From Blepharisma stoltei ATCC 30299 (lineage: Eukaryota > Protista > Ciliophora): DNA of 64,000 bases. Position numbers and translations under genes: made by a program. Numbering within the stretch: position 1 is the first letter of the stretch; every line of letters begins with the position of its first letter. Location of the stretch: assembly GCA_965603825.1 (NCBI GenBank), contig CBFDEM010000036.1, positions 434,001 through 498,000 of the forward strand, read 5' to 3'. This document shows positions 1-64,000 of this stretch, piece by piece. The notes beneath the pieces are model-generated. The model was not told the origin of the DNA. It did no database searches and saw nothing but the letters and a program-made list of their open reading frames with translations.

Positions 1-2167
1 ATTTTTTGGCTGAGAATCTTTCTTCGTCGCTTGCATACATTCCAGCGTCTACTGGAGGGAGATGCTGATAAAAAGTGTCTTTATGCGGTGGGTTTGCCCC
101 ATATCTTGTATTTGAGACTAGTTGAATAAGTTTATCGTCAGGTCGGAATTGGTTCCTTAGGGTTTCATGAGCTTTATTAAAAAAATCAGTTTGATTCATT
201 TGCGATTTTAAGAAGCCAGATGAAGGCTGAGAAATGTTCATGAATTTTTTCGAATCCTCTTGTAGTCTTTCGCTGTTCGATTGTATAATATTTGTCTGGA
301 TATGCCTTGAGAATTCTCTGAAGTTAACATGCCCACTTTTTTCTTCATCTAAAAATGCCATTAAGTCATCTACATCTCTTTGATCATGAACAATATTATT
401 GACTTCTAAAGCCCCTTCCAGATCTTCTCTAGTAATAAACCCATCTCCATCTCGGTCGAACTTTTTAAAAATCTGGACACTTCTTTGCGAGCCTTGCACA
501 AACATCTTTTCTTCAATCTCTTTGAGAATTTTTTTAATATTTGTATCAGAGCAAGGATCAAAGTCTTTTGTTTGCCTGAACGGAGGAACTGCCCTTTTGA
601 TAATATGCAGCTCTTGAGCAGCCTTTGTGTCTTCCATAAATATATTGTTTGTTATATCTGGAACAGATGCAAGGCCATCTTTATTGTAAATATAAGAAGA
701 TAAGAAGCCTTCTAGTTCTTTTTTGGTTATTTTGATTGTTTGTTTCTCTTTTAGCTTGCTAATAACAAAATCTTTTAACTGCTCTTGAGATACTTTGCCA
801 TCAAAACCAGCTTTTGCAAGATCTTCATTGAGTTCTTCTTGAGACTCAACTCCTTCTCTTAAAAATTGCCTTATCTTGCGCGCTCTCTGGAATATATTAT
901 CAAGCTGGTTGACAGGAGCTTTTTGTCGGTCAATTATTGTCAGACTCCCTTTATATTGCATTGTATTATGCTTTGGTGATTTTCCATGAGTCTGCTCAGC
1001 TTCTAGCTTATTATACTCTTGAATTAAAGGATTAACAGGGGGGCCAACTTCTTCAAGCCTTGCAGCATTTCTTGAGTCGAAATCATTTAATTTTCCTATA
1101 AATTCTCTATAATTTAATCCCCCTTCATTTCCTCCCATATCCATATATAGCAACTTCCAATGTTTTTGATTCGTCACACTTGTAGGTAAATCCATGTTAT
1201 TCAAAATGTTGGCAAAGTATTCAAAATTTATTTTTCCGCTTTTATTTTTATCTCTTCTTATAAATTGTGCAGCCAGCCCATTTATTTTTTCCTTTAAATG
1301 GATTTTAAGCTCATTTTGAATTTTCTTTGTGTGCTGGTTTACTGCAGACTCATGCATTTCAAGCAGTTTCTTTTCTGTATCAGGAGATGGGTCTTCTTCA
1401 GTCAAAGTTGCTAAGTCCACATTTAGCCTATCATCTTGATCAAAAATAAGCTGCATAAATTCATCTAAATTAAGAGCTCCTGTGTGACTTTGATTTGCAC
1501 TTGCCACTAGGACTCTGGCTTCTATCAAGTTTATAGGAATTCCAATTTTATTTACCATTTTGCATACGTCTTCGGGCCTTAAAACGCCTAGAGACCTTTC
1601 ATCCCATTGATTAAAAATTTTTCTGAAGTCCGTTCTATTTGCATAACGCCTTCTCATTGTCCTTCTGATATCAGCAACTTTTTTTAAGTCAACTTTTCCT
1701 TCAAGTGTCCGTTTGTGGTCCATATGTACAAGCTGAGTTTCTTGTATTGCTATTTTATTATCAATTTCTTTGGTTTTATGGTATTTATCGTATTTTTTAA
1801 CGTTTTTTTCTTCTTCATGGGATGGGCGATTAGCTTTCATTTGCGGATTTTTCAGGTAGGGATCGTTATCTCCCCCAGTAAATAAATTTTCTCCTTCTAA
1901 GTTTGAGGTTTTGGGACGAGCAATTGGCTCCCTTGGTTTTATTTTTTTGTGGTGGGTGTCGTAAAAAGTTGTTTGAGATTGAAGTGGGTTGTCTCTCATA
2001 ATAGGAAAAGATTTTACTCTTGATAGCCCTAGCTGAGCTTGATGATAAGGATAAGTGCTTTCATATAGAGGAAGCCGGGTTTTTCTTTCTGCCTTTGTTT
2101 CAGGTGCCGTTCTAATATCTGAATTGCTCACACCTGTCATGTGCAATCGAGGTTTTCGTAGTCCCAT
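1..2167 (-). CDS. Multi-EF-hand calcium-binding protein (EFCAB6/calcyphosin-like); 3' end runs off the window
   Basis: ATG at 2167 (MGLRKPRLH...). Segments read in one frame give EF-hand loops FKKFDRDGDGFITREDL, DEEKSGHVNFREF and NQSHTGALNLDEF. It is absent from the ORF track, consistent with no stop before position 1. Confidence 0.8.
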   Translation of the reverse strand, partial: MGLRKPRLHMTGVSNSDIRTAPETKAERKTRLPLYESTYPYHQAQLGLSRVKSFPIMRDNPLQSQTTFYDTHHKKIKPREPIARPKTSNLEGENLFTGGDNDPYLKNPQMKANRPSHEEEKNVKKYDKYHKTKEIDNKIAIQETQLVHMDHKRTLEGKVDLKKVADIRRTMRRRYANRTDFRKIFNQWDERSLGVLRPEDVCKMVNKIGIPINLIEARVLVASANQSHTGALNLDEFMQLIFDQDDRLNVDLATLTEEDPSPDTEKKLLEMHESAVNQHTKKIQNELKIHLKEKINGLAAQFIRRDKNKSGKINFEYFANILNNMDLPTSVTNQKHWKLLYMDMGGNEGGLNYREFIGKLNDFDSRNAARLEEVGPPVNPLIQEYNKLEAEQTHGKSPKHNTMQYKGSLTIIDRQKAPVNQLDNIFQRARKIRQFLREGVESQEELNEDLAKAGFDGKVSQEQLKDFVISKLKEKQTIKITKKELEGFLSSYIYNKDGLASVPDITNNIFMEDTKAAQELHIIKRAVPPFRQTKDFDPCSDTNIKKILKEIEEKMFVQGSQRSVQIFKKFDRDGDGFITREDLEGALEVNNIVHDQRDVDDLMAFLDEEKSGHVNFREFSRHIQTNIIQSNSERLQEDSKKFMNISQPSSGFLKSQMNQTDFFNKAHETLRNQFRPDDKLIQLVSNTRYGANPPHKDTFYQHLPPVDAGMYASDEERFSAKK

Positions 2168-2822
2168 TTATGTATTTATATAAAATATAATTTTAGTAAC
2201 TTCTGAAAATTTAAACAGAAACTAGATTGTTTGGGAGCACCTATAATGCACTTGAATGATATAAACATTATTATTTGCTATAATTTATTTGCCATTAATT
2301 AAAATTTTACTTTATTAATTGTGATTAAGAGCTGATATAAATCACTAAAAGGAAATAATTTGATAAATAGAATAAATTTTAAATTTAATTTAAAATTTTT
2401 GCTTTTATTTAAGCTTTTAAAAATTGTTCTGAATTTATATTAATAAAATTATTTGCGTTAGAATTTGATGTCTGAATAGTTATTTAAATATGCAATAAAT
2501 TAAGAAAAAGAGACTTTTTAAATTTTTTGGCACATTTAAAAAACATAAATTAATTTTCACCAATCTAACTACGAAAATTCTCATTTCATTTATATTAAAA
2601 AATTTTTCGGCAAAAACTGTAGAAGTTCTTTATATTTCACCATTTATCTAATGAATATAATTTATATATTTATATTAAATTGTGCTTATCTTGAGAGCTC
2701 TTTAAACAATTAATATCTCTGAATAAACCATTTTATAGCTATATAATTGAATAAATTACTTTTTTATTCAAATCAAATTTGTTATTAGAAAAATATGGAT
2801 TAACAGTTTAAAAACGCCGCTG

Positions 2823-3242
2823 TTATCTTAAGAGTAAATGATGCACCTGCAGTTTAGCCTGCAGTTGATTATTTTTTCTTTCTAAACTAATTATTGGAAG
2901 AGCAATGTCTGAAATTTCACCAGGAAATTGAAAACTGACTTCACTGCTTTTACCCTTTTTATGAGTATTCATATGGACCCTGCTTTTATGATAGCTCAAC
3001 TGAGACGACTGCCGGTAAACTTTCTCGCATCCTGGGAAATTGCATTTGAAGGGCTTGGCACCTGTATGGGTGTACAAGTGCTCAGATAGATTTTGCTTAC
3101 TGACCAGCTTTTTTCCGCACATATTGCATTCGAATCTTTTGATCCCGAGATGAAGAGCATTGATATGCCTCTTCAAATTGTACTTACTATTGAAGGATTT
3201 ATCACACCAAATGTAATAACACTTGTAAGTTGTCGCATCCAT
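2823..3242 (-). CDS. C2H2 zinc-finger protein (3 fingers)
   Basis: Three C-x2-4-C...H-x3-4-H fingers with the linker HTGAKPFKC. Confidence 0.9.
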   Translation of the reverse strand: MDATTYKCYYIWCDKSFNSKYNLKRHINALHLGIKRFECNMCGKKLVSKQNLSEHLYTHTGAKPFKCNFPGCEKVYRQSSQLSYHKSRVHMNTHKKGKSSEVSFQFPGEISDIALPIISLERKNNQLQAKLQVHHLLLR

Positions 3243-4092
3243 ATTAAATTTGTGGGCAAAAAATCATCATTTATGAATAAATTTTAGGTATATTAAAAAT
3301 TCTTATTGTATAAAGATAATTTTATATTTTTTTCATGATGGAGAAATCAAAACCTTCAGATAGCGAAAGTTATAAAGCATGTTCTTTATTAACGAATCAG
3401 AATTTTGGTTAAATAAATTAAAAAAATCACAGATTTTTTATTTTCTATAACGAAGCCTATTTTAAAGAAATTATTATAATCAATTTCTATCAGATTTGAG
3501 TGCTTTCGCAAATTATAGGTTTCATTCTCGTTCTCTCTCATTGAAATAAAATGGTGCAAACAACTATAGGGGAAAACCTTAAGTTGTTAAACAACTTTTG
3601 CAATTTTCACAAAGTTTAGACATGAGAGTTCAGAGATTAGAATAGTATACCCTTGATAAGATACGAATGTTGTCCACAAACTATAATTTAAATGTATAGT
3701 CCATTTCTTATTCGAGTCCACTTTGAAAATAAAACATGGTGACAATTATTACTGCTTATTGATAAGCTGTACAATTATAAATAATTAATGATTCTGTTCT
3801 AGATTTTAACGTTCCTAGAGTTAGAAGAATCTTATTTTTTTACAATAATTAAAGCAATAAAGTTAATCGCAAAAGCTTTGAAATACTAATAACTTATATA
3901 TAAAAATATTATTTCGAATAATACTGTTTTATATATTTTAAATGCAAATTTAAGAAAAATGATATGCAGTAGTCAACATGATGCAATGCTTTTGATTAAA
4001 ACTTCTTTAATGATAAAAATTTCACTTATCTCAAAATCTTATTTTGTCTGTTAATTTTTCATAAGCAGTCCATTTTCTGTTAGATATTTGAA

Positions 4093-5349
4093 ATGTCAAG
4101 CCAAGTCAACAATCAAGGAGGTCGGCAGCTAAGCAGAGCTAGCTCCGGAAAAATAGTCAGAAAATTAACTATCAGCACAAACGATGAAAAATCAAGTGAC
4201 TTAGAGAGCTTTATGAATCTTGGCAAAAACTCACCTCATGCAATCAATATTGGAAAAAGCAATGTGTTGGGAAGTCCAAGCAGTGCTAGCAACTCAATGT
4301 TCTCATTTCCAAACTCTCAAACCCAAATTGATCTCAACAGCAAAATTAAATCGCCCACTCGCTACGTTTTCTCAACACACAGTCATAGCAGAATTTTTGC
4401 ATCCGGCACACCGAAATTGCACAGCTCATCTAAGTCAAATCTTCAGCCAAGAGTCCTCACTCCAAAATCTTCCAACTCATCATCTCTGAACTCATCAAAA
4501 AAGGAGCCTATGCAAGAAAAAAGCCTTAACTCCCTCCAAGCACCTCAAAAGAAATCAAATGTAAACGATTACACTGTAAATAGCGTTGTTACAAGAGTGC
4601 AGCCAGTAGCTACAAAAGTAAATGACACTCCTTATAAGGAGCATTTATTCCAAACTTTTCAGTCAATGAAATTCATTAAAAATTTAAGGCTGCCTACAGA
4701 TGAAGAATTAGCTCATAAAATTGTGAATTTACCAAGAAGAAGAGGCTGCGAATATAAGAAAACTGTTGTTTTTGATCTAGACGAGACATTGGTGCACTGT
4801 GTGGAAGACGCAAACAATGCACATGTTCCTATTAGCATTGATTTTCCTACAGGAGAAACAGTGATTGCTGGAATAAATATAAGACCATACGCTAAAGAAG
4901 CGCTCATGGCTGCAAATAAAGACTATGAGGTGATTGTTTTCACCGCATCTCATAAGTGCTATGCAGATAGAGTGTTGGATTATCTTGACCCGACTGGAGT
5001 ACTTATACATCACAGACTTTATAGAGAAAATTGCTTATTTATCGATGGAGTCTATATTAAAGACTTGCGAATACTTGCCAATAGGCAAATTAAAGATACT
5101 GTTATTGTTGACAACGCAGCTTATAGCTTTGCTTATCAATTAGATAACGGAATCCCGATCGTTTCATGGCATGATGATATGACAGATAGAGAGTTATATA
5201 AATTAATTGAATATTTGAGATCCTTGTCAAGATTGGATGATATTAGGATCGCTAATCGTCAAACTTTCCATCTGGACACTTTTTATGCGGATTATATTAG
5301 AGACTACATAAGGCAAACAGATAAAGAAAATATGCCACCAACAAACTAA
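4093..5349 (+). CDS. FCP/SCP (NIF) HAD-family CTD small phosphatase-like protein
   Basis: DLDETLVH catalytic motif, VFTAS, LYRENC, IKDL, IVDNAAYSF, DNGIPI; Ser-rich N-terminus. Confidence 0.92.
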   Translation: MSSQVNNQGGRQLSRASSGKIVRKLTISTNDEKSSDLESFMNLGKNSPHAINIGKSNVLGSPSSASNSMFSFPNSQTQIDLNSKIKSPTRYVFSTHSHSRIFASGTPKLHSSSKSNLQPRVLTPKSSNSSSLNSSKKEPMQEKSLNSLQAPQKKSNVNDYTVNSVVTRVQPVATKVNDTPYKEHLFQTFQSMKFIKNLRLPTDEELAHKIVNLPRRRGCEYKKTVVFDLDETLVHCVEDANNAHVPISIDFPTGETVIAGINIRPYAKEALMAANKDYEVIVFTASHKCYADRVLDYLDPTGVLIHHRLYRENCLFIDGVYIKDLRILANRQIKDTVIVDNAAYSFAYQLDNGIPIVSWHDDMTDRELYKLIEYLRSLSRLDDIRIANRQTFHLDTFYADYIRDYIRQTDKENMPPTN

Positions 5350-5416
5350 TAATAATTTTAACTTCAATTTTAAATAATTGCATAGCAATCTAAAACTTCT
5401 TATTTTGATGTGTTAA

Positions 5417-6055
5417 ATGAATTCTAATTTCGTCAAATTAACCAATGTACTGCAACCCAAAGAAAGAGTAATTTTGCAAAAATATATCACAGCAGAAGCA
5501 ATTAGGCAGGTTAAAGAATCCAATCATTCAGCAATACTGAGCTATAAACTTGAGCCAATAATTCAGATTCATGAAAATACGAGGAGAATCAATGATTTAG
5601 AACATCGTGCAATTGAGGCCTGGAGAGAAACTGATTATAAAAAGCTTAGAAGAACCTATAAAATTGCGAATGAAAATATTCAAGACTATAATCTTATTCA
5701 AAGAAAAATCCTTAAAGACCTTCAAATTCAAGACTCTAAATTTATACGAAAAAGAAGGCCACCTGGCCCTAAACTGGACCCTTTACCCTATTTGAAAAAA
5801 GCAAGAGAAAGACTATCAAATTCTATAGAAGAGCTAGGATGCTCTTCTGATAGCTATGAAGCTCAAGAAACTTATTCACCAGTATTAACTTATATTCCAA
5901 AGCATGGGAAAAAGCCAATAAAGTTTACAGTGGTAAGAGATTTAACACCAACTTTGCATTCAAAAGCTAGTCGAAGCTTTGTTCCGGAGTTCAGATCTCA
6001 ACCCAAAGGACATAAAAATTCGACAATGAAATACCAAAAAAATGAAAATTGATAA
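5417..6055 (+). CDS. Hypothetical basic protein
   Basis: 211-aa ORF ending TGA-TAA (Trp then stop under UGA=Trp). Confidence 0.65.
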
Positions 6056-6448
6056 TGAATAACTTGATGCTTATAAACATATCTCAATATTAGATAATTA
6101 TAAAAGTAGCTTTTCTGTTTTTTTCTTTCACGTGATTATACTATTATACGGCTCATTTTTTAGAAAAAATATTATTCAGATATGCAATAGAATCAAATTC
6201 TTTGGATGCATAGTGCCTGCTTCCTTAGGATATTTTTAAGCTACTCATACTTAAATTTAGAAACCATTATTTTAAAATAGCAAATCTATAATTGCTATGG
6301 AAAAGCAAACTTTGGATGCATAATAATTGAGATTAAAAGATACTCAGCCAATAAAAAAATTTCATGCTAAATAAATCATTAATTTTAATATTTTAAAAAT
6401 TATGAATTGAATTACTTTCTAAATTAGGCTTTTTAATAATTATCTTAA

Positions 6449-7216
6449 ATGAATCAGGCTTTTCAAGCATTTTCTTTTAAATCTGCAGTAAGCAATCAAC
6501 AAAATAAAAGAAAATCTCCAACCTCATGCAGAACACCAAGCACAAGTTCTAGATCAGAAATCAATAATACAAAAGAAAAGACGTTGAATGATTATCGTGA
6601 AATAATCACACAAGCAAAATCTTTCATAAATTTAGTTTCTCACCGACAAAAGCTCAGAGATCTTCTTAAGAAGACTAAAAAAACGGCAAAATCTCCAAGC
6701 TTGTTTTTATTAAGACCAAGTTCTGACATGAATGAGTTCCCAACTCTTAAAAAAAGCAAAAAGAACTCAAGATCGATAAGCGTTTTAGCAAGAAATAAAT
6801 GCAAACTAGTTCTTGAAAATAAAAAGCCATCGGAGGAATATAGAAAAAGTGGCATTTCTTGGGTTCATTATCAGCCGATAGCAAAACACAACGAAACACC
6901 TCATAATAGGGCAAGAAGTGTCCACCTTAAAACTACTATTATTAACGAAAAAACTAGAAGATCTCCTTCGCCAGAGCAAATTGCAAAAAAGACTGCTTCT
7001 ATAATATTTAACTCGAGACCAATTAGCAATAACGAAATAAAAAGAGCGCTATCAAATCCAAGGCAAAATAAAGAATGCTTAAAAACAGATAACATAGATT
7101 CTGAAATTGAAGAAAGCGATTATATCAAAACATTGCTAATTCCAACATATTCAAAATATGAATATGACAACACTGAAGATGATAGTCCAACTTCAGGATT
7201 TAAGCCGAGATATTAA
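6449..7216 (+). CDS. Hypothetical Ser/Lys-rich protein
   Basis: 255-aa ATG-TAA ORF flanked by AT-rich spacers. Confidence 0.65.
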   Translation: MNQAFQAFSFKSAVSNQQNKRKSPTSCRTPSTSSRSEINNTKEKTLNDYREIITQAKSFINLVSHRQKLRDLLKKTKKTAKSPSLFLLRPSSDMNEFPTLKKSKKNSRSISVLARNKCKLVLENKKPSEEYRKSGISWVHYQPIAKHNETPHNRARSVHLKTTIINEKTRRSPSPEQIAKKTASIIFNSRPISNNEIKRALSNPRQNKECLKTDNIDSEIEESDYIKTLLIPTYSKYEYDNTEDDSPTSGFKPRY

Positions 7217-7448
7217 TCTGTAGATAAAGCAAGTTTTCCTTTGTTTTTATACTCCCTAAAAGTAAAAACATTTCAACAAAATTTAATATATTGAAACCTT
7301 TAGAATTACCTACAATCTGCTTTATGACAATGATAATTTAATTAAAATAAGGATTAAATCAGATAATCATGCATTGTTGCAAATAAAAATGAGAATTGAA
7401 ATACTAATCGTTTATATTAAAAAAGAATTGATATACCAAACTTTAAAA

Positions 7449-8672
7449 ATGCAACCATGCAAGAAACATAAAAAGCCACTTGTCAGATTCACAAGCCAAC
7501 AAAAAATGAGGATTCTAAAAGAATTAAAACATAAAACCCTTGAGAAATCACTCAAAATATCAAATACTGAGACTACCATGAATATTGCAAAAGCACCTTT
7601 GAAACGACTTATAATGAGTGGGAAATCTTTACTTCCAAACCTTGATAAGCAGAGGTTGGATTTATCGAGCCAGTCAAAAATCTTAACATCTCCACTTTCA
7701 ACATCTCATTCCTCAAAACTATTGATGTCGCCAAAAGAATTCTCTTTCTGCTTCACTTCCAAAAGCTACGTTAAATCTCATAACGACCACCAAAATATTG
7801 ATAATATTTTGGAGTATAGAAACTTGAGTTCAAGAAAGCTCACAAATATAAAAAATATTTCGTGCACTGCTGTAGAAAACATTAGAGAAAAGTACAAAAA
7901 AGAAATCAAGGAACGAATAAAATTACAAAATTATCAGAATTCTTCGCTGAATTCTTCATTTAAAAACTTACAAAAAGACGAGTCATCTATTTCTACGAAT
8001 CGAGCTAATATAAAAAAACTTGACTCGTCACTTAATTTATTTTGCAAGATACCTCCCAAAGATGAATCAATATTGTCGGGGACGACTACTAGAGAGTTAT
8101 CTTCCAAAAGGATTGCTATTGAAGAATCACCTATAAGCAAGTCTGATGAAAAAAGAATGAAATTTCTGCTTCCTTCAAAGTCAATTTCTTCTAATATCCC
8201 TACAGAAATTCAGAATAAATTCCAACAATTAAATCCACTATTTGAGAAACCTAATACAGAAACTGTAAGTGATATTGAGAAAATTTTAAATGAAAAAAAA
8301 TGAATAAGAAATGAATCAAATAAAATTGATGAAGCTATGGAAAGTGCCTCTGTTGAAGAAGCAAACAAAAGCATTCATAAAGATATAGAAAGGATATTTT
8401 ACCCAGAAGTGACGAAATTTCCTCAAAAGACAGAGATGCCCAAAGTGAGATCACCTGATTTTAAAAAACGGCCATTTGGATTACATGAAAGCTATAATCA
8501 TGATGAGTCTTTGAAGCACTCTTTCATCATACTCGGAACCAGAAATATGGGAAAAAATTCAAATTGTAAGACTAAAAAATATCCTGAAAAAGACAAGCAA
8601 AAATCATATGATCTGGATGATTATAAAATGCTTTCATTTTATTTAGAAATTTGTGATAAAAATATTAGCTAA
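7449..8672 (+). CDS. Hypothetical Ser/Lys-rich protein
   Basis: ORFs 7374..8303 and 8337..8672 are in the same frame, joined through TGA 8301-8303. The ATG at 7449 is the likely start. Confidence 0.65.
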
Positions 8673-9449
8673 TTATTGTAAATAACAATTGTAAAATTTA
8701 GATAATTTTATCATTAATTTATTGATCATTTTTCTATATCCATCAACTATCTACAACCTAAAATTGTTTAAAGCTGTATCAATTGCATGAAGATACATTA
8801 TGAAAGCTTTACTATATTTATGCTTGCTATCATCATGCACAACATTAATTGCAAATCCATCTTTTAATCAAAATTAATGTTTAAATGTCTTAGTTTATAC
8901 AAATTCTAATGAGCAGCAGAAATTATAAGAAACTGATACTTATAACTATATGCATCTGCTCAAATCAAATATTCAACTCATGATGCAAGTAAAAGCAAGG
9001 CTGCATAAATTTTAGCTTTAAATTTCTTAATCATTCTAAAATATCACAGAGATGCATAATGTAGAAAGCTGCTAGGCTATTTATGTTTCGTAATAGTATC
9101 AAGCTTGTCGATACGGGCCAATAATAATTTATATAGCTATATATGATTATTTAATAAAGCTGGCTCAAGTATTTTTAAAGTTTGGAGCATATTAACTTAA
9201 AATCCAATTTATGACAACTCAATCAGGAGTAAGCAGGAATAAAAATATTTTAAAATGATATCAGTGTATTTGAGAGTTTCATTCTCAATTGGTCTCTTAA
9301 ACAAAGTAAAGAGATCAATTAAGTCCAGGATTTTATAAAATATTCTTTCTTTTAATTTATATCTAGCTAAAACTAACTTTAGTATAATTTCCCATCATTA
9401 TCTTAGAAATGCATTGAAACGGGTGCAGAATCCAGCATTAATTATTAAA

Positions 9450-10784
9450 ATGCATGAAAAGCTGAGTCAAGAGATTGCGCACTTATACCATTCTATTTGT
9501 TTTCTAGCAAAAGGAGCATTTGGAGCTGTTTTCAGATGCGTAAATAACTATAGCAACAAAGAGGTTGCCATAAAGGTTTTAAGCAAGCACAAGCTAAGTG
9601 AAAGGGACATTGAGAGGTCAATGCAAGAAGCTAAAATTCTTGAAGAACTCAACCATGAGAACATAGTAAAATTTATCAATGTAAGGCATACAGAAAATTA
9701 TATTCTTATTGAGATGGAGTTGCTGAAAGGAGGAACCTTAAGCCAGTTGATTGAAAAAAGACGATTGACTGAAGAAGAAGCTGCAACCGTCATGAAAGGA
9801 ATTTTCAGAGCTGTTGCTTACTTGCATGATAGAAAAGTGCTGCATAGGGATTTAAAGCCAGACAATATAATGTTCGGAAAGCCTCATGATCTTTCATCAG
9901 TTAAAGTTGCAGATTTTGGGCTAAGCACAAAATATACACTGGTAGAGCAGTTGCACTCAATGGATGGAACAATGGTTTATATGGCTCCCGAACAGGTACT
10001 AGAGCAGCATTATAGCGAGCCTGTAGATATATGAAGCTGTGGACTCATGCTATATACTTTAGTAGCTGGCAAGCATCCTTACTATGAAGAAGGAGACGAC
10101 AAAAACACTATGATCTGAAAACTCAAAAACATTCATTGGGAATACCCTGAAAATTTCCCTCTGCTTGCAAAGGATTTATTCGAGCACTGTGCCACAGTCT
10201 CATACATGGAACGATATACCGCCAATTTAGCTCTTGGGCATCCTTGGATTACAAGATCTGGAGGGAAAATTCCTTTAACCCATATGGAAAGAATGAGAGG
10301 ATACCAAGACCGATTAAACTTGAGAACAATAGCTAATCTCGTCCTTATATTAGGAAAAATTTGTTCTGACTCAGGTAGAAAAATTAGAGAAAAGTATAAA
10401 AGAGTAGCTGATCATCTGCCAGAGGAAGAAGAGGAGGATGAAGAGGAATTCCCAATCCAGAAATTCAATTCAGTCCACGTTTCGGTTTCAGATGCTAGAG
10501 ATCTTCTGAGGCAGTCAAATAGACAATTTAGCACGAATTCGTTTTTGGCAGTCCCAGGCTCAAAATCATCAAGGCCGAAGTCAGGAAGCCCTTCGGTTAC
10601 TAGAAGAGCTGCAGAGCTAACACCACCCTCTTCCAGGGAAGCAATGAGGAATAGAATTCCAAGAATAAGTAGAATTTCACCAAGGCCACAGATGGAAAAA
10701 CTGCCAGATATTCGTAAAACAAGATCTCCTCTCCCGCGCCCTCCAAAAGATTTAGTCCCTTTTAGAAGAACCAAGCTCTCATAA
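9450..10784 (+). CDS. CAMK-group Ser/Thr protein kinase
   Basis: AKGAFGAV, VAIK, HRDLKPDN, DFG and APE motifs; DI(TGA)SCG equals the conserved DIWSCG. A second in-frame TGA near 10116 joins ORF 10206..10784. Confidence 0.92.
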
Positions 10785-10918
10785 GCTGCTAATTGATATT
10801 GTATGAATGAAATTCAATGTGATATATAAGATATAAATACTTAAGTCTAAGCTCTGAAATTATTCTCTAATTTAGAGTAAAATTATCTAAATTCACTAAT
10901 GATCAAACATTTTAAAAT

Positions 10919-12337
10919 TTAATTATACTTGTTCAATTTTTTTGTAGAAAAGTTGACAGGTGAAGCGCATGAAACAGGAGATTTCAAGGGGCTTGACAGC
11001 TTACTATCAAAATCAGGATATTTGTAGCTATACAAAATTTCTTTTTCTTCCATATATTGCTTTAATAAGCTTGCTCTTGACGTTGATGAAGTTAGGCATC
11101 CGCATATAGGAATATTTGAAACTGCACGATAATTTAACTTCCTGAAACTTGATGGAGAGTTATTTAGCATAAAAGTGTCAGACTGCCTTGAATCGTAAGT
11201 AGAAAATAAAAGTGGGGTCTTGCATATGGTTTTTGATTTTCGGTGTGATCTTTGAGTATAGAGTGCATCTCTGGATCAATTCGGATTTCTAGTTGATTCA
11301 ATAAATGATAGCAAATCTTTCATATTGTTTATGTTTTCTTTTTTCGAGTGATCTGTTTTGATATCAGGCACTGGGGAAAGTCTTATGTTCGGCTCATTTT
11401 CGTTTCCACCCATTGAAAATCTTTTATCCTTTATTTTTTCATTTTTTATCTTTCGGCTTCTTTCTTTTTCAAATGTACCAGCAACCATTTCTAAAAAATC
11501 TTTATTGACTTCCCCTCTTGGGCTTAAGGATAGTTTCAGCTTTGGAGCTAAGCTTGAAGCTCTTGTTGGAACCTTATCTTTTTCTTGTGAATTTGAGGTG
11601 TTACGGGAAGGGATTTCTTCAATAGCAGGCCTCATTTTAACTGTTTTTCGTTTTCTAGTGTATACATCCCTTGATAGCAGAAATCTGTTTCTTTCTAGCG
11701 TCATCAAGGTCTGTATAGTTTTCAGACTGACCAGTTTTATAAAAAACAGCTGACCATTATTGTCAATAGCCAGATCATATATTAATCTGTCAACATATTC
11801 CTGCTTTGCTTTATATAATAGCTCAGCAATAATTAGAGTCATGTTAAAAGCTTTTTCTCGAATATTTTGGTCAGTTACAGCAGTCTCTTGAGCTTTGCAA
11901 AAATGAACACTCACAATGTCTTGCTTTAAATAAGTATTTTCATCACAAGCTTTGACTCTAAAAATTCTCGGTGAAAAAGTTCCAGGGGGTGCCATATGAA
12001 TGCTTCTGACTTGCAACCCTCCTAATTGATACTTTGATAAATCATTGACATCCTTCGCCCTGACAATGTTTCTTCCTTTTCTATGGTATAAATAAGCGAT
12101 AACTTGATCAGGCTGGAATTTAGATAAAATTGGGATTTGAACATTCAAGAAATGGTCCAGTAAAAATTTTGCCCTGCTTAGAACTTTGGCTGGCTTTTTA
12201 ACGATCTGATTGCCATTATCATTTGCATATCACTCTAATAGCTTATCACCTTTGCAAAGCCCAACTTCAAGAATTCGGATGGATGTCTTCCTTGTGAAAA
12301 GTAATGACATAAACCATTTATTGCTTCGATCTTCCAT
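10919..12337 (-). CDS. Hypothetical protein
   Basis: ATG at 12337 (MEDRSNKWF). One frame through two TGA joins ORFs 11276..12148 and 10919..11170. Confidence 0.7.
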
Positions 12338-13009
12338 TGATAATATAACTGAATCTTATATAATTTCGAATAAATAAAATTTTGACTGAATTCTGGTATA
12401 TAAAAACTACAGGAAAATTGTCAGCAAAGATTAGAAAGGTTTTTAAAGGTAAAATGTATTGAATTTGCTATTTATGATAGAAATAAAGAAATGAAACAAT
12501 TAGGTGAAAGAATATAAGACATTGATAATACATGCAACTGCGTTTTATTGCTCTTTTAGTCTATAAGAGAAGATCACTCTTTTAAAGCATAAATATTCAT
12601 AATAGTCGGATCAATATTGCAATCAATCATTAAGGGCGATTTAGTTCTATTTCAGTTATCTAAATTTACAAAAATCCAAAATTAGAATGGCAAATCACTG
12701 CTTTTGGCTTTGAATTGCAAATAAGATTAAGAAAGATAGCAGAATATTTATGCTATATCCGAATTTGCAAGTAAACGAAGATTTACACCTATTTAGTTAG
12801 GAGTTGATCTACAGTCTTCTAAAAAAGGGTGAAATCATTAATAAATAAGAAGTCAAATAGGTCTAGCTCTGTCGGAAAGACATATTAAATATAATGAGGA
12901 TTATCAATTATTATTTATATATAATCATTTTATACTATTATATATAAACACTCTTTTAGAGCACTAAAGTTATTGTAATTTAAGATTTTGTAAAGGGTTT
13001 GTGAATAAT

Positions 13010-13450
13010 ATGGACCCAGAAATCAGAAAGAAAGCAAACATTCTTGAAGCCAGCAGAAAGTCATACTTTGACAAAATGAACATCCTTGATGATGATATGG
13101 AGGTTTTGCTCAGTGAATTCGACCAAATTGAAGAGGAATGCTACTCAAGAAAGAATGAGAAATGCTTAAATTTGATAGATAACTACTGGATGTCCCTAAA
13201 GCAGTATGATAGAGAAGAATTCAAAGAGAATCGTATTAATAAAAGTAAATGTGATGATAAAGTCCCTTTGCACATGAAGATGCCGTCAGATAAAGATGGA
13301 ATTATCAGATCTAAGAATCAATATGATGTTTGGAGCGCCCATTGGGAATGTGCAACACCCCATCGTGACATAGCAGAAAAGTTCGCACTTAGGAGGGTGA
13401 ATTTCTTAAAGCAAGCCAACTTAAACCTAAAAAATCAATTTCTTTCTTAA
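13010..13450 (+). CDS. Hypothetical small helical protein with spaced Cys
   Basis: ATG at 13010 to TAA, 146 aa. Confidence 0.65.
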   Translation: MDPEIRKKANILEASRKSYFDKMNILDDDMEVLLSEFDQIEEECYSRKNEKCLNLIDNYWMSLKQYDREEFKENRINKSKCDDKVPLHMKMPSDKDGIIRSKNQYDVWSAHWECATPHRDIAEKFALRRVNFLKQANLNLKNQFLS

Positions 13451-13542
13451 ATTTAGTGAAACATTCCAATTCTTAAATTTATTGATAGGAATATAAGCAT
13501 AAAAAGAGCTTAGTGGATTTAATTTTGTTTATAAAAATAATT

Positions 13543-14505
13543 ATGTCACTTATATGGCAAGAGTTTCCTGCTGATTTCTACAAGGTAATTAGAGAGAAAT
13601 CCTTTACAAATGTAGTGACCCTCTGCTTTGTGTCTCCTGCAATAGAAGCTTGCCAAAATGTTCTCCATTGCTTTGAAGAGCTCATAAAAATTCACTCCTC
13701 CTTGATTGTATCAATTGTTGATGTCGACAATCCTGCAATGAATGAAGTTAAAGAGCTATATCAAGTACAACGCGTTCCAACAATAGCAGGGATTGTTGGC
13801 TTTAAACTGTTAGAAAGACTTGAAAGCGCTGATATTCCTGTGATTGTCTCAAAAATCATGGATTGATGTGAAAATCATAATAAGTTAATTGAACAAGTCA
13901 AAGAAGAGAACTTCGCAAAAATAAGAGAAATCCTGCAGAAGCCAGGAATGACAATTTTCATTAAAGGAACACCTCAGCAACCAAGATGCAAGTTTACAAG
14001 AAAGCTATTGGAACTTATAAAAGGCTATGAATTTAGCCATTTTGATATTCTGTCTGATGACTCAATTAGGGAGTATCTAAAAATTTACTCAAAATGGCCA
14101 ACTTACCCTCAAGTGTATGTAAACGGCGAATTTATTGGAGGAGTCGACATCGTTGAAAGCTTGACTAAAACTGGAGAGTTTATAAACTCATCAGGGCAAA
14201 ATATCAATGATCGGCTTAAAAGACTAGCAAGCATCGATAAAATTGTGCTGTTTATGAAAGGAGTGCCCGAGAACCCATTTTGTGGCTTTAGCGAGGCGAT
14301 GGTCCAGCTGCTTGCCAAGTACGATGTGAAATATACATCATTTGATATTTTTAGCGATCCATCAGTTAGAGAAGGTCTCAAAGTCTTTTCAAATTGGCCA
14401 ACTTATCCTCAGTTATACATAGATGGAAATCTCATCGGTGGAATTGATATTGCAAGACAAATGGATGAAAGCGGCGAATTAGAGCCGATCTTAAAAGCTA
14501 ATTAA
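13543..14505 (+). CDS. GLRX3: Multidomain monothiol glutaredoxin (GRX3/PICOT type: Trx-like + 2 Grx domains)
   Basis: N-terminal Trx-like domain (VQRVPT) joined through TGA 13864-13866 to two Grx domains: KGTPQQPRCKFT...WPTYPQ...GGVD and KGVPENPFCGFS...WPTYPQ...GGID. Confidence 0.9.
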
Positions 14506-14534
14506 TTTCAATTTACAAATGGTTATTTAATATT

Positions 14535-15827
14535 ATGGTTCAAAGATCGCAAGAATATAACCATCTTATAAGCAGATATTCAGATTATCAAGACAGTAAG
14601 CTTACAGCTCAAGATTTAAGTAATTATGCCTCCCCTTCTTATTCTAACTCTTACAATGGCTCTGAGTCAAAGTCAAAAGCATATGCTCAAGCTATGAGAA
14701 AACTTCAAGAACATATAAGGTTTCTTGAGCAGGAAAATGCTCGTTTGCTTGAAAAAGCTAACGATAGCGAAAGACGATACTTTCAAGAAAGAGAAATAAA
14801 CGAAAAAAAATATTTAGAGGAGATCAAAATCCTTTCAGAAAATTTAAAAAAATCTCAAGAAAGACTACGGGAGTTGGAGGAAGAGCACAGTGGCTGCTTC
14901 AGGAAACTGTTAACATTTGAAGATCAGGTGAAACTCAAAGAAAGCCAAATAAATCATTTAGAAATTGATGCAAAAAATACGAAAGATCAATTATTAATAG
15001 ACAATGAAAATTTAAAGCTCCGTATTGAGCATCTAAACAGACAACTAGCAAACAGCTCAGGTGATGAAGAAGCTCTGCTTGGAAAAATAGAAAAATGTGA
15101 AAGAGAAAAAGGAATGCTGCAATCTGAGATCGAAAGGCTGAATAACTGAAATCATCAACTAGAAAAGGATCTTAAGTTCGCACAAGAGAGGTCCATGAAT
15201 GAAAAACAAATTATTCAAAAGGATTTCCAAAGTGCTGAGTCAAGTCTTTTGAGTAAAAATGAAGTATTGCTTGACCAAATAAGAGAACTTGAAATAAAAA
15301 ACTTGTCAATTGGCAAAGAAAATAGCATGCACATTGACCAAATCAGATTTCTTCAAAGAGAAATTGAAGATTTGAGGAGTAGCAGATCGTTAACTGCGAG
15401 AAATGTAAGTCCTAAGCCCAGAGTAACATCTACAGTCACTCCTAAAAAGCCTGCTTTAAGGACGAAATCTGCAATTAAGGGAAAAGATCTAAGCCATTCT
15501 CTTTCATCTTCAACTTTCAGGGCTAACCGGCATATAAATCTAGGTTGCTTCAAAAGAGACACATCTAAAGAAAGCATAAGGTCTGGCTCTCATTCTAGAT
15601 CTGTCAGTCCAAAACCGAATTCTGACAATGATTTGCCAAGACGAATAAGTAGGCTAGAAAGGGAGCTGCAGGATCTAAATAAAGACTATAGGCATTTACT
15701 TCATATGTCCAATAGTGAATCCAGCAACTTCGGAAACTTAAAAAATGAAATCAGCAGTATCGCCTTAGAAATGGAAAGAAAAGGAGACGAGCTATATCAG
15801 CTGAAAAAGAAAAACCAAGGCTATTAA
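14535..15827 (+). CDS. CEP57/translokin-like centrosomal coiled-coil protein
   Basis: Joined through TGA 15147-15149. N-terminal SKAYAQAMRKLQEHIRFLEQE resembles the CEP57 centrosome-localisation motif; C-terminal LERELQDL...LEMERKGDELYQLKK resembles the CEP57 microtubule-binding domain. Confidence 0.6.
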
Positions 15828-15859
15828 CTTCAATTTAACTTTAATCATTTCTTAAAAGC

Positions 15860-16363
15860 CTATTTTAAATGAAGGGTAAGTTTTTCGCCAATGTCCATAT
15901 CTCTTACCATTTTACAGAACTCAGGGTAAGAAATTTTCCCATCGAAATCTTCATCAGCTCTAATTAGTGTTCTGTCAACCAGCTGCTGCAGTTGAATGTC
16001 AGTTAAATTATTTCCAACCATCATTTTTAGTACTCTAAAGAGCTCTCCGTTGGAAATAAAGCCGTCTTTGTCCATATCGTAGATCGAGAATAAGAAGCGC
16101 AGCTTATCGTCTTCTGATCCTGCTTCGGAAAGCTTGGAAAGGCCTGTAACAAACTCATAGAAAGAAATATTGCCATCTCCATTCTTATCAAACACAGAAA
16201 TTACACGCTGAACCAGTGGATTCTGAGCGAGCTCTGGAATATCGAAAAATTCATTAGGTTCGAGCATTCCACTTCCATCTATATCTAGGCGCCTGAATCT
16301 TTGCTCAAGCATTAAAAGTTCTTCTTGGCTGAAAGGAATTTCTCTTGATATTTCCACTCCCAT
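15860..16363 (-). CDS. CNB1: Calcineurin B regulatory subunit
   Basis: MG start; NPLVQRVISVFDKNGDGNISFYEF, KLRFLFSIYDMDKDGFISNGELFRVLKMMVGNNL, QLQQLVDRT; four EF-hands. Confidence 0.96.
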   Translation of the reverse strand: MGVEISREIPFSQEELLMLEQRFRRLDIDGSGMLEPNEFFDIPELAQNPLVQRVISVFDKNGDGNISFYEFVTGLSKLSEAGSEDDKLRFLFSIYDMDKDGFISNGELFRVLKMMVGNNLTDIQLQQLVDRTLIRADEDFDGKISYPEFCKMVRDMDIGEKLTLHLK

Positions 16364-16595
16364 TTTTAATTATAACTAAAGCTATTTGAAATACTGAAGC
16401 CAGTGATTATTTATTACGAATTTTATATTAATATTTGTTGAGTTAGGATTCAATGAATATGCATTTTAGCTTTGCTACTTAAGATGCGGTGAAAATGAGA
16501 AAAGAAGCTTAAGTGGCCTTCAATTTTTGCATTTGATTATTAATTGTATTTAAAAGATGAAATATGATATAATAAAATTTTTACTATAAAGAAAT

Positions 16596-17480
16596 ATGAC
16601 GAGACAAGAAGGGGATAATTGATTAGAAAGTACTGAAGTTTATACTTTTTGGGGGTATGGAAAGCTCTTAGAGAAAAGCGCAACTAAGGCTATAGTAAAA
16701 TTTTCTTGGGGCGGAATAGGATATATTGAGCCAAATTCAATCAGCAATATTGTCACAATAAAAGTGAAATGCTTTGCAAAAGTTCGAAAATTGTTATCGT
16801 TCGACTGAGACATTTCCCATAATTTCTCTAATCTATTTTCTCAGTTGAAAAATCAATATTCGCTACCTCCAGGAACAATAATCAAGCTATATTATCCAAT
16901 GGGATCTATAAAAGAAATAAAAGCTGCAGACTCTCCTTTATCCCTCAAGCTAAAATCCAATTCAACTTTCATTGCTTTGCTAAGGCAAAACTTTTATTTT
17001 AACGAAAACAAAAAAGCAAACAACATAGAAATCTCGAATAATTGTTTGACAGCTTCAAAAAAAACTGAAGAAGAATTCGAAACAGTGCTTTGCAATATAA
17101 GTTTATCATCTGAGCTTTACACATGGGAAATGACAATTGATTTAATCGTAGATGACGATGATGTATTCATAGGAGTTGCTGATGAAAACGTAGCATTATA
17201 TGGTCACCCGCCTGATGTAGGCTTATTCTGGGGAATAAGATGTAGTGGAGGCAAAAAGTTCCGTCCAGAAACTGGGATTGAAGATTATTTTGGTGAAAGT
17301 GTGCAAACTGGAGACGTTGTTGGGGTTAAGCTTGAATATAAAGGTGACCAAGGATGAATCAGTTTTCAAAAAAATGGCAAGGATTATGGAGTTGCGTATA
17401 AAAATGTCCCTATAAACGTCTATCCAGCTGTTTCATTATATTATAAGAGAGCTCAAGTGTCTTTAAATTGCAAGGCTTAA
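16596..17480 (+). CDS. SPRY/B30.2-domain protein
   Basis: ATG at 16596, three in-frame TGA, TAA at 17478. SPRY motifs YTWEMTI, VFIGVA, GDVVGVKL, ISFQKNGKDYGVAY, VYPAVSL. Confidence 0.8.
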
Positions 17481-17784
17481 AATATATTTCTCTAAGCATC
17501 GGATCTGTCTCAGACAGAATTTCAAAAGAAATAAAATTGAAAATTGTTAAAATTTTGCATTTTGAGCTAAATATATGATTTATTGTTGCAAAATAATTAT
17601 TCATAGATTAATTATTGTTTTAATTGTATTTATTTAGCTTGATAGTAGACTTAAATTCTTAGTTAAATTTATTAAGATTGCATTGATTTTATTGAAGTAA
17701 ATTGCATCGAGCTGAAGCTAAAATCCATATGATAACGATTTATATTATATTCCAAAAATATTCTTATTCTTCACTTATTTTAAG

Positions 17785-18204
17785 TTAGTCACATATTAAT
17801 GGGTTGCCAGTGATTGCTTGCTCTCTTCCCATATGAACAATATTATAATAATTGCTTTCAGAAGTTACTCCCACATCTGCATAGTATTTACATTTGACGT
17901 CTTCTTCCCATCCTCTTCTTTTGATTTTAACTGGCATGCCTCTAAAAAAAACAATCAAGGCTGGAGTTCCAATAATACCGAAACCAGAAGCAATGCTAAA
18001 TAGCTTATCTGCATCTACAATGAAAATATCTTGTTCAGAACTTTCTGCTTTTATTTTTCGGAAAATTCGAGCAGCATGGAGACTAAATGGATTTCATTTC
18101 TCAACAAAGAGGACAAATCTGGGCTTTCTGTCTTCGCAGCTGAATAGTAATTACGATTTGTTGAGCTCTGAGTTTACTTGATTCCATTCATCAAGCTGCT
18201 CCAT
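17785..18204 (-). CDS. Thioredoxin-fold protein lacking CxxC (about 129 aa, two 15-nt introns); missed by the ORF track
   Basis: After splicing it reads FVLFVEK(W)NPFS...IFIVDAD...FGIIGTPALIVFFRG, the Trx beta/cis-Pro pattern. Confidence 0.65.
17877..17891 (-). other. Probable 15-nt intron (GTAAATACTATGCAG), in frame and stop-free
   Basis: Matches the consensus of the other introns but is not required to keep the frame open. Confidence 0.6.
18140..18154 (-). other. 15-nt spliceosomal intron (GTAATTACTATTCAG)
   Basis: GT..AG with A at -6; removes an in-frame TAA. Confidence 0.85.
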
Positions 18205-18234
18205 TTTAGTTAATAAATATAAAAAGTTGAGTTT

Positions 18235-19134
18235 TTATTGCTTAGTAATAGGATATGAATAGCCTTGAGGCTGTGAATTATAATATTGAGGTTGACCAAT
18301 TGCTGGAGGTCCATTAGGATAAGCTGAATAACTTTGCGGTCCAGGAGGTGGATATTGGTATGGTTGAGGATAAATTGGCTGTCCTGCTGGGTATGCTACT
18401 TGAGGGTTATAAGGAGTAAACCCTTGCTGAGCTTGGATTGGGCTACTTATGTGAACTATCTGAGTTGTTTCAACTGCTGGAATTCCGATTGCTTCTAATC
18501 TTCTTGCATAAATTGCTCCTCTACCTACAATTATAAAGGCTATCAAAATAATCGGAAAAATTATCATCAAGAATAAAGATAAATTTGGCCCATCACTTGC
18601 ACATATAACTATCTCATTCTCACTTTGATCACTATTTTTACATTTTCCATTAAATCTTGCACTTGTAAGACCTACCCAAGATAAGAAAGCAATGTAATGA
18701 AGTAAGCAGGCGCTTGATGAGCAGCAAAATGATAGCCAAAAGCAATTAACGCTAAAAATAAAGCATACCAATATTATAGCTCACACAACTATACAGATAA
18801 GCGAAATAACTTCAAATAAAATATAAACTGCTGCCCCACTATTTAAGTCAGTAATAAAATCGCATAAAACATTATTAGTATCAGTGCATTCAGAATTGTC
18901 ATCACAAATATCATCCTTTAGATCAGTATATGAAGATTCTTTAATGCAATAGATTTCACTATCTGTAACTGCTACAAGTGAGCCTTCGAAAGAGTATGTT
19001 GTTTTCGTTTCAACCCATTGCTGGGTTCCTAAAGTACCTATAATGCATGAAAATAGCAGAGCCTGAAGAATAAAAAATACAGTTCATAGTAATTTATGAT
19101 CGACCCCATATACCTTGAGCTTCAAGATGCCCAT
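18235..19134 (-). CDS. Four-TM claudin/tetraspan-like membrane protein with P/Q/Y-rich tail, paralog A
   Basis: ATG at 19134 (MGILKLKVYGVDHK), two in-frame TGA, four hydrophobic segments, Cys-containing first loop. Confidence 0.75.
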
Positions 19135-19420
19135 AAGATAATATTATAGATTGATTAAATTAAATTTTACTTTAAAGATGAATTTAAGTTATTTAGCATT
19201 CTGCTCTATAGTTTTATAAAGTTGTCTATTAAGATAATTATTTATTTTCAAATTAAGCTATTATTTATATGACAATAAATAGATTGATTGAAACAAAAAT
19301 AATATTTTCAAAATATATTTTACAAATAACCTGCTAAAACTATTTGCGTTACATATTTTATGTCCTTTTTATGTATTAATTGAAATCCAAATAAGTAATT
19401 AATACTGTTTTATTATTAAA

Positions 19421-20374
19421 TTATTTTTTATCATAAGATGGACCAAAATTTTGCGATTCTACTTGATTTGTACGAAGAGGAGCATTTTGATATGCATCAT
19501 AAAAGAGAGGCTGAGCCACTAGTGGCGAGAAAAAGCCTTGTGATTGTCCGCTATAATTTTCCCGTGCATTAGGAGGATATTGGTAAGGCTGAGGAATAAT
19601 CGGCTGCCCTGCTGGGTATACTGTTGGCACTCCTTGACTATAAGGAGCATATCCAGGCTGAACAAACATTTGCACTTGATTTGAGTTATTTATTTCACTC
19701 ACTCCAATTACTCGACCCCTGATAGCTTCTAATCTCTTTACACGAATTGTTTTTGAACCTATGATGATAAAAGCTATCAAAATAATAGGAAACACTACAA
19801 CCAAAAATAAGGATAGACTAGGTCCATCTTTTGCACATAATGCTGGAGCTTCATCGCTATTTCGAATATCACTATCACAGTCTCCATTAAAATTTGTATT
19901 TGATCAGCCCATCCAAGATAAAAATGCTATATAATGAAAAATGCATGAAGTCGAAGAGCAGCAAAATGATATAGCAAAGCAGTTGATGCTACAAATAAAG
20001 CAGACTAATATTATAGCTCATATAATAGTGCAAATTATGGCAATAATTTCTAATACAACATACAACGATCCGCAATTGTCTAGATTTTTGAACATTTCGC
20101 AATAGGCATCGTTAGTATCTTGGCATTTACTTTTATAAACACAAAAATCAGATCGAAGATCGTTATACGAAGATTTACTAATACAGTCTATATCACTATC
20201 TGTAACTCATGTCAGGTCTCCCTTTCAAGTGGCGTGGTCGTATTTCATTTCAACTCAGTTCTTTGCTCCTAAAGTTCCAATCATGCAAGATATAAGCAAT
20301 CCTTGGAGTGCTAAGAATATAATCCAAAATATTTTATGATCAATCCCATAGACTTTGAGTCTTAAAATAGTCAT
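19421..20374 (-). CDS. Four-TM claudin/tetraspan-like membrane protein with P/Q/Y-rich tail, paralog B
   Basis: ATG at 20374 (MTILRLKVYGIDHK), five in-frame TGA; colinear with paralog A. Confidence 0.75.
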
Positions 20375-20419
20375 CTTTAATTAATATCCAAAAACTAGAA
20401 ATTAATTCGATTTTAAATT

Positions 20420-21052
20420 TTAGCCCATTAAATAAGCATTCTTGCTGCCACCGACTTTGCAATTCTCGTTAATTTCTGTTCGGCAGAAAAGAAACAGCAG
20501 TCCGCTTAGCACTCCAAAGCACAGAGCAATATACATGAATACTTCGGCTTCTTGTGTTTTTACTTCATAATCGTCATCATAGTATTTTGGTGGACTGACT
20601 GAGTAGATTTTGCTCACAAAAATGTAAAGGACAACGCTTAGGGCATAAATTGCTGGATATATAAAGTTTTCGACATCATGAATAAGCGCAAGGGTAAAGT
20701 TTTGCATGCAAGACTTGAGTATAAGACTTGCAACACTGTAAAGCCAAAATAAGTGGGCAAGAGCAGAAAAGACCACAAATAGGATTCCACCTGTTTTAAA
20801 ATCGTCTATATTGTCGCATATCTTGTCAGGTAAGTATTTCTTGTTGCATCAATGGTCTTTGAATTCTTGGAATGTTCCTGTCGCTTCTACAGTAATAGAA
20901 TATGTTGTAGTTTGAGTGGTCAGGTTAATCATTCCAATATAATAATTCTTCATAAATTTGAAGACATCTGTGAAACAAACTGTCAAAGCAAATATGAAGT
21001 ATAAGGTATCAAGGCTCAACTTGATCAAGATTTTGGTCTTTGTGGAAACCAT
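20420..21052 (-). CDS. Four-TM membrane protein, divergent member of the same superfamily, no P/Q/Y tail
   Basis: ORFs 20849..21052 and 20420..20776 join through TGA. Loop C...ICDNIDDFKTGG precedes TM2, as in paralogs A and B. Confidence 0.65.
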
Positions 21053-21789
21053 AAATGTTGAAGAAATTACAAAAATGACATTTCTTTCGTCATTATTTGA
21101 TTCAACTAGCTAAAAGAAGAGATCAGAAAAGAATAGATTTCGAATAAGATTATCTAGTGATCAATATCAAGGAGGCTTTGTAAAACAAGTGAACAAATTC
21201 AACAAAAAAAATCAAGAAATATTTTTGGGGGAAATTATTTTATTTAATGTTTTTATAAAACTAGTTAATATATTCAAGAATAATGGCTAGCAAATTTACT
21301 ATAAAATTCAATATATCCTTAAGTACAAGTAAAAAATATTACCTTTAAGATGTCTTGGCAGAATATAATTACGTGTTATTAGTTAATCCATTTTCAAATT
21401 GAAAATAAACAATAGTTATAAATTATAACCCAATAAAACTTGTTTAATAATAAAATAAAAGCAAGTCTTATTTCAAATTTCAGATTTTCTGGAGATCGTA
21501 ATATCCCTCATGAAAATTTTACCAATAGTCACTTTCAGTATCAAGTTCAAAACTTGTTCTATAAAATCATTTTTTAGCAAGTCAGGGCTGTTTTAATGTG
21601 CCCTTTGAGGATAAGAATGCATATATATAAATAAATCAACTCAAATAATTCTAAATTGTTCAAAATCAAATTCTCATTAATTTCTTTGCCAAAAATCCCA
21701 TTATAGGCCTTATTTAATAACGTAAAAATTTATTTTCTAATAGAAGGAACGTGATAAATAGGGTCGCCAGAAAGTTTATAATTATAATT

Positions 21790-22257
21790 ATGGAAGAGCA
21801 AGAAGAAAAAATATTTGTCCCGATTCCCATTCATTGGAATTCCGTTGGTCCTGGGCTAAGCCTTATTGCCCAGCTCTCCAATGAACTTCTCGCTGAAAGA
21901 GAGAAGTGTGCGCAATTATCTCAAGAACTGGAATCAGAAAAAGTAAAATATCAACAACTAGAGTCCTGCTTGTCTTCCTTCGTACCCGAAGATAAAGCAA
22001 AAATGCCTAGAATTGAGAGCTGAAACTCAATTGCAAGCACCGCTGCAGAGTTTGAAGATGAAAAACCGCTGGTTGGAATATATCCTCCGCATGTAAGAGA
22101 GCAAAAAATTTTAAAATATAAAATGAAGCTTAAAAAATACAGGCAAAAAGTGAGGATCTCAAGATCATTCAAGGGCAGGAGTGAAACTGCGAAGCAAAAA
22201 CTGAGGGTCAAAGGAAAATTCGTAAAAAGCTTTGACAATAATCTAAATGATTTGTAA
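21790..22257 (+). CDS. Coiled-coil + CCT-motif protein (155 aa)
   Basis: Reading through TGA 22021-22023 gives VGIYPPHVREQKILKYKMK...FKGRSETAKQKLRVKGKFVK, matching the CCT pattern (RY.EK...R...A..R.R.KG.F). Confidence 0.75.
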
Positions 22258-22723
22258 AACTTTAATAAAAGAGCTTTAAAATTATGTTTACTATTGAATT
22301 ACTGACTGGCCATCTTGAATTCTTTAAAAAGTCAGTCTTATGGCTAATTTTTTTTATTGTCAAAATCAGTTTTAAAACTAGCCACCTGCGGAATAATTAT
22401 TTATACTTATTACTGAAGCATAGGATCTTATTTGTATTTAATATTCAAATATATAAATTTTTGCTTTATAGCAATAATTGACAAAATTAAAGAATGAGCT
22501 GTTATATTAAAGAAGTTATGATTGGTTCAATTGCAAATAGTGACAATAAATCAAAAAAATGCCCATTGATTACCCATGAAATAAATATTTTTAAACATTT
22601 AAGCTTTTATATAAGTCTCCCATGTTCTCAATAGCTTCTAAATCCAAAACTAGATCATTCAGAAAGCAATTCTTAAATAAAATGTGAATTAAATTCAAAT
22701 ATCATTAGGCTATAAAGTAAAAC

Positions 22724-23866
22724 ATGGAGAGACCAAGCAACAGGGTATCAAAGAATAGTGTCGCTCACAATGTGTCATCCGCCTCTGTCAGAAGACGTGT
22801 AGGAGAGCTAAGTGACTCCATGAGCAGGATGAGCATTGACGAAAGAAGGGGAGGGAGTGGAAATTTCACCTATAATGCTGACAAGCAGATTGGCCAAGGT
22901 AGCTTTGGTGTTGTCTACCAAGCCACAATCGCTGAAACCGGCGAAACTGTTGCCATAAAAAAAGTCCTACAAGACCCTAGGTACAAAAATCGCGAACTCC
23001 AGATAATAAAGGAACTGACGCACCCAAATATCGTGACATTCCGCCATGCATTCTATACAAATGGTGAAAAGCCAAACGAGCTCTACCTCAACGTCGTTAT
23101 GGACTTTGTCAACGAAACAGTGTACCGGGTGACTAAGCACTACAACAGAATGAGGCAGCCAGTGCCGATTTTGCTAGTAAAGCTTTATAGTTACCAAATA
23201 ATGCGAGCACTAGCTTATATCCACGCTATGGGTGTTTGCCATAGAGATATCAAGCCTCAAAATGTGCTCGTCGATACTAACTTTCACCGTATTAAGCTTT
23301 GTGACTTTGGGTCAGCTAAGAAATTGGTCAAAGGAGAGCCTAATGTTTCTTATATATGCTCGAGATATTATAGAGCTCCTGAACTGATTTTTGGAGCTAC
23401 TGACTATACACCTGCAATTGATGTTTGGAGCGCAGGTGCTGTCGTTGGGGAACTTCTGTTAGGACAGCCTCTCTTCCCAGGTGAAAGCGGTGTTGACCAG
23501 CTTGTAGAAATCATAAAAATATTGGGCACTCCCACGAGGGAACAAATTCGTGACATGAATCCCAACTACACCGAAAATCACTTCCCTCAAATAAGGCAAC
23601 ACCCTTGGAATCGAGTCTTCAAGTCAAGAACTCCACAAGATGCCATTGACTTCGTCTCCACCTTGCTCGTTTATTCTCCGAATTTGAGACCGACAGCTTT
23701 AGAGTCCTTGCAGCATCCTTTCTTTGACCAGCTCAGAGATGAAGCTACCCGACTGCCAAACGGAGACCCACTTCCTCCTCTTTTTAACTGGACTGCGGAA
23801 GAACGAGAAAGATACAACCCAGACTTGGTCAGAGCTCTAACCCCATCGTGGTACCAGCCTTCTTAA
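22724..23866 (+). CDS. GSK3: Glycogen synthase kinase 3 / shaggy-like kinase
   Basis: [67 protein letters not shown]. Confidence 0.97.
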
Positions 23867-23911
23867 ATTTAGTTGTTTTGTATAATTGCGTACGTTTAAC
23901 GTGATACTTAA

Positions 23912-24952
23912 ATGGATTTAAAAGTTGGTGGCAAGTTTAAATTGGGGCGTAAAATAGGCAGTGGCAGTTTTGGGGAAATATATATAGGCACAAATGTACA
24001 AACAAACGAAGAAGTCGCTATTAAGTTGGAGCCAATCCGGACACGGCACCCTCAACTTTTATATGAATCGAGAATTTACAGGATTCTGCAGGGAGGACCT
24101 GGAATACCTTTTATCCACTGATTTGGGCAGGAAGGGGATTATAATGTGATGGTTATAGATATTCTTGGCCCATCGCTAGAAGATCTGTTCAACTACTGCA
24201 ACAGGCGTTTTTCGCTAAAAACCACACTTATGCTTGCAGACCAAATGATAGCGAGAATTGAGTATCTTCACGCAAAGAACTTTTTGCATCGAGATATCAA
24301 GCCGGATAACTTTTTAATTGGCTTAGGAAGGAAAGCGAACCTTGTGTATGTAATTGATTATGGACTGGCAAAGAAGTTCAGGGATTCTAGGACAAATCAG
24401 CATATACCAATGAGGGAAGGGAAAAGCCTGACAGGCACAGCAAGGTATGCGTCCGTGAGCACTCACTTAGGCATTGAGCAGAGCAGAAGAGATGACATGG
24501 AAGGACTTGCATATGTTTTCATGTACTTTTTAAGGGGATCTTTGCCATGGCAAGGGTTAAATGCTTCAAATAAAAAACAAAAATATGAAAGGATCATGGA
24601 GGTCAAAATGCAAACGTCCACCGAAACTTTGTGCAGAAATTTTCCACCTGAATTTACAACCTATTTAAATTATTGTAAGGCTCTCGGGTTTGAAGATAGG
24701 CCAGACTATGCATACTTGAGAAGGCTTTTTAAAGATTTGTTTTTAAGAGAGCAGTTTGAATACGATTTTATTTTTGATTGGGTGCTGTTAAATTCAGTGA
24801 ATCGCAGGAATGAAAGGGATGAGAAAAAAGAAGACGAAAAAGCTTTTGTTATACAAAGAACACGAAATGAAGATGAAAAAGAAATTTTTGCACCAAGAGC
24901 AAGAAGAGAGGAACAGAAAGAATATACAGCTTCTAGAGGGAGAAATAAATAG
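23912..24952 (+). CDS. CK1: Casein kinase 1 (delta/epsilon-like)
   Basis: [24 protein letters not shown](TGA)[49 protein letters not shown]. Confidence 0.97.
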
Positions 24953-25326
24953 AGCTACGTTCGAGTTATCAATAATAAATTAAAGTATTTAAATTGAAAA
25001 ATTAATATTTGATAATATGTATGCGAATTTTATCTGCTATGCTAGTATGGTGCATAATTGTAGAGAAAGAAATGAAATTGGTTCAATAAATATATTACTT
25101 TAACTTGTCATATTATTCGATGAGAAATTGACTTAAAAATTCTGATTAAGGAAACCCCCAAATATTTTTTCAACAATTTTGTGGAGAATTTATTTTCTTA
25201 GCGAAGCTTAGTCTATATATTTCATTAATTTTCACAGACAAACAATTAATGTTTCTGAGTATTAATCTCTAATTATTTACTCATGTTTATGCAGCTGATT
25301 TGATTACACAAAAAGAGCTAATATAA

Positions 25327-26523
25327 ATGAATCAGAAGCTTTTGCTAATTCTCTTCTTATTCCAGCTTATCTTAGCTGAAGATAAGCCTGATGCCAAAAG
25401 AAATTTTACAGAAGTTTGCACTGCTCATGGTTACTTGGTCGAAGTCCACACTGTAACTACAGCCGATAATTATATTCTTACCCTTTTCCGTGTTCCGAGG
25501 AAAGCAAACCAGCCTGCAAATCCTAACCAAAGAGTCGCATTCTTACAGCACGGCCTCCTGGATTGTGCTGATACTTGGATTATGGATCTTCCAAATTCTC
25601 CAGGTTTCCAAATGGTTGATGCTGGATATGATGTTTGGTTCGGAAACTCAAGAGGTAACTACCACAGCCTCGGCCACACAACATTAGATCCTTGGAAGAA
25701 CCTGACTTATTGGAACTTCACTTGGCAACATATGGCTGATTATGATATCCCAGCAGTGATACCATATGTCCTTCAGACCACAGGGCAACAAAAGCTTACT
25801 TATATTGGCCACTCTCAAGGAACTATTCAAATGTTCGCTCACCTTGCAGCCAACCCATCATTTATCCAAAACATTAACCTCTTTATTGCATTAGCACCAA
25901 TTGGAACTGTCAGATACCTGAAAATCGATTATTTCAGACTTCTAAAAAGAATTCCGTTATTTGAAATTATGCAAAAGCATGGAGCTGGAGCGTTCTTGCC
26001 ATATGATAAAGCTCCTGGCTTGAACTATGATTTCTGCGAATTGTTTGCAGGTGCATGTGATGATGTAATAATGTTGCTGACTGATTTGACAACTGGTAAT
26101 GATAATACCGAGATGTTTCCAACTATTTTGGCTCATGAAGCAGGTGGTACAAGTGTCTATAATATGATGCATTGGCAGCAGATGACCAACTATTTGGTTT
26201 ATAAAGTCCAGAAATATGACTATGGTCAAGCAGAAAATCTTGTTGTATATGGGCAAAAAGAAGCTCCAGTATATAATTTTGCTAAGATTCCTGGCCCAAT
26301 AGCTTTATTCTTTGGAACTGACGACAGACTTGCTGATCCTACTGATGGGGCATGGCTTAGAGGAATTCTTCCTGCTAAATCTATTGTCTATCAAGAAGAA
26401 ACATTGGACTTTGGGCACCTTACCTTTGTGTGGGGTAAGAATATGAGCTATTGGGATACTGTCATTGGACTAGCAAACCAATATAGCTCATCAAGTGAGA
26501 ATCTATTTCTCCAGGCTGATTAG
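25327..26523 (+). CDS. Secreted/lysosomal acid lipase (gastric lipase family)
   Basis: Signal peptide; LQHGLLD, GYDVWFGNSRGN, GHSQG nucleophile elbow, catalytic D (DDRLA) and H (FGHLTFVWG). Confidence 0.93.
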   Translation: MNQKLLLILFLFQLILAEDKPDAKRNFTEVCTAHGYLVEVHTVTTADNYILTLFRVPRKANQPANPNQRVAFLQHGLLDCADTWIMDLPNSPGFQMVDAGYDVWFGNSRGNYHSLGHTTLDPWKNLTYWNFTWQHMADYDIPAVIPYVLQTTGQQKLTYIGHSQGTIQMFAHLAANPSFIQNINLFIALAPIGTVRYLKIDYFRLLKRIPLFEIMQKHGAGAFLPYDKAPGLNYDFCELFAGACDDVIMLLTDLTTGNDNTEMFPTILAHEAGGTSVYNMMHWQQMTNYLVYKVQKYDYGQAENLVVYGQKEAPVYNFAKIPGPIALFFGTDDRLADPTDGAWLRGILPAKSIVYQEETLDFGHLTFVWGKNMSYWDTVIGLANQYSSSSENLFLQAD

Positions 26524-26904
26524 CTTTTAACTAATAACCAACAATAATTGAAAAATAGTATGTTTTCTTCAGCAAATCATTGTAAAGCGGGTTTATTAAC
26601 TCTATTAATTTTTTCCCTCAAGATTTGAATATTAAGCATTAATTTTGGCTTATAATTGACTCTCCTTGCATCAAGTATTAAAAACCTCTTATGCGAATGC
26701 TGTTTAAAATTTGCATATAATTTTAAAATAAAGTAGGATCAAAGAAAAATAGGGTAAAAATCTAAAAGCACAGAATATGATTTTTAATTTTGCTCAGGAA
26801 CAATAAATAAACTATTAAGATTCTTTATGATTAATATTTGAAATCTACAAAATCTGTGATAATCACAAAATAATAACTAGAATTTGGTAGTTATATTAAA
26901 TTCT

Positions 26905-28188
26905 ATGGAACCTCCTAGGCCGATGGCTCAAAAAATAGTTCAGCAGCCACCAAATAGCCAGCCAAATACTGCTCCACCTATTAAGTCAGGCAAGAAAATC
27001 GATGTGGGAAGATTTGAAGAAAACTTGAAATCAAAGCAAGCAGACAAAGAAAAGAAAACTTTTCAAACAGGAGTTTCCATTGAAGAAAGGATGAAGGCTT
27101 TAAAGCAGCAAAACAGCAATCAGGCTAAAGAACCTCAGCCAAAAAGCGAGTTTCAGACAGGAATTTCTGTCAGGGAGAGAGCTCAAACACTATTCCAAAG
27201 CCAAGAAAAAACAAAAATTGAAGGAGTAGATACAGAAGGCATCCAGCCAATTGCTCAAAGAAAGGCAAGCCTATATGCGAAGCCAGATATTATAGGAGAA
27301 GAAAAGAAAGCCAATATCAGCACAGGTGTCAGCATAAAAGAAAGAATGAACTCTTTATTAGAAGGCAATAAGGAATTAGAAAAAGAAAAGACAACTCTAG
27401 CTCATTCTAACACTGTTCCGATTGCTGAAAGGATGTCTATGCTTAATGCCAAACAAGAAGCGCCTGCAAATAAAGATATAAAAATCGAATCGTCAATGAC
27501 TTTGAAAGAAAGAATGGCTCTTTTTCAGGCACCAAAAGAAGAAGCAGTCCCAAAACGCACAATAGATGAGCCAATCCCATCTTTGAAAGAAAGAATGGAA
27601 AAATTTGCAAATAAAGAAGTTGATGTAAAGAAAAATGAAAACTTAAATGCAGGAGTAGGGATGAGTTTGAAGGAAAGAATGGAGATGTTTAATAAAAAGG
27701 ATGAAAATAATAAGAAAGCTGAAGCACCTGCAGCCAGTCTAGGCATTGGAGGAATTAGTGTAAAAGAAAGGCAAGAAATGCTTCTAAAAAAAGAAGAGCC
27801 AGCGAAAGTTAGAGCTCCTATAGAGACTGGCTGGTCTATGGACAGCAAATTTCAAAAGGAATCGGAGAATTCTTCTGACGAAGAAAAAGAAGTGGAAGAA
27901 GAGAAGCCAAAAGAAGAACAAAAAAAGTCCATATCAGCAGGCTTAATGGACAAATATGCCAAAAAAAGCACAAATAAAGGAAATAAAGAAGAAACAGTAA
28001 AAACTGATATAATTGTTAATACTCCTCAAGTACATCCAATAGAAGAAAATAATGAAAACTTCTTAAAAAACCTCTATGAAAAGGAGGAAAAACTATCTGG
28101 AAGTGGGTTGGATATGAGGACTTCTCTTGAAAAGCCTACAATAAAAAGGACAAGCTTATCAAAGCATGGACAAGATTACGAATTTTAA
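26905..28188 (+). CDS. Charged repeat protein with about 9 S[ILV]KERMxx[LF]-type repeats
   Basis: Repeats SIEERMKAL, SVRERAQTL, PIAQRKASL, SIKERMNSL, PIAERMSML, TLKERMALF, SLKERMEKF, SLKERMEMF, SVKERQEML. Confidence 0.75.
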   Translation: MEPPRPMAQKIVQQPPNSQPNTAPPIKSGKKIDVGRFEENLKSKQADKEKKTFQTGVSIEERMKALKQQNSNQAKEPQPKSEFQTGISVRERAQTLFQSQEKTKIEGVDTEGIQPIAQRKASLYAKPDIIGEEKKANISTGVSIKERMNSLLEGNKELEKEKTTLAHSNTVPIAERMSMLNAKQEAPANKDIKIESSMTLKERMALFQAPKEEAVPKRTIDEPIPSLKERMEKFANKEVDVKKNENLNAGVGMSLKERMEMFNKKDENNKKAEAPAASLGIGGISVKERQEMLLKKEEPAKVRAPIETGWSMDSKFQKESENSSDEEKEVEEEKPKEEQKKSISAGLMDKYAKKSTNKGNKEETVKTDIIVNTPQVHPIEENNENFLKNLYEKEEKLSGSGLDMRTSLEKPTIKRTSLSKHGQDYEF

Positions 28189-28303
28189 GACGAAAAGAAT
28201 ATAACTAGCAATTAATTCACATTATGCATAAATGCCTTATTAAATTATAAACCTTAGCTGCCATTATAAGTTAGAAATGCTTAGCGAAGTTAGTACGGGA
28301 TAT

Positions 28304-29518
28304 TTAGTTTAATCTAAATCGAGTTTCCACAGCTGCGTTGTAAACATTTTGAAGGACTGTATTGGCTAGCTTGCGAATTAATACTTCTTTGTTTCCAACC
28401 ACAGCGTCACACATCTCTGCATTAACCTCCATGAACTTATCGGTGCTTTGGCTATGACTTCTCATTTCTAGAACTCTTATAGCAAGCTCAAGGTCAGCAA
28501 TCTTTTTCTCTTCGCCTGCCAGAAGTGCATTGGCATTTTCTTCTGTAGAAAGTCTTTCCTCATCCAGCTCGTTAATCTTCTTGCACAATGAAGTTTTTAG
28601 ATGTTGATACCCATCATTTTCCAAGTCTAAATTGCTATATCACTTCAAAACTGCATTTTCTATATCTTTCGCGTAATTTCTCCCATAACTTCTTTTGATA
28701 TCAGCGATGTCTTGAGATAATTCTTCAAATCGATTTAAAGGTTCATTTTTAGCTTCTTTCATGATTTTTGACGATGCAGTTGCATCATAGTTTGAGTTTC
28801 TCGAAGTATTAAGGTCTTGAAAATAGGGCTTTTCTTTTGAAAAGTCTTTTTCTGCTGCTTCTTGCTTAAGTCGCTTATTTTCTTCTTGAGCTTCTTTTAA
28901 TCTTCTGCTCATTTGTTGGACTTCTTCTTCGATGGCATTTAAAAACTTTTGTGTTTTCTTTTCATACAATTCTTGTATTGCTTTTGTCTGAGGATCGATA
29001 ACGATCTTTTCTTTTTCTTTGGAGATCGCGGTTTTGAATAGGTTGAGTGCCCTGGATTCGTTCTCTTTTGAATTTTCTCTATGCTTTTTTGATGCCTTTT
29101 TTGTACTTAAAATCTCTGTTATCAATGATTCTAGGGTGTTTGAAATGCCTCGAGTTGTGCTTGCTTTGGGTTTCGGAGACGCTCGAGATGAATTCATTAA
29201 TTCTCGAGGCTTAGGGGATTGGGTTAATCTTGGTGGTAGGGTTCTTGGAAACCTGGGAGACTTTAAAGGAGAAAAAGGAGAAGGCGACATAGTTGGACTT
29301 CTTTGAGATAGAGGAGGAGTTTCTCATGATGTAGAAGCAAAACTATGAGATGCTTCTGCTGATTTTTGGGGCACTATAGGCATTTGTTGAGGCATCTTCC
29401 TGATAGTGGAAGGTTCGGACTTAGGCAATGACTGGGCAAAGACAGAAGCCTTTGGCTCTTGAGAAAGTCTTTTAGCTCTTTCAAGAAATTCATTAACTCG
29501 ATATGATGTGGAAGACAT
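28304..29518 (-). CDS. Hypothetical coiled-coil protein with SP-rich N-terminus
   Basis: Three same-frame ORFs joined through TGA at 29324 and 28640. Confidence 0.7.
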
Positions 29519-29991
29519 TTATAATTTTATTATTAGATATGTTAGATTCAGAGAAGAAAAAAATTATGCTTCAAGATGCATTATAAAGAAAGGTACCTGC
29601 ATCATCAAAACTAAGTATAAATAAATAAAAAGGTACTCAGCCTAAACTACCTTTATTACAAAGGAAGCTTGAAATTTCAATTATCCCTATGCTGAGGTTT
29701 AACGCAAACATCTGCTCTTAACGTTTTTTCTTCTCTAATGAATGTCTATCGATGTAGAAGCTTTATACACTCTATTATAATTCTCTCACTCTATGAAAAA
29801 TTGTAATTTTAGTTTTCTCTTGCCTCTCCTACTGATAATTATCATTTGAAGTCTAAGGGTTGCGAGATAATTCTCCTAAGCCTTAAATCTTTCTCCTAAT
29901 CTGAGTTCTATACAACTTGAAAACTATGATTTTAGATTAGTATTAATTATTTAATATGTGCTATTTTTACATCTTCAACTTTAGATCTGAC

Positions 29992-31455
29992 TTATAGTAG
30001 ATTTTCATTGCAGTTTGGGCACTGTGCAGAGAAATTTCTCTGCCTTAGTCATTCATCAAGACAATTCGAATGAAATGGATGAGAGCAGAGGGTCACTCTG
30101 ATCTCATCATTATAAGCAATTTCATTTAAACATATACTGCATACAGGATCGCCTTTGATGGCCAAATCAGCAGAAAATATGAGTGATGGAAGAATCGAAT
30201 CAAGTTTCTGAGATTTTGACTCCACAGCTTTACTTGTTTGGATTTGGTATTGGCTTCTAGATGATTGGGGGATAATGTGATGCCCATGGCGATTCCTTCG
30301 TCGTTTTATAAGTCAAAATATTATTCCTCCTATGATTATGGAGGGAATAACTACGCATGTGACTGTAATAGCCACAGTTGTTTTTGTTGACAGTGATAAA
30401 GAAGTGCTCTTTTTGCATTGATTAATAGATTTATTGAGGACATTCATATCTGGATCGAATAAACCCAATGACTTAGAGCAATAATTAATCTGTTGGGATT
30501 GGTATAATGATCAATTCTCTGTTTCTTTGTAAATATTTTTAACTAAATTATATTGCTCTTCTGTTATAGATCCGCATGAAAATAGAATATCAATATCATC
30601 TGTGTGCGAAAATTTACCTGAGCAATTTGATGAGTCATACTTCAATGCGCTTGAAATTAGACTGGAGATGCATTTGAGGTATCTTATATATTGCCCACAG
30701 TACCCAGTGTCCTTATTCTTTCCATCGCACTCACAAGGAGTGCTTGCAAAAAGTGGATTTTTATTGCTGTTTCCAAGAAAAATACAATTATCTCCAATAC
30801 TACAATTGAAAGGATAATAAGACATTTCATCTTGTAGATATAAACTTAAAGAATCGCAAATATCTCCGATTTTCAACATACTTTTGCAAAATTTGCTATC
30901 TTCAGTTTTCTTGCCATCGCTTAAGGAAAAATATTGGACACATTTCCCAAAATTACACCCATACCCTGCTCCGCATTCATTGTCACGCTTACATCCATTA
31001 GAGCCAGAGGAATACGATTTATAGCAAAATCCTAAATCAGTGCAGTATAAATTTGTGTCGCACTCTTCGTCCTTTGAGCAGTGTTGGGATTCTTTGATGC
31101 CTATGCACCCAGATTTTCCACACTGCTCTGATTGGCAATCAGTATGTTTGCAGCAGTCTTGTCCAGTTAATCTTGATCTGTCTAAATAATTGCATATGCT
31201 TGAGGATTCATGAACACAAGTTTTATTGATGAATCTATCTATATGATTCAAATTTGGAGAGATGTTTTGCACAGGGCAAATGCTATTCGATCCACATGGA
31301 TTTAAAGTAATAACTTGCGATTGATTATAAACAACTAGGCAGTTTTGAGGATTCTGCTCAGAGCTGCAAGTTAAAAAATAGCATTCTTCAGCACTTCCAA
31401 GAGCATTTCTTATGAGATCCAAAGTGAAAATTGAAACTAAAAAATTAAAGGCCAT
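29992..31455 (-). CDS. Signal peptide - Cys-rich ectodomain - TM - RING-H2 E3 ligase (487 aa)
   Basis: Reading through TGA 30511 gives TM VAITVTCVVIPSIIIGGIIFWLI, then KRRR, then GDPVCSICLNE...CSHPFHSNCLDE(W)L...CPNC; TAA at 29992. The ectodomain has CxxDxEC repeats. Confidence 0.85.
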
Positions 31456-31784
31456 GCTCTTTTTTAAAGTGAAATCTTAAATGATAAATTAAAATAAAAT
31501 AAGAGATTGCAAAATTAATACTTCTACATACTAGCTATTGTACCAACATTCAAAACCATATCTTTTTATAAATTAAATAGACTTGCTTAGCTTAGGAAAA
31601 GCTATTTCATATTTACTTGAATTATTGCATTGGGAAAACTCTTGAAGCTATAGATTATTTGTTTTAAATGAATATCCTGCAAGAATTAAATATCCATTAA
31701 TTTTAAGCTAAAAATATAATCTAGCATTAATTAATATGCCTTTCTGAAAAGAATTTTAGCTTTCAATTATTAAATCTGTATTAA

Positions 31785-32162
31785 TTATCCGTTTAACGCA
31801 TCCTCTTCACTTTTAGAGCGCATTACAGTAGGTCTCACCATTGCTCTCCCAATAGATCCAATCCACGCTTCTTTATCATTAGGGTCTAGAGCACTAAAAT
31901 AAAATACTCTATCTCGAGTATCAATTCTGAAAGAAAAGTCTTTCTTCGTTTCTTCTTCTGCCGATTTCACAGTTGAGCAGTCCTGCAATCTTATGCGCTC
32001 AGTTGGATTATCTCTATATCCCTGCTGTTGTTTGAAGGAAAAAAGGTATTTTGGTGTCAGAACGAGCCATCTTCTTCTCCATTCTTTGATGAATCTGCTT
32101 CTCTTTTCGATCCAACCTTCTTTAAGTATTGTTTCAAAGTTCTCTGTATCACCTCTTTCCAT
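31785..32162 (-). CDS. Stand-alone PH-domain protein
   Basis: KEGWIEKRSRFIKEWRRRWLVL, FSFRIDT, DKEAWIGSIGRA. Confidence 0.92.
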   Translation of the reverse strand: MERGDTENFETILKEGWIEKRSRFIKEWRRRWLVLTPKYLFSFKQQQGYRDNPTERIRLQDCSTVKSAEEETKKDFSFRIDTRDRVFYFSALDPNDKEAWIGSIGRAMVRPTVMRSKSEEDALNG

Positions 32163-32282
32163 ATATTCTTCAACTATTTATAAGTGACATCAATAAATTT
32201 TAGAATAATTATAAATTATGAAGAGGATCAATTAATTTGGCTTAATAAATAAACCTTGTTATATTAAGTTATCAACATAAAG

Positions 32283-34190
32283 CTATTTTTTTTGCAATTT
32301 TAGTTTCCCATGAGCCCTCAATGCTCTCATGATTTTATTTCGATGATCAATTGGAATTAGTCTCCCCAAGCTTCATATGTTTGTAATCTCTCTCTGGACT
32401 TTATTGAGCTTTTTTACATAAACTGAAAAATATAAAAGCAAAACAATAACGCAGTATGAAGAACTGATCCATGCCACAACAAAAGCATCCTCATGTATTA
32501 GGCTCTTTATATCCGATTCATATAGGTCTATTAATTTTGCTCCCATTGCCATCAATTCCTCCTTTACCTCACTAATATCGTCCAAAGAAGGATCTTGACC
32601 TTCGATGATTTCCCAATAAATATTCCTCACTCCTAAGTAGTACTCGTTCAAAGAAGCATAAAATCCTTTTGACAAAGTAATGCATTCTTGAGAGATGCAA
32701 GCATCATCCCATATATAAGTATCATGCTTAGAGCTCCTGCTCAAAGAGGAAAGATAAAGAAACAATAAGTTGTACTCAGAAAATATTATCAGTTCTGAAT
32801 TAAAGTAAAACGCATCGTTAGGGCTTACTTCATATTCACTGTATGGAACAACCCATTTATAGCCTAAGCTTGAATTCGCATACTTTACTTCTTGAAGCCA
32901 GAAATAAGCTGCGTTTATGGATGATGTCCTCATTCCTGCCCAATTGTTAATTTTCGGCTTGATTTCCAGAGTGTTTCCAAATGTCTCGTATCCCAAAAAA
33001 TAAAAAAATAAAAAATAAGCAGCAGACAGCACATAATATACTATAAGTTTCACCAAAATTCCTTTCCATTTATTCGTGGCTTTGATATCGCTCCTCCCAT
33101 CCAGTGACTTGAATTTATTTTTTTCATTCTTTTTATCAGACTCAATGCCATGAGTTGTCTCCAACCTTTCTTCGCACCTCGATTTCATTTCGAGAACCAA
33201 ATCGATTGGCAATAAGTAAAATAAACTCCAGACAGTTTGATTTGACTTCTCTACCTGTCTCAATGTAGGAATTATAATTAAAAAAAAGCAGATAAAAATA
33301 AGAGCAATTGCGCATAAAGCAAGGATCAATATAATTCTCAAAAATTGGTTCATGCTTTCTTCGACGTCGTCTATGAAGTATTTAATAGACACATTTAAGG
33401 CCTGCATTGTTTCTCCGAAGCTGTTTCGGTAAATATAAAAGAAATCGGGATTTTTTATATCGATTTCTTGTAGAGGGGTATTATAAAGAAGTTGAGCTCG
33501 AGTGACGAGATTTTGCATTGCATCCATTAAATTTACATCAGTGCTATTGATTATCCCATTCTTCATTTGCCATGACTTAATATTTTCGTCTAAATACATA
33601 TCTTTTGCTTTTCCATCACTTCAAGCCTTAATATTGTCTTTAATATTGCTAATGATTTCATTGTAACGGTCTATATCAGTCATAAGTCTAGTTCTACTGC
33701 CTGCTTCCATTGAAGATGGCAATAATCCTTCATTAATCAAGTTTAATACTCTGGCATCTAGAATGAAATAGGTATTTAGTTCTCTTCTTTCAGCAAGATC
33801 GTTTATAATGACACTTTCCAAAAAGTTTGTGGCAATAAATTCAAGATAAATCATCATAGCCAGAGCGGCTATATTTACTATCACACACTATATAAAAGTT
33901 ACTGTAAGAAAAAAGGAGATTTTGAAACGTTTCATTGAGTTTGTGACTCCAGATAAGAGAACTTGTGCTTCTTGGCTTGAGGTGAAACTTGCGTTCGAAC
34001 TTACAGCAGAACTTGCAATACTTGTTCCTGACCTTTTTTTGTTTGAAACATCTTCATCAATTACAGAGAAAGAGACGACTGAAGCAGCGTCTGCAGCTTT
34101 TTCAGAGTTATCAAATACAAAGCCACCTAAGTCTTTTAGGTCAAAAATCTTTCCTTCTTGAGGCACAGGAAGAGGCTTTGCTGCTTCTTT

Positions 34191-34223
<33 letters not shown>

Positions 34224-36917
34224 CTCGTCTTCTTTTTCTTCTTTGTCCTCATCTTCATCAACCTTAGATTCTGATAGCTTTACTGGCTGTTTCGAAGACA
34301 CAGCATCTTTTACTTTTCCTCCTGCAACATTTTTTCCAGCTTTAAAATCAGTATCATCAATTTCATATACTTCTGGGTTGATGTCGAACGTAACGTTGCA
34401 ATTTTTTTCACTTTTAGTTCTAGGCGCTTTCAATATCCCTCTTTTCTCTCTCCTGGTTTCTTCAGTTTGAGTTGGTTCTATAACTCCAAGATCCCTCAAA
34501 TCATCAAAGTTCATGGTTTCTTTGTTTGTTTTTCAAGACTTGGCCTCATCTTTATCAGCAGTGACATACAACATTTTAAAAGTCGTTTTTCCCATGACTA
34601 AATCAATGAATCTCATCCATAGCGTGTTCACAGTGCCAGGAAGAATATATTCGAAAATTGCAGGAGGAGGGTTTTTCTCTCTTAATAAGTCAAAATCGGG
34701 GATGACTTTGTTGGCGTCTATCTTGTTTAGAAGGCAAATTTCTTCTGAGTAGCCAAGTACACGAGCTATGCCTCGGGTATTTACTGTAATCATACTTGAG
34801 TCATCGTAGAGTAAGCACTCTCTCGCTTGAGTGTTCTTTTTTATTGCAGAAAGAAAAAAAGGGTAAGAGTCTAGGGCAACAGCCCTTCCTTTGTAATAGC
34901 ATTCAATAAGAAACCCAAGAGCATCAACCATAATAAGGTTGAAAGGAGCACAGACTTCTGTTGTGGTTGTATTCTGAAGATATTCCTCCATTGCTCGATT
35001 ATGCACGTTTAATTGATTTCCAGGGGGTGGGATGTAAATAATTATATTTTGGCCTATTGCATATCTTGTTGGAATTGCTAATAAATTTCCCGCTTGGGTA
35101 TTAATGTTTATTATAGTTCCAATATCAGAAGGGCTGCCAGATATAATAATAATCCCATTATTTTCATCAAAATAATTAAATCTTTCGCCAATAATTGCAT
35201 TTTTCTGTTCTGATTGCAGCTTTTCGTGCTCAGCTCTACTAACTAGCTCGTTCCCTTTGACAGTGTTATTATACACTTCAAGCAAAAAGGTTCCATACAA
35301 CCTCAATGCTTGCTGGTTGATTGGATAATGCTTAATCAAGTTTTTGGAAAATCTTTTAGACTTTTGGATATTTTTGAACAATTTATACCCAATTTTTTCT
35401 ATATTTTCTATCAATGGTTTTTCTGCACTTAGTTCAGTCCAAAAATCCAATTGATTTTGGCAGGCTTCTTTATCAAGCTTAAGAGCATCTTCATACATCT
35501 TCCGAAAGTTTATATAATCTACTTCTTCCAAAACTTTTTTACTAAAATCGGTAATTGCTCGGAAATATTTATACTTTAAATAGGTTCCTTCCAATGAGAA
35601 TTGTGTGTCCATTGTATAAGTTAGCTTGATTTTTGCTACACCCTCTTTTTTGAGAACAATATATACATATAAAAACTCTCAGAGAGCACAAAACACATTC
35701 CCTCTAAACCTCTTGTTTATTTCTCTATATAGAGTTTGAATATTGGCTCGGATCTTTTTGGCTGAAATTTTACCTTCTGGGGTTTTTCGGTTTATTTCCA
35801 AGAGTTTTAAAATCTCAAATCTCACAATCAACTCACAGCAATAAAGATTTTGGCTATAAATTACTTCTTCACAGTTTGATTTAAGCCAAGCAATTCGATA
35901 TTTTAAGGCCTCTCACAGTCCCAATTCTAAGCATGGATAAATCAAAATTATAAAATAAAATACAACGGTAGCATTATCAAGATAAAGTCCGATAAGCTGA
36001 GTTAATGAGCTTCAAGCAAGAAGTAAATAGCAACTGGAGGCAGTGAAATTGACAAAAATTGTGTAAAAAGGTAAAAAATACAAATATGCTCCTGAAAGCA
36101 AGACCCCGGATGCAAGTCCAATCCCAAGGTGTGCTGCATAATACGTTTCTTGAAGATATCAATGGCTATAACTAAGTGCAGTCAATAACAAAATTTTGCA
36201 AACTTCAATTTTCCCATGGGCTCTTGCATATATCATTGATTTATGCCTCGTTATATACTGTTCATAATTAAAAGCAGCATCCATAAGAACAAATATTAGT
36301 AATACTGGCACTGAGATTTCACTAATGACATCTATATAGCCAACTTGAATATCACTTGAATTTATGTCTCCGTATCCAAAAACTTTAGTTTCTGACGCCC
36401 ATGAATATTTCTGAACTGAAATAAAAATATTGATAAAGGGTAAGTACAAAATCATTCTAATAATCTTTAAAACAGACCCAAGGATGTACCGGTAATTGCT
36501 TTCTTTAATTTTCAGCTTGAAATAAATCTTGAAATAAAAGAATAAGAATACTAATGTTATGTATCCCACAACACCTAGAGCTACATAAAAACAATGAACT
36601 CCCAGCCCCAGAATCGCTAAAAGATAATCAATTCTTACGATTCCTACTATAGTTGAAAACCAATTAAAGGAACTCCAAGAATCGATGTTAGGAGGAAGTG
36701 TTAAACTCAAAACTTGCAATGATATTATTGCCGAATAAAGCATGTGAGCATACATTTTCGCAGTTTGTGTTTCAAATCTATTTATAGTGTTGTAATCTTT
36801 GAAAAGAGCATAGAATACAGCAAATAAAGTTTCCAGGAGGTTATAGCTGAACTTGCTTATCTTTTTAAAAACCGATTCTTCGGAATCTTGAATATTACTT
36901 TCATCATTATCTTCCAT
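32283..36917 (-). CDS. Large multi-TM PAS-domain protein (TmcB/TmcC-like, about 1539 aa)
   Basis: Single frame across several TGA and one 15-nt intron. N-terminal TM block, FWTEL...ALRLYGTFLLEVYNN helical region, PAS-like NGIIIISG...IGTIININ, acidic linker, three C-terminal TM regions; TAG at 32283. Confidence 0.78.
33888..33902 (-). other. 15-nt intron (GTAACTTTTATATAG)
   Basis: Removes an in-frame TAG inside a TM helix (FFLT|CVIVNI). Confidence 0.85.
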
Positions 36918-37191
36918 TCTAATTAAGATAAAGAATTTTTTATTTATTGTCGATTTTTATTAAAAGTGCTTAAATTTCTGATTCAATTATTTATGAATAA
37001 ATAGATTCTGCGTTGCCTAATTGGATTCGATAAAGAACTGCGATAGATTTAGCTAGACTTAAAATTTTATTTAGAAAAAAATTGGAATAAAGGAGATAAT
37101 TGAACAAAAAGCAGATATGTTGCTAAACATTAATTATTTTAAGAAAATATAAATTTAAATAGGAAATATTTAATATCAGTAGCAATAAATC

Positions 37192-37288
37192 TAAAGAAAA
37201 AGAAACTATAAAGGCTATATTTTCTGTTTTGTTCCATTAAAGGAGAGGGGGAATAAAGAAAAAGAAACTATAAAGGCTATATTTTCTG
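37192..37288. repeat. Perfect 35-bp direct repeat, two copies (TAAAGAAAAAGAAACTATAAAGGCTATATTTTCTG) with a 27-bp spacer
   Basis: Copies at 37192-37226 and 37254-37288, in the longest intergenic region of the window. Confidence 0.9.
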
Positions 37289-38466
37289 ACTATACTAAAA
37301 ATAAAATTAAGAATATAGCTCAACCAAAGATTGAGATAAAATTTGAATGTCTTTAGGAGCAAAGCCAATATTTGCATTAATTTTAATAACAACAAGCTGT
37401 TTGAGAAATTTTATATTTTATGTTTTGTGAAGTTATTTAGTTTGGAGATTTATTAAATAGCTGACAGAGAAGTTTAAGTTGAAGGAGAAGCTACTCTAAA
37501 TAAAGGAATAGAAAGAGAGCTTTATGCAATCTTAGATTAGAAATAAGCTCTAAACTCCATCACAATTTTCATAGATATTTTTATCTAAAAAAATGATTAG
37601 CATTTTACAAAAAAGAAAAGAATACTCATAGAGGGCATTATTTATCTGTGAAACTGTACTCTGAGTACAATCTTTCAGTATATCCAATTAAACAAAATTA
37701 TTAGGCGTAGTTTTAAAAAGTCTAACAACTAATTTAATTTATTCAAGGAAATTTTCAATGATATTTCTTTACTGAAAGTTAGAAGATATGCGAAGGCACA
37801 ATAATCTTTAGACAATAATGTAATTTCACATCGCATTTATAATTGATAATTAAATATTAATTATTTAAATTTTAAGATAAAGTTCTTATGCTTGGTTAGG
37901 ACAAGTTATAGGAATATCCTCCAAAAATTCCTGCTCTATAAAAATCATAGAGGTTTTCTCTTGAACAAAAGAAGACTCAGATAACTCAAATTCCTGCCTC
38001 AATTTCAGTATGCTTCTTGTTGTAATATATATTAAATGTTTTAATTTTAAAAGTCTCCAAAATGGTTTATTTAATTAAATTATTGATTAAAGAATAAAGA
38101 TTTTAATGAGAATTCAACTAAAATGCAAATATCTTTATTTTTATAATGAATCTTCTCGATTATTTATCTTTATATTTAAATATTAATTGTTTAGCTTAGC
38201 ACATTTTCAAATGTTCCTAACTCCTATTAATTGTTTTCTAATAATTTAATCCTATTAAATTGCTGCAAAATTTAAACTAGCTATGCTTATTATTAAAGAA
38301 ATTTTATATTGGAATCTTATAAGATTTTAGATTAAAACGAATCCTATTGATTATCTAAAACTCTCATGATTACAGAAACTTTTTATCCTTAAAAACTTCC
38401 AGTATTATGAATTAAATTATTGATATGACCCTGGAATAAGAAAATTAATACTCATATTTCATAAAT

Positions 38467-40709
38467 ATGAATAAACTTGAATCCAGTCTAGTCTCTTGGG
38501 TAATTTTACTATGTAGATAAACAGCAATAATCTCTCATATGGCTGCCACTCAATTGACGATCTATCTGATGGCCTTCTCCTCTACGAATTCATGAGCCAA
38601 ATGTAATATTTATATAGTTCTCCTGACACTTTCCAATCTCAGCTATCAGAAGATTCATTTAATGCTTCTGCAAAGACCACAAACTTAAATAAACTCCTGA
38701 GAGGGCTAGAAACATTTTATTATGAAGAGCTTGGCAAAGATTTCTCTAATTTATTTCAAAACATCGATACTTCAGCCATTGCAAGAAATAATGATCGATC
38801 TCAGCTTTTATCATTGCTAGAATTAATTATGGGAGCAGCAATAAAATGCAAAAATAAAGAAACTTATATTGCAAGAATTGTTTCTCAAAATGAAGCTGTC
38901 CAGTCCGAACTTATGGGTTTCATTGAAAATGTTCTAAGCAAGCTTGAAAATTATTCATATAATGAAGACAAAGATATAAGAGCCGAACTTATGAACTTAA
39001 AGCAAGAAAAAAGGACCTTGAAAATGCAGCTCGATGATGCCAAAAAAGAATTAGAAGACCTTTCCTACAGGCAAGATGATTTGATGTTGGATAGAGATAG
39101 ACTTTTAAATAGGGTGAGAGAACTGGAAGCTGAGCTCGACAAAAAAGTGTCGAAAAAAGGAAATTCTGATATTTCTATACTGACAGTCCAGCTAGAAGCC
39201 CAGATAAACCAAAAAGAAATCACAATTCAGGAACTGAAAAACCAAATCAACGATTTGAAAAAGCAGCACCAAGGAGAAATTCTAAAGCTTAGAGATGAGC
39301 TTGACATGGCTCATGAAAAAATCATCCAGCTAAGCAAGGCAGAAGCAACTTTAGATATCTATAAAAAGAGGTTAGAAGAGCTTAATCAATACAAAATAAA
39401 AGTAAAAGACATCCAAGATGAGAGGGATTCGCTAAAAGACAAACTTGCACAGTATGAAGAAGACGTCAATGGAGCTCATAGTTTAGAGCAAACTTTGAAC
39501 TATTATAAAGAACAGTTTTCAGCTGAAAAAGAAAAAAGCGCAACCCTTTTATTGTCACTGGACGAAAAAGAGAAAATCCTAAAAGAGTGCCAAAAGGCTA
39601 AAAAGGAGCTTGAAGAAAAAAGGCAGTTTTTAGAAGCCAAAAATAAAGAACTTAACGAAGAAATAGAGCAACTGAGATTTGGAGGAGAAACTAGTAATGA
39701 CAGTTTCTCACTAAATAAAGGCTTCCAATCTGAGCTAGAAGAGCGCATTAACTTTTTATCAGCTGAAAACAAAATTCTAAAATCTCAAATGGGCAACCAG
39801 CGAATTTTGCAGGAATTAAATGAACAAATGGATATTGCCATTTTAGCGAAGAAAACTGCTGAAGAAAACCTGCTGAACGAAAGAAAACTTACAAGGAAAA
39901 AGACACAAGAAATAGATGCCTTGAATGATGAAGTTGCAAACTTAAGAGAAGGATTGAGAAAGCTAGAAGAAGATAATCAAACAGCTGAAACTATGATCCA
40001 CAATATGAGAAACTCTATTAAGCAGCTAGAAAAAGAAAAATCTGAATTAATTGAGTCAAAAACTGAACTGGACAAACTCAAAGTAGAAAAAGAGTCTCAT
40101 TCTTTAGAAATGAAAAACTTGTTTAGGGAAAAAGAAGAAATCATCCAAAGACTTATGGCATGTAAGGAAGAGGTCCACAAATTAGAAAATCAGCTCACAC
40201 AAAAAGAAATTATGCTTAAATCTGCACAAATAGATTTAGAACAAGCGCAGCACAGAGTTAGCGTCGCACAAGAAAAAGAAAAGTTTGCTTTAAGCCAGCT
40301 TGAAGCTCTAAAAAAGAAAGAAACTGACGAACTGGAAGGTCTTAGCAAAATTAAGCTACTGGAAATGGAAAGAGATATCATGAAAACAAACAAAGAAATC
40401 GCAGTCTGCATGCTTGAACTTAAAGAAAAAGACAGTTTAATCGCCAGCTTGCAAGCTGAAAAAAATAAGCTTGAAGAAGATCTCAAAAACTCTATTAGTA
40501 AAGTCGATGAAATTAACAGCCAGAAATCAAAAGAAGAAATATTGGCTTTGAAAGACTTCATAAAGCAAAAAGAATTAGAAATTGAATATTTGGTAACTGA
40601 AAAAGAAGAATCTAAGATAGCATATGATAAAGAGATGAAGCTGATGAGCATAATTGTGCATGAAATCGGCTGTGAAATAATGAAGAATAGACCTAAAAAG
40701 AGTGAATAA
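38467..40709 (+). CDS. HOOK: HOOK-family dynein adaptor (Hook/CH domain + long coiled coil, about 736 aa)
   Basis: Spliced N-terminus MNKLESSLVSW|INS...DDLSDGLLLYEFMSQI|SP...NLNKLLRGLETFYYEEL...LLELIMGAAIKCKNKETYIARI; C-terminal EMKLMSIIVHEIG. Confidence 0.85.
38500..38516 (+). other. 17-nt intron (GTAATTTTACTATGTAG)
   Basis: Required to join ATG 38467 to the Hook-domain frame; GT..AG with A at -6. Confidence 0.75.
38603..38617 (+). other. 15-nt intron (GTAATATTTATATAG)
   Basis: Removes an in-frame TAA and restores SQISPDTF. Confidence 0.88.
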
Positions 40710-40733
40710 TTTATCGATATATTATAAATAATC

Positions 40734-41537
40734 CTAAGATTCCCACAATCTTTTGATTGGATCGTTTTGGAAATCATATTTTGAAACCGTCTGCTTCTTA
40801 ACTTCTTCAAATCTTTTTTTATTTTGTTCGTCCACAGTTGCCAAGCTATTGTTAAAAATTTTTTGGTCAACTTTGTTAGCTTGAATTTTCCTGGGAATTT
40901 CAACTGGGACAGGTAAGCGCCTTGGCTTTGGCTTTGTCAGATTAAAAGGCTTCACCATAATGGTGTGCTTCTCTTTTGTTTTTTCCTTATCTTCCTCTTC
41001 TTCTCCTTCGCTTTGCTGAGTTTTTTGTCCAGTAGCCCTAAGTGAAAGTGATTCCAGAAGATTTCTCATCTCTATTTTTCTACTAGTAGCCTTTGAGATA
41101 ATTTCATTGTCTATAAACTTGTAATCATACACTTCGCACCAAGACTCTCTTACATGTTCTCTAAGCAATTCTTCATCAAAAAGAAAGCTTAAAAGAACAT
41201 GCATTTTTAATTGTTCCTGGGTATCTACAAGTCGCTTAAAATTCTTGATACCAAGCTCATCTAATCTGAATAAAGCTAAATAGCTGATGATCATAAAAGG
41301 GTATGAGTCATTGCTGTTTGTAGAAGTGGCATGGACTTTGAATATTGCTCTATTCAGTCTCCTAAGGAATTCTCGATAACGGTTTACGCCATAGAAGACT
41401 TGCTGCAGAAAAACTGTTTCATTTTTATCTTCATTCTTTACAGATGCTCTTTGAAAGTGAGTATCAGGAGAATCGGTGACAGGGTTATATGTTTGCAATA
41501 AGTCGATACATTTTGGAATAAGTTCTTCCCAGCTCAT
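40734..41537 (-). CDS. CFAP99-like cilia-associated protein (N-terminal region only, 267 aa)
   Basis: YLALFRLDELG, KMHVLLSFLFD, WCEVYD and VKPFNLTKPKPR motifs recalled from CFAP99. Confidence 0.65.
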   Translation of the reverse strand: MSWEELIPKCIDLLQTYNPVTDSPDTHFQRASVKNEDKNETVFLQQVFYGVNRYREFLRRLNRAIFKVHATSTNSNDSYPFMIISYLALFRLDELGIKNFKRLVDTQEQLKMHVLLSFLFDEELLREHVRESWCEVYDYKFIDNEIISKATSRKIEMRNLLESLSLRATGQKTQQSEGEEEEDKEKTKEKHTIMVKPFNLTKPKPRRLPVPVEIPRKIQANKVDQKIFNNSLATVDEQNKKRFEEVKKQTVSKYDFQNDPIKRLWES

Positions 41538-41609
41538 ATTTTTATTTATTTGCCGAAAATTTATTATTTAGAATATTGAAACGATTGCGATTAGTTTAGG
41601 TATTTTCAC

Positions 41610-42263
41610 TTATAATTTTGGCGCAATTACACTTATTCCGAATCCTTGAAGCTTACTTGGAAGCAAGATAGCTTTTTCAGGCATTAAAACGAGCCCTCCT
41701 TCAATCCCTTCAATAACTCTCGTCTGAATCAAAGCTATTTTTTCAGTTAAGACTAAAGCCAAAAATCCTGGAGCATGGGAATTTAAAAATATTTCTTGGG
41801 AAAGAACTCCATAAGGTGATGCAATAATATTTATTGCTCGTTGAGCTGGAGCAGAGATCTCATTAGTGACTTCACCTTCAAACACCATAAATGCATAATT
41901 TTCTTTTAATAGGTCCTTAAACTCACATAATTCTTTCATAAAAAATACTTTAATAAGGTTGAGTTTTTCCCATGTCTCATTTTGCATTATCCAAAACAAA
42001 GCTGTTGTTTTAGGGTTTATAATTTCTAGGTTATTATAAAGAGTTGATTGGTCATCCTCATTTAGTATTCATTTAATGTGAGAAGTGCAAGTAAGAACCT
42101 TTCCGTCAATCACTAATCCTGATGTAGAAAAACTTAAAAGGTCATCGTTTTTTTCGCTGATTTAACGTTACAATAGGCTATAGAATTTGAGCTCTTTTCG
42201 ATACTTTCCTTCTTGATCCTAATTAATTTGTACAAGAACTTGAAATAAAACAGTTCCTGCCAT
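41610..42263 (-). CDS. TYSND1/DEG15 N-terminal protease-like domain protein with PTS1-like end (-PKL), about 207 aa
   Basis: Two 15-nt introns and one TGA. FSTSGLVI...VLTC and ASPYGVLSQEIFLNS..PG...TRVIEGIEGG resemble TYSND1 GSPFG...FLNTLS.G...RCLPGTEGG. Confidence 0.62.
42157..42171 (-). other. 15-nt intron (GTAACGTTAAATCAG)
   Basis: Removes in-frame TAA codons; A at -6. Confidence 0.82.
42219..42233 (-). other. 15-nt intron (GTACAAATTAATTAG)
   Basis: Removes an in-frame TAG; A at -6. Confidence 0.8.
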
Positions 42264-42364
42264 AAGTCTAGGGTTAATAATAAATATTAATTATTCATAT
42301 AAATCCCAAAATTTCTGCCAAACTTGTTTACATCTGTTATTGAGGAATAAAATTTTGTTTTGGT

Positions 42365-44494
42365 TTAAACCAATTTCTTTTTAACAGCAACAGGTGGTTT
42401 AACCTGCAAGCTCGGTTTTGGTATTTTAGGACTGCTTGATACTTCAGGTCTTGCTGATTTTCCTAAATTCGGCCTGCTTTTAAGCCCTCCACTTTTGCTT
42501 TGCTGCATATCAGCTCTTGCTTTGGCTGCTAGCTCATCGACCATTCTCTTTTTCTTTTCATCCTGCTCTCTGGATTCCTGCCCTCCCTGTTCTTCTTCAA
42601 ATTTCAGCTTTTTCTGCTCATTTCTCTGCATTTCTTCACTTTGCAATTTATTATTGAATTCCTCACTTTTCAAGATGTTCCTCGAAACTTGAGCCAATTC
42701 TCTTACTGATTGTACAGGGTCTTCAATTAAATTGGCTAAAACGTTTTTTAATTGTGTAATTCCTTGATTTTGGAGGGATTCTCTTATTTGAGGCACCATT
42801 GATACAAATTTAATACGGACAGCGCTTACACTGTCACTTCCAAGCCTAATAGTTTCGTCCGCGAAAATTGAAGAAAAAAATTGTTTTGATTGCAATGGCA
42901 AAATATTCTGAATGAAATAGAGAAAAGTAATTCTGTCATTACAAAAATTTGACCTTGCAAATCTATCTTTTAAAATGTTACAAATATCGAGCTTGCGAGC
43001 CATATAGTAATTCTGATACATAATATTGGCTAAGAGCTCAGCAGACGATATTTTTAATGGCCATGAGCCAGATTGCATTTTGTATATAAGAAGAGGGACA
43101 AATATGTCGATAATATCTTTCATAGGAAACTGTAAAAATGCTTCCTTGATTTGCGCTAAATAGCTTAATTGTGTTCTTCAATTCGATGCATTTATTATTG
43201 CTGCGAATTTTGAAAGCAACTCAGATGCTTGGAAATGGTATTGCCAATGCTGAATATTTTTAAGCATTGCAAGCTGAGTTTGAGGGTTTTCAAATAGCTG
43301 TGTTGATATTTTTCTCACTATTTTACAGTTTGGATCATGCCTCACGATTTCATGCAAGCCAGCTGCGACATTCATTCTTACTTCCATTTCTTCGTCACTT
43401 GCAAGCTTCGTAATGATCCCTTTTAGGTTCTTGCAAGCTCCCAGAGCTAAATAAACTCCAGGAATGTTAAACGCTAAATTTTTTCTGACTGTGAAATCTG
43501 AATCTGCTAATTTTGTTAGGATTTCTATGCATAAAGCTCTATCTTCTTTAGTAATTATCGATTTCATAGAAATAAATAAAGGGCCTATCTGCTGCGATAA
43601 GTTTACTTGAACACTGGCAGACGCTTCGACTAAAAGTTCAGCTTTTATTATAGGCATTGCTTCAGCTTCTAAAAACGCAATCGATAAATAAGGTAATAAC
43701 TGAATAAATAGGCTAATTGCTTCAGCTTTAACGGCTGGAGCAGCATCATGCACAAGCTTAACTGCTTCAAAAAAAATGAGCTCTTCAATCACAGAACCAC
43801 CAATAACTTTTGCAATTGAAAACCATGACTTGCACATTTCTTGCCTCACTTCTGCATTTGTGTCTTGGGATAATGCTTTGGCTCTCTGCAAAATCTGTCC
43901 TTTGAATTCTTTTCCTAAGACTTCTGCAAGACTGTTTATTAATTGGCATGAAACTTGCCGGGAGATAGGTTTTTGAGTATAATCAGATAACAAAATTATC
44001 ATAGGAATTACTTTTGATTTTATCAAATCAACAGATACTTGCAATATAAGTGCGTTAAATACTGGCATCCATGCATCTAATATAGTTCGAGAATAAAAGC
44101 TAAGAAATGTTACTGCAAGCTCTAATGTATCTTGAAAAAAACGGTTAGGGAGATATTTTTTCTTTACAGTGTTTAGTAAGCCGATGCCTGCAGCTATTTG
44201 CATTTGCTCATCTCAACTCATTATTTGAGACTAATTAGGACTTACAAATATTCGGCTCAAAATTCTTGTTCCGCCTTCTTTTATGACAATGTCGAGATTG
44301 TTTAAGACTCAAATCTTTTGGGGTGGAAATCCTGACTCAAGTAATTGAATTCCTTTTTCAGCTTCAGAAATTCCATCTTGGGTTGACCATAAATTAAGCT
44401 CGGCATCAGTCTATCTGGGGGTTACCTTGAGAATTCCGGAGCTGCATTCGGCCTCAGGAACTGACTCATTCATTCAGTCAAGAGAAAAATCCAT
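42365..44494 (-). CDS. PPP4R4: PP4 regulatory subunit 4-like HEAT-repeat protein (about 699 aa)
   Basis: Spliced N-terminus LK|TDAELNLWSTQDGISEAEKGIQLLESG...VLNNL...EQMQIAA parallels PPP4R4 LKTPEEI...LSDIERAVYLLSAG...EMQLTAA. HEAT repeats follow (LSQDTNAEVRQ, LASDEEMEVR, N(W)RTQ, DSVSAVR). Confidence 0.75.
44231..44245 (-). other. 15-nt intron (GTAAGTCCTAATTAG)
   Basis: Removes an in-frame TAG; canonical GTAAGT donor. Confidence 0.88.
44411..44425 (-). other. 15-nt intron (GTAACCCCCAGATAG)
   Basis: Removes an in-frame TAG and restores the LK|T motif; A at -6. Confidence 0.82.
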
Positions 44495-45002
44495 ATTCCT
44501 TAAAAAATAAAATGAATCTTAAAGGGAAGAAAAACATGAAACGATTCGAATTAGAGCATAAAAGTAAATTATAAGGAAAATATTTGAATCACTTGATAAT
44601 AATTACTATTAATAATATTAGGGTTTTGATAAGCTGGGAATGAGATTACTGGGTTGATTTATGATGTTTTTTAAATATTTTATGTAATAAAAACTAAATT
44701 AATCATTAAATTTAAATTAGCTGGAAGATTGCAGCTTTAAATAAACCAATAGAATAATATTAGATAATTATGAAAATACTTTCATTTAGCTACCTATATT
44801 ATGAATTTCCAAATTCAGCAAAAAGAGAGGCATCTCAAATGTCAAAATACTAAAAATTGTTGAAACGTAGAATCCGTATGAAAAATCCAACTGCATTTTC
44901 TATTTGTATAAAAAAAAATTATTAAAAAATTATATTATGTGCTATTCCAGAAATATTCATGTCAATATCCTTAGAATAATGTGCTCTTGGTATTTAATTT
45001 AA

Positions 45003-47279
45003 ATGGAAAGTAAACGAGTTTCCTGAAAGCAATCTAAAGACCTATCATCTCAATATAATGAGCTCGCCAGCAAATTTGATAACGCAATAAAACCTCTGAC
45101 TCTTGAAGAAATAAATTCCAAAAATCGATTCCCTCAAATGGTGTGGGAAAGAATGGATAGTGCTGATAATATAAAGAAAAGCAGTGAGCATTTGAGAAGA
45201 GAGTTAGAATTAATTAGCAGCAAAAAAGAGCGTGATTTTCAAAGTCAAAAAGGTCCTAGCGAGAGTATGTGGAAAAAGCACGAGAAATTGCTCGAAGAAT
45301 TGGAAAGTGATTCTGAGCTTCTTCCAAAGCCAAAAAATTCAATGCAGAAATCATCAAAATTGTCATTCCTTGATGTTATCTCAAATCACGAAGTAAAAGA
45401 ATTCATGAAAAAATACTACAAAGAAAGCGATGAAATTACTACAAAAGAATTCATAGACTGCTTAGAATTCGAATACCCACTATTGATGGATACTGAAGGA
45501 ATAAAAGAAGAGCTTGCACAAATTTTATCAATCGGAGGCCAAAAAACAATATCGCTCAATGCTTTGGAGATTTTTACAAGAGACCAAGGCCTTGAAAATT
45601 CAATCGCAGCATTGAAGACTCAAATAATAGAAAATATTCAAGACAGCAAAAAGCAAATCAATGCACAGATAGTTGATGAGCTTATGGATATAAAAGATGC
45701 TCTTGATATAAAAAGCCAAGAACTTGACCAAAGAGAAGAAGAAGTTAGCTTTAAAGAAAAAGAAATTCTAGACAGAGAAGAAAATCTGATGAGCGATATT
45801 CAAGAAAGAGTGCTGACCTATGCTAATCAAGCGAGGGAAAAAATTAAAAGCGAAATTAATGTGCAGCTCAAGAGACTAAAATCGCTTGAAGAAACTGTTT
45901 CTGATAAGCTTAAACTGCTTAAGTCTAAACTAGAGCCAAAGAAGACTGGTACAGATTTTAGCAAATCCCAAGATGCTAACGCAAATAAATATAAGGCAAG
46001 GATTCAAAGTTTGGAGAAGTCAAACGAGCACTTGAAAAATAAATTAAATACAATAGAAGCGGAATCTAAAAATGATAAAAATGCCATTTTGAAGCTACAA
46101 GAAGAAATTTCAAGGTTGAAATCACGCAATTCCATGCTAGAGCAGTCTGTTATGCAAAAATCAAAGATAATTGAGCCTGAAAAAGTGGTAACCCCAACCC
46201 CTATCACGGTTGAAAAAGAGTCAACTAAGTTAATATCTATGACACCAGAGCTCTCGATTAGCATTAATACAATTTACACACTTTTAAACTGCAGCAGACT
46301 CACAGTTTCATATATAGCAGCTCCTTCAAGTCCTCGCTCCGTAGCATCTCATAGAACGAGCATCATTACAGACGATGTTCAAGGAAATATTGGTGAAATT
46401 TATTACCCTTCGTTCAATACTCTGGCTCCCCAACTGATTGAGCTTCTTCCCTTTATCGACAAACTTAAGAATTGCCAGGCTCAATTTACAATGCTTTGGG
46501 GTTTATGAGAGTTACTAATTTTTGCACAAAACAATCATACAGATAATGTTGAACGGAGATATTGTCCAAATAATTTAGAATTTATTCCATCCACAGAAGT
46601 CTGAAAGAAAAAATTAGCACAGGGCAAGCCCAAGTCATCAAGAAGACCTCTATATCAATTATTTTCATCAAATTCGATTCATAAAGCAATTGGATATTAC
46701 TTATCAAAATTGATCGAAAAGAAAGGAAAGAATCAAAGATCGAAAGAAATAATCCAACTATCATTGATTTCATCTCTATTAGCGTTGCTTCTTTCAATAT
46801 CCAAAAAAAGAATAGAAATTGCTCTATTGAATATCAAAAATTTGATCACAGATCCAGATAACCAGGATACTGTGGTTGACATACTTTTAGTAGACATCAA
46901 AGGAAGCATTCAAACGATTCTTCATTTCTTGGAATTATCTGATGAGCTATCATGCCATGCAATAGATATTCTTCTTTCTTTAACAATAGATCAGTCCTAC
47001 TTCTCTTATTTTATCCAGCAATGCCAAAATCAACAGGTTATTATCACAATTTCTGAAGCTTGCAGAAAAGTTGTAGCTAGAGGACTGAGATCTGGCAAGG
47101 CAGAAGAATTTGAAGAAAGCTTATTGATTTTGCTGCAAAGATTAACCTCACAAGAAAGTTTGAGATCCCTATTTAGAGAGCAAGGGATCTGTGAAATTCT
47201 TTTGCAAAGATCTAGGAATTGCGAGGACCAAGGCTTTTTCACAAGCAATTTAAATTCAATTATAAGAAATTTAACTTAA
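45003..47279 (+). CDS. CCDC138-like coiled-coil + ARM-like C-terminal protein
   Basis: One frame from ATG 45003 through three TGA. C-terminus AIDILL...LLILLQRL...FFTSNLNSIIRNL recalls CCDC138. Confidence 0.55.
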
Positions 47280-47441
47280 TGAAATTTAATCTTTTATTGT
47301 AGATTTTATGCAAACTTGCATGTACGCACAATATAACTTATCAACAATAAATTTTTACTAAATAGTAGCAATAAATTAATTGAACTCATCGTTTTATTTA
47401 ATAATACACACTATTTTTTATTTTTTTAATAAATATAAAAT

Positions 47442-48356
47442 CTATAAAAAATATTCAGGAGCTGGCTTCCTCGCTGGAACTTGTCTTTCATCTTCTGGCG
47501 CCGCTTCAAAAGTAATGAAATTTTGATTGAGATCGGAGTCAAGCTGCATAATAGCTGCGATGTTTCCACAACGATAACAATAGTTCGGGGCAGATCATAC
47601 AGTGATGAGTTTATTTTCAAACATGCACTTGTAACCCTCCATGACAAGTTGATGGGCTCTTGCTATTGTTTTTATATTGTTGAGTTTGCAAAACTCTCTT
47701 ACAATATTTCCTCCAAAGACATACCCTGCTCCTCTTGGTGAAAGCTCCCATCCATTAATTTCTTCAGGATCAGACCATAATAAATCACACATTGCTCCGT
47801 CATGAGGAACTTCTTGCTTTCTGTCAATTGCTCTTATTTCATCAAGAGAGCTTACGGAGGGTGATAACCCGCCATGAATGCAAAATACTTTTCCATCTAT
47901 AAGCGCACCTAACGGCAAATAATCGAAAATTTCTGTACAATAGCGCCATACGTTAGCACTCCCATATTTTCTAATGCATTCATCATAAAAGCCATAAACT
48001 TGGGTAATTTGTCTTGACTCATGATTTCCTCTTATAAGCATCATTCTGTCTGGATATTTTACTTTATAGGCTAATAAAAGAAGCCAAGTTTCAACGCTAA
48101 AATATCCGCGATCGACGAAATCTCCTAAAAATATGTAATTTGTTTCAGGAGGCTCTCCTCCTACTTTGAATAATTTCATGAGATCATAAAATTGTCCATG
48201 AATATCACCACATATGGTGATTGGAGAATTTATTCGATGAACATTGCTTTCTTCAATCAATAAATCTCTCGCCTTTGCACACAACTCTTTTACTTCAGAT
48301 TCTTTGATGTACTCGCATTGCTTAAGAAGCTCAATATCGCTATCTAGATCTGACAT
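47442..48356 (-). CDS. PPP4C: Ser/Thr protein phosphatase 4 catalytic subunit
   Basis: [57 protein letters not shown](TGA)[12 protein letters not shown]-terminal EYFL. Confidence 0.95.
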
Positions 48357-49015
48357 TATTTATACATTATCATATTTCGCAAAAAATGCTTATCTATTGA
48401 AGTAGTAAATTATTAATCTAATTTACTAATTTTCCTTCAATTTCATTAATTTTCTATGATTTTTAAAAGATCCAATTAATCAATCAGAATTTATAATTTT
48501 TTATAATTTGGCAACTTTTGGATAATAACATTTCTATAATCTTTTGCCAGTTGAATATTAATTTTTACAAAATCGGTTTTAATTTACCATCTTTGCAAAT
48601 TCTGGGGATTTCATAAAGATAAATATTTATAAAAATGATATTTTTATTTCCCGCTTCAATCGGTAAGCAATCTAACCTAACAAGAATTGCAAATTAAATC
48701 CTTAAATTAATAGTTCAAACAATTTCGTGTAGCTTTCTTTCGTAATCTATTATAAAGAGAAAACATACCAGTAATTACAAATTATCTTATTCCACATACA
48801 AAGGGCATTACCTGAAAATAATTGGCTACATAAATAAATTCATTAAATGACCCTCATAAAATGCTTTTAAATCTATCGATATTTATGTGAATTTCAAATT
48901 TGTTTTACTTAAGATACTCCACTGCTCGAAAACATAGAAAGTAAAACAACAATTTTAAATTTCTTCTGATAGAACTTAATATATGAATAGATTCTTAAAC
49001 AATAACTGCAAATAA

Positions 49016-49846
49016 ATGGAAGGCGACCAAAAAAAGCCTAGAAGGCTTCGAGTCTTCAGAGAAATGACTGAAGGGCGAGCACTTCAAGAGCCTTTACCCC
49101 AAATCATTGGAAATCCTATTGGTATTCCAGGTACCCAAAATGTTGGTAAATATATGTTCATAAAGAATTATGAAATTAGGCCAATCCAACCCATCCCTCA
49201 AGACTTTAGAGTTCTTGAGGATGAATCTTCCAAATTTTGTGAAAATACTTTTCACGATACAATCTTCGACCAAGAACAGCTAGCTTTCAGCCATTCCAGT
49301 GGCAGTGCAACTCAAAGCCCAATGATCACTGTGAGCACTGAAGAAAGCAGCAGAGAAAGTTCTGATGATCACAGAAGAAAACCAAAAAAAAGGCCTCTCG
49401 ATGAAGAAGAAATGTCGCTCTACATTGTCAATGTTGAAGCTGTAGAACGTGGGGAAGATATTCGAACTACGATAATGATAAAAAACATTCCGAACAAATA
49501 TACTCAGAAAATGCTGCTTCAAACAATTGATAAAAAGTTTGTGGGAACTTATGATTTTTTTTATCTACCGATTGATTTTAAGGTAAAATTTATGCAGAAT
49601 AAGTGCAACGTAGGATATGCATTTATTGATTTCATTGATTATAGATATATTCCAGCCTTCTACTTAGAGTTCGAAGGCAAAAAATGGGAAAGGTTTAACT
49701 CAGATAAAATCTGCTCATTAGCATATGGAAGAATCCAAGGACGACAAGCCTTGATTCAGCATTTCCAAAGTTCATCTGTTATGAATCAAGAGGACACAAA
49801 GGTGAAACCATTGATTTTACCTTTCAAAAACCCAAACATGGGCTAA
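49016..49846 (+). CDS. Mei2-like RNA-binding protein (C-terminal RRM3 only)
   Basis: RTTIMIKNIPNKYTQKML, YDFFYLPIDFK|NKCNVGYAF, WERFNSDKIC...YGRIQG. Confidence 0.92.
   Translation: MEGDQKKPRRLRVFREMTEGRALQEPLPQIIGNPIGIPGTQNVGKYMFIKNYEIRPIQPIPQDFRVLEDESSKFCENTFHDTIFDQEQLAFSHSSGSATQSPMITVSTEESSRESSDDHRRKPKKRPLDEEEMSLYIVNVEAVERGEDIRTTIMIKNIPNKYTQKMLLQTIDKKFVGTYDFFYLPIDFKVKFMQNKCNVGYAFIDFIDYRYIPAFYLEFEGKKWERFNSDKICSLAYGRIQGRQALIQHFQSSSVMNQEDTKVKPLILPFKNPNMG
49583..49597 (+). other. 15-nt in-frame, stop-free intron (GTAAAATTTATGCAG)
   Basis: Removal restores the invariant Mei2 motif LPIDFKNKCNVGYAF; the ORF track shows an inserted VKFMQ. Confidence 0.92.
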
Positions 49847-49880
49847 TTTCTATTTTAAAATCAGTTTGCTATAATATATA

Positions 49881-50897
49881 ATGTTTGAATATTGTTATGT
49901 CTGCTATACCGATCATCCGAAATTAGACTTTTGCGATCTTTCATGCGGCTGCCGATTTTGTCGGGAAGTGATAAGGTCTTGAATTTTTACTCAGCTCAAT
50001 AAATATTTTGTGGAAGATTTTTTTATAATTTGTCCCAAAGGTGACCGCGGACATTATTTGAACGAAGAAGATATCAGAAAATGTCTAACTCCTGAAGAAT
50101 TTTCAAGCTACCAATTTATTTTATTAAAACGAAGCTTATCGCATGACGAAGATTATAGGTACTGCCCATCAAGAAATTGCAATTACATAGGCTGGATTGA
50201 CTCTACGAGCACTTGCACAAGCTTACTTGAGTGCCCGATGTGTTTGATAAAATGAAAAGATCCGACTCTAAACCCTCTTTCTAAGCGATTATATAGCAAT
50301 ATCCAAGCTGTATTTACAGGAAATATTGAAATTTTTAGCTTGCTATGAAAAGAACTGTGGACAAAATTGTGCCCGATGTGCAGCTTTCCAATAGAAAAAA
50401 ATGGAGGATGCCCACATATGGTATGTCAGAACTGCAACCATGAATTTTGCTGGAACTGCTTGAGCGACTATAATAATCATAATTTCAGCAGTTGTGAGTT
50501 CAGATTTGCTTATAGCAGTATATATTTTGCATGGGTTATAATATTACTGATTTTGAAAATATTTTATTCTTCACCTTTTATCTGTGAATTTGCTTTATTT
50601 TCAGTAAAACATATAATCATCCTGACAATTTCATCTGCTATGTTGCTTCTTTCGATAGGAACTTGCTTAGGTGCTTATTACTTATCACTTGCTAAATGGA
50701 ACAGATCGTGATCATCATTGCTTATGTTTGCAAGCGTTCTTGCTGCTGATTATTTTCTTATCAGTTCAATAGAATCTAAAACTCACGAGGAGTTTCTGGA
50801 AATTGTGTGGCTTACAATAGACCTTGGTTTCACATTTCTCTGCTGCTGGGGAGGCTGCTTTCTTCTTTATTATAGAAGACCCGCCTTAAAAATGTAA
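49881..50897 (+). CDS. RBR (RING-IBR-RING) E3 ligase with C-terminal TM helices
   Basis: One frame through four TGA. CYVC...[16 protein letters not shown]...CPMC, RING2 [26 protein letters not shown], then hydrophobic segments. Confidence 0.85.
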
Positions 50898-50905
50898 TAA
50901 TAAAT

Positions 50906-52051
50906 ATGAACAGATTAATTAAATCTGCTTTAATATTGCTTTTGCTAGCCATTCTGATAGAATTTCTAATCTTAAAAAGCCCAGAAGACCCGAGAAGACA
51001 AGACATTTCGTAAGGCTAACTCAGACCACAAGAGAAAATTAAAAGTGTAAAGGGCAATATCTTAGATGATGAAGGAAAACTCATTTATTCTGGATTTCTT
51101 ACAAAGCCAGGCATCCAATGGGATTTCGATGCTTTGAAATCAAAGTGGAACAAACGCTACCGATTCAAAGAATGGGAATTCTACGCCATTCACCACGAAA
51201 ATGTAACCATTTCTTTTGGGATTGCCAATTTCCATTATGTAGCAAGCGTGTTTTTCACTGTATACGAAAAAGGTTCAATTCCCCAATACCATCAAAAACT
51301 GATTCTACCTAATGAGGAACTTACTTTGGCGAAGCATCCTCTTAATGGGAAAACAATATATGAATCGGGTAATTATAAAGTGGATTTTAAAAACCGCGAT
51401 AACAAATTTAAGCACCTCGAACTGAAATTCGATGATAAGCTAGAGCTCTCATTGGATGTTTTTAAAAAGACTGATGATTCTATGGCATCTTTGACTCCTT
51501 TTAATAGTGATGGGTCAAACTTCTACTACACATATAAAGATTATAATAATTATATCAGTGGTAAAGTTACTGCCTTTGGAAAAGTTTATGATTTTTCTGA
51601 TAGAATTGGAATGATTGACTGGGGAAGAGGAGTCTGGCCTTATCATAGCTTTTGGATTTGGGGATCTGGCCAAGGGAAAATAGGTCCAAACTCAGCTATT
51701 GGTTTAAACATTGGAGAATTTATGTTTTCACCAATTTCCAAGGCCACAGAAGACTGCGTATTTTTAGATCGCACTATGTACAAGCTTGGCAACTTCATTA
51801 CTTCGTATCCAAAAGATCTTTCGCAACCTTGGGAATTTAAAACCACAAATCAACATCCCACAGATGAATATGGATCGGCCAGCATCATTTTTTATCCTGA
51901 AATAAAAAGTATATTTGCCTCCAACTTTTGGCTGATCCAGTCTCATTTCGATCAAGCATTCGGGGTATTCGAAGGGAATATCACAACTCGGGACGGAGAA
52001 ATTTCATTCAAGGCTCGAGGGCTAGTAGAGGTCCATCATACTAGATGGTAA
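50906..52051 (+). CDS. DUF2804-family protein with N-terminal signal/anchor
   Basis: KEWEFY, DWGRGVWPY..FWIWGSG, GLNIG, ATED, QPWEF, QAFGVFEG; one 15-nt intron. Confidence 0.72.
51010..51024 (+). other. 15-nt intron (GTAAGGCTAACTCAG)
   Basis: Removes an in-frame TAA; contains a CTAAC branch-like motif with A at -6. Confidence 0.88.
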
Positions 52052-52088
52052 TAAATAAGAAATTTCTATATTAAGTTAAATTAAAAGG

Positions 52089-53576
52089 ATGGGCTGCTGT
52101 ACGTCTTCGAAATCTTCCAGGCAAAAATCACACAAAGCTGAAAAAAGCGAGAAAAATGAGCTGCCAATCAGCCCAAGCAATTTTGTGCAGCTGATTAAAG
52201 GCAAAGTTACGGATCGATACCAGCTAGGGAAAATACTTGGAGATGGAGGATTTGGACAAGTTAAGCTGGGCATGCAAAAAGAAACGCAGATCGAGCGAGC
52301 AATAAAGTTCATACCCGTCGAAGCCACTGATGACGCCAAAATCAGCAAGATGATGGAAGAAGTGAACATATTGAAAAAGCTAGATCATCCAAATATTATC
52401 AAAGTTTTTGAGGTGTACCAAGACACTCGATATTTGTGCATTGTCACTGAGCTATGCACTGGAGGAGAATTATTTGATAGAATAAAAGAAGCTAACCCTT
52501 TTACCGAAAACCAAGCAGCGCGTTATATGCTTGATATGGTAAGTGCTGTTAAATATTGCCATGAGGCTGGGATTGTGCATAGAGATTTGAAACCTGAAAA
52601 TTTGCTATTAGAAAATAAAAAGCCAGATGCAAGGTTAAAATTGATTGACTTCGGGACTTCGAAACATTTTGAGCCGAAAGAGAAAATGAAGCATTTTATT
52701 GGGACTTCTTATTATGTAGCGCCTGAAGTGATTAGTGGGAGTTATGACAGTAAATGCGATGTTTGGAGCTTAGGAGTGATCTTATATATTATGCTCTCAG
52801 GGTATCCTCCTTTTAACGGTCGCTCTGATGAAGAAATTTATAAAAAGATCCAAAAAGCCCCGCTATCATTTAGATCCACAAATGGAAATTGAAATAATGT
52901 AGCAAAGGAAACAAAAGATTTCATTAAGCTTCTCCTTACTAAAGATCCTGCTAAGCGTCCAGATATTACTGAAGTGTATAATAACGATTGACTCCAAAGC
53001 CGGGCTAATAATAGAGTCGAAGACATTCCAGTCTCAAAAGAATCGCTTGAACTGCTTTCATCATTTAACACTCAAAGCAAGCTTCAAAGAGCAACGATGA
53101 CTTTTATTGCTTCACAGCTGGTTTCGAATGATGAAATTGCTCATCTTCGTGACACCTTTCAAAGTCTTGACGAAAATGGGGATGGCAAACTAAGCACGAG
53201 CGAGCTTAAAAATGGGTTTTCGAAGCTTCCTGGCCATATAAATATTGATGTTAATGAAATGATGAATCAGCTAGACGCAGATGGGAATGGATTCATAGAT
53301 TATACTGAATTTTTGACGGCCGCTATTAATTGAAGTAAAACACTGAATAAAGAAAGGCTGCTTGCAGCCTTTAAACACTTTGATAAGGATGGGAGTGGGA
53401 AAATTTCATTAGAAGAGCTCAGAGAAGCACTTGGAGGGAATGAAGATAGCGACCATGTATTTTTAGCAATGCTTGCAGATGCAGATAAAAACGGTGATGG
53501 AGAGATCGATCTTGAAGAATTCACTCAGGTGATGATCTCCAAAGTTGAAAATAAGCCTCATAAAAATAGGATCTAA
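52089..53576 (+). CDS. Calcium-dependent protein kinase (CDPK)
   Basis: MGCC acylation motif; kinase domain (GGELFDRI, HRDLKPEN, IDFG, DVWSLGV); four EF-hands after three in-frame TGA. Confidence 0.95.
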
Positions 53577-53793
53577 AAAAGACGACGAAAATAAGTGTTA
53601 ACCATTTATATAGATTTACTTCGAGTTTAATTAGACCTTAAAATATGAATTAATAGGAAAAGTATATAATAATAAATTCTTAATATCGTTTTTACTGTAA
53701 TTTTTGAACAGTTAATCTTCCTCTACTAATATTTAGATTTTCCAGATAAGCCACACTATATTTTATGCTATAAGATTGTTAATAAAACCAATA

Positions 53794-55440
53794 ATGAAAT
53801 CGTGGTTCGCTGTACTCATATCGATTGCAGTAATTCTGCTATTTCAAACCGCTGACTCCCAACAGATTCTCACACAAAGCATCAGGTACATAACTCAAGA
53901 ATTGGCTTCAAATGAAAAGGCAACAGAAATTATCGAATTTCAAACTGCTCTGATCCAACAAATAAACTCAAAAATGCCTCAAGGCCTAGACCTCTTCTGT
54001 GATTACACTATTTTTTCACCAGAAAGTGTTCTGGTCAAAGAGTCTGCTCACGACTGACAGGTTGGAGACCTTTTTGTTCATAATGGTTTTTCCTTTGCTC
54101 TTCTGATTGCCATTGCAGTCCTTTCTGGATTTTTCTTAGGGAACTCGTTTCGATCTTGCAACAATGAGCCTGATTCCCCACTTCCAGCAATAACTTTGCC
54201 ACCCAGAAGAAGATCGATTGCTGAAAAAGAGAAGCAGACCTTATTTGAATTTATGTCAGAAAACAGAAGTTCTCCAAAGATGGCAAAAGAAAAGCCGAGC
54301 CAGGTGACCATAAGAATCAACTATGACAATGCTCCTGAAGCCTTATCGAACTTTACTTTGCATTTACCATCAAATAGTCAGAAAAGCAACAAGCACGAGT
54401 CTACAACTGAAAATAAGCTTATCAAAGATAGTGTAAATAAATATGAAAAACTCCTTCAAAATGGCCATGGAGCCCGAAATTTTGAGGTCGTTTCAATGCT
54501 TGGAAGAGGTGGCTTTGGTAGCGTATTCAAGGCACGTCATCTTCTTGATGAGCAATATTATGCTATCAAAGTTATAAGAATCAAGGTTGGGCTAAATCAA
54601 AGCTTATACGAGCACAAGGCTTTTCGAGAGGTTTTATCCATGATGCAGCTTAACTCAAAGCACGTTTTGCGCTATTACAACTGTTGGCTAGAAAGTGAGG
54701 GTGACCATAATATTAGATCCACTGAGTCAACAGATCAAAAAGATGAAGAAAGTGAGTCTTCTGAACTAAGCAGCTCCTCAAGCTCTTTGGCCTCAATTTC
54801 TGAGCCTTATTTCCAGCTTAACCTCAATATTCAAATGGAATATAGCAAGGGTTGTACCTTGAAAAACTGGCTTGAAAGACCGGAAAGAGGAATTGAGAGA
54901 AGGGAAAACGTTCTGCTTTTTAGGCAGCTTTTGAAAGGAGTTTTACATATTCATCAATGCAATTTTATTCATAGAGACTTAAAGCCAGCCAATATCTTCG
55001 TGGATAAAGAGTTGTGTGTAAAGATTGGGGATTTCGGACTTGCTGTCATAAACAATTATTTGGAAGCTGAGCCGTCAACCCCACTTGAAAAAGCTCACTC
55101 TTCAAATGTTGGAAGTCCGCTTTATCTGGCACCAGAACAGGAAAATGGGTTTAGTTATGATGAAAAAGTGGATGTTTACCCGCTGGGTATGATATTGCTA
55201 GAACTTTGTGTAAAAATGGAAACTGACCATGAACGATATTTGCTCCTCAAAACTCTAAGATACAAGCATGAACTTCCCAAAGAAGTCGTAGAAAAGTTTG
55301 GAGTGGAAAGCGAGATGATTCTTTGGCTTACTGCGAAAGATCCCAGTGATCGCCCATCTATTTCTGAAATTATGAAAAGCAAGCTGATGGAGAGATGGGA
55401 AAGCGAATTTCAGCTCTCACCTCTTAATCATAATTTATAA
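53794..55440 (+). CDS. Transmembrane eIF2-alpha kinase (PERK-like topology, 548 aa)
   Basis: Signal peptide, short lumenal segment, TGA 54055 read through, TM FSFALLIAIAVLSGFFLG. The kinase has LGRGGFGSVFKARH..D...YAIK, RYYNCWLE, a Ser/Glu insert, LNIQMEY, HRDLKPANIF and KIGDFGLA. Confidence 0.87.
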
Positions 55441-56287
55441 CAAAGCACTGAAAACATATTTAAAAAAATTATTTAAAAATAAGTCCATCTTTTTAATATG
55501 AAAAAATAACCGATAAAATATATTGTCATATTTTCTAATAGCAAACAAATTTATATATCTCAATCTAATTATTTAGTTACTGATAAAGCTTTTTGTTTTA
55601 TCGTTTTCTTATAAATTCAGTTATATTTAAAAAGTTCTTATTATGATTAATGATAGAAAATATTGATTTTGGCTTTTAGAGAGTCTAGGATTTTTTTAAA
55701 TAAATTATTTCAAATTAAATTCAATGATTTTGAGAATAGAAAGCAATTTTAATTTTATAATAAATCGTAATTATAGAGTAATTCTATGGATTTCTCTTAC
55801 ACTCAATGGGGGTTTATACACTTAAAAAGCAAAATAAAAACGAAATTTTCAATTTTAAAAAGTTAAAAAGTTAAATCTTTAATGTTTATGAAAATACGAA
55901 AGTTGCAATGATCTCTGGATATTTAACTCTATATTTATAGTTCATATATAAAATTGATAGTACAACTACCCAATCATTTTCTTATAGAACCCATAATAGA
56001 AGTAGTTTGAACATAAATAATGCTGAATATAGAAGCCCGCACAGAATCCTCTCTATTTCAGAAGAGTCTTTAATTATTTTTCTTGCTATTTGAGTAGCTT
56101 ACCATCGATTTTTCTATATTTTTACTCGATAAGTGCATTAATGCAGAGAAATGCTTTTTTTTTATCTCACTGACATTATTAAATAAACCAACTTGAAGAT
56201 TCTCTATAGTAGGCAGAAAATAATTATAATATAAACGAAATGGGAAATAAAGTTGTAGTTATATAATATTCTGTGTGTATAATAAAT

Positions 56288-57409
56288 ATGAGTATTCCTC
56301 TATCTATAAGAACGTTCACATGGAAAAGAGATTCCCATGGACTATTTGACTATGAAACAAAAGACATGGCCATAAATAACTTTAAAACAGTGAAATCAGG
56401 AAGAGTTATATTAGCAGGAGAATCCTGCGAATTTAATACTGAAAACTCTCTACCTCTTGAAGGTGTACTTGTACAGGTATATGAAACTAATAACGAATAT
56501 GTAATCAGATCAGAAAAGCAAGACCGTTTCTGATTTGTCGTTAAAGATTACCACGGTGAAGAAGGCTATAAAGGCTATAAATTAAGCGAAGATGACATCA
56601 TAAAAATTGGCAGAATAAAACTTAAGGTAAAAGAAATAAACTACAAAGGATATGAACCTATCCAAGAACTTAAAGATGAAGAAGAAGATGAAAGGCCATC
56701 CAACGGAGCAGCCTGCCGGTTTTGCTTAGGTGACACAGAAAAGGACAACAACCCCTTAATCACTCCTTGCAAATGTTCAGGAAGCATGAGATTCATTCAT
56801 TATAAATGCTTGCAAGTTTGGCTCATGGAGAAAGTGAAATCCAAACAGACAGGAAACTCTGTTTCCTATAGCTGAACCCAGCTACAATGCGAAATTTGCA
56901 AGGAACTATATCCTACTTCAATAAAAATTGAAGGAAAGCTATGCCCCTTAATTGATGTCCACAAGCCTCCACTTCCTTATATCATATTGCAGGACCTCAG
57001 AAACGAGAGATCTGAACAGAGTCTACATGTATTATCATCAGTCGATAATTCAATAGTAAAAATCGGAAGAGGCCATGAAAATGAAATCAGAGTGTCTGAT
57101 ATTTCAGTCAGCCGATGCCATTCTACAATAAAAATATCAAGAAATGGCTTCTTTTTGGAAGATAATGACTCTAAATTCGGGACTTTAGTATTGGCAAGAA
57201 AGCCAGTCCTACTTAAAAGAAACTCGAGTCTCGTTGTTCAATGTAAAAGAACTGTGATACAGTTTAGCCTCAAAGAGCCATATAATCTAATGAGAATATG
57301 TTTGGTGTGCTGTAGAAGCAGCTCAGAGATTGCTCCTGAGCAGCAAGTTGACGAGAGAGGCCAAGAGTGGGAAGAAGAATTAAGCGAGCAAGACGAACCG
57401 TCAGCATAA
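56288..57409 (+). CDS. FHA - RINGv (C4HC3) - FHA E3 ligase-like protein
   Basis: TWKRDSHGLFDYE N-terminus, IKIGRIK, CRFCL...PCKCSGSMRFIHYKCL..W...CEIC, IGRGHENEIRVSDISVSRCHS...DNDSKFGT; two TGA. Confidence 0.88.
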
Positions 57410-57422
57410 TTTATTAATGTTA

Positions 57423-59957
57423 CTAAGCTTTTGCTAACTCTGTTCGTAAAATAGCAGCTTCATCTGGCGTTGGCTTGTCGATACCGTTTTCTATAACTCT
57501 GAGTCTGTATTTCCTTATATTCGTCATACGAGATAACATTTTAATGCTGATATTCTTTCGTCTTCGAATTGATTTAATATAATCAGCATTTATATCAACT
57601 TGTGTAATATCTTGTTGATCATTGAAAAATAGTGTGTCGTTCATTTTGTCCATACTTGCTGTTCCTTTCAATGTATCTGATAAGCCGCTATGACTTCCTC
57701 TGTGTCCGCCTAAATATCCTGCTCCCCCATAATCACCAAGCCCATTCTTTCCTAGGCCAAGCCCATTTCCATCAGGAAGCAAAGAGCCATCATCAAGGTT
57801 ATTTATCTCAAGAGCATTTGCGGTTTTTCTAGTGAATCTTTTTCTGGGTCTAGTGATTGGAGCCAATTCTTGATTTGCTTCTAGATGGCCATAGCAGAAA
57901 TTTTCCCAAATCAAATAAATCATTGCAAATATAAACCTGCAAGCAAGAATGGCTAAGCCTATAAATGCAACAGCGTAAATTGCCCAATAGTAGATGTTTT
58001 GTTTTCCCTGCTTATCAATCAAATCAAAGAAATAAGCAAGTGTAGCATTTGATAAGGCCCATATAATGGTCCATCTAGCTCTGAATTCTTCATATTCTTC
58101 AAGCCTATTTTTCTCTTCTTCGCTTAGTTGATCTGGTCTGCTACCCCATGAGCAATCATGAATGTTACACATTGCATAAACCAAAAATATGTTGACGTAC
58201 GAAGGAGATAAAAAGACAAAGTGGATGACCCCTTTCAGCACAGGGATGCAAGCCCAAAATGCTACAACATTAATTGCAAAGAAGCTTACAGAAACGATCA
58301 TCAAAGGCCCAACCCAGCTGTAAGTAATACTGTGACTAAACAAAAACATCAGCTGAAGAATTGTGATAAACATCATGTAGAACCCAAAACAAATGGCTAA
58401 GTACTTAAAAATATCATCAACTCTTCTTGGCTTTACACCGAGCGACAGACTTACTGACACTATCATAAGCCAGACATAAAATAAAATCAGCCAATTCCCA
58501 AACCCTGCCAAATTTGAATCTTTTGTTTCATTTGGAAAAACTCGTCTAATCGAAATTGCAAATGCTAAAAAGAAAGAAGCACACAAAAACCATTGAAACA
58601 CCACATTGATGCAATAATACCCCATCTGCATAATGATTGCAATTTTCCTGCATCTCCCATGTCCTGAATAAAATACTTTCCTTGCATTTTTGATTGAGTC
58701 AATCAAAGCAAACCAGGATCCGTTGATCCATCTTCTTCTCTGAGCCATTAGAACAGATATATTTTCAGGTACATCAGTCTCTGCAATTGATTTTTTAACA
58801 TACCGTAAAATGTAGCTGTGCTTGGCTTTGCTGACAAGAGAAAGGCAAAGCACGCGATCCTCTGCTAAATAAATATTTGAGTGAAAGGCGTCCATAAGCT
58901 CAGGATGGCAAAGAGATTTAAAGTAGTCTTCCCATAAAGGCTCGCCTTGTAACGCCTCTCATACATAAGCACTAAAGGCACCTGGAAGGACAGAAATGTA
59001 ACCGATGACACTTTCCAGAGCCTTGTCGAAAATGTGAGAAAATTTATATTCAACAACTTGGGCGCCGACAACTAGTTTCCAATAATTTGGGTCCATAGGT
59101 CTGATTTCACCACAGCAGCCTGCAACTCTATCATCTGTCTTCATAGCTTCGTAGAGGTAAAAGAGGGATTTAGGAAGCGGCTTTGTTCCGACGTCCAACA
59201 AAATGCAGTACTTAGGGTTGATCATCTCACAAAATCCCCCAAAAAACCATAAGTGGCTGTTAAGCTTTCTCCTATTTTTCTGTTTTACACAGAAAATAAG
59301 CTGGAGTGGGGCTTCTGAAGTATCAAAATAAGCTTTTTGGAAGAAGCAATGCGCGAATTCATCTTCGTCTTGCTCATCAGGCAATCTGCAATTTAAAACA
59401 TTGTCAACATGGAAAAATTCTTTAATTTTCTCTTCTTTAAAAAATTGAGAAAAAAAGCTTCTTTGTCTCTTGAAAGTTTCCATAAAAGGTTTTATTCCAT
59501 CCACAATCACAACAACGCAGAGCTGTTCAGGGGAAAGCCCGACTTTTCGAAAGTCTTCAATGTTAGAAGCGATTCCAAGCATTGTGTCTTTGAAATTTTG
59601 AACTTCTTCATTATACATTGCAACGACCATCAAAATTTCACATTTGCTTTCTCCACCTTCGGAATATTCATATAATAGATCTGTAAATATACTTTCTCTA
59701 AAATCGCTGTCTGGTGGGACCCAAGACAGCCCATCACATCTGCTGAGTCCTTTGACTTGCTTTGCCCCAATATATCTATTTTCAATTTGTTTCAGCAGCT
59801 TAAGAGGCTGATATACGATTTCTTCACTATATCCTAAAGGCTTTTCTCCAGAATATATGGATTTTTCATTGGATCTATATGTAATTGCAGAAAGGCCTTC
59901 TATTTGGGGTAGAGGGTAATGGCTTGACTGATTAATTTTTGAGATTTCTTGTTTCAT
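57423..59957 (-). CDS. CHS: Chitin synthase (GT2, division-1-like, 844 aa) with C-terminal HTH-like domain
   Basis: MYNE, KQKNRRKLNSHLWFF, LLDVGT, GCCGEI, QVVEYK, VLPGAFSAY, YLAEDRVLC, TDVP, QRRRWING, NIHDCSWG; TGA 58959 read as W. Confidence 0.93.
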
Positions 59958-60186
59958 TTAAATAATATTTTAATAAATCCATTTGTGATAAATCAACATA
60001 GACTGATCATCGTAAACGGAAAAAAATTAATTATAATTTTTATAAAAAGCTTAGTTTTGTAATAAGAAAATATAATTTTTTTTGATTTATTTATTTTTTT
60101 TATATCTAAAATGGAAAGAAAATTGGGCATAGAAATTAATCCAATAGTTTTATAAAGATATAGAGCATTATCTCTTCATTATCATT

Positions 60187-61722
60187 TTAAGTCATATTTT
60201 GAAGTGAATCAATTTCTCTTGAAATGTTATTCCGGGCTTGATTTTCTAGCATTGGTCTGAAATAATCAGAATAATATATGTGATCTCTTTCCAAAAACTT
60301 TTGCATTACTTGGCAACGTCCTTTTCTGTAATCTTCATCAGAATAAAACGAATACTCTCTTTTTATATTTTCTGAATATTCATTGTAAGTCTCTTCACTT
60401 GCTCCAAGAATCGACATATCCAAATCCAAAAAAATTAATTCTTCTTCCTCAGTCGTTTCAGGTCTATGTGTGATTGTTGCCAAAATATAGCTTTCCACTT
60501 TGCTATAGCATTCATTTATTCCGCAATCCTTACAAAAATTGATAAACAAATCTTTGCTTTTTACCTCATTATTTCTGTCATCATGAAATCCTTTATAATC
60601 AGCATAATAAATTACATCATGAAACCAAATGCTGAGCTCAAGAATTTGTGAGTAATTGTTAGAATAGTTATCGAGGAGGGAATACATTTGATATATATGG
60701 TTTAATGTATGATAGTATCGAAATTTTCTATTATATTGGCTGGATACCATTTCCCACCAATATTCTATTTTCCTGTTTTCTATCCCCAGCTTTTTGCAGA
60801 GGTTGTATCATCTTTCTTTCAGAAAGCAATATCTGCCTCTCGAAGATTCTATAATTTGGTTTCTTATCTGTGTGCTGCCAGCTTTATTGTGAGATTCAGT
60901 CAATAAGCTAATCACAACTTTTTCTAGTTTGTTTAAGCCATTTGTTTCTCTAGCTTTATTGATTAATTCAAATGCTTTTTCTACCTCTTCAGTTAAAATG
61001 ACGACCTGGTAAATTGGGTTTGTACCTGAAGGCCCAACAGGGTCAAAAAGCTCAAAAGTGTCGACTTCAACTGAAGGAGAAATTTTCTTCAAAAATGATT
61101 TTACAGATTCACATCTATAATCAAATGATTGAAGGCATTCTTTCCCTTGCTTATTTATTAGCAATGACTCTTTAGTTATCCCGATTCCTATTAACTTCTT
61201 GCTAAAAATAGCCGCAGCTGTAAGAAGCAGCATATGTCCAGGATGAAGGTGATCAAATGTGCCACCCAGAACAGAGTAATCATAAGCATCCATAACATTT
61301 GCAGATAGATTTGAGCTGAGAATGGGCATTGAAATAGGTTCAGTGTGAGGGATTTCAAAAAAAGTGTAACTATGAGGTTCACACAAATGTTCGGTAATAA
61401 TATCAGATAAAGATTCATAACTAAAGATCAAGTCTGCAGTGTCAAGAATATTTTTCCTCGATATTTCTCCAAATAATTGAGGAAGAATTATTATAATTTT
61501 AGGTTCTAAAGGCGAATAAGAAGAAGAATATATATTCACCAAGACAGAGAATATCTTGCTTCAATCATTCAGATATGGCTCAGGTAAGCTTAAATCACAA
61601 ACAACTTCTTCAAGGACATAGTAAGCAGCAGAACGTAAGCAGCTTGAAATTATAGGAATTTGTGAATCATTCTCCAAAGTGAATTTGATGTAGCCTTGCT
61701 TATAGCTTAGATTAGACATCAT
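60187..61722 (-). CDS. Phosphopantetheine adenylyltransferase (CAB4/COASY-type PPAT) fused to a COG4339-like HD phosphohydrolase (511 aa)
   Basis: Three same-frame ORFs joined via TGA 61561 and 60808. VLGGTFDHLHPGH, DPVGPS, INKARETNGL and GSTQIR are followed by RYYHTLNHI, WFHDVIY, NEVKS, FLDLDMSILG and YRKGR. Confidence 0.85.
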
Positions 61723-61777
61723 CAAAATAAAATCTAATAAGTTGAACAAAAATAAAAATTTATTAATAATCAATGCC

Positions 61778-62326
61778 CTATGCTTTCTTTTGTGCAATTC
61801 TTTCTTGCAAATTTTCATACGGACTCATTGCAAAATTATCTTTTATAACAATTTTTTTAACTTTCGGCTTTTTAGGCAAAATTTCTTTTCCAGGAGTTTT
61901 CGCTCTTCTTGTTTTAAAAATATTGATTCTAGAAGACTCAACGCCAGATTTATTTGTATCTTTCTCTGATACAAGTCTTTTAATAGACCCTTTTATAAAA
62001 GAAAACTGCTCCTTTTCCATACCAATCGGTTTTCAGCTCATAGCATCAGTTAATTTGCAAGTAGTGTTAAAAAATTCTTCTAAATCCAAACTTTGAGAAA
62101 CACTGCAAAATTCATTTGGTTTATGCACTGACCTTATCTTAAAAGTTTTCCTTGACTGTTGAGGTGGGCTTTCTTGCGTTGAATCATATGCTGATTGGCT
62201 TTTACGGGATTCCTTAATGATAGGGGACTCTTCAAACCTGTCCAATGTGCTTGCTTGTGTTTCAGACGTCCTTTCTAATGGTGGTTTCACTTTTTCATGG
62301 TGTGAAGGGGTGTAATAACGTCGCAT
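61778..62326 (-). CDS. Hypothetical basic protein
   Basis: Two same-frame ORFs joined via TGA 62033. Confidence 0.6.
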
Positions 62327-62423
62327 TGATATTTAAGCTTTTAGAAATCTTTTATAAATTGATTATTCCATTTATTCATTTTAATAGAAATAAAAGGAAA
62401 GTTAAAGACAGGTATATACTGTG

Positions 62424-63017
62424 CTACTTATTTTTATTTAGGGAAAGTGGATGATAAAATGGATTTCCTCCATTTTTCTGCACACACATGTCATCAAACT
62501 TTGTGAATTCTCCTGATCTCCTAAAAAAAACTTTGGGATTCTTTGCTAATGCTTCTTGATATTGAGGATTTAGCTTGCGGTTATATCTTATCTCTTCCCT
62601 CATAAGTGTCTCTATTTCTTTCCTCTTCAAGCACGTAGTAGCAGATTTCACATTTAAAGGGGCATTGGTTATTGGATCATAATGCACTTTCTGAGCGTTA
62701 ATCATGGAAAAATAGCCATTATTTGTATTGAAATTACGCTCAGTTTCTGTGTTTGCATGATATTTCGAATTAAAGCTTACAGGAGTAACTGATTTAGCGG
62801 TTTTAGAAGTCCTTGGGGTCAAAATCGTTGGCTCTGATTCGACCCTTTGGATATATTTTGAATTTCCAGAGCCATTATAATATTTCCCAACTTTTCATGC
62901 TCGAGATAGAAAAGGGAGCTTTGGGAACGTGAAACGCTTCGACTGTTCGTTAGAATTTGCATTTTCTCTAGGCAATTTTGAATTATCATACTTTTTATAT
63001 GCATTGGCAGCCAACAT
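62424..63017 (-). CDS. Hypothetical basic protein (YDPIT and NP.YQEAL..NPKVF.R.SGEFT motifs)
   Basis: ATG at 63017 is in frame with ORF 62424..62822 through one TGA. Confidence 0.62.
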
Positions 63018-63118
63018 TATTTATTTTTCAAATTATTTAGATGTTTTTAGTAAGAGTTCAAATAAAAAATCTTATGGCAAAAACATTTGTAACATTTAAT
63101 ACTAGACAGAACTTTAAG

Positions 63119-63718
63119 ATGGTAAGAAGGACTCTTTTCCTTATTACTTGGAAGGCCTTTTTGACGTACTCCTGCTTATGTCCAAGCACATATTTAGGAA
63201 ATGGCCACTGCGACTCCCAGTGCAATGTTGCTGCTTGTAATTATGACCAAGGCGACTGCGACTCCGATTCTTCAGGCAGTTCCGATTCAAATACAATAAT
63301 AGCAACTATTGTAGGTGTTGTGGTCGGAATTTTTGTAATTTTTTGGCTGTAATCTTCATCTAGGGTAATCGGCTGTACGATTTACTGCAAATATCTTCAT
63401 AAAAAGAAAAATCAAGTATCCTGCGGTATTCAAAACGAGATTGATGGAAACTCCATAAGAGGATCCGACATCGAGTCATCGCAGTTAATAACAAAAGAAA
63501 TTATTCAAAAAATATCTCCTATTGAGAATTATTACGTAGGAATACCGATGGAAGGAGACCCTATGTGCTCAGTTTGCTATATTGATTTTAAAATTGGAGA
63601 TTGAATAAGAAGAACTCATTGCCTACATTTATTTCATGCAAAGTGCTTGGATGAATGATTACTATCTAGAAATTTAACACCTAAATGCCCAACTTGCGAG
63701 AGGCCATTTCTGGAATAG
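63119..63718 (+). CDS. Signal peptide - single LNR (Lin12/Notch) repeat - TM - RING-H2 E3 ligase (about 194 aa)
   Basis: CPSTYLGNGHCDSQCNVAACNYDQGDC is an LNR; TM IIATIVGVVVGIFVIFWL|VIGC. After the intron comes GDPMCSVC...CLHLFHAKCLDE(W)L...CPTC; TAG at 63716. Confidence 0.87.
63349..63363 (+). other. 15-nt intron (GTAATCTTCATCTAG)
   Basis: Removes an in-frame TAA and links the TM to the RING exon; A at -6. Confidence 0.88.
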
Positions 63719-64000
63719 AAATCGATTTTAAATCTATATGTTATAATCATATATTTGGAGTCTTTTAAATCTAAATAAAATTTTTTAAATAAGAAACGGT
63801 TTTTTGAATTTCATAAATAGGTTTAAAATTAATTGTAGGATAAAGTAAAATAAATTTTTGGTATCTTTTTATAAAGAATAGCAAAATAATCTCGATAAGT
63901 TTGATTTTAAATAAGAAAGATTGAGTTAAAAAATTATATATTAAGTTTAATTCAGCGAAAATTACACTATGTTTCTTTCAGTTTAATCACAGTAGTTTCA

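Follow-up and report, generated by a model that had tools for sequence, protein, structure and literature searches.

In animals, membrane-anchored RING-H2 ligases such as RNF43/ZNRF3 and GRAIL control the levels of receptors; in plants, those of the RMR type control vacuolar sorting. To our knowledge, almost nothing is known in ciliates of membrane RING-H2 ligases that carry ligand-binding outer domains. The PA-TM-RING family is defined by the combination of a PA domain, a transmembrane (TM) segment and a RING-H2 domain, and includes one member, RNF122, without an outer domain (PMC4021871). The RING domains of the plant AtRMR receptors are active E3 ligases that require a hydrophobic residue after Cys1 (an isoleucine, I234, in AtRMR1, where it is needed for E2 binding and activity), and the E3 activity of AtRMR is needed for the post-Golgi trafficking of the receptor itself (PMC12552968). 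On the ciliate side, the Tetrahymena Ser family exemplifies GPI-anchored cysteine-rich surface proteins (PMC4136848). Here we describe a gene of Blepharisma stoltei in which these two kinds of protein meet: gene 1, at positions 29992-31455 on the minus strand of the window, by which we mean the whole 64,000-nucleotide stretch analysed (C36:434001-498000). Gene 2, near 63 kb in the same window, served as the comparison gene, and the genome searched comprised 41.46 Mb in 64 contigs.

Results

Gene 1 encodes a predicted type I membrane protein with a RING-H2 tail

Gene 1 (29992..31455, minus strand) is a complete, intronless coding sequence of 487 codons followed by a TAA stop, and reads as one uninterrupted frame in the code-4 translation, with TGA as tryptophan. 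Genes in this DNA are intact only with TGA read in this way, and their introns are 15-nt GTA..TAG units; UGA specifies tryptophan in B. stoltei, and its published somatic genome has the identical code and equally tiny introns (PMC9942806). Three in-frame TGA codons were located on the minus strand, at 30511-30513 (Trp315), 30313-30315 (Trp381) and 30049..30051 (Trp469, the conserved tryptophan of the RING). Sequences with in-frame TGA were searched piecewise until a database protein of 487 aa (P0001) that is 100% identical to the gene 1 product was found; spliced models of other genes were joined and translated only for reading domain order.

The product begins with a probable signal peptide (residues 1-21; 31393..31455), which aligns with the N-terminal hydrophobic leaders of its paralogs, is weaker than theirs, and is followed by an 8-residue insertion ahead of the first conserved cysteine. 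An AlphaFold2 model places a helix at residues 7-18 of this stretch with low pLDDT, and cleavage of the leader is a heuristic call. An ectodomain of 339 aa with 32 cysteines follows (residues 22-360; 30376..31392). Hydropathy identifies a single TM helix (residues 361-383; 30307..30375; the 19-residue Kyte-Doolittle window reaches 2.55 at residues 365-383), which is succeeded by the basic run KRRRNRH, and the single helix together with the positive-inside rule suggests a type I topology. The remaining 104-aa tail, predicted to be cytosolic, comprises a 50-residue spacer between TM/KRRRNRH and a G-D-P motif (residues 435-437; 30145..30153), which takes the form G[E/D/Q][P/S]x-Cys1 that we use below as a subfamily marker, and a RING-H2 domain of the C3H2C3 type (residues 439-482; 30010..30141) with a 13-residue C6-C7 loop and the ending CPNC.

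The Pfam model zf-RING_2 (PF13639) scored this domain at 42.2 bits against a cut-off of 27.3 (residues 439-483). All eight metal ligands were kept, as were the E2-contact residues, namely the isoleucine after Cys1 (equivalent to I234 of AtRMR1), the tryptophan in the C6-C7 loop and the proline after C7; the product is a putative RING-type E3 ligase. The closest solved RINGs were those of AtRMR1 (AT5G66160, 7bvw; 7.5e-10), RNF13 (5zbu; 8e-10) and ZNRF3 (9ozx; 6.5e-9), all three from type I membrane E3 ligases. A search of P0001 for a PA domain gave no match at E ≤ 1; gene 1, which has no PA domain, is therefore not a member of the PA-TM-RING family by definition.

Gene 1 is transcribed across the junction of its two halves

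Four RNA runs from one 2022 study, X1, X2 and X4 among them, contain the gene 1 stretch. The contigs of all four are gene-sized pieces with little or no intergenic depth, and neighbouring genes differ up to tenfold, in contig depths that are unsuited to stage comparison or expression ranking. The X1 and X2 contigs skip positions 33888-33902 (minus strand), a canonical 15-nt GTA..TAG intron, and X1 and X2 therefore represent spliced RNA; the skipped intron lies near the 5' end of a neighbouring gene (ORF 32283-33857). The junction between ectodomain and TM-RING was bridged by single contigs in X1 (29917-31450), X2 (29966-31458) and X4 (29929-31287), and the X1 and X2 contigs span the whole gene 1 coding sequence. 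Transcripts thus run through the TM/RING part and do not end before it. In run X4, a second RNA contig of 130 nt covers 31258-31387 (codons 33-56 of gene 1) and differs at five sites. Three of the changes, one of them in the Cys39 codon, are synonymous, and two, V48F and T50A, are non-synonymous; the contig may represent a second-strain allele or a very close copy of the gene.

The ectodomain groups by sequence with a ciliate family of GPI-type surface proteins

Searching the same genome with the gene 1 ectodomain returned about 21 paralogs at E < 1e-19 (27-39% identity), mostly of 350-390 aa with about 30 cysteines, plus weaker ones. The reconstructed paralogs range from 316 to 662 aa, each with a signal peptide and 25-56 cysteines, and in every one of them a common 'GLFDP'-like motif is followed at once by a short, hydrophobic C-terminal tail; this tail has the shape of a GPI-attachment signal, which suggests that the paralogs are GPI-anchored. 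No RING was found in any reconstructed ectodomain paralog of this genome. In an alignment of 11 sequences (A2), gene 1 retained 26 of 26 invariant cysteine columns. Its homology to the paralogs runs from the leader to about residue 335; beyond this point, where the paralogs end, gene 1 has no GPI-type C-terminal signal and continues instead into a private linker, the TM helix and the 104-aa tail.

The family extends well beyond this genome. A profile of alignment A2 matched 1,894 cluster representatives at E ≤ 1e-3, and 71 at E ≤ 1e-30, in a library of 1.84 billion proteins, with P0001 itself at E 2e-104; many representatives measure either about 350 aa or, where the domain occurs twice, about 660 aa. 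Among the best 150 of the 1,894, a hydrophobic tail ended 102, and a RING was present only in P0001. Structural neighbours of the ectodomain in the Atlas were clusters of ciliate proteins (TM-score 0.61-0.62), some of whose members carry Dickkopf_N. Judged by cysteine pattern, length and alignment, the gene 1 ectodomain is a full member of this large ciliate family of GPI-type surface proteins of about 350 aa and 30 cysteines, a membership that the original prediction had missed. Two paralogs in the same genome (L053 at C53:1414k and L057 at C52:319k), of about 660 aa and 56 cysteines, look like tandem duplications of the domain, and the first of these, a distant paralog, carries Dickkopf_N above the Pfam cut-off (28.5 bits).

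The ectodomain had earlier been described as cysteine-rich with CxxDxEC (Dickkopf-N-like) repeats. The richness in cysteine (32 residues) and the motif itself stand, with exactly two C-x2-D-x-E-C motifs, at residues 126 and 155, but Dickkopf_N appears only below threshold: residues 125-174 scored 19.5-20.3 bits with Dickkopf_N (PF04706; cut-off 25) and 19.9-20.7 bits with DUF7107 (cut-off 24.6). We describe these residues (30934..31083) as a Dickkopf-N/knottin-like double module, modelled with a pLDDT of about 95. The AlphaFold2 model, built with the paralog alignment as input, had a mean pLDDT of 74.8 and about 95 over residues 120-200. No significant fold match to the whole ectodomain was obtained with Foldseek against the PDB (best E 0.14) or in the VIA wide search (best Z 3.2), and the sole matches, all weak and around residues 116-175, were to Dkk4, Draxin, colipase and ICK-toxin-sized modules, those to Dkk4/Dkk1 having E about 1 and Z 2.2. 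A Wnt/Dickkopf connection was rejected, the match being sub-threshold and the module a generic disulfide-rich knot; we know of no Wnt pathway in ciliates.

The TM-RING half corresponds to a small anchored protein and falls in a RING-H2 subfamily

RING-H2 domains are abundant in this genome, with at least 150 matches over the Pfam cut-off among 447 candidates. The best relative of the C-terminal piece of gene 1 in its own genome was L002 (C2:640008), which, once its 15-nt intron is removed, encodes a 138-aa protein with an anchor helix at its N-terminus, a RING and nothing else. Essentially all of L002 (residues 7-136) aligns with residues 359-487 of gene 1, at 43% identity in the RING-containing part. 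This equivalence of the C-terminal half to an anchor-only protein had also gone unnoticed before.

Of 25 RING genes that we reconstructed from retrieved loci, 21 form a group that includes genes 1 and 2. Its members have G[E/D/Q][P/S]x ahead of Cys1, 12-13 residues in the C6-C7 loop and the ending CP[N/D/T]C; gene 1 has GDPV, a 13-residue loop and CPNC. In five other TM-RING genes the loop measures 10 residues, as against 12-13 in the subfamily. A phase-2 15-nt intron within the TM-coding segment was present in 16 subfamily members, across all ectodomain classes, usually 4-6 codons before the end of the segment (range 1-8). It is missing in gene 1, L003 and L007, probably through intron loss, and the outgroup genes have no intron there.

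A profile built from ten other subfamily RINGs gave at least 148 RING-H2 matches genome-wide, with gene 1 at rank 18 (79.8 bits) and gene 2 at rank 25 (65.7 bits). About 25-27 loci had full-length matches, and no sharp score gap lay below them. We give the subfamily a size of about 21-27 genes, with a boundary that is not sharp by score in the genome-wide search. A maximum-likelihood tree of the 59-column region separated the 21 subfamily RINGs from a small outgroup of five TM-RING-H2 genes with moderate support (87/76). Within the subfamily the tree was poorly resolved: gene 2 paired with L013 (100/98), and gene 1 had no supported sister. The subfamily RINGs share 33-49% identity with one another and 29-36% with those of the outgroup. 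Candidates at C57:384172, C57:379525, C62:303434, C33:246661 and C33:248176 were left out of the reconstruction, as were the ectodomains of L004 and L012, whose gene models stop short of a TM segment and may have a 16-nt or non-GTA intron.

Two further searches bear on the distribution of these sequences. A metagenome scan with alignment A3 found 80 generic RING-H2 loci and none with the full subfamily signature, a result that argues weakly for lineage restriction, heterotrichs being rare in metagenomes. Word-based protein searches with a piece of the ectodomain, the C-terminal region of P0001 and full-length L003 each returned only the query's own protein; the tool is too insensitive at 35-50% identity for these results to mean more than the absence of a close ortholog from the records.

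Genes 1 and 2 are related members, and not a special pair

Gene 2 (63119..63718, plus strand), whose start was set by analogy with its paralog L013, encodes a predicted signal peptide, one LNR (63179-63262; Pfam Notch/LNR, 34.6 bits against a cut-off of 21.2), a TM segment (63296-63388), within which a 15-nt intron falls (63349-63363), and a RING-H2 domain (63566-63697). L013 is 75% identical to it in the RING region. As a query in the Atlas feature search, exon 1 of this gene produced no usable match.

The original prediction had set the RINGs of the two genes side by side as sharing family-specific features. Both of its RING strings were found letter for letter (30010-30141, minus strand; 63566-63697, plus strand), and both contain GDP three residues ahead of Cys1, CLDEWL and equal spacing (44 residues from C1 to C8, with a C6-C7 loop of 13). 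Every feature named is thus present, but most are generic, CLDEWL and the basic C3H2C3 spacing being those of RING-H2 domains at large. The relatedness of the two RINGs is borne out, since the subfamily profile picks both and the tree does not place them in unrelated clades. They do not form a special pair, being 42% identical over 59 columns, with gene 2 ranking 12th of 25 for gene 1.

One TM-RING cassette occurs behind several outer domains

The reconstructed subfamily members were then sorted by what precedes the TM segment. Three have no ectodomain and consist of an anchor and RING only (L002, L005 and L014a); about ten carry a single LNR or LNR-like module (L007, L008, L009, L013, L014b, L017, gene 2 and the three L006 genes); L011 has a short cysteine-containing stub; L003 has a thioredoxin-like domain of vacuolar sorting receptors (VSR_TRX, 53.5 bits); L016, L018 and L022 combine a VSR/PA-like domain with two or more LNRs, L019 being a fourth copy of this cluster that was left out of the reconstruction; and gene 1 alone, among the reconstructed members, carries the 30-Cys surface-protein domain. 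The LNR match among these relatives scored 54.5 bits. The cassette hence occurs behind at least four kinds of outer domain, and its shared sequence markers indicate that it is one TM-RING cassette of common descent behind several unrelated ones. The proposal that a single RING-H2 subfamily had been shuffled onto diverse ectodomains holds up in this respect, with none, LNR, VSR_TRX, VSR/PA plus LNR and the 30-Cys domain all represented.

Several loci were noted in the course of this survey. L003 (C50:111446-114616) is intronless and encodes 372 aa with VSR_TRX, TM and a subfamily RING; its product is 100% identical to a Blepharisma stoltei entry that NCBI titles 'unnamed protein product'. L006, L010 and L017 belong to a tandem array (C51:693400-698600) of at least five small genes for signal peptide, LNR, TM and RING-H2, each with a phase-2 15-nt intron inside the TM segment. 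Notch-type LNRs are massively expanded genome-wide (of 485 candidates, at least 148 pass the Pfam cut-off) and lie mostly in tandem arrays away from RING genes, for example at C30:72-159k, C8:3-49k, C36:128-186k and C39:319-345k. A separate group of type I TM-RING-H2 proteins of 430-460 aa (L024-L027, at C27:749k, C30:16k, C33:452k and C2:582k) has an ectodomain of about 290 aa with a teneurin-like EGF module and an ordinary 10-residue C6-C7 loop.

Discussion

Gene 1 is a real gene that is transcribed, and it is a chimera whose two halves come from expanded families. In the origin that we propose, a gene for a 30-Cys GPI-type surface protein would have been joined to a small N-anchored RING-H2 gene like that at C2:640008, and the anchor helix of the RING protein would have replaced the GPI signal and become a stop-transfer TM segment. 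In this arrangement the RING would face the cytosol, with the cysteine-rich domain extracellular or luminal. The outer domain might bind a partner, most simply the ligands of the GPI-anchored paralogs or the paralogs themselves, and the RING, having recruited an E2, could attach ubiquitin either to the protein's own tail or to transmembrane proteins nearby, a modification that would direct endocytic or vacuolar sorting. On balance, we think that gene 1 is probably a membrane-anchored E3 of this kind, in which the outer domain selects a partner and the RING marks the tail of the protein itself, or membrane proteins beside it, with ubiquitin for sorting. By analogy it may work like the PA-TM-RING, RMR or RNF43-type ligases; its topology, E3 activity, ligand and compartment are all deduced. 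The GPI-anchored paralogs themselves would be ruled out as direct substrates, having neither a cytosolic part nor lysines there. The 'surface-antigen turnover' suggested by the original prediction is likewise hard to picture as direct ubiquitination, because GPI-anchored proteins are without a cytosolic part.

An alternative reading takes gene 1 to be an endomembrane sorting receptor of the RMR type, which would cycle between the Golgi and a vacuole- or lysosome-like compartment, ubiquitinate mainly itself through its RING for post-Golgi trafficking, and bind luminal cargo with its cysteine-rich domain. That the closest solved RING is that of AtRMR1, that AtRMR depends on its own E3 activity for such trafficking (PMC12552968), and that the RING subfamily includes vacuolar-sorting-receptor domains (VSR_TRX in L003, and L018) all speak for it, but gene 1 has no PA or VSR domain of its own, and the relatives of its ectodomain resemble GPI-anchored cell-surface proteins and not sorting receptors. 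We regard this reading as rather unlikely.

Less probable still, in our judgement, is that gene 1 is a chance fusion, tolerated and transcribed without a distinct function as a by-product of high turnover in two expanded families. Such an accident would fit a single-copy gene that alone among the 150 best family representatives carries a RING, for which searches of protein records detected no ortholog, and whose parent families are both large and tandemly expanding. It is harder to reconcile with the state of the sequence, since the two halves have diverged far from their nearest paralogs (35-38% and 43-49% identity) and yet all invariant cysteines, the zinc ligands and the frame are kept, or with transcription in all four RNA samples. 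Were the fusion nevertheless functionless, its interest would be limited to gene-family evolution.

A further alternative, in line with the original prediction, is a dedicated recognition or signalling receptor for mates, prey or self, in which ligand binding would lead to ubiquitin signalling. The architecture, an outer binding domain with a cytosolic ligase, would suit this role, and the RNA samples, from a single study, are consistent with the published conjugation time course, PRJEB45374 as named in PMC9942806; we consider this role very improbable. The rarity of the architecture is all that would point to an assembly or annotation artefact joining two separate genes, an explanation that is scarcely credible for one open reading frame without a stop or frameshift across a junction bridged by independent RNA contigs from three runs.

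The significance of these findings lies in two directions. The TM-RING cassette, traceable by sequence markers and a conserved TM intron, offers a clean natural example of domain shuffling, one of its outer domains being otherwise confined to GPI-type surface proteins; and gene 1, as a single-copy gene, gives a concrete handle on how the cytosolic side might sense or sort a GPI-anchored coat. A broader and distinctly tentative extension, which we hold to be doubtful, is that Blepharisma, and perhaps heterotrichs, possess a lineage-specific repertoire of receptor ligases in which one RMR-derived TM-RING-H2 cassette stands behind abundant modules (LNR, VSR/PA, 30-Cys), with gene 1 coupling the GPI-anchored coat, or its ligands, to ubiquitin-dependent sorting. 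If this were true, gene 1 would provide a transmembrane link for a surface coat that is otherwise cut off from the cytosol.

Compared with described systems, gene 1 follows the layout of the PA-TM-RING proteins (RNF13, GRAIL/RNF128, Goliath/RNF130) and the plant RMR proteins (AtRMR1-4), which likewise have a signal peptide, a luminal or extracellular domain, a single TM segment and a RING-H2 domain. These proteins carry a PA domain, whereas gene 1 has a 30-Cys ciliate surface-protein domain instead; gene 1 also differs in the G[E/D]P motif ahead of Cys1 and in a C6-C7 loop two residues longer than those of AtRMR1 and RNF13. RNF122, the PA-TM-RING family member without an outer domain, finds a counterpart in the anchor-only genes of Blepharisma. 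The layout of the plant ATL family (a short N-terminus, one TM segment and RING-H2) also matches these genes (L002, L005 and L014), a likeness of layout; gene 1 differs in the large ectodomain that precedes its anchor. RNF43 and ZNRF3, cell-surface type I RING-H2 ligases in which the ectodomain binds an extracellular ligand and the RING removes neighbouring receptors, resemble the predicted gene 1 ligase, but their ectodomain fold differs from that of gene 1, and the sub-threshold Dickkopf_N match implies no Wnt link.

Within Blepharisma, the genes with VSR/PA, LNR, TM and RING-H2 and those with a single LNR, TM and RING share the RING subfamily of gene 1 (G[E/D]P, a loop of 12-13 residues, CPNC), whereas the ectodomain of gene 1 is unrelated to theirs and gene 1 is without the phase-2 TM intron that 16 relatives share. 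The GPI-anchored cysteine-rich surface proteins of ciliates (Tetrahymena Ser, Paramecium antigens), compared here by layout, are like the gene 1 family in their cysteine richness, signal peptide and hydrophobic tail; unlike them, gene 1 has, where the GPI signal would stand, a predicted true TM segment followed by a cytosolic domain. The proposed repertoire of receptor ligases had been put forward as the best candidate in this DNA for an undescribed system, a view that does not hold for its general plan, since type I membrane RING-H2 ligases with a ligand-binding outer domain are already known from the PA-TM-RING, RMR and RNF43/ZNRF3 proteins. Collectively, the overall design of gene 1 resembles that of known membrane ligases, and it differs from them in bearing a ciliate 30-Cys surface-protein domain on a putative membrane RING-H2 ligase.
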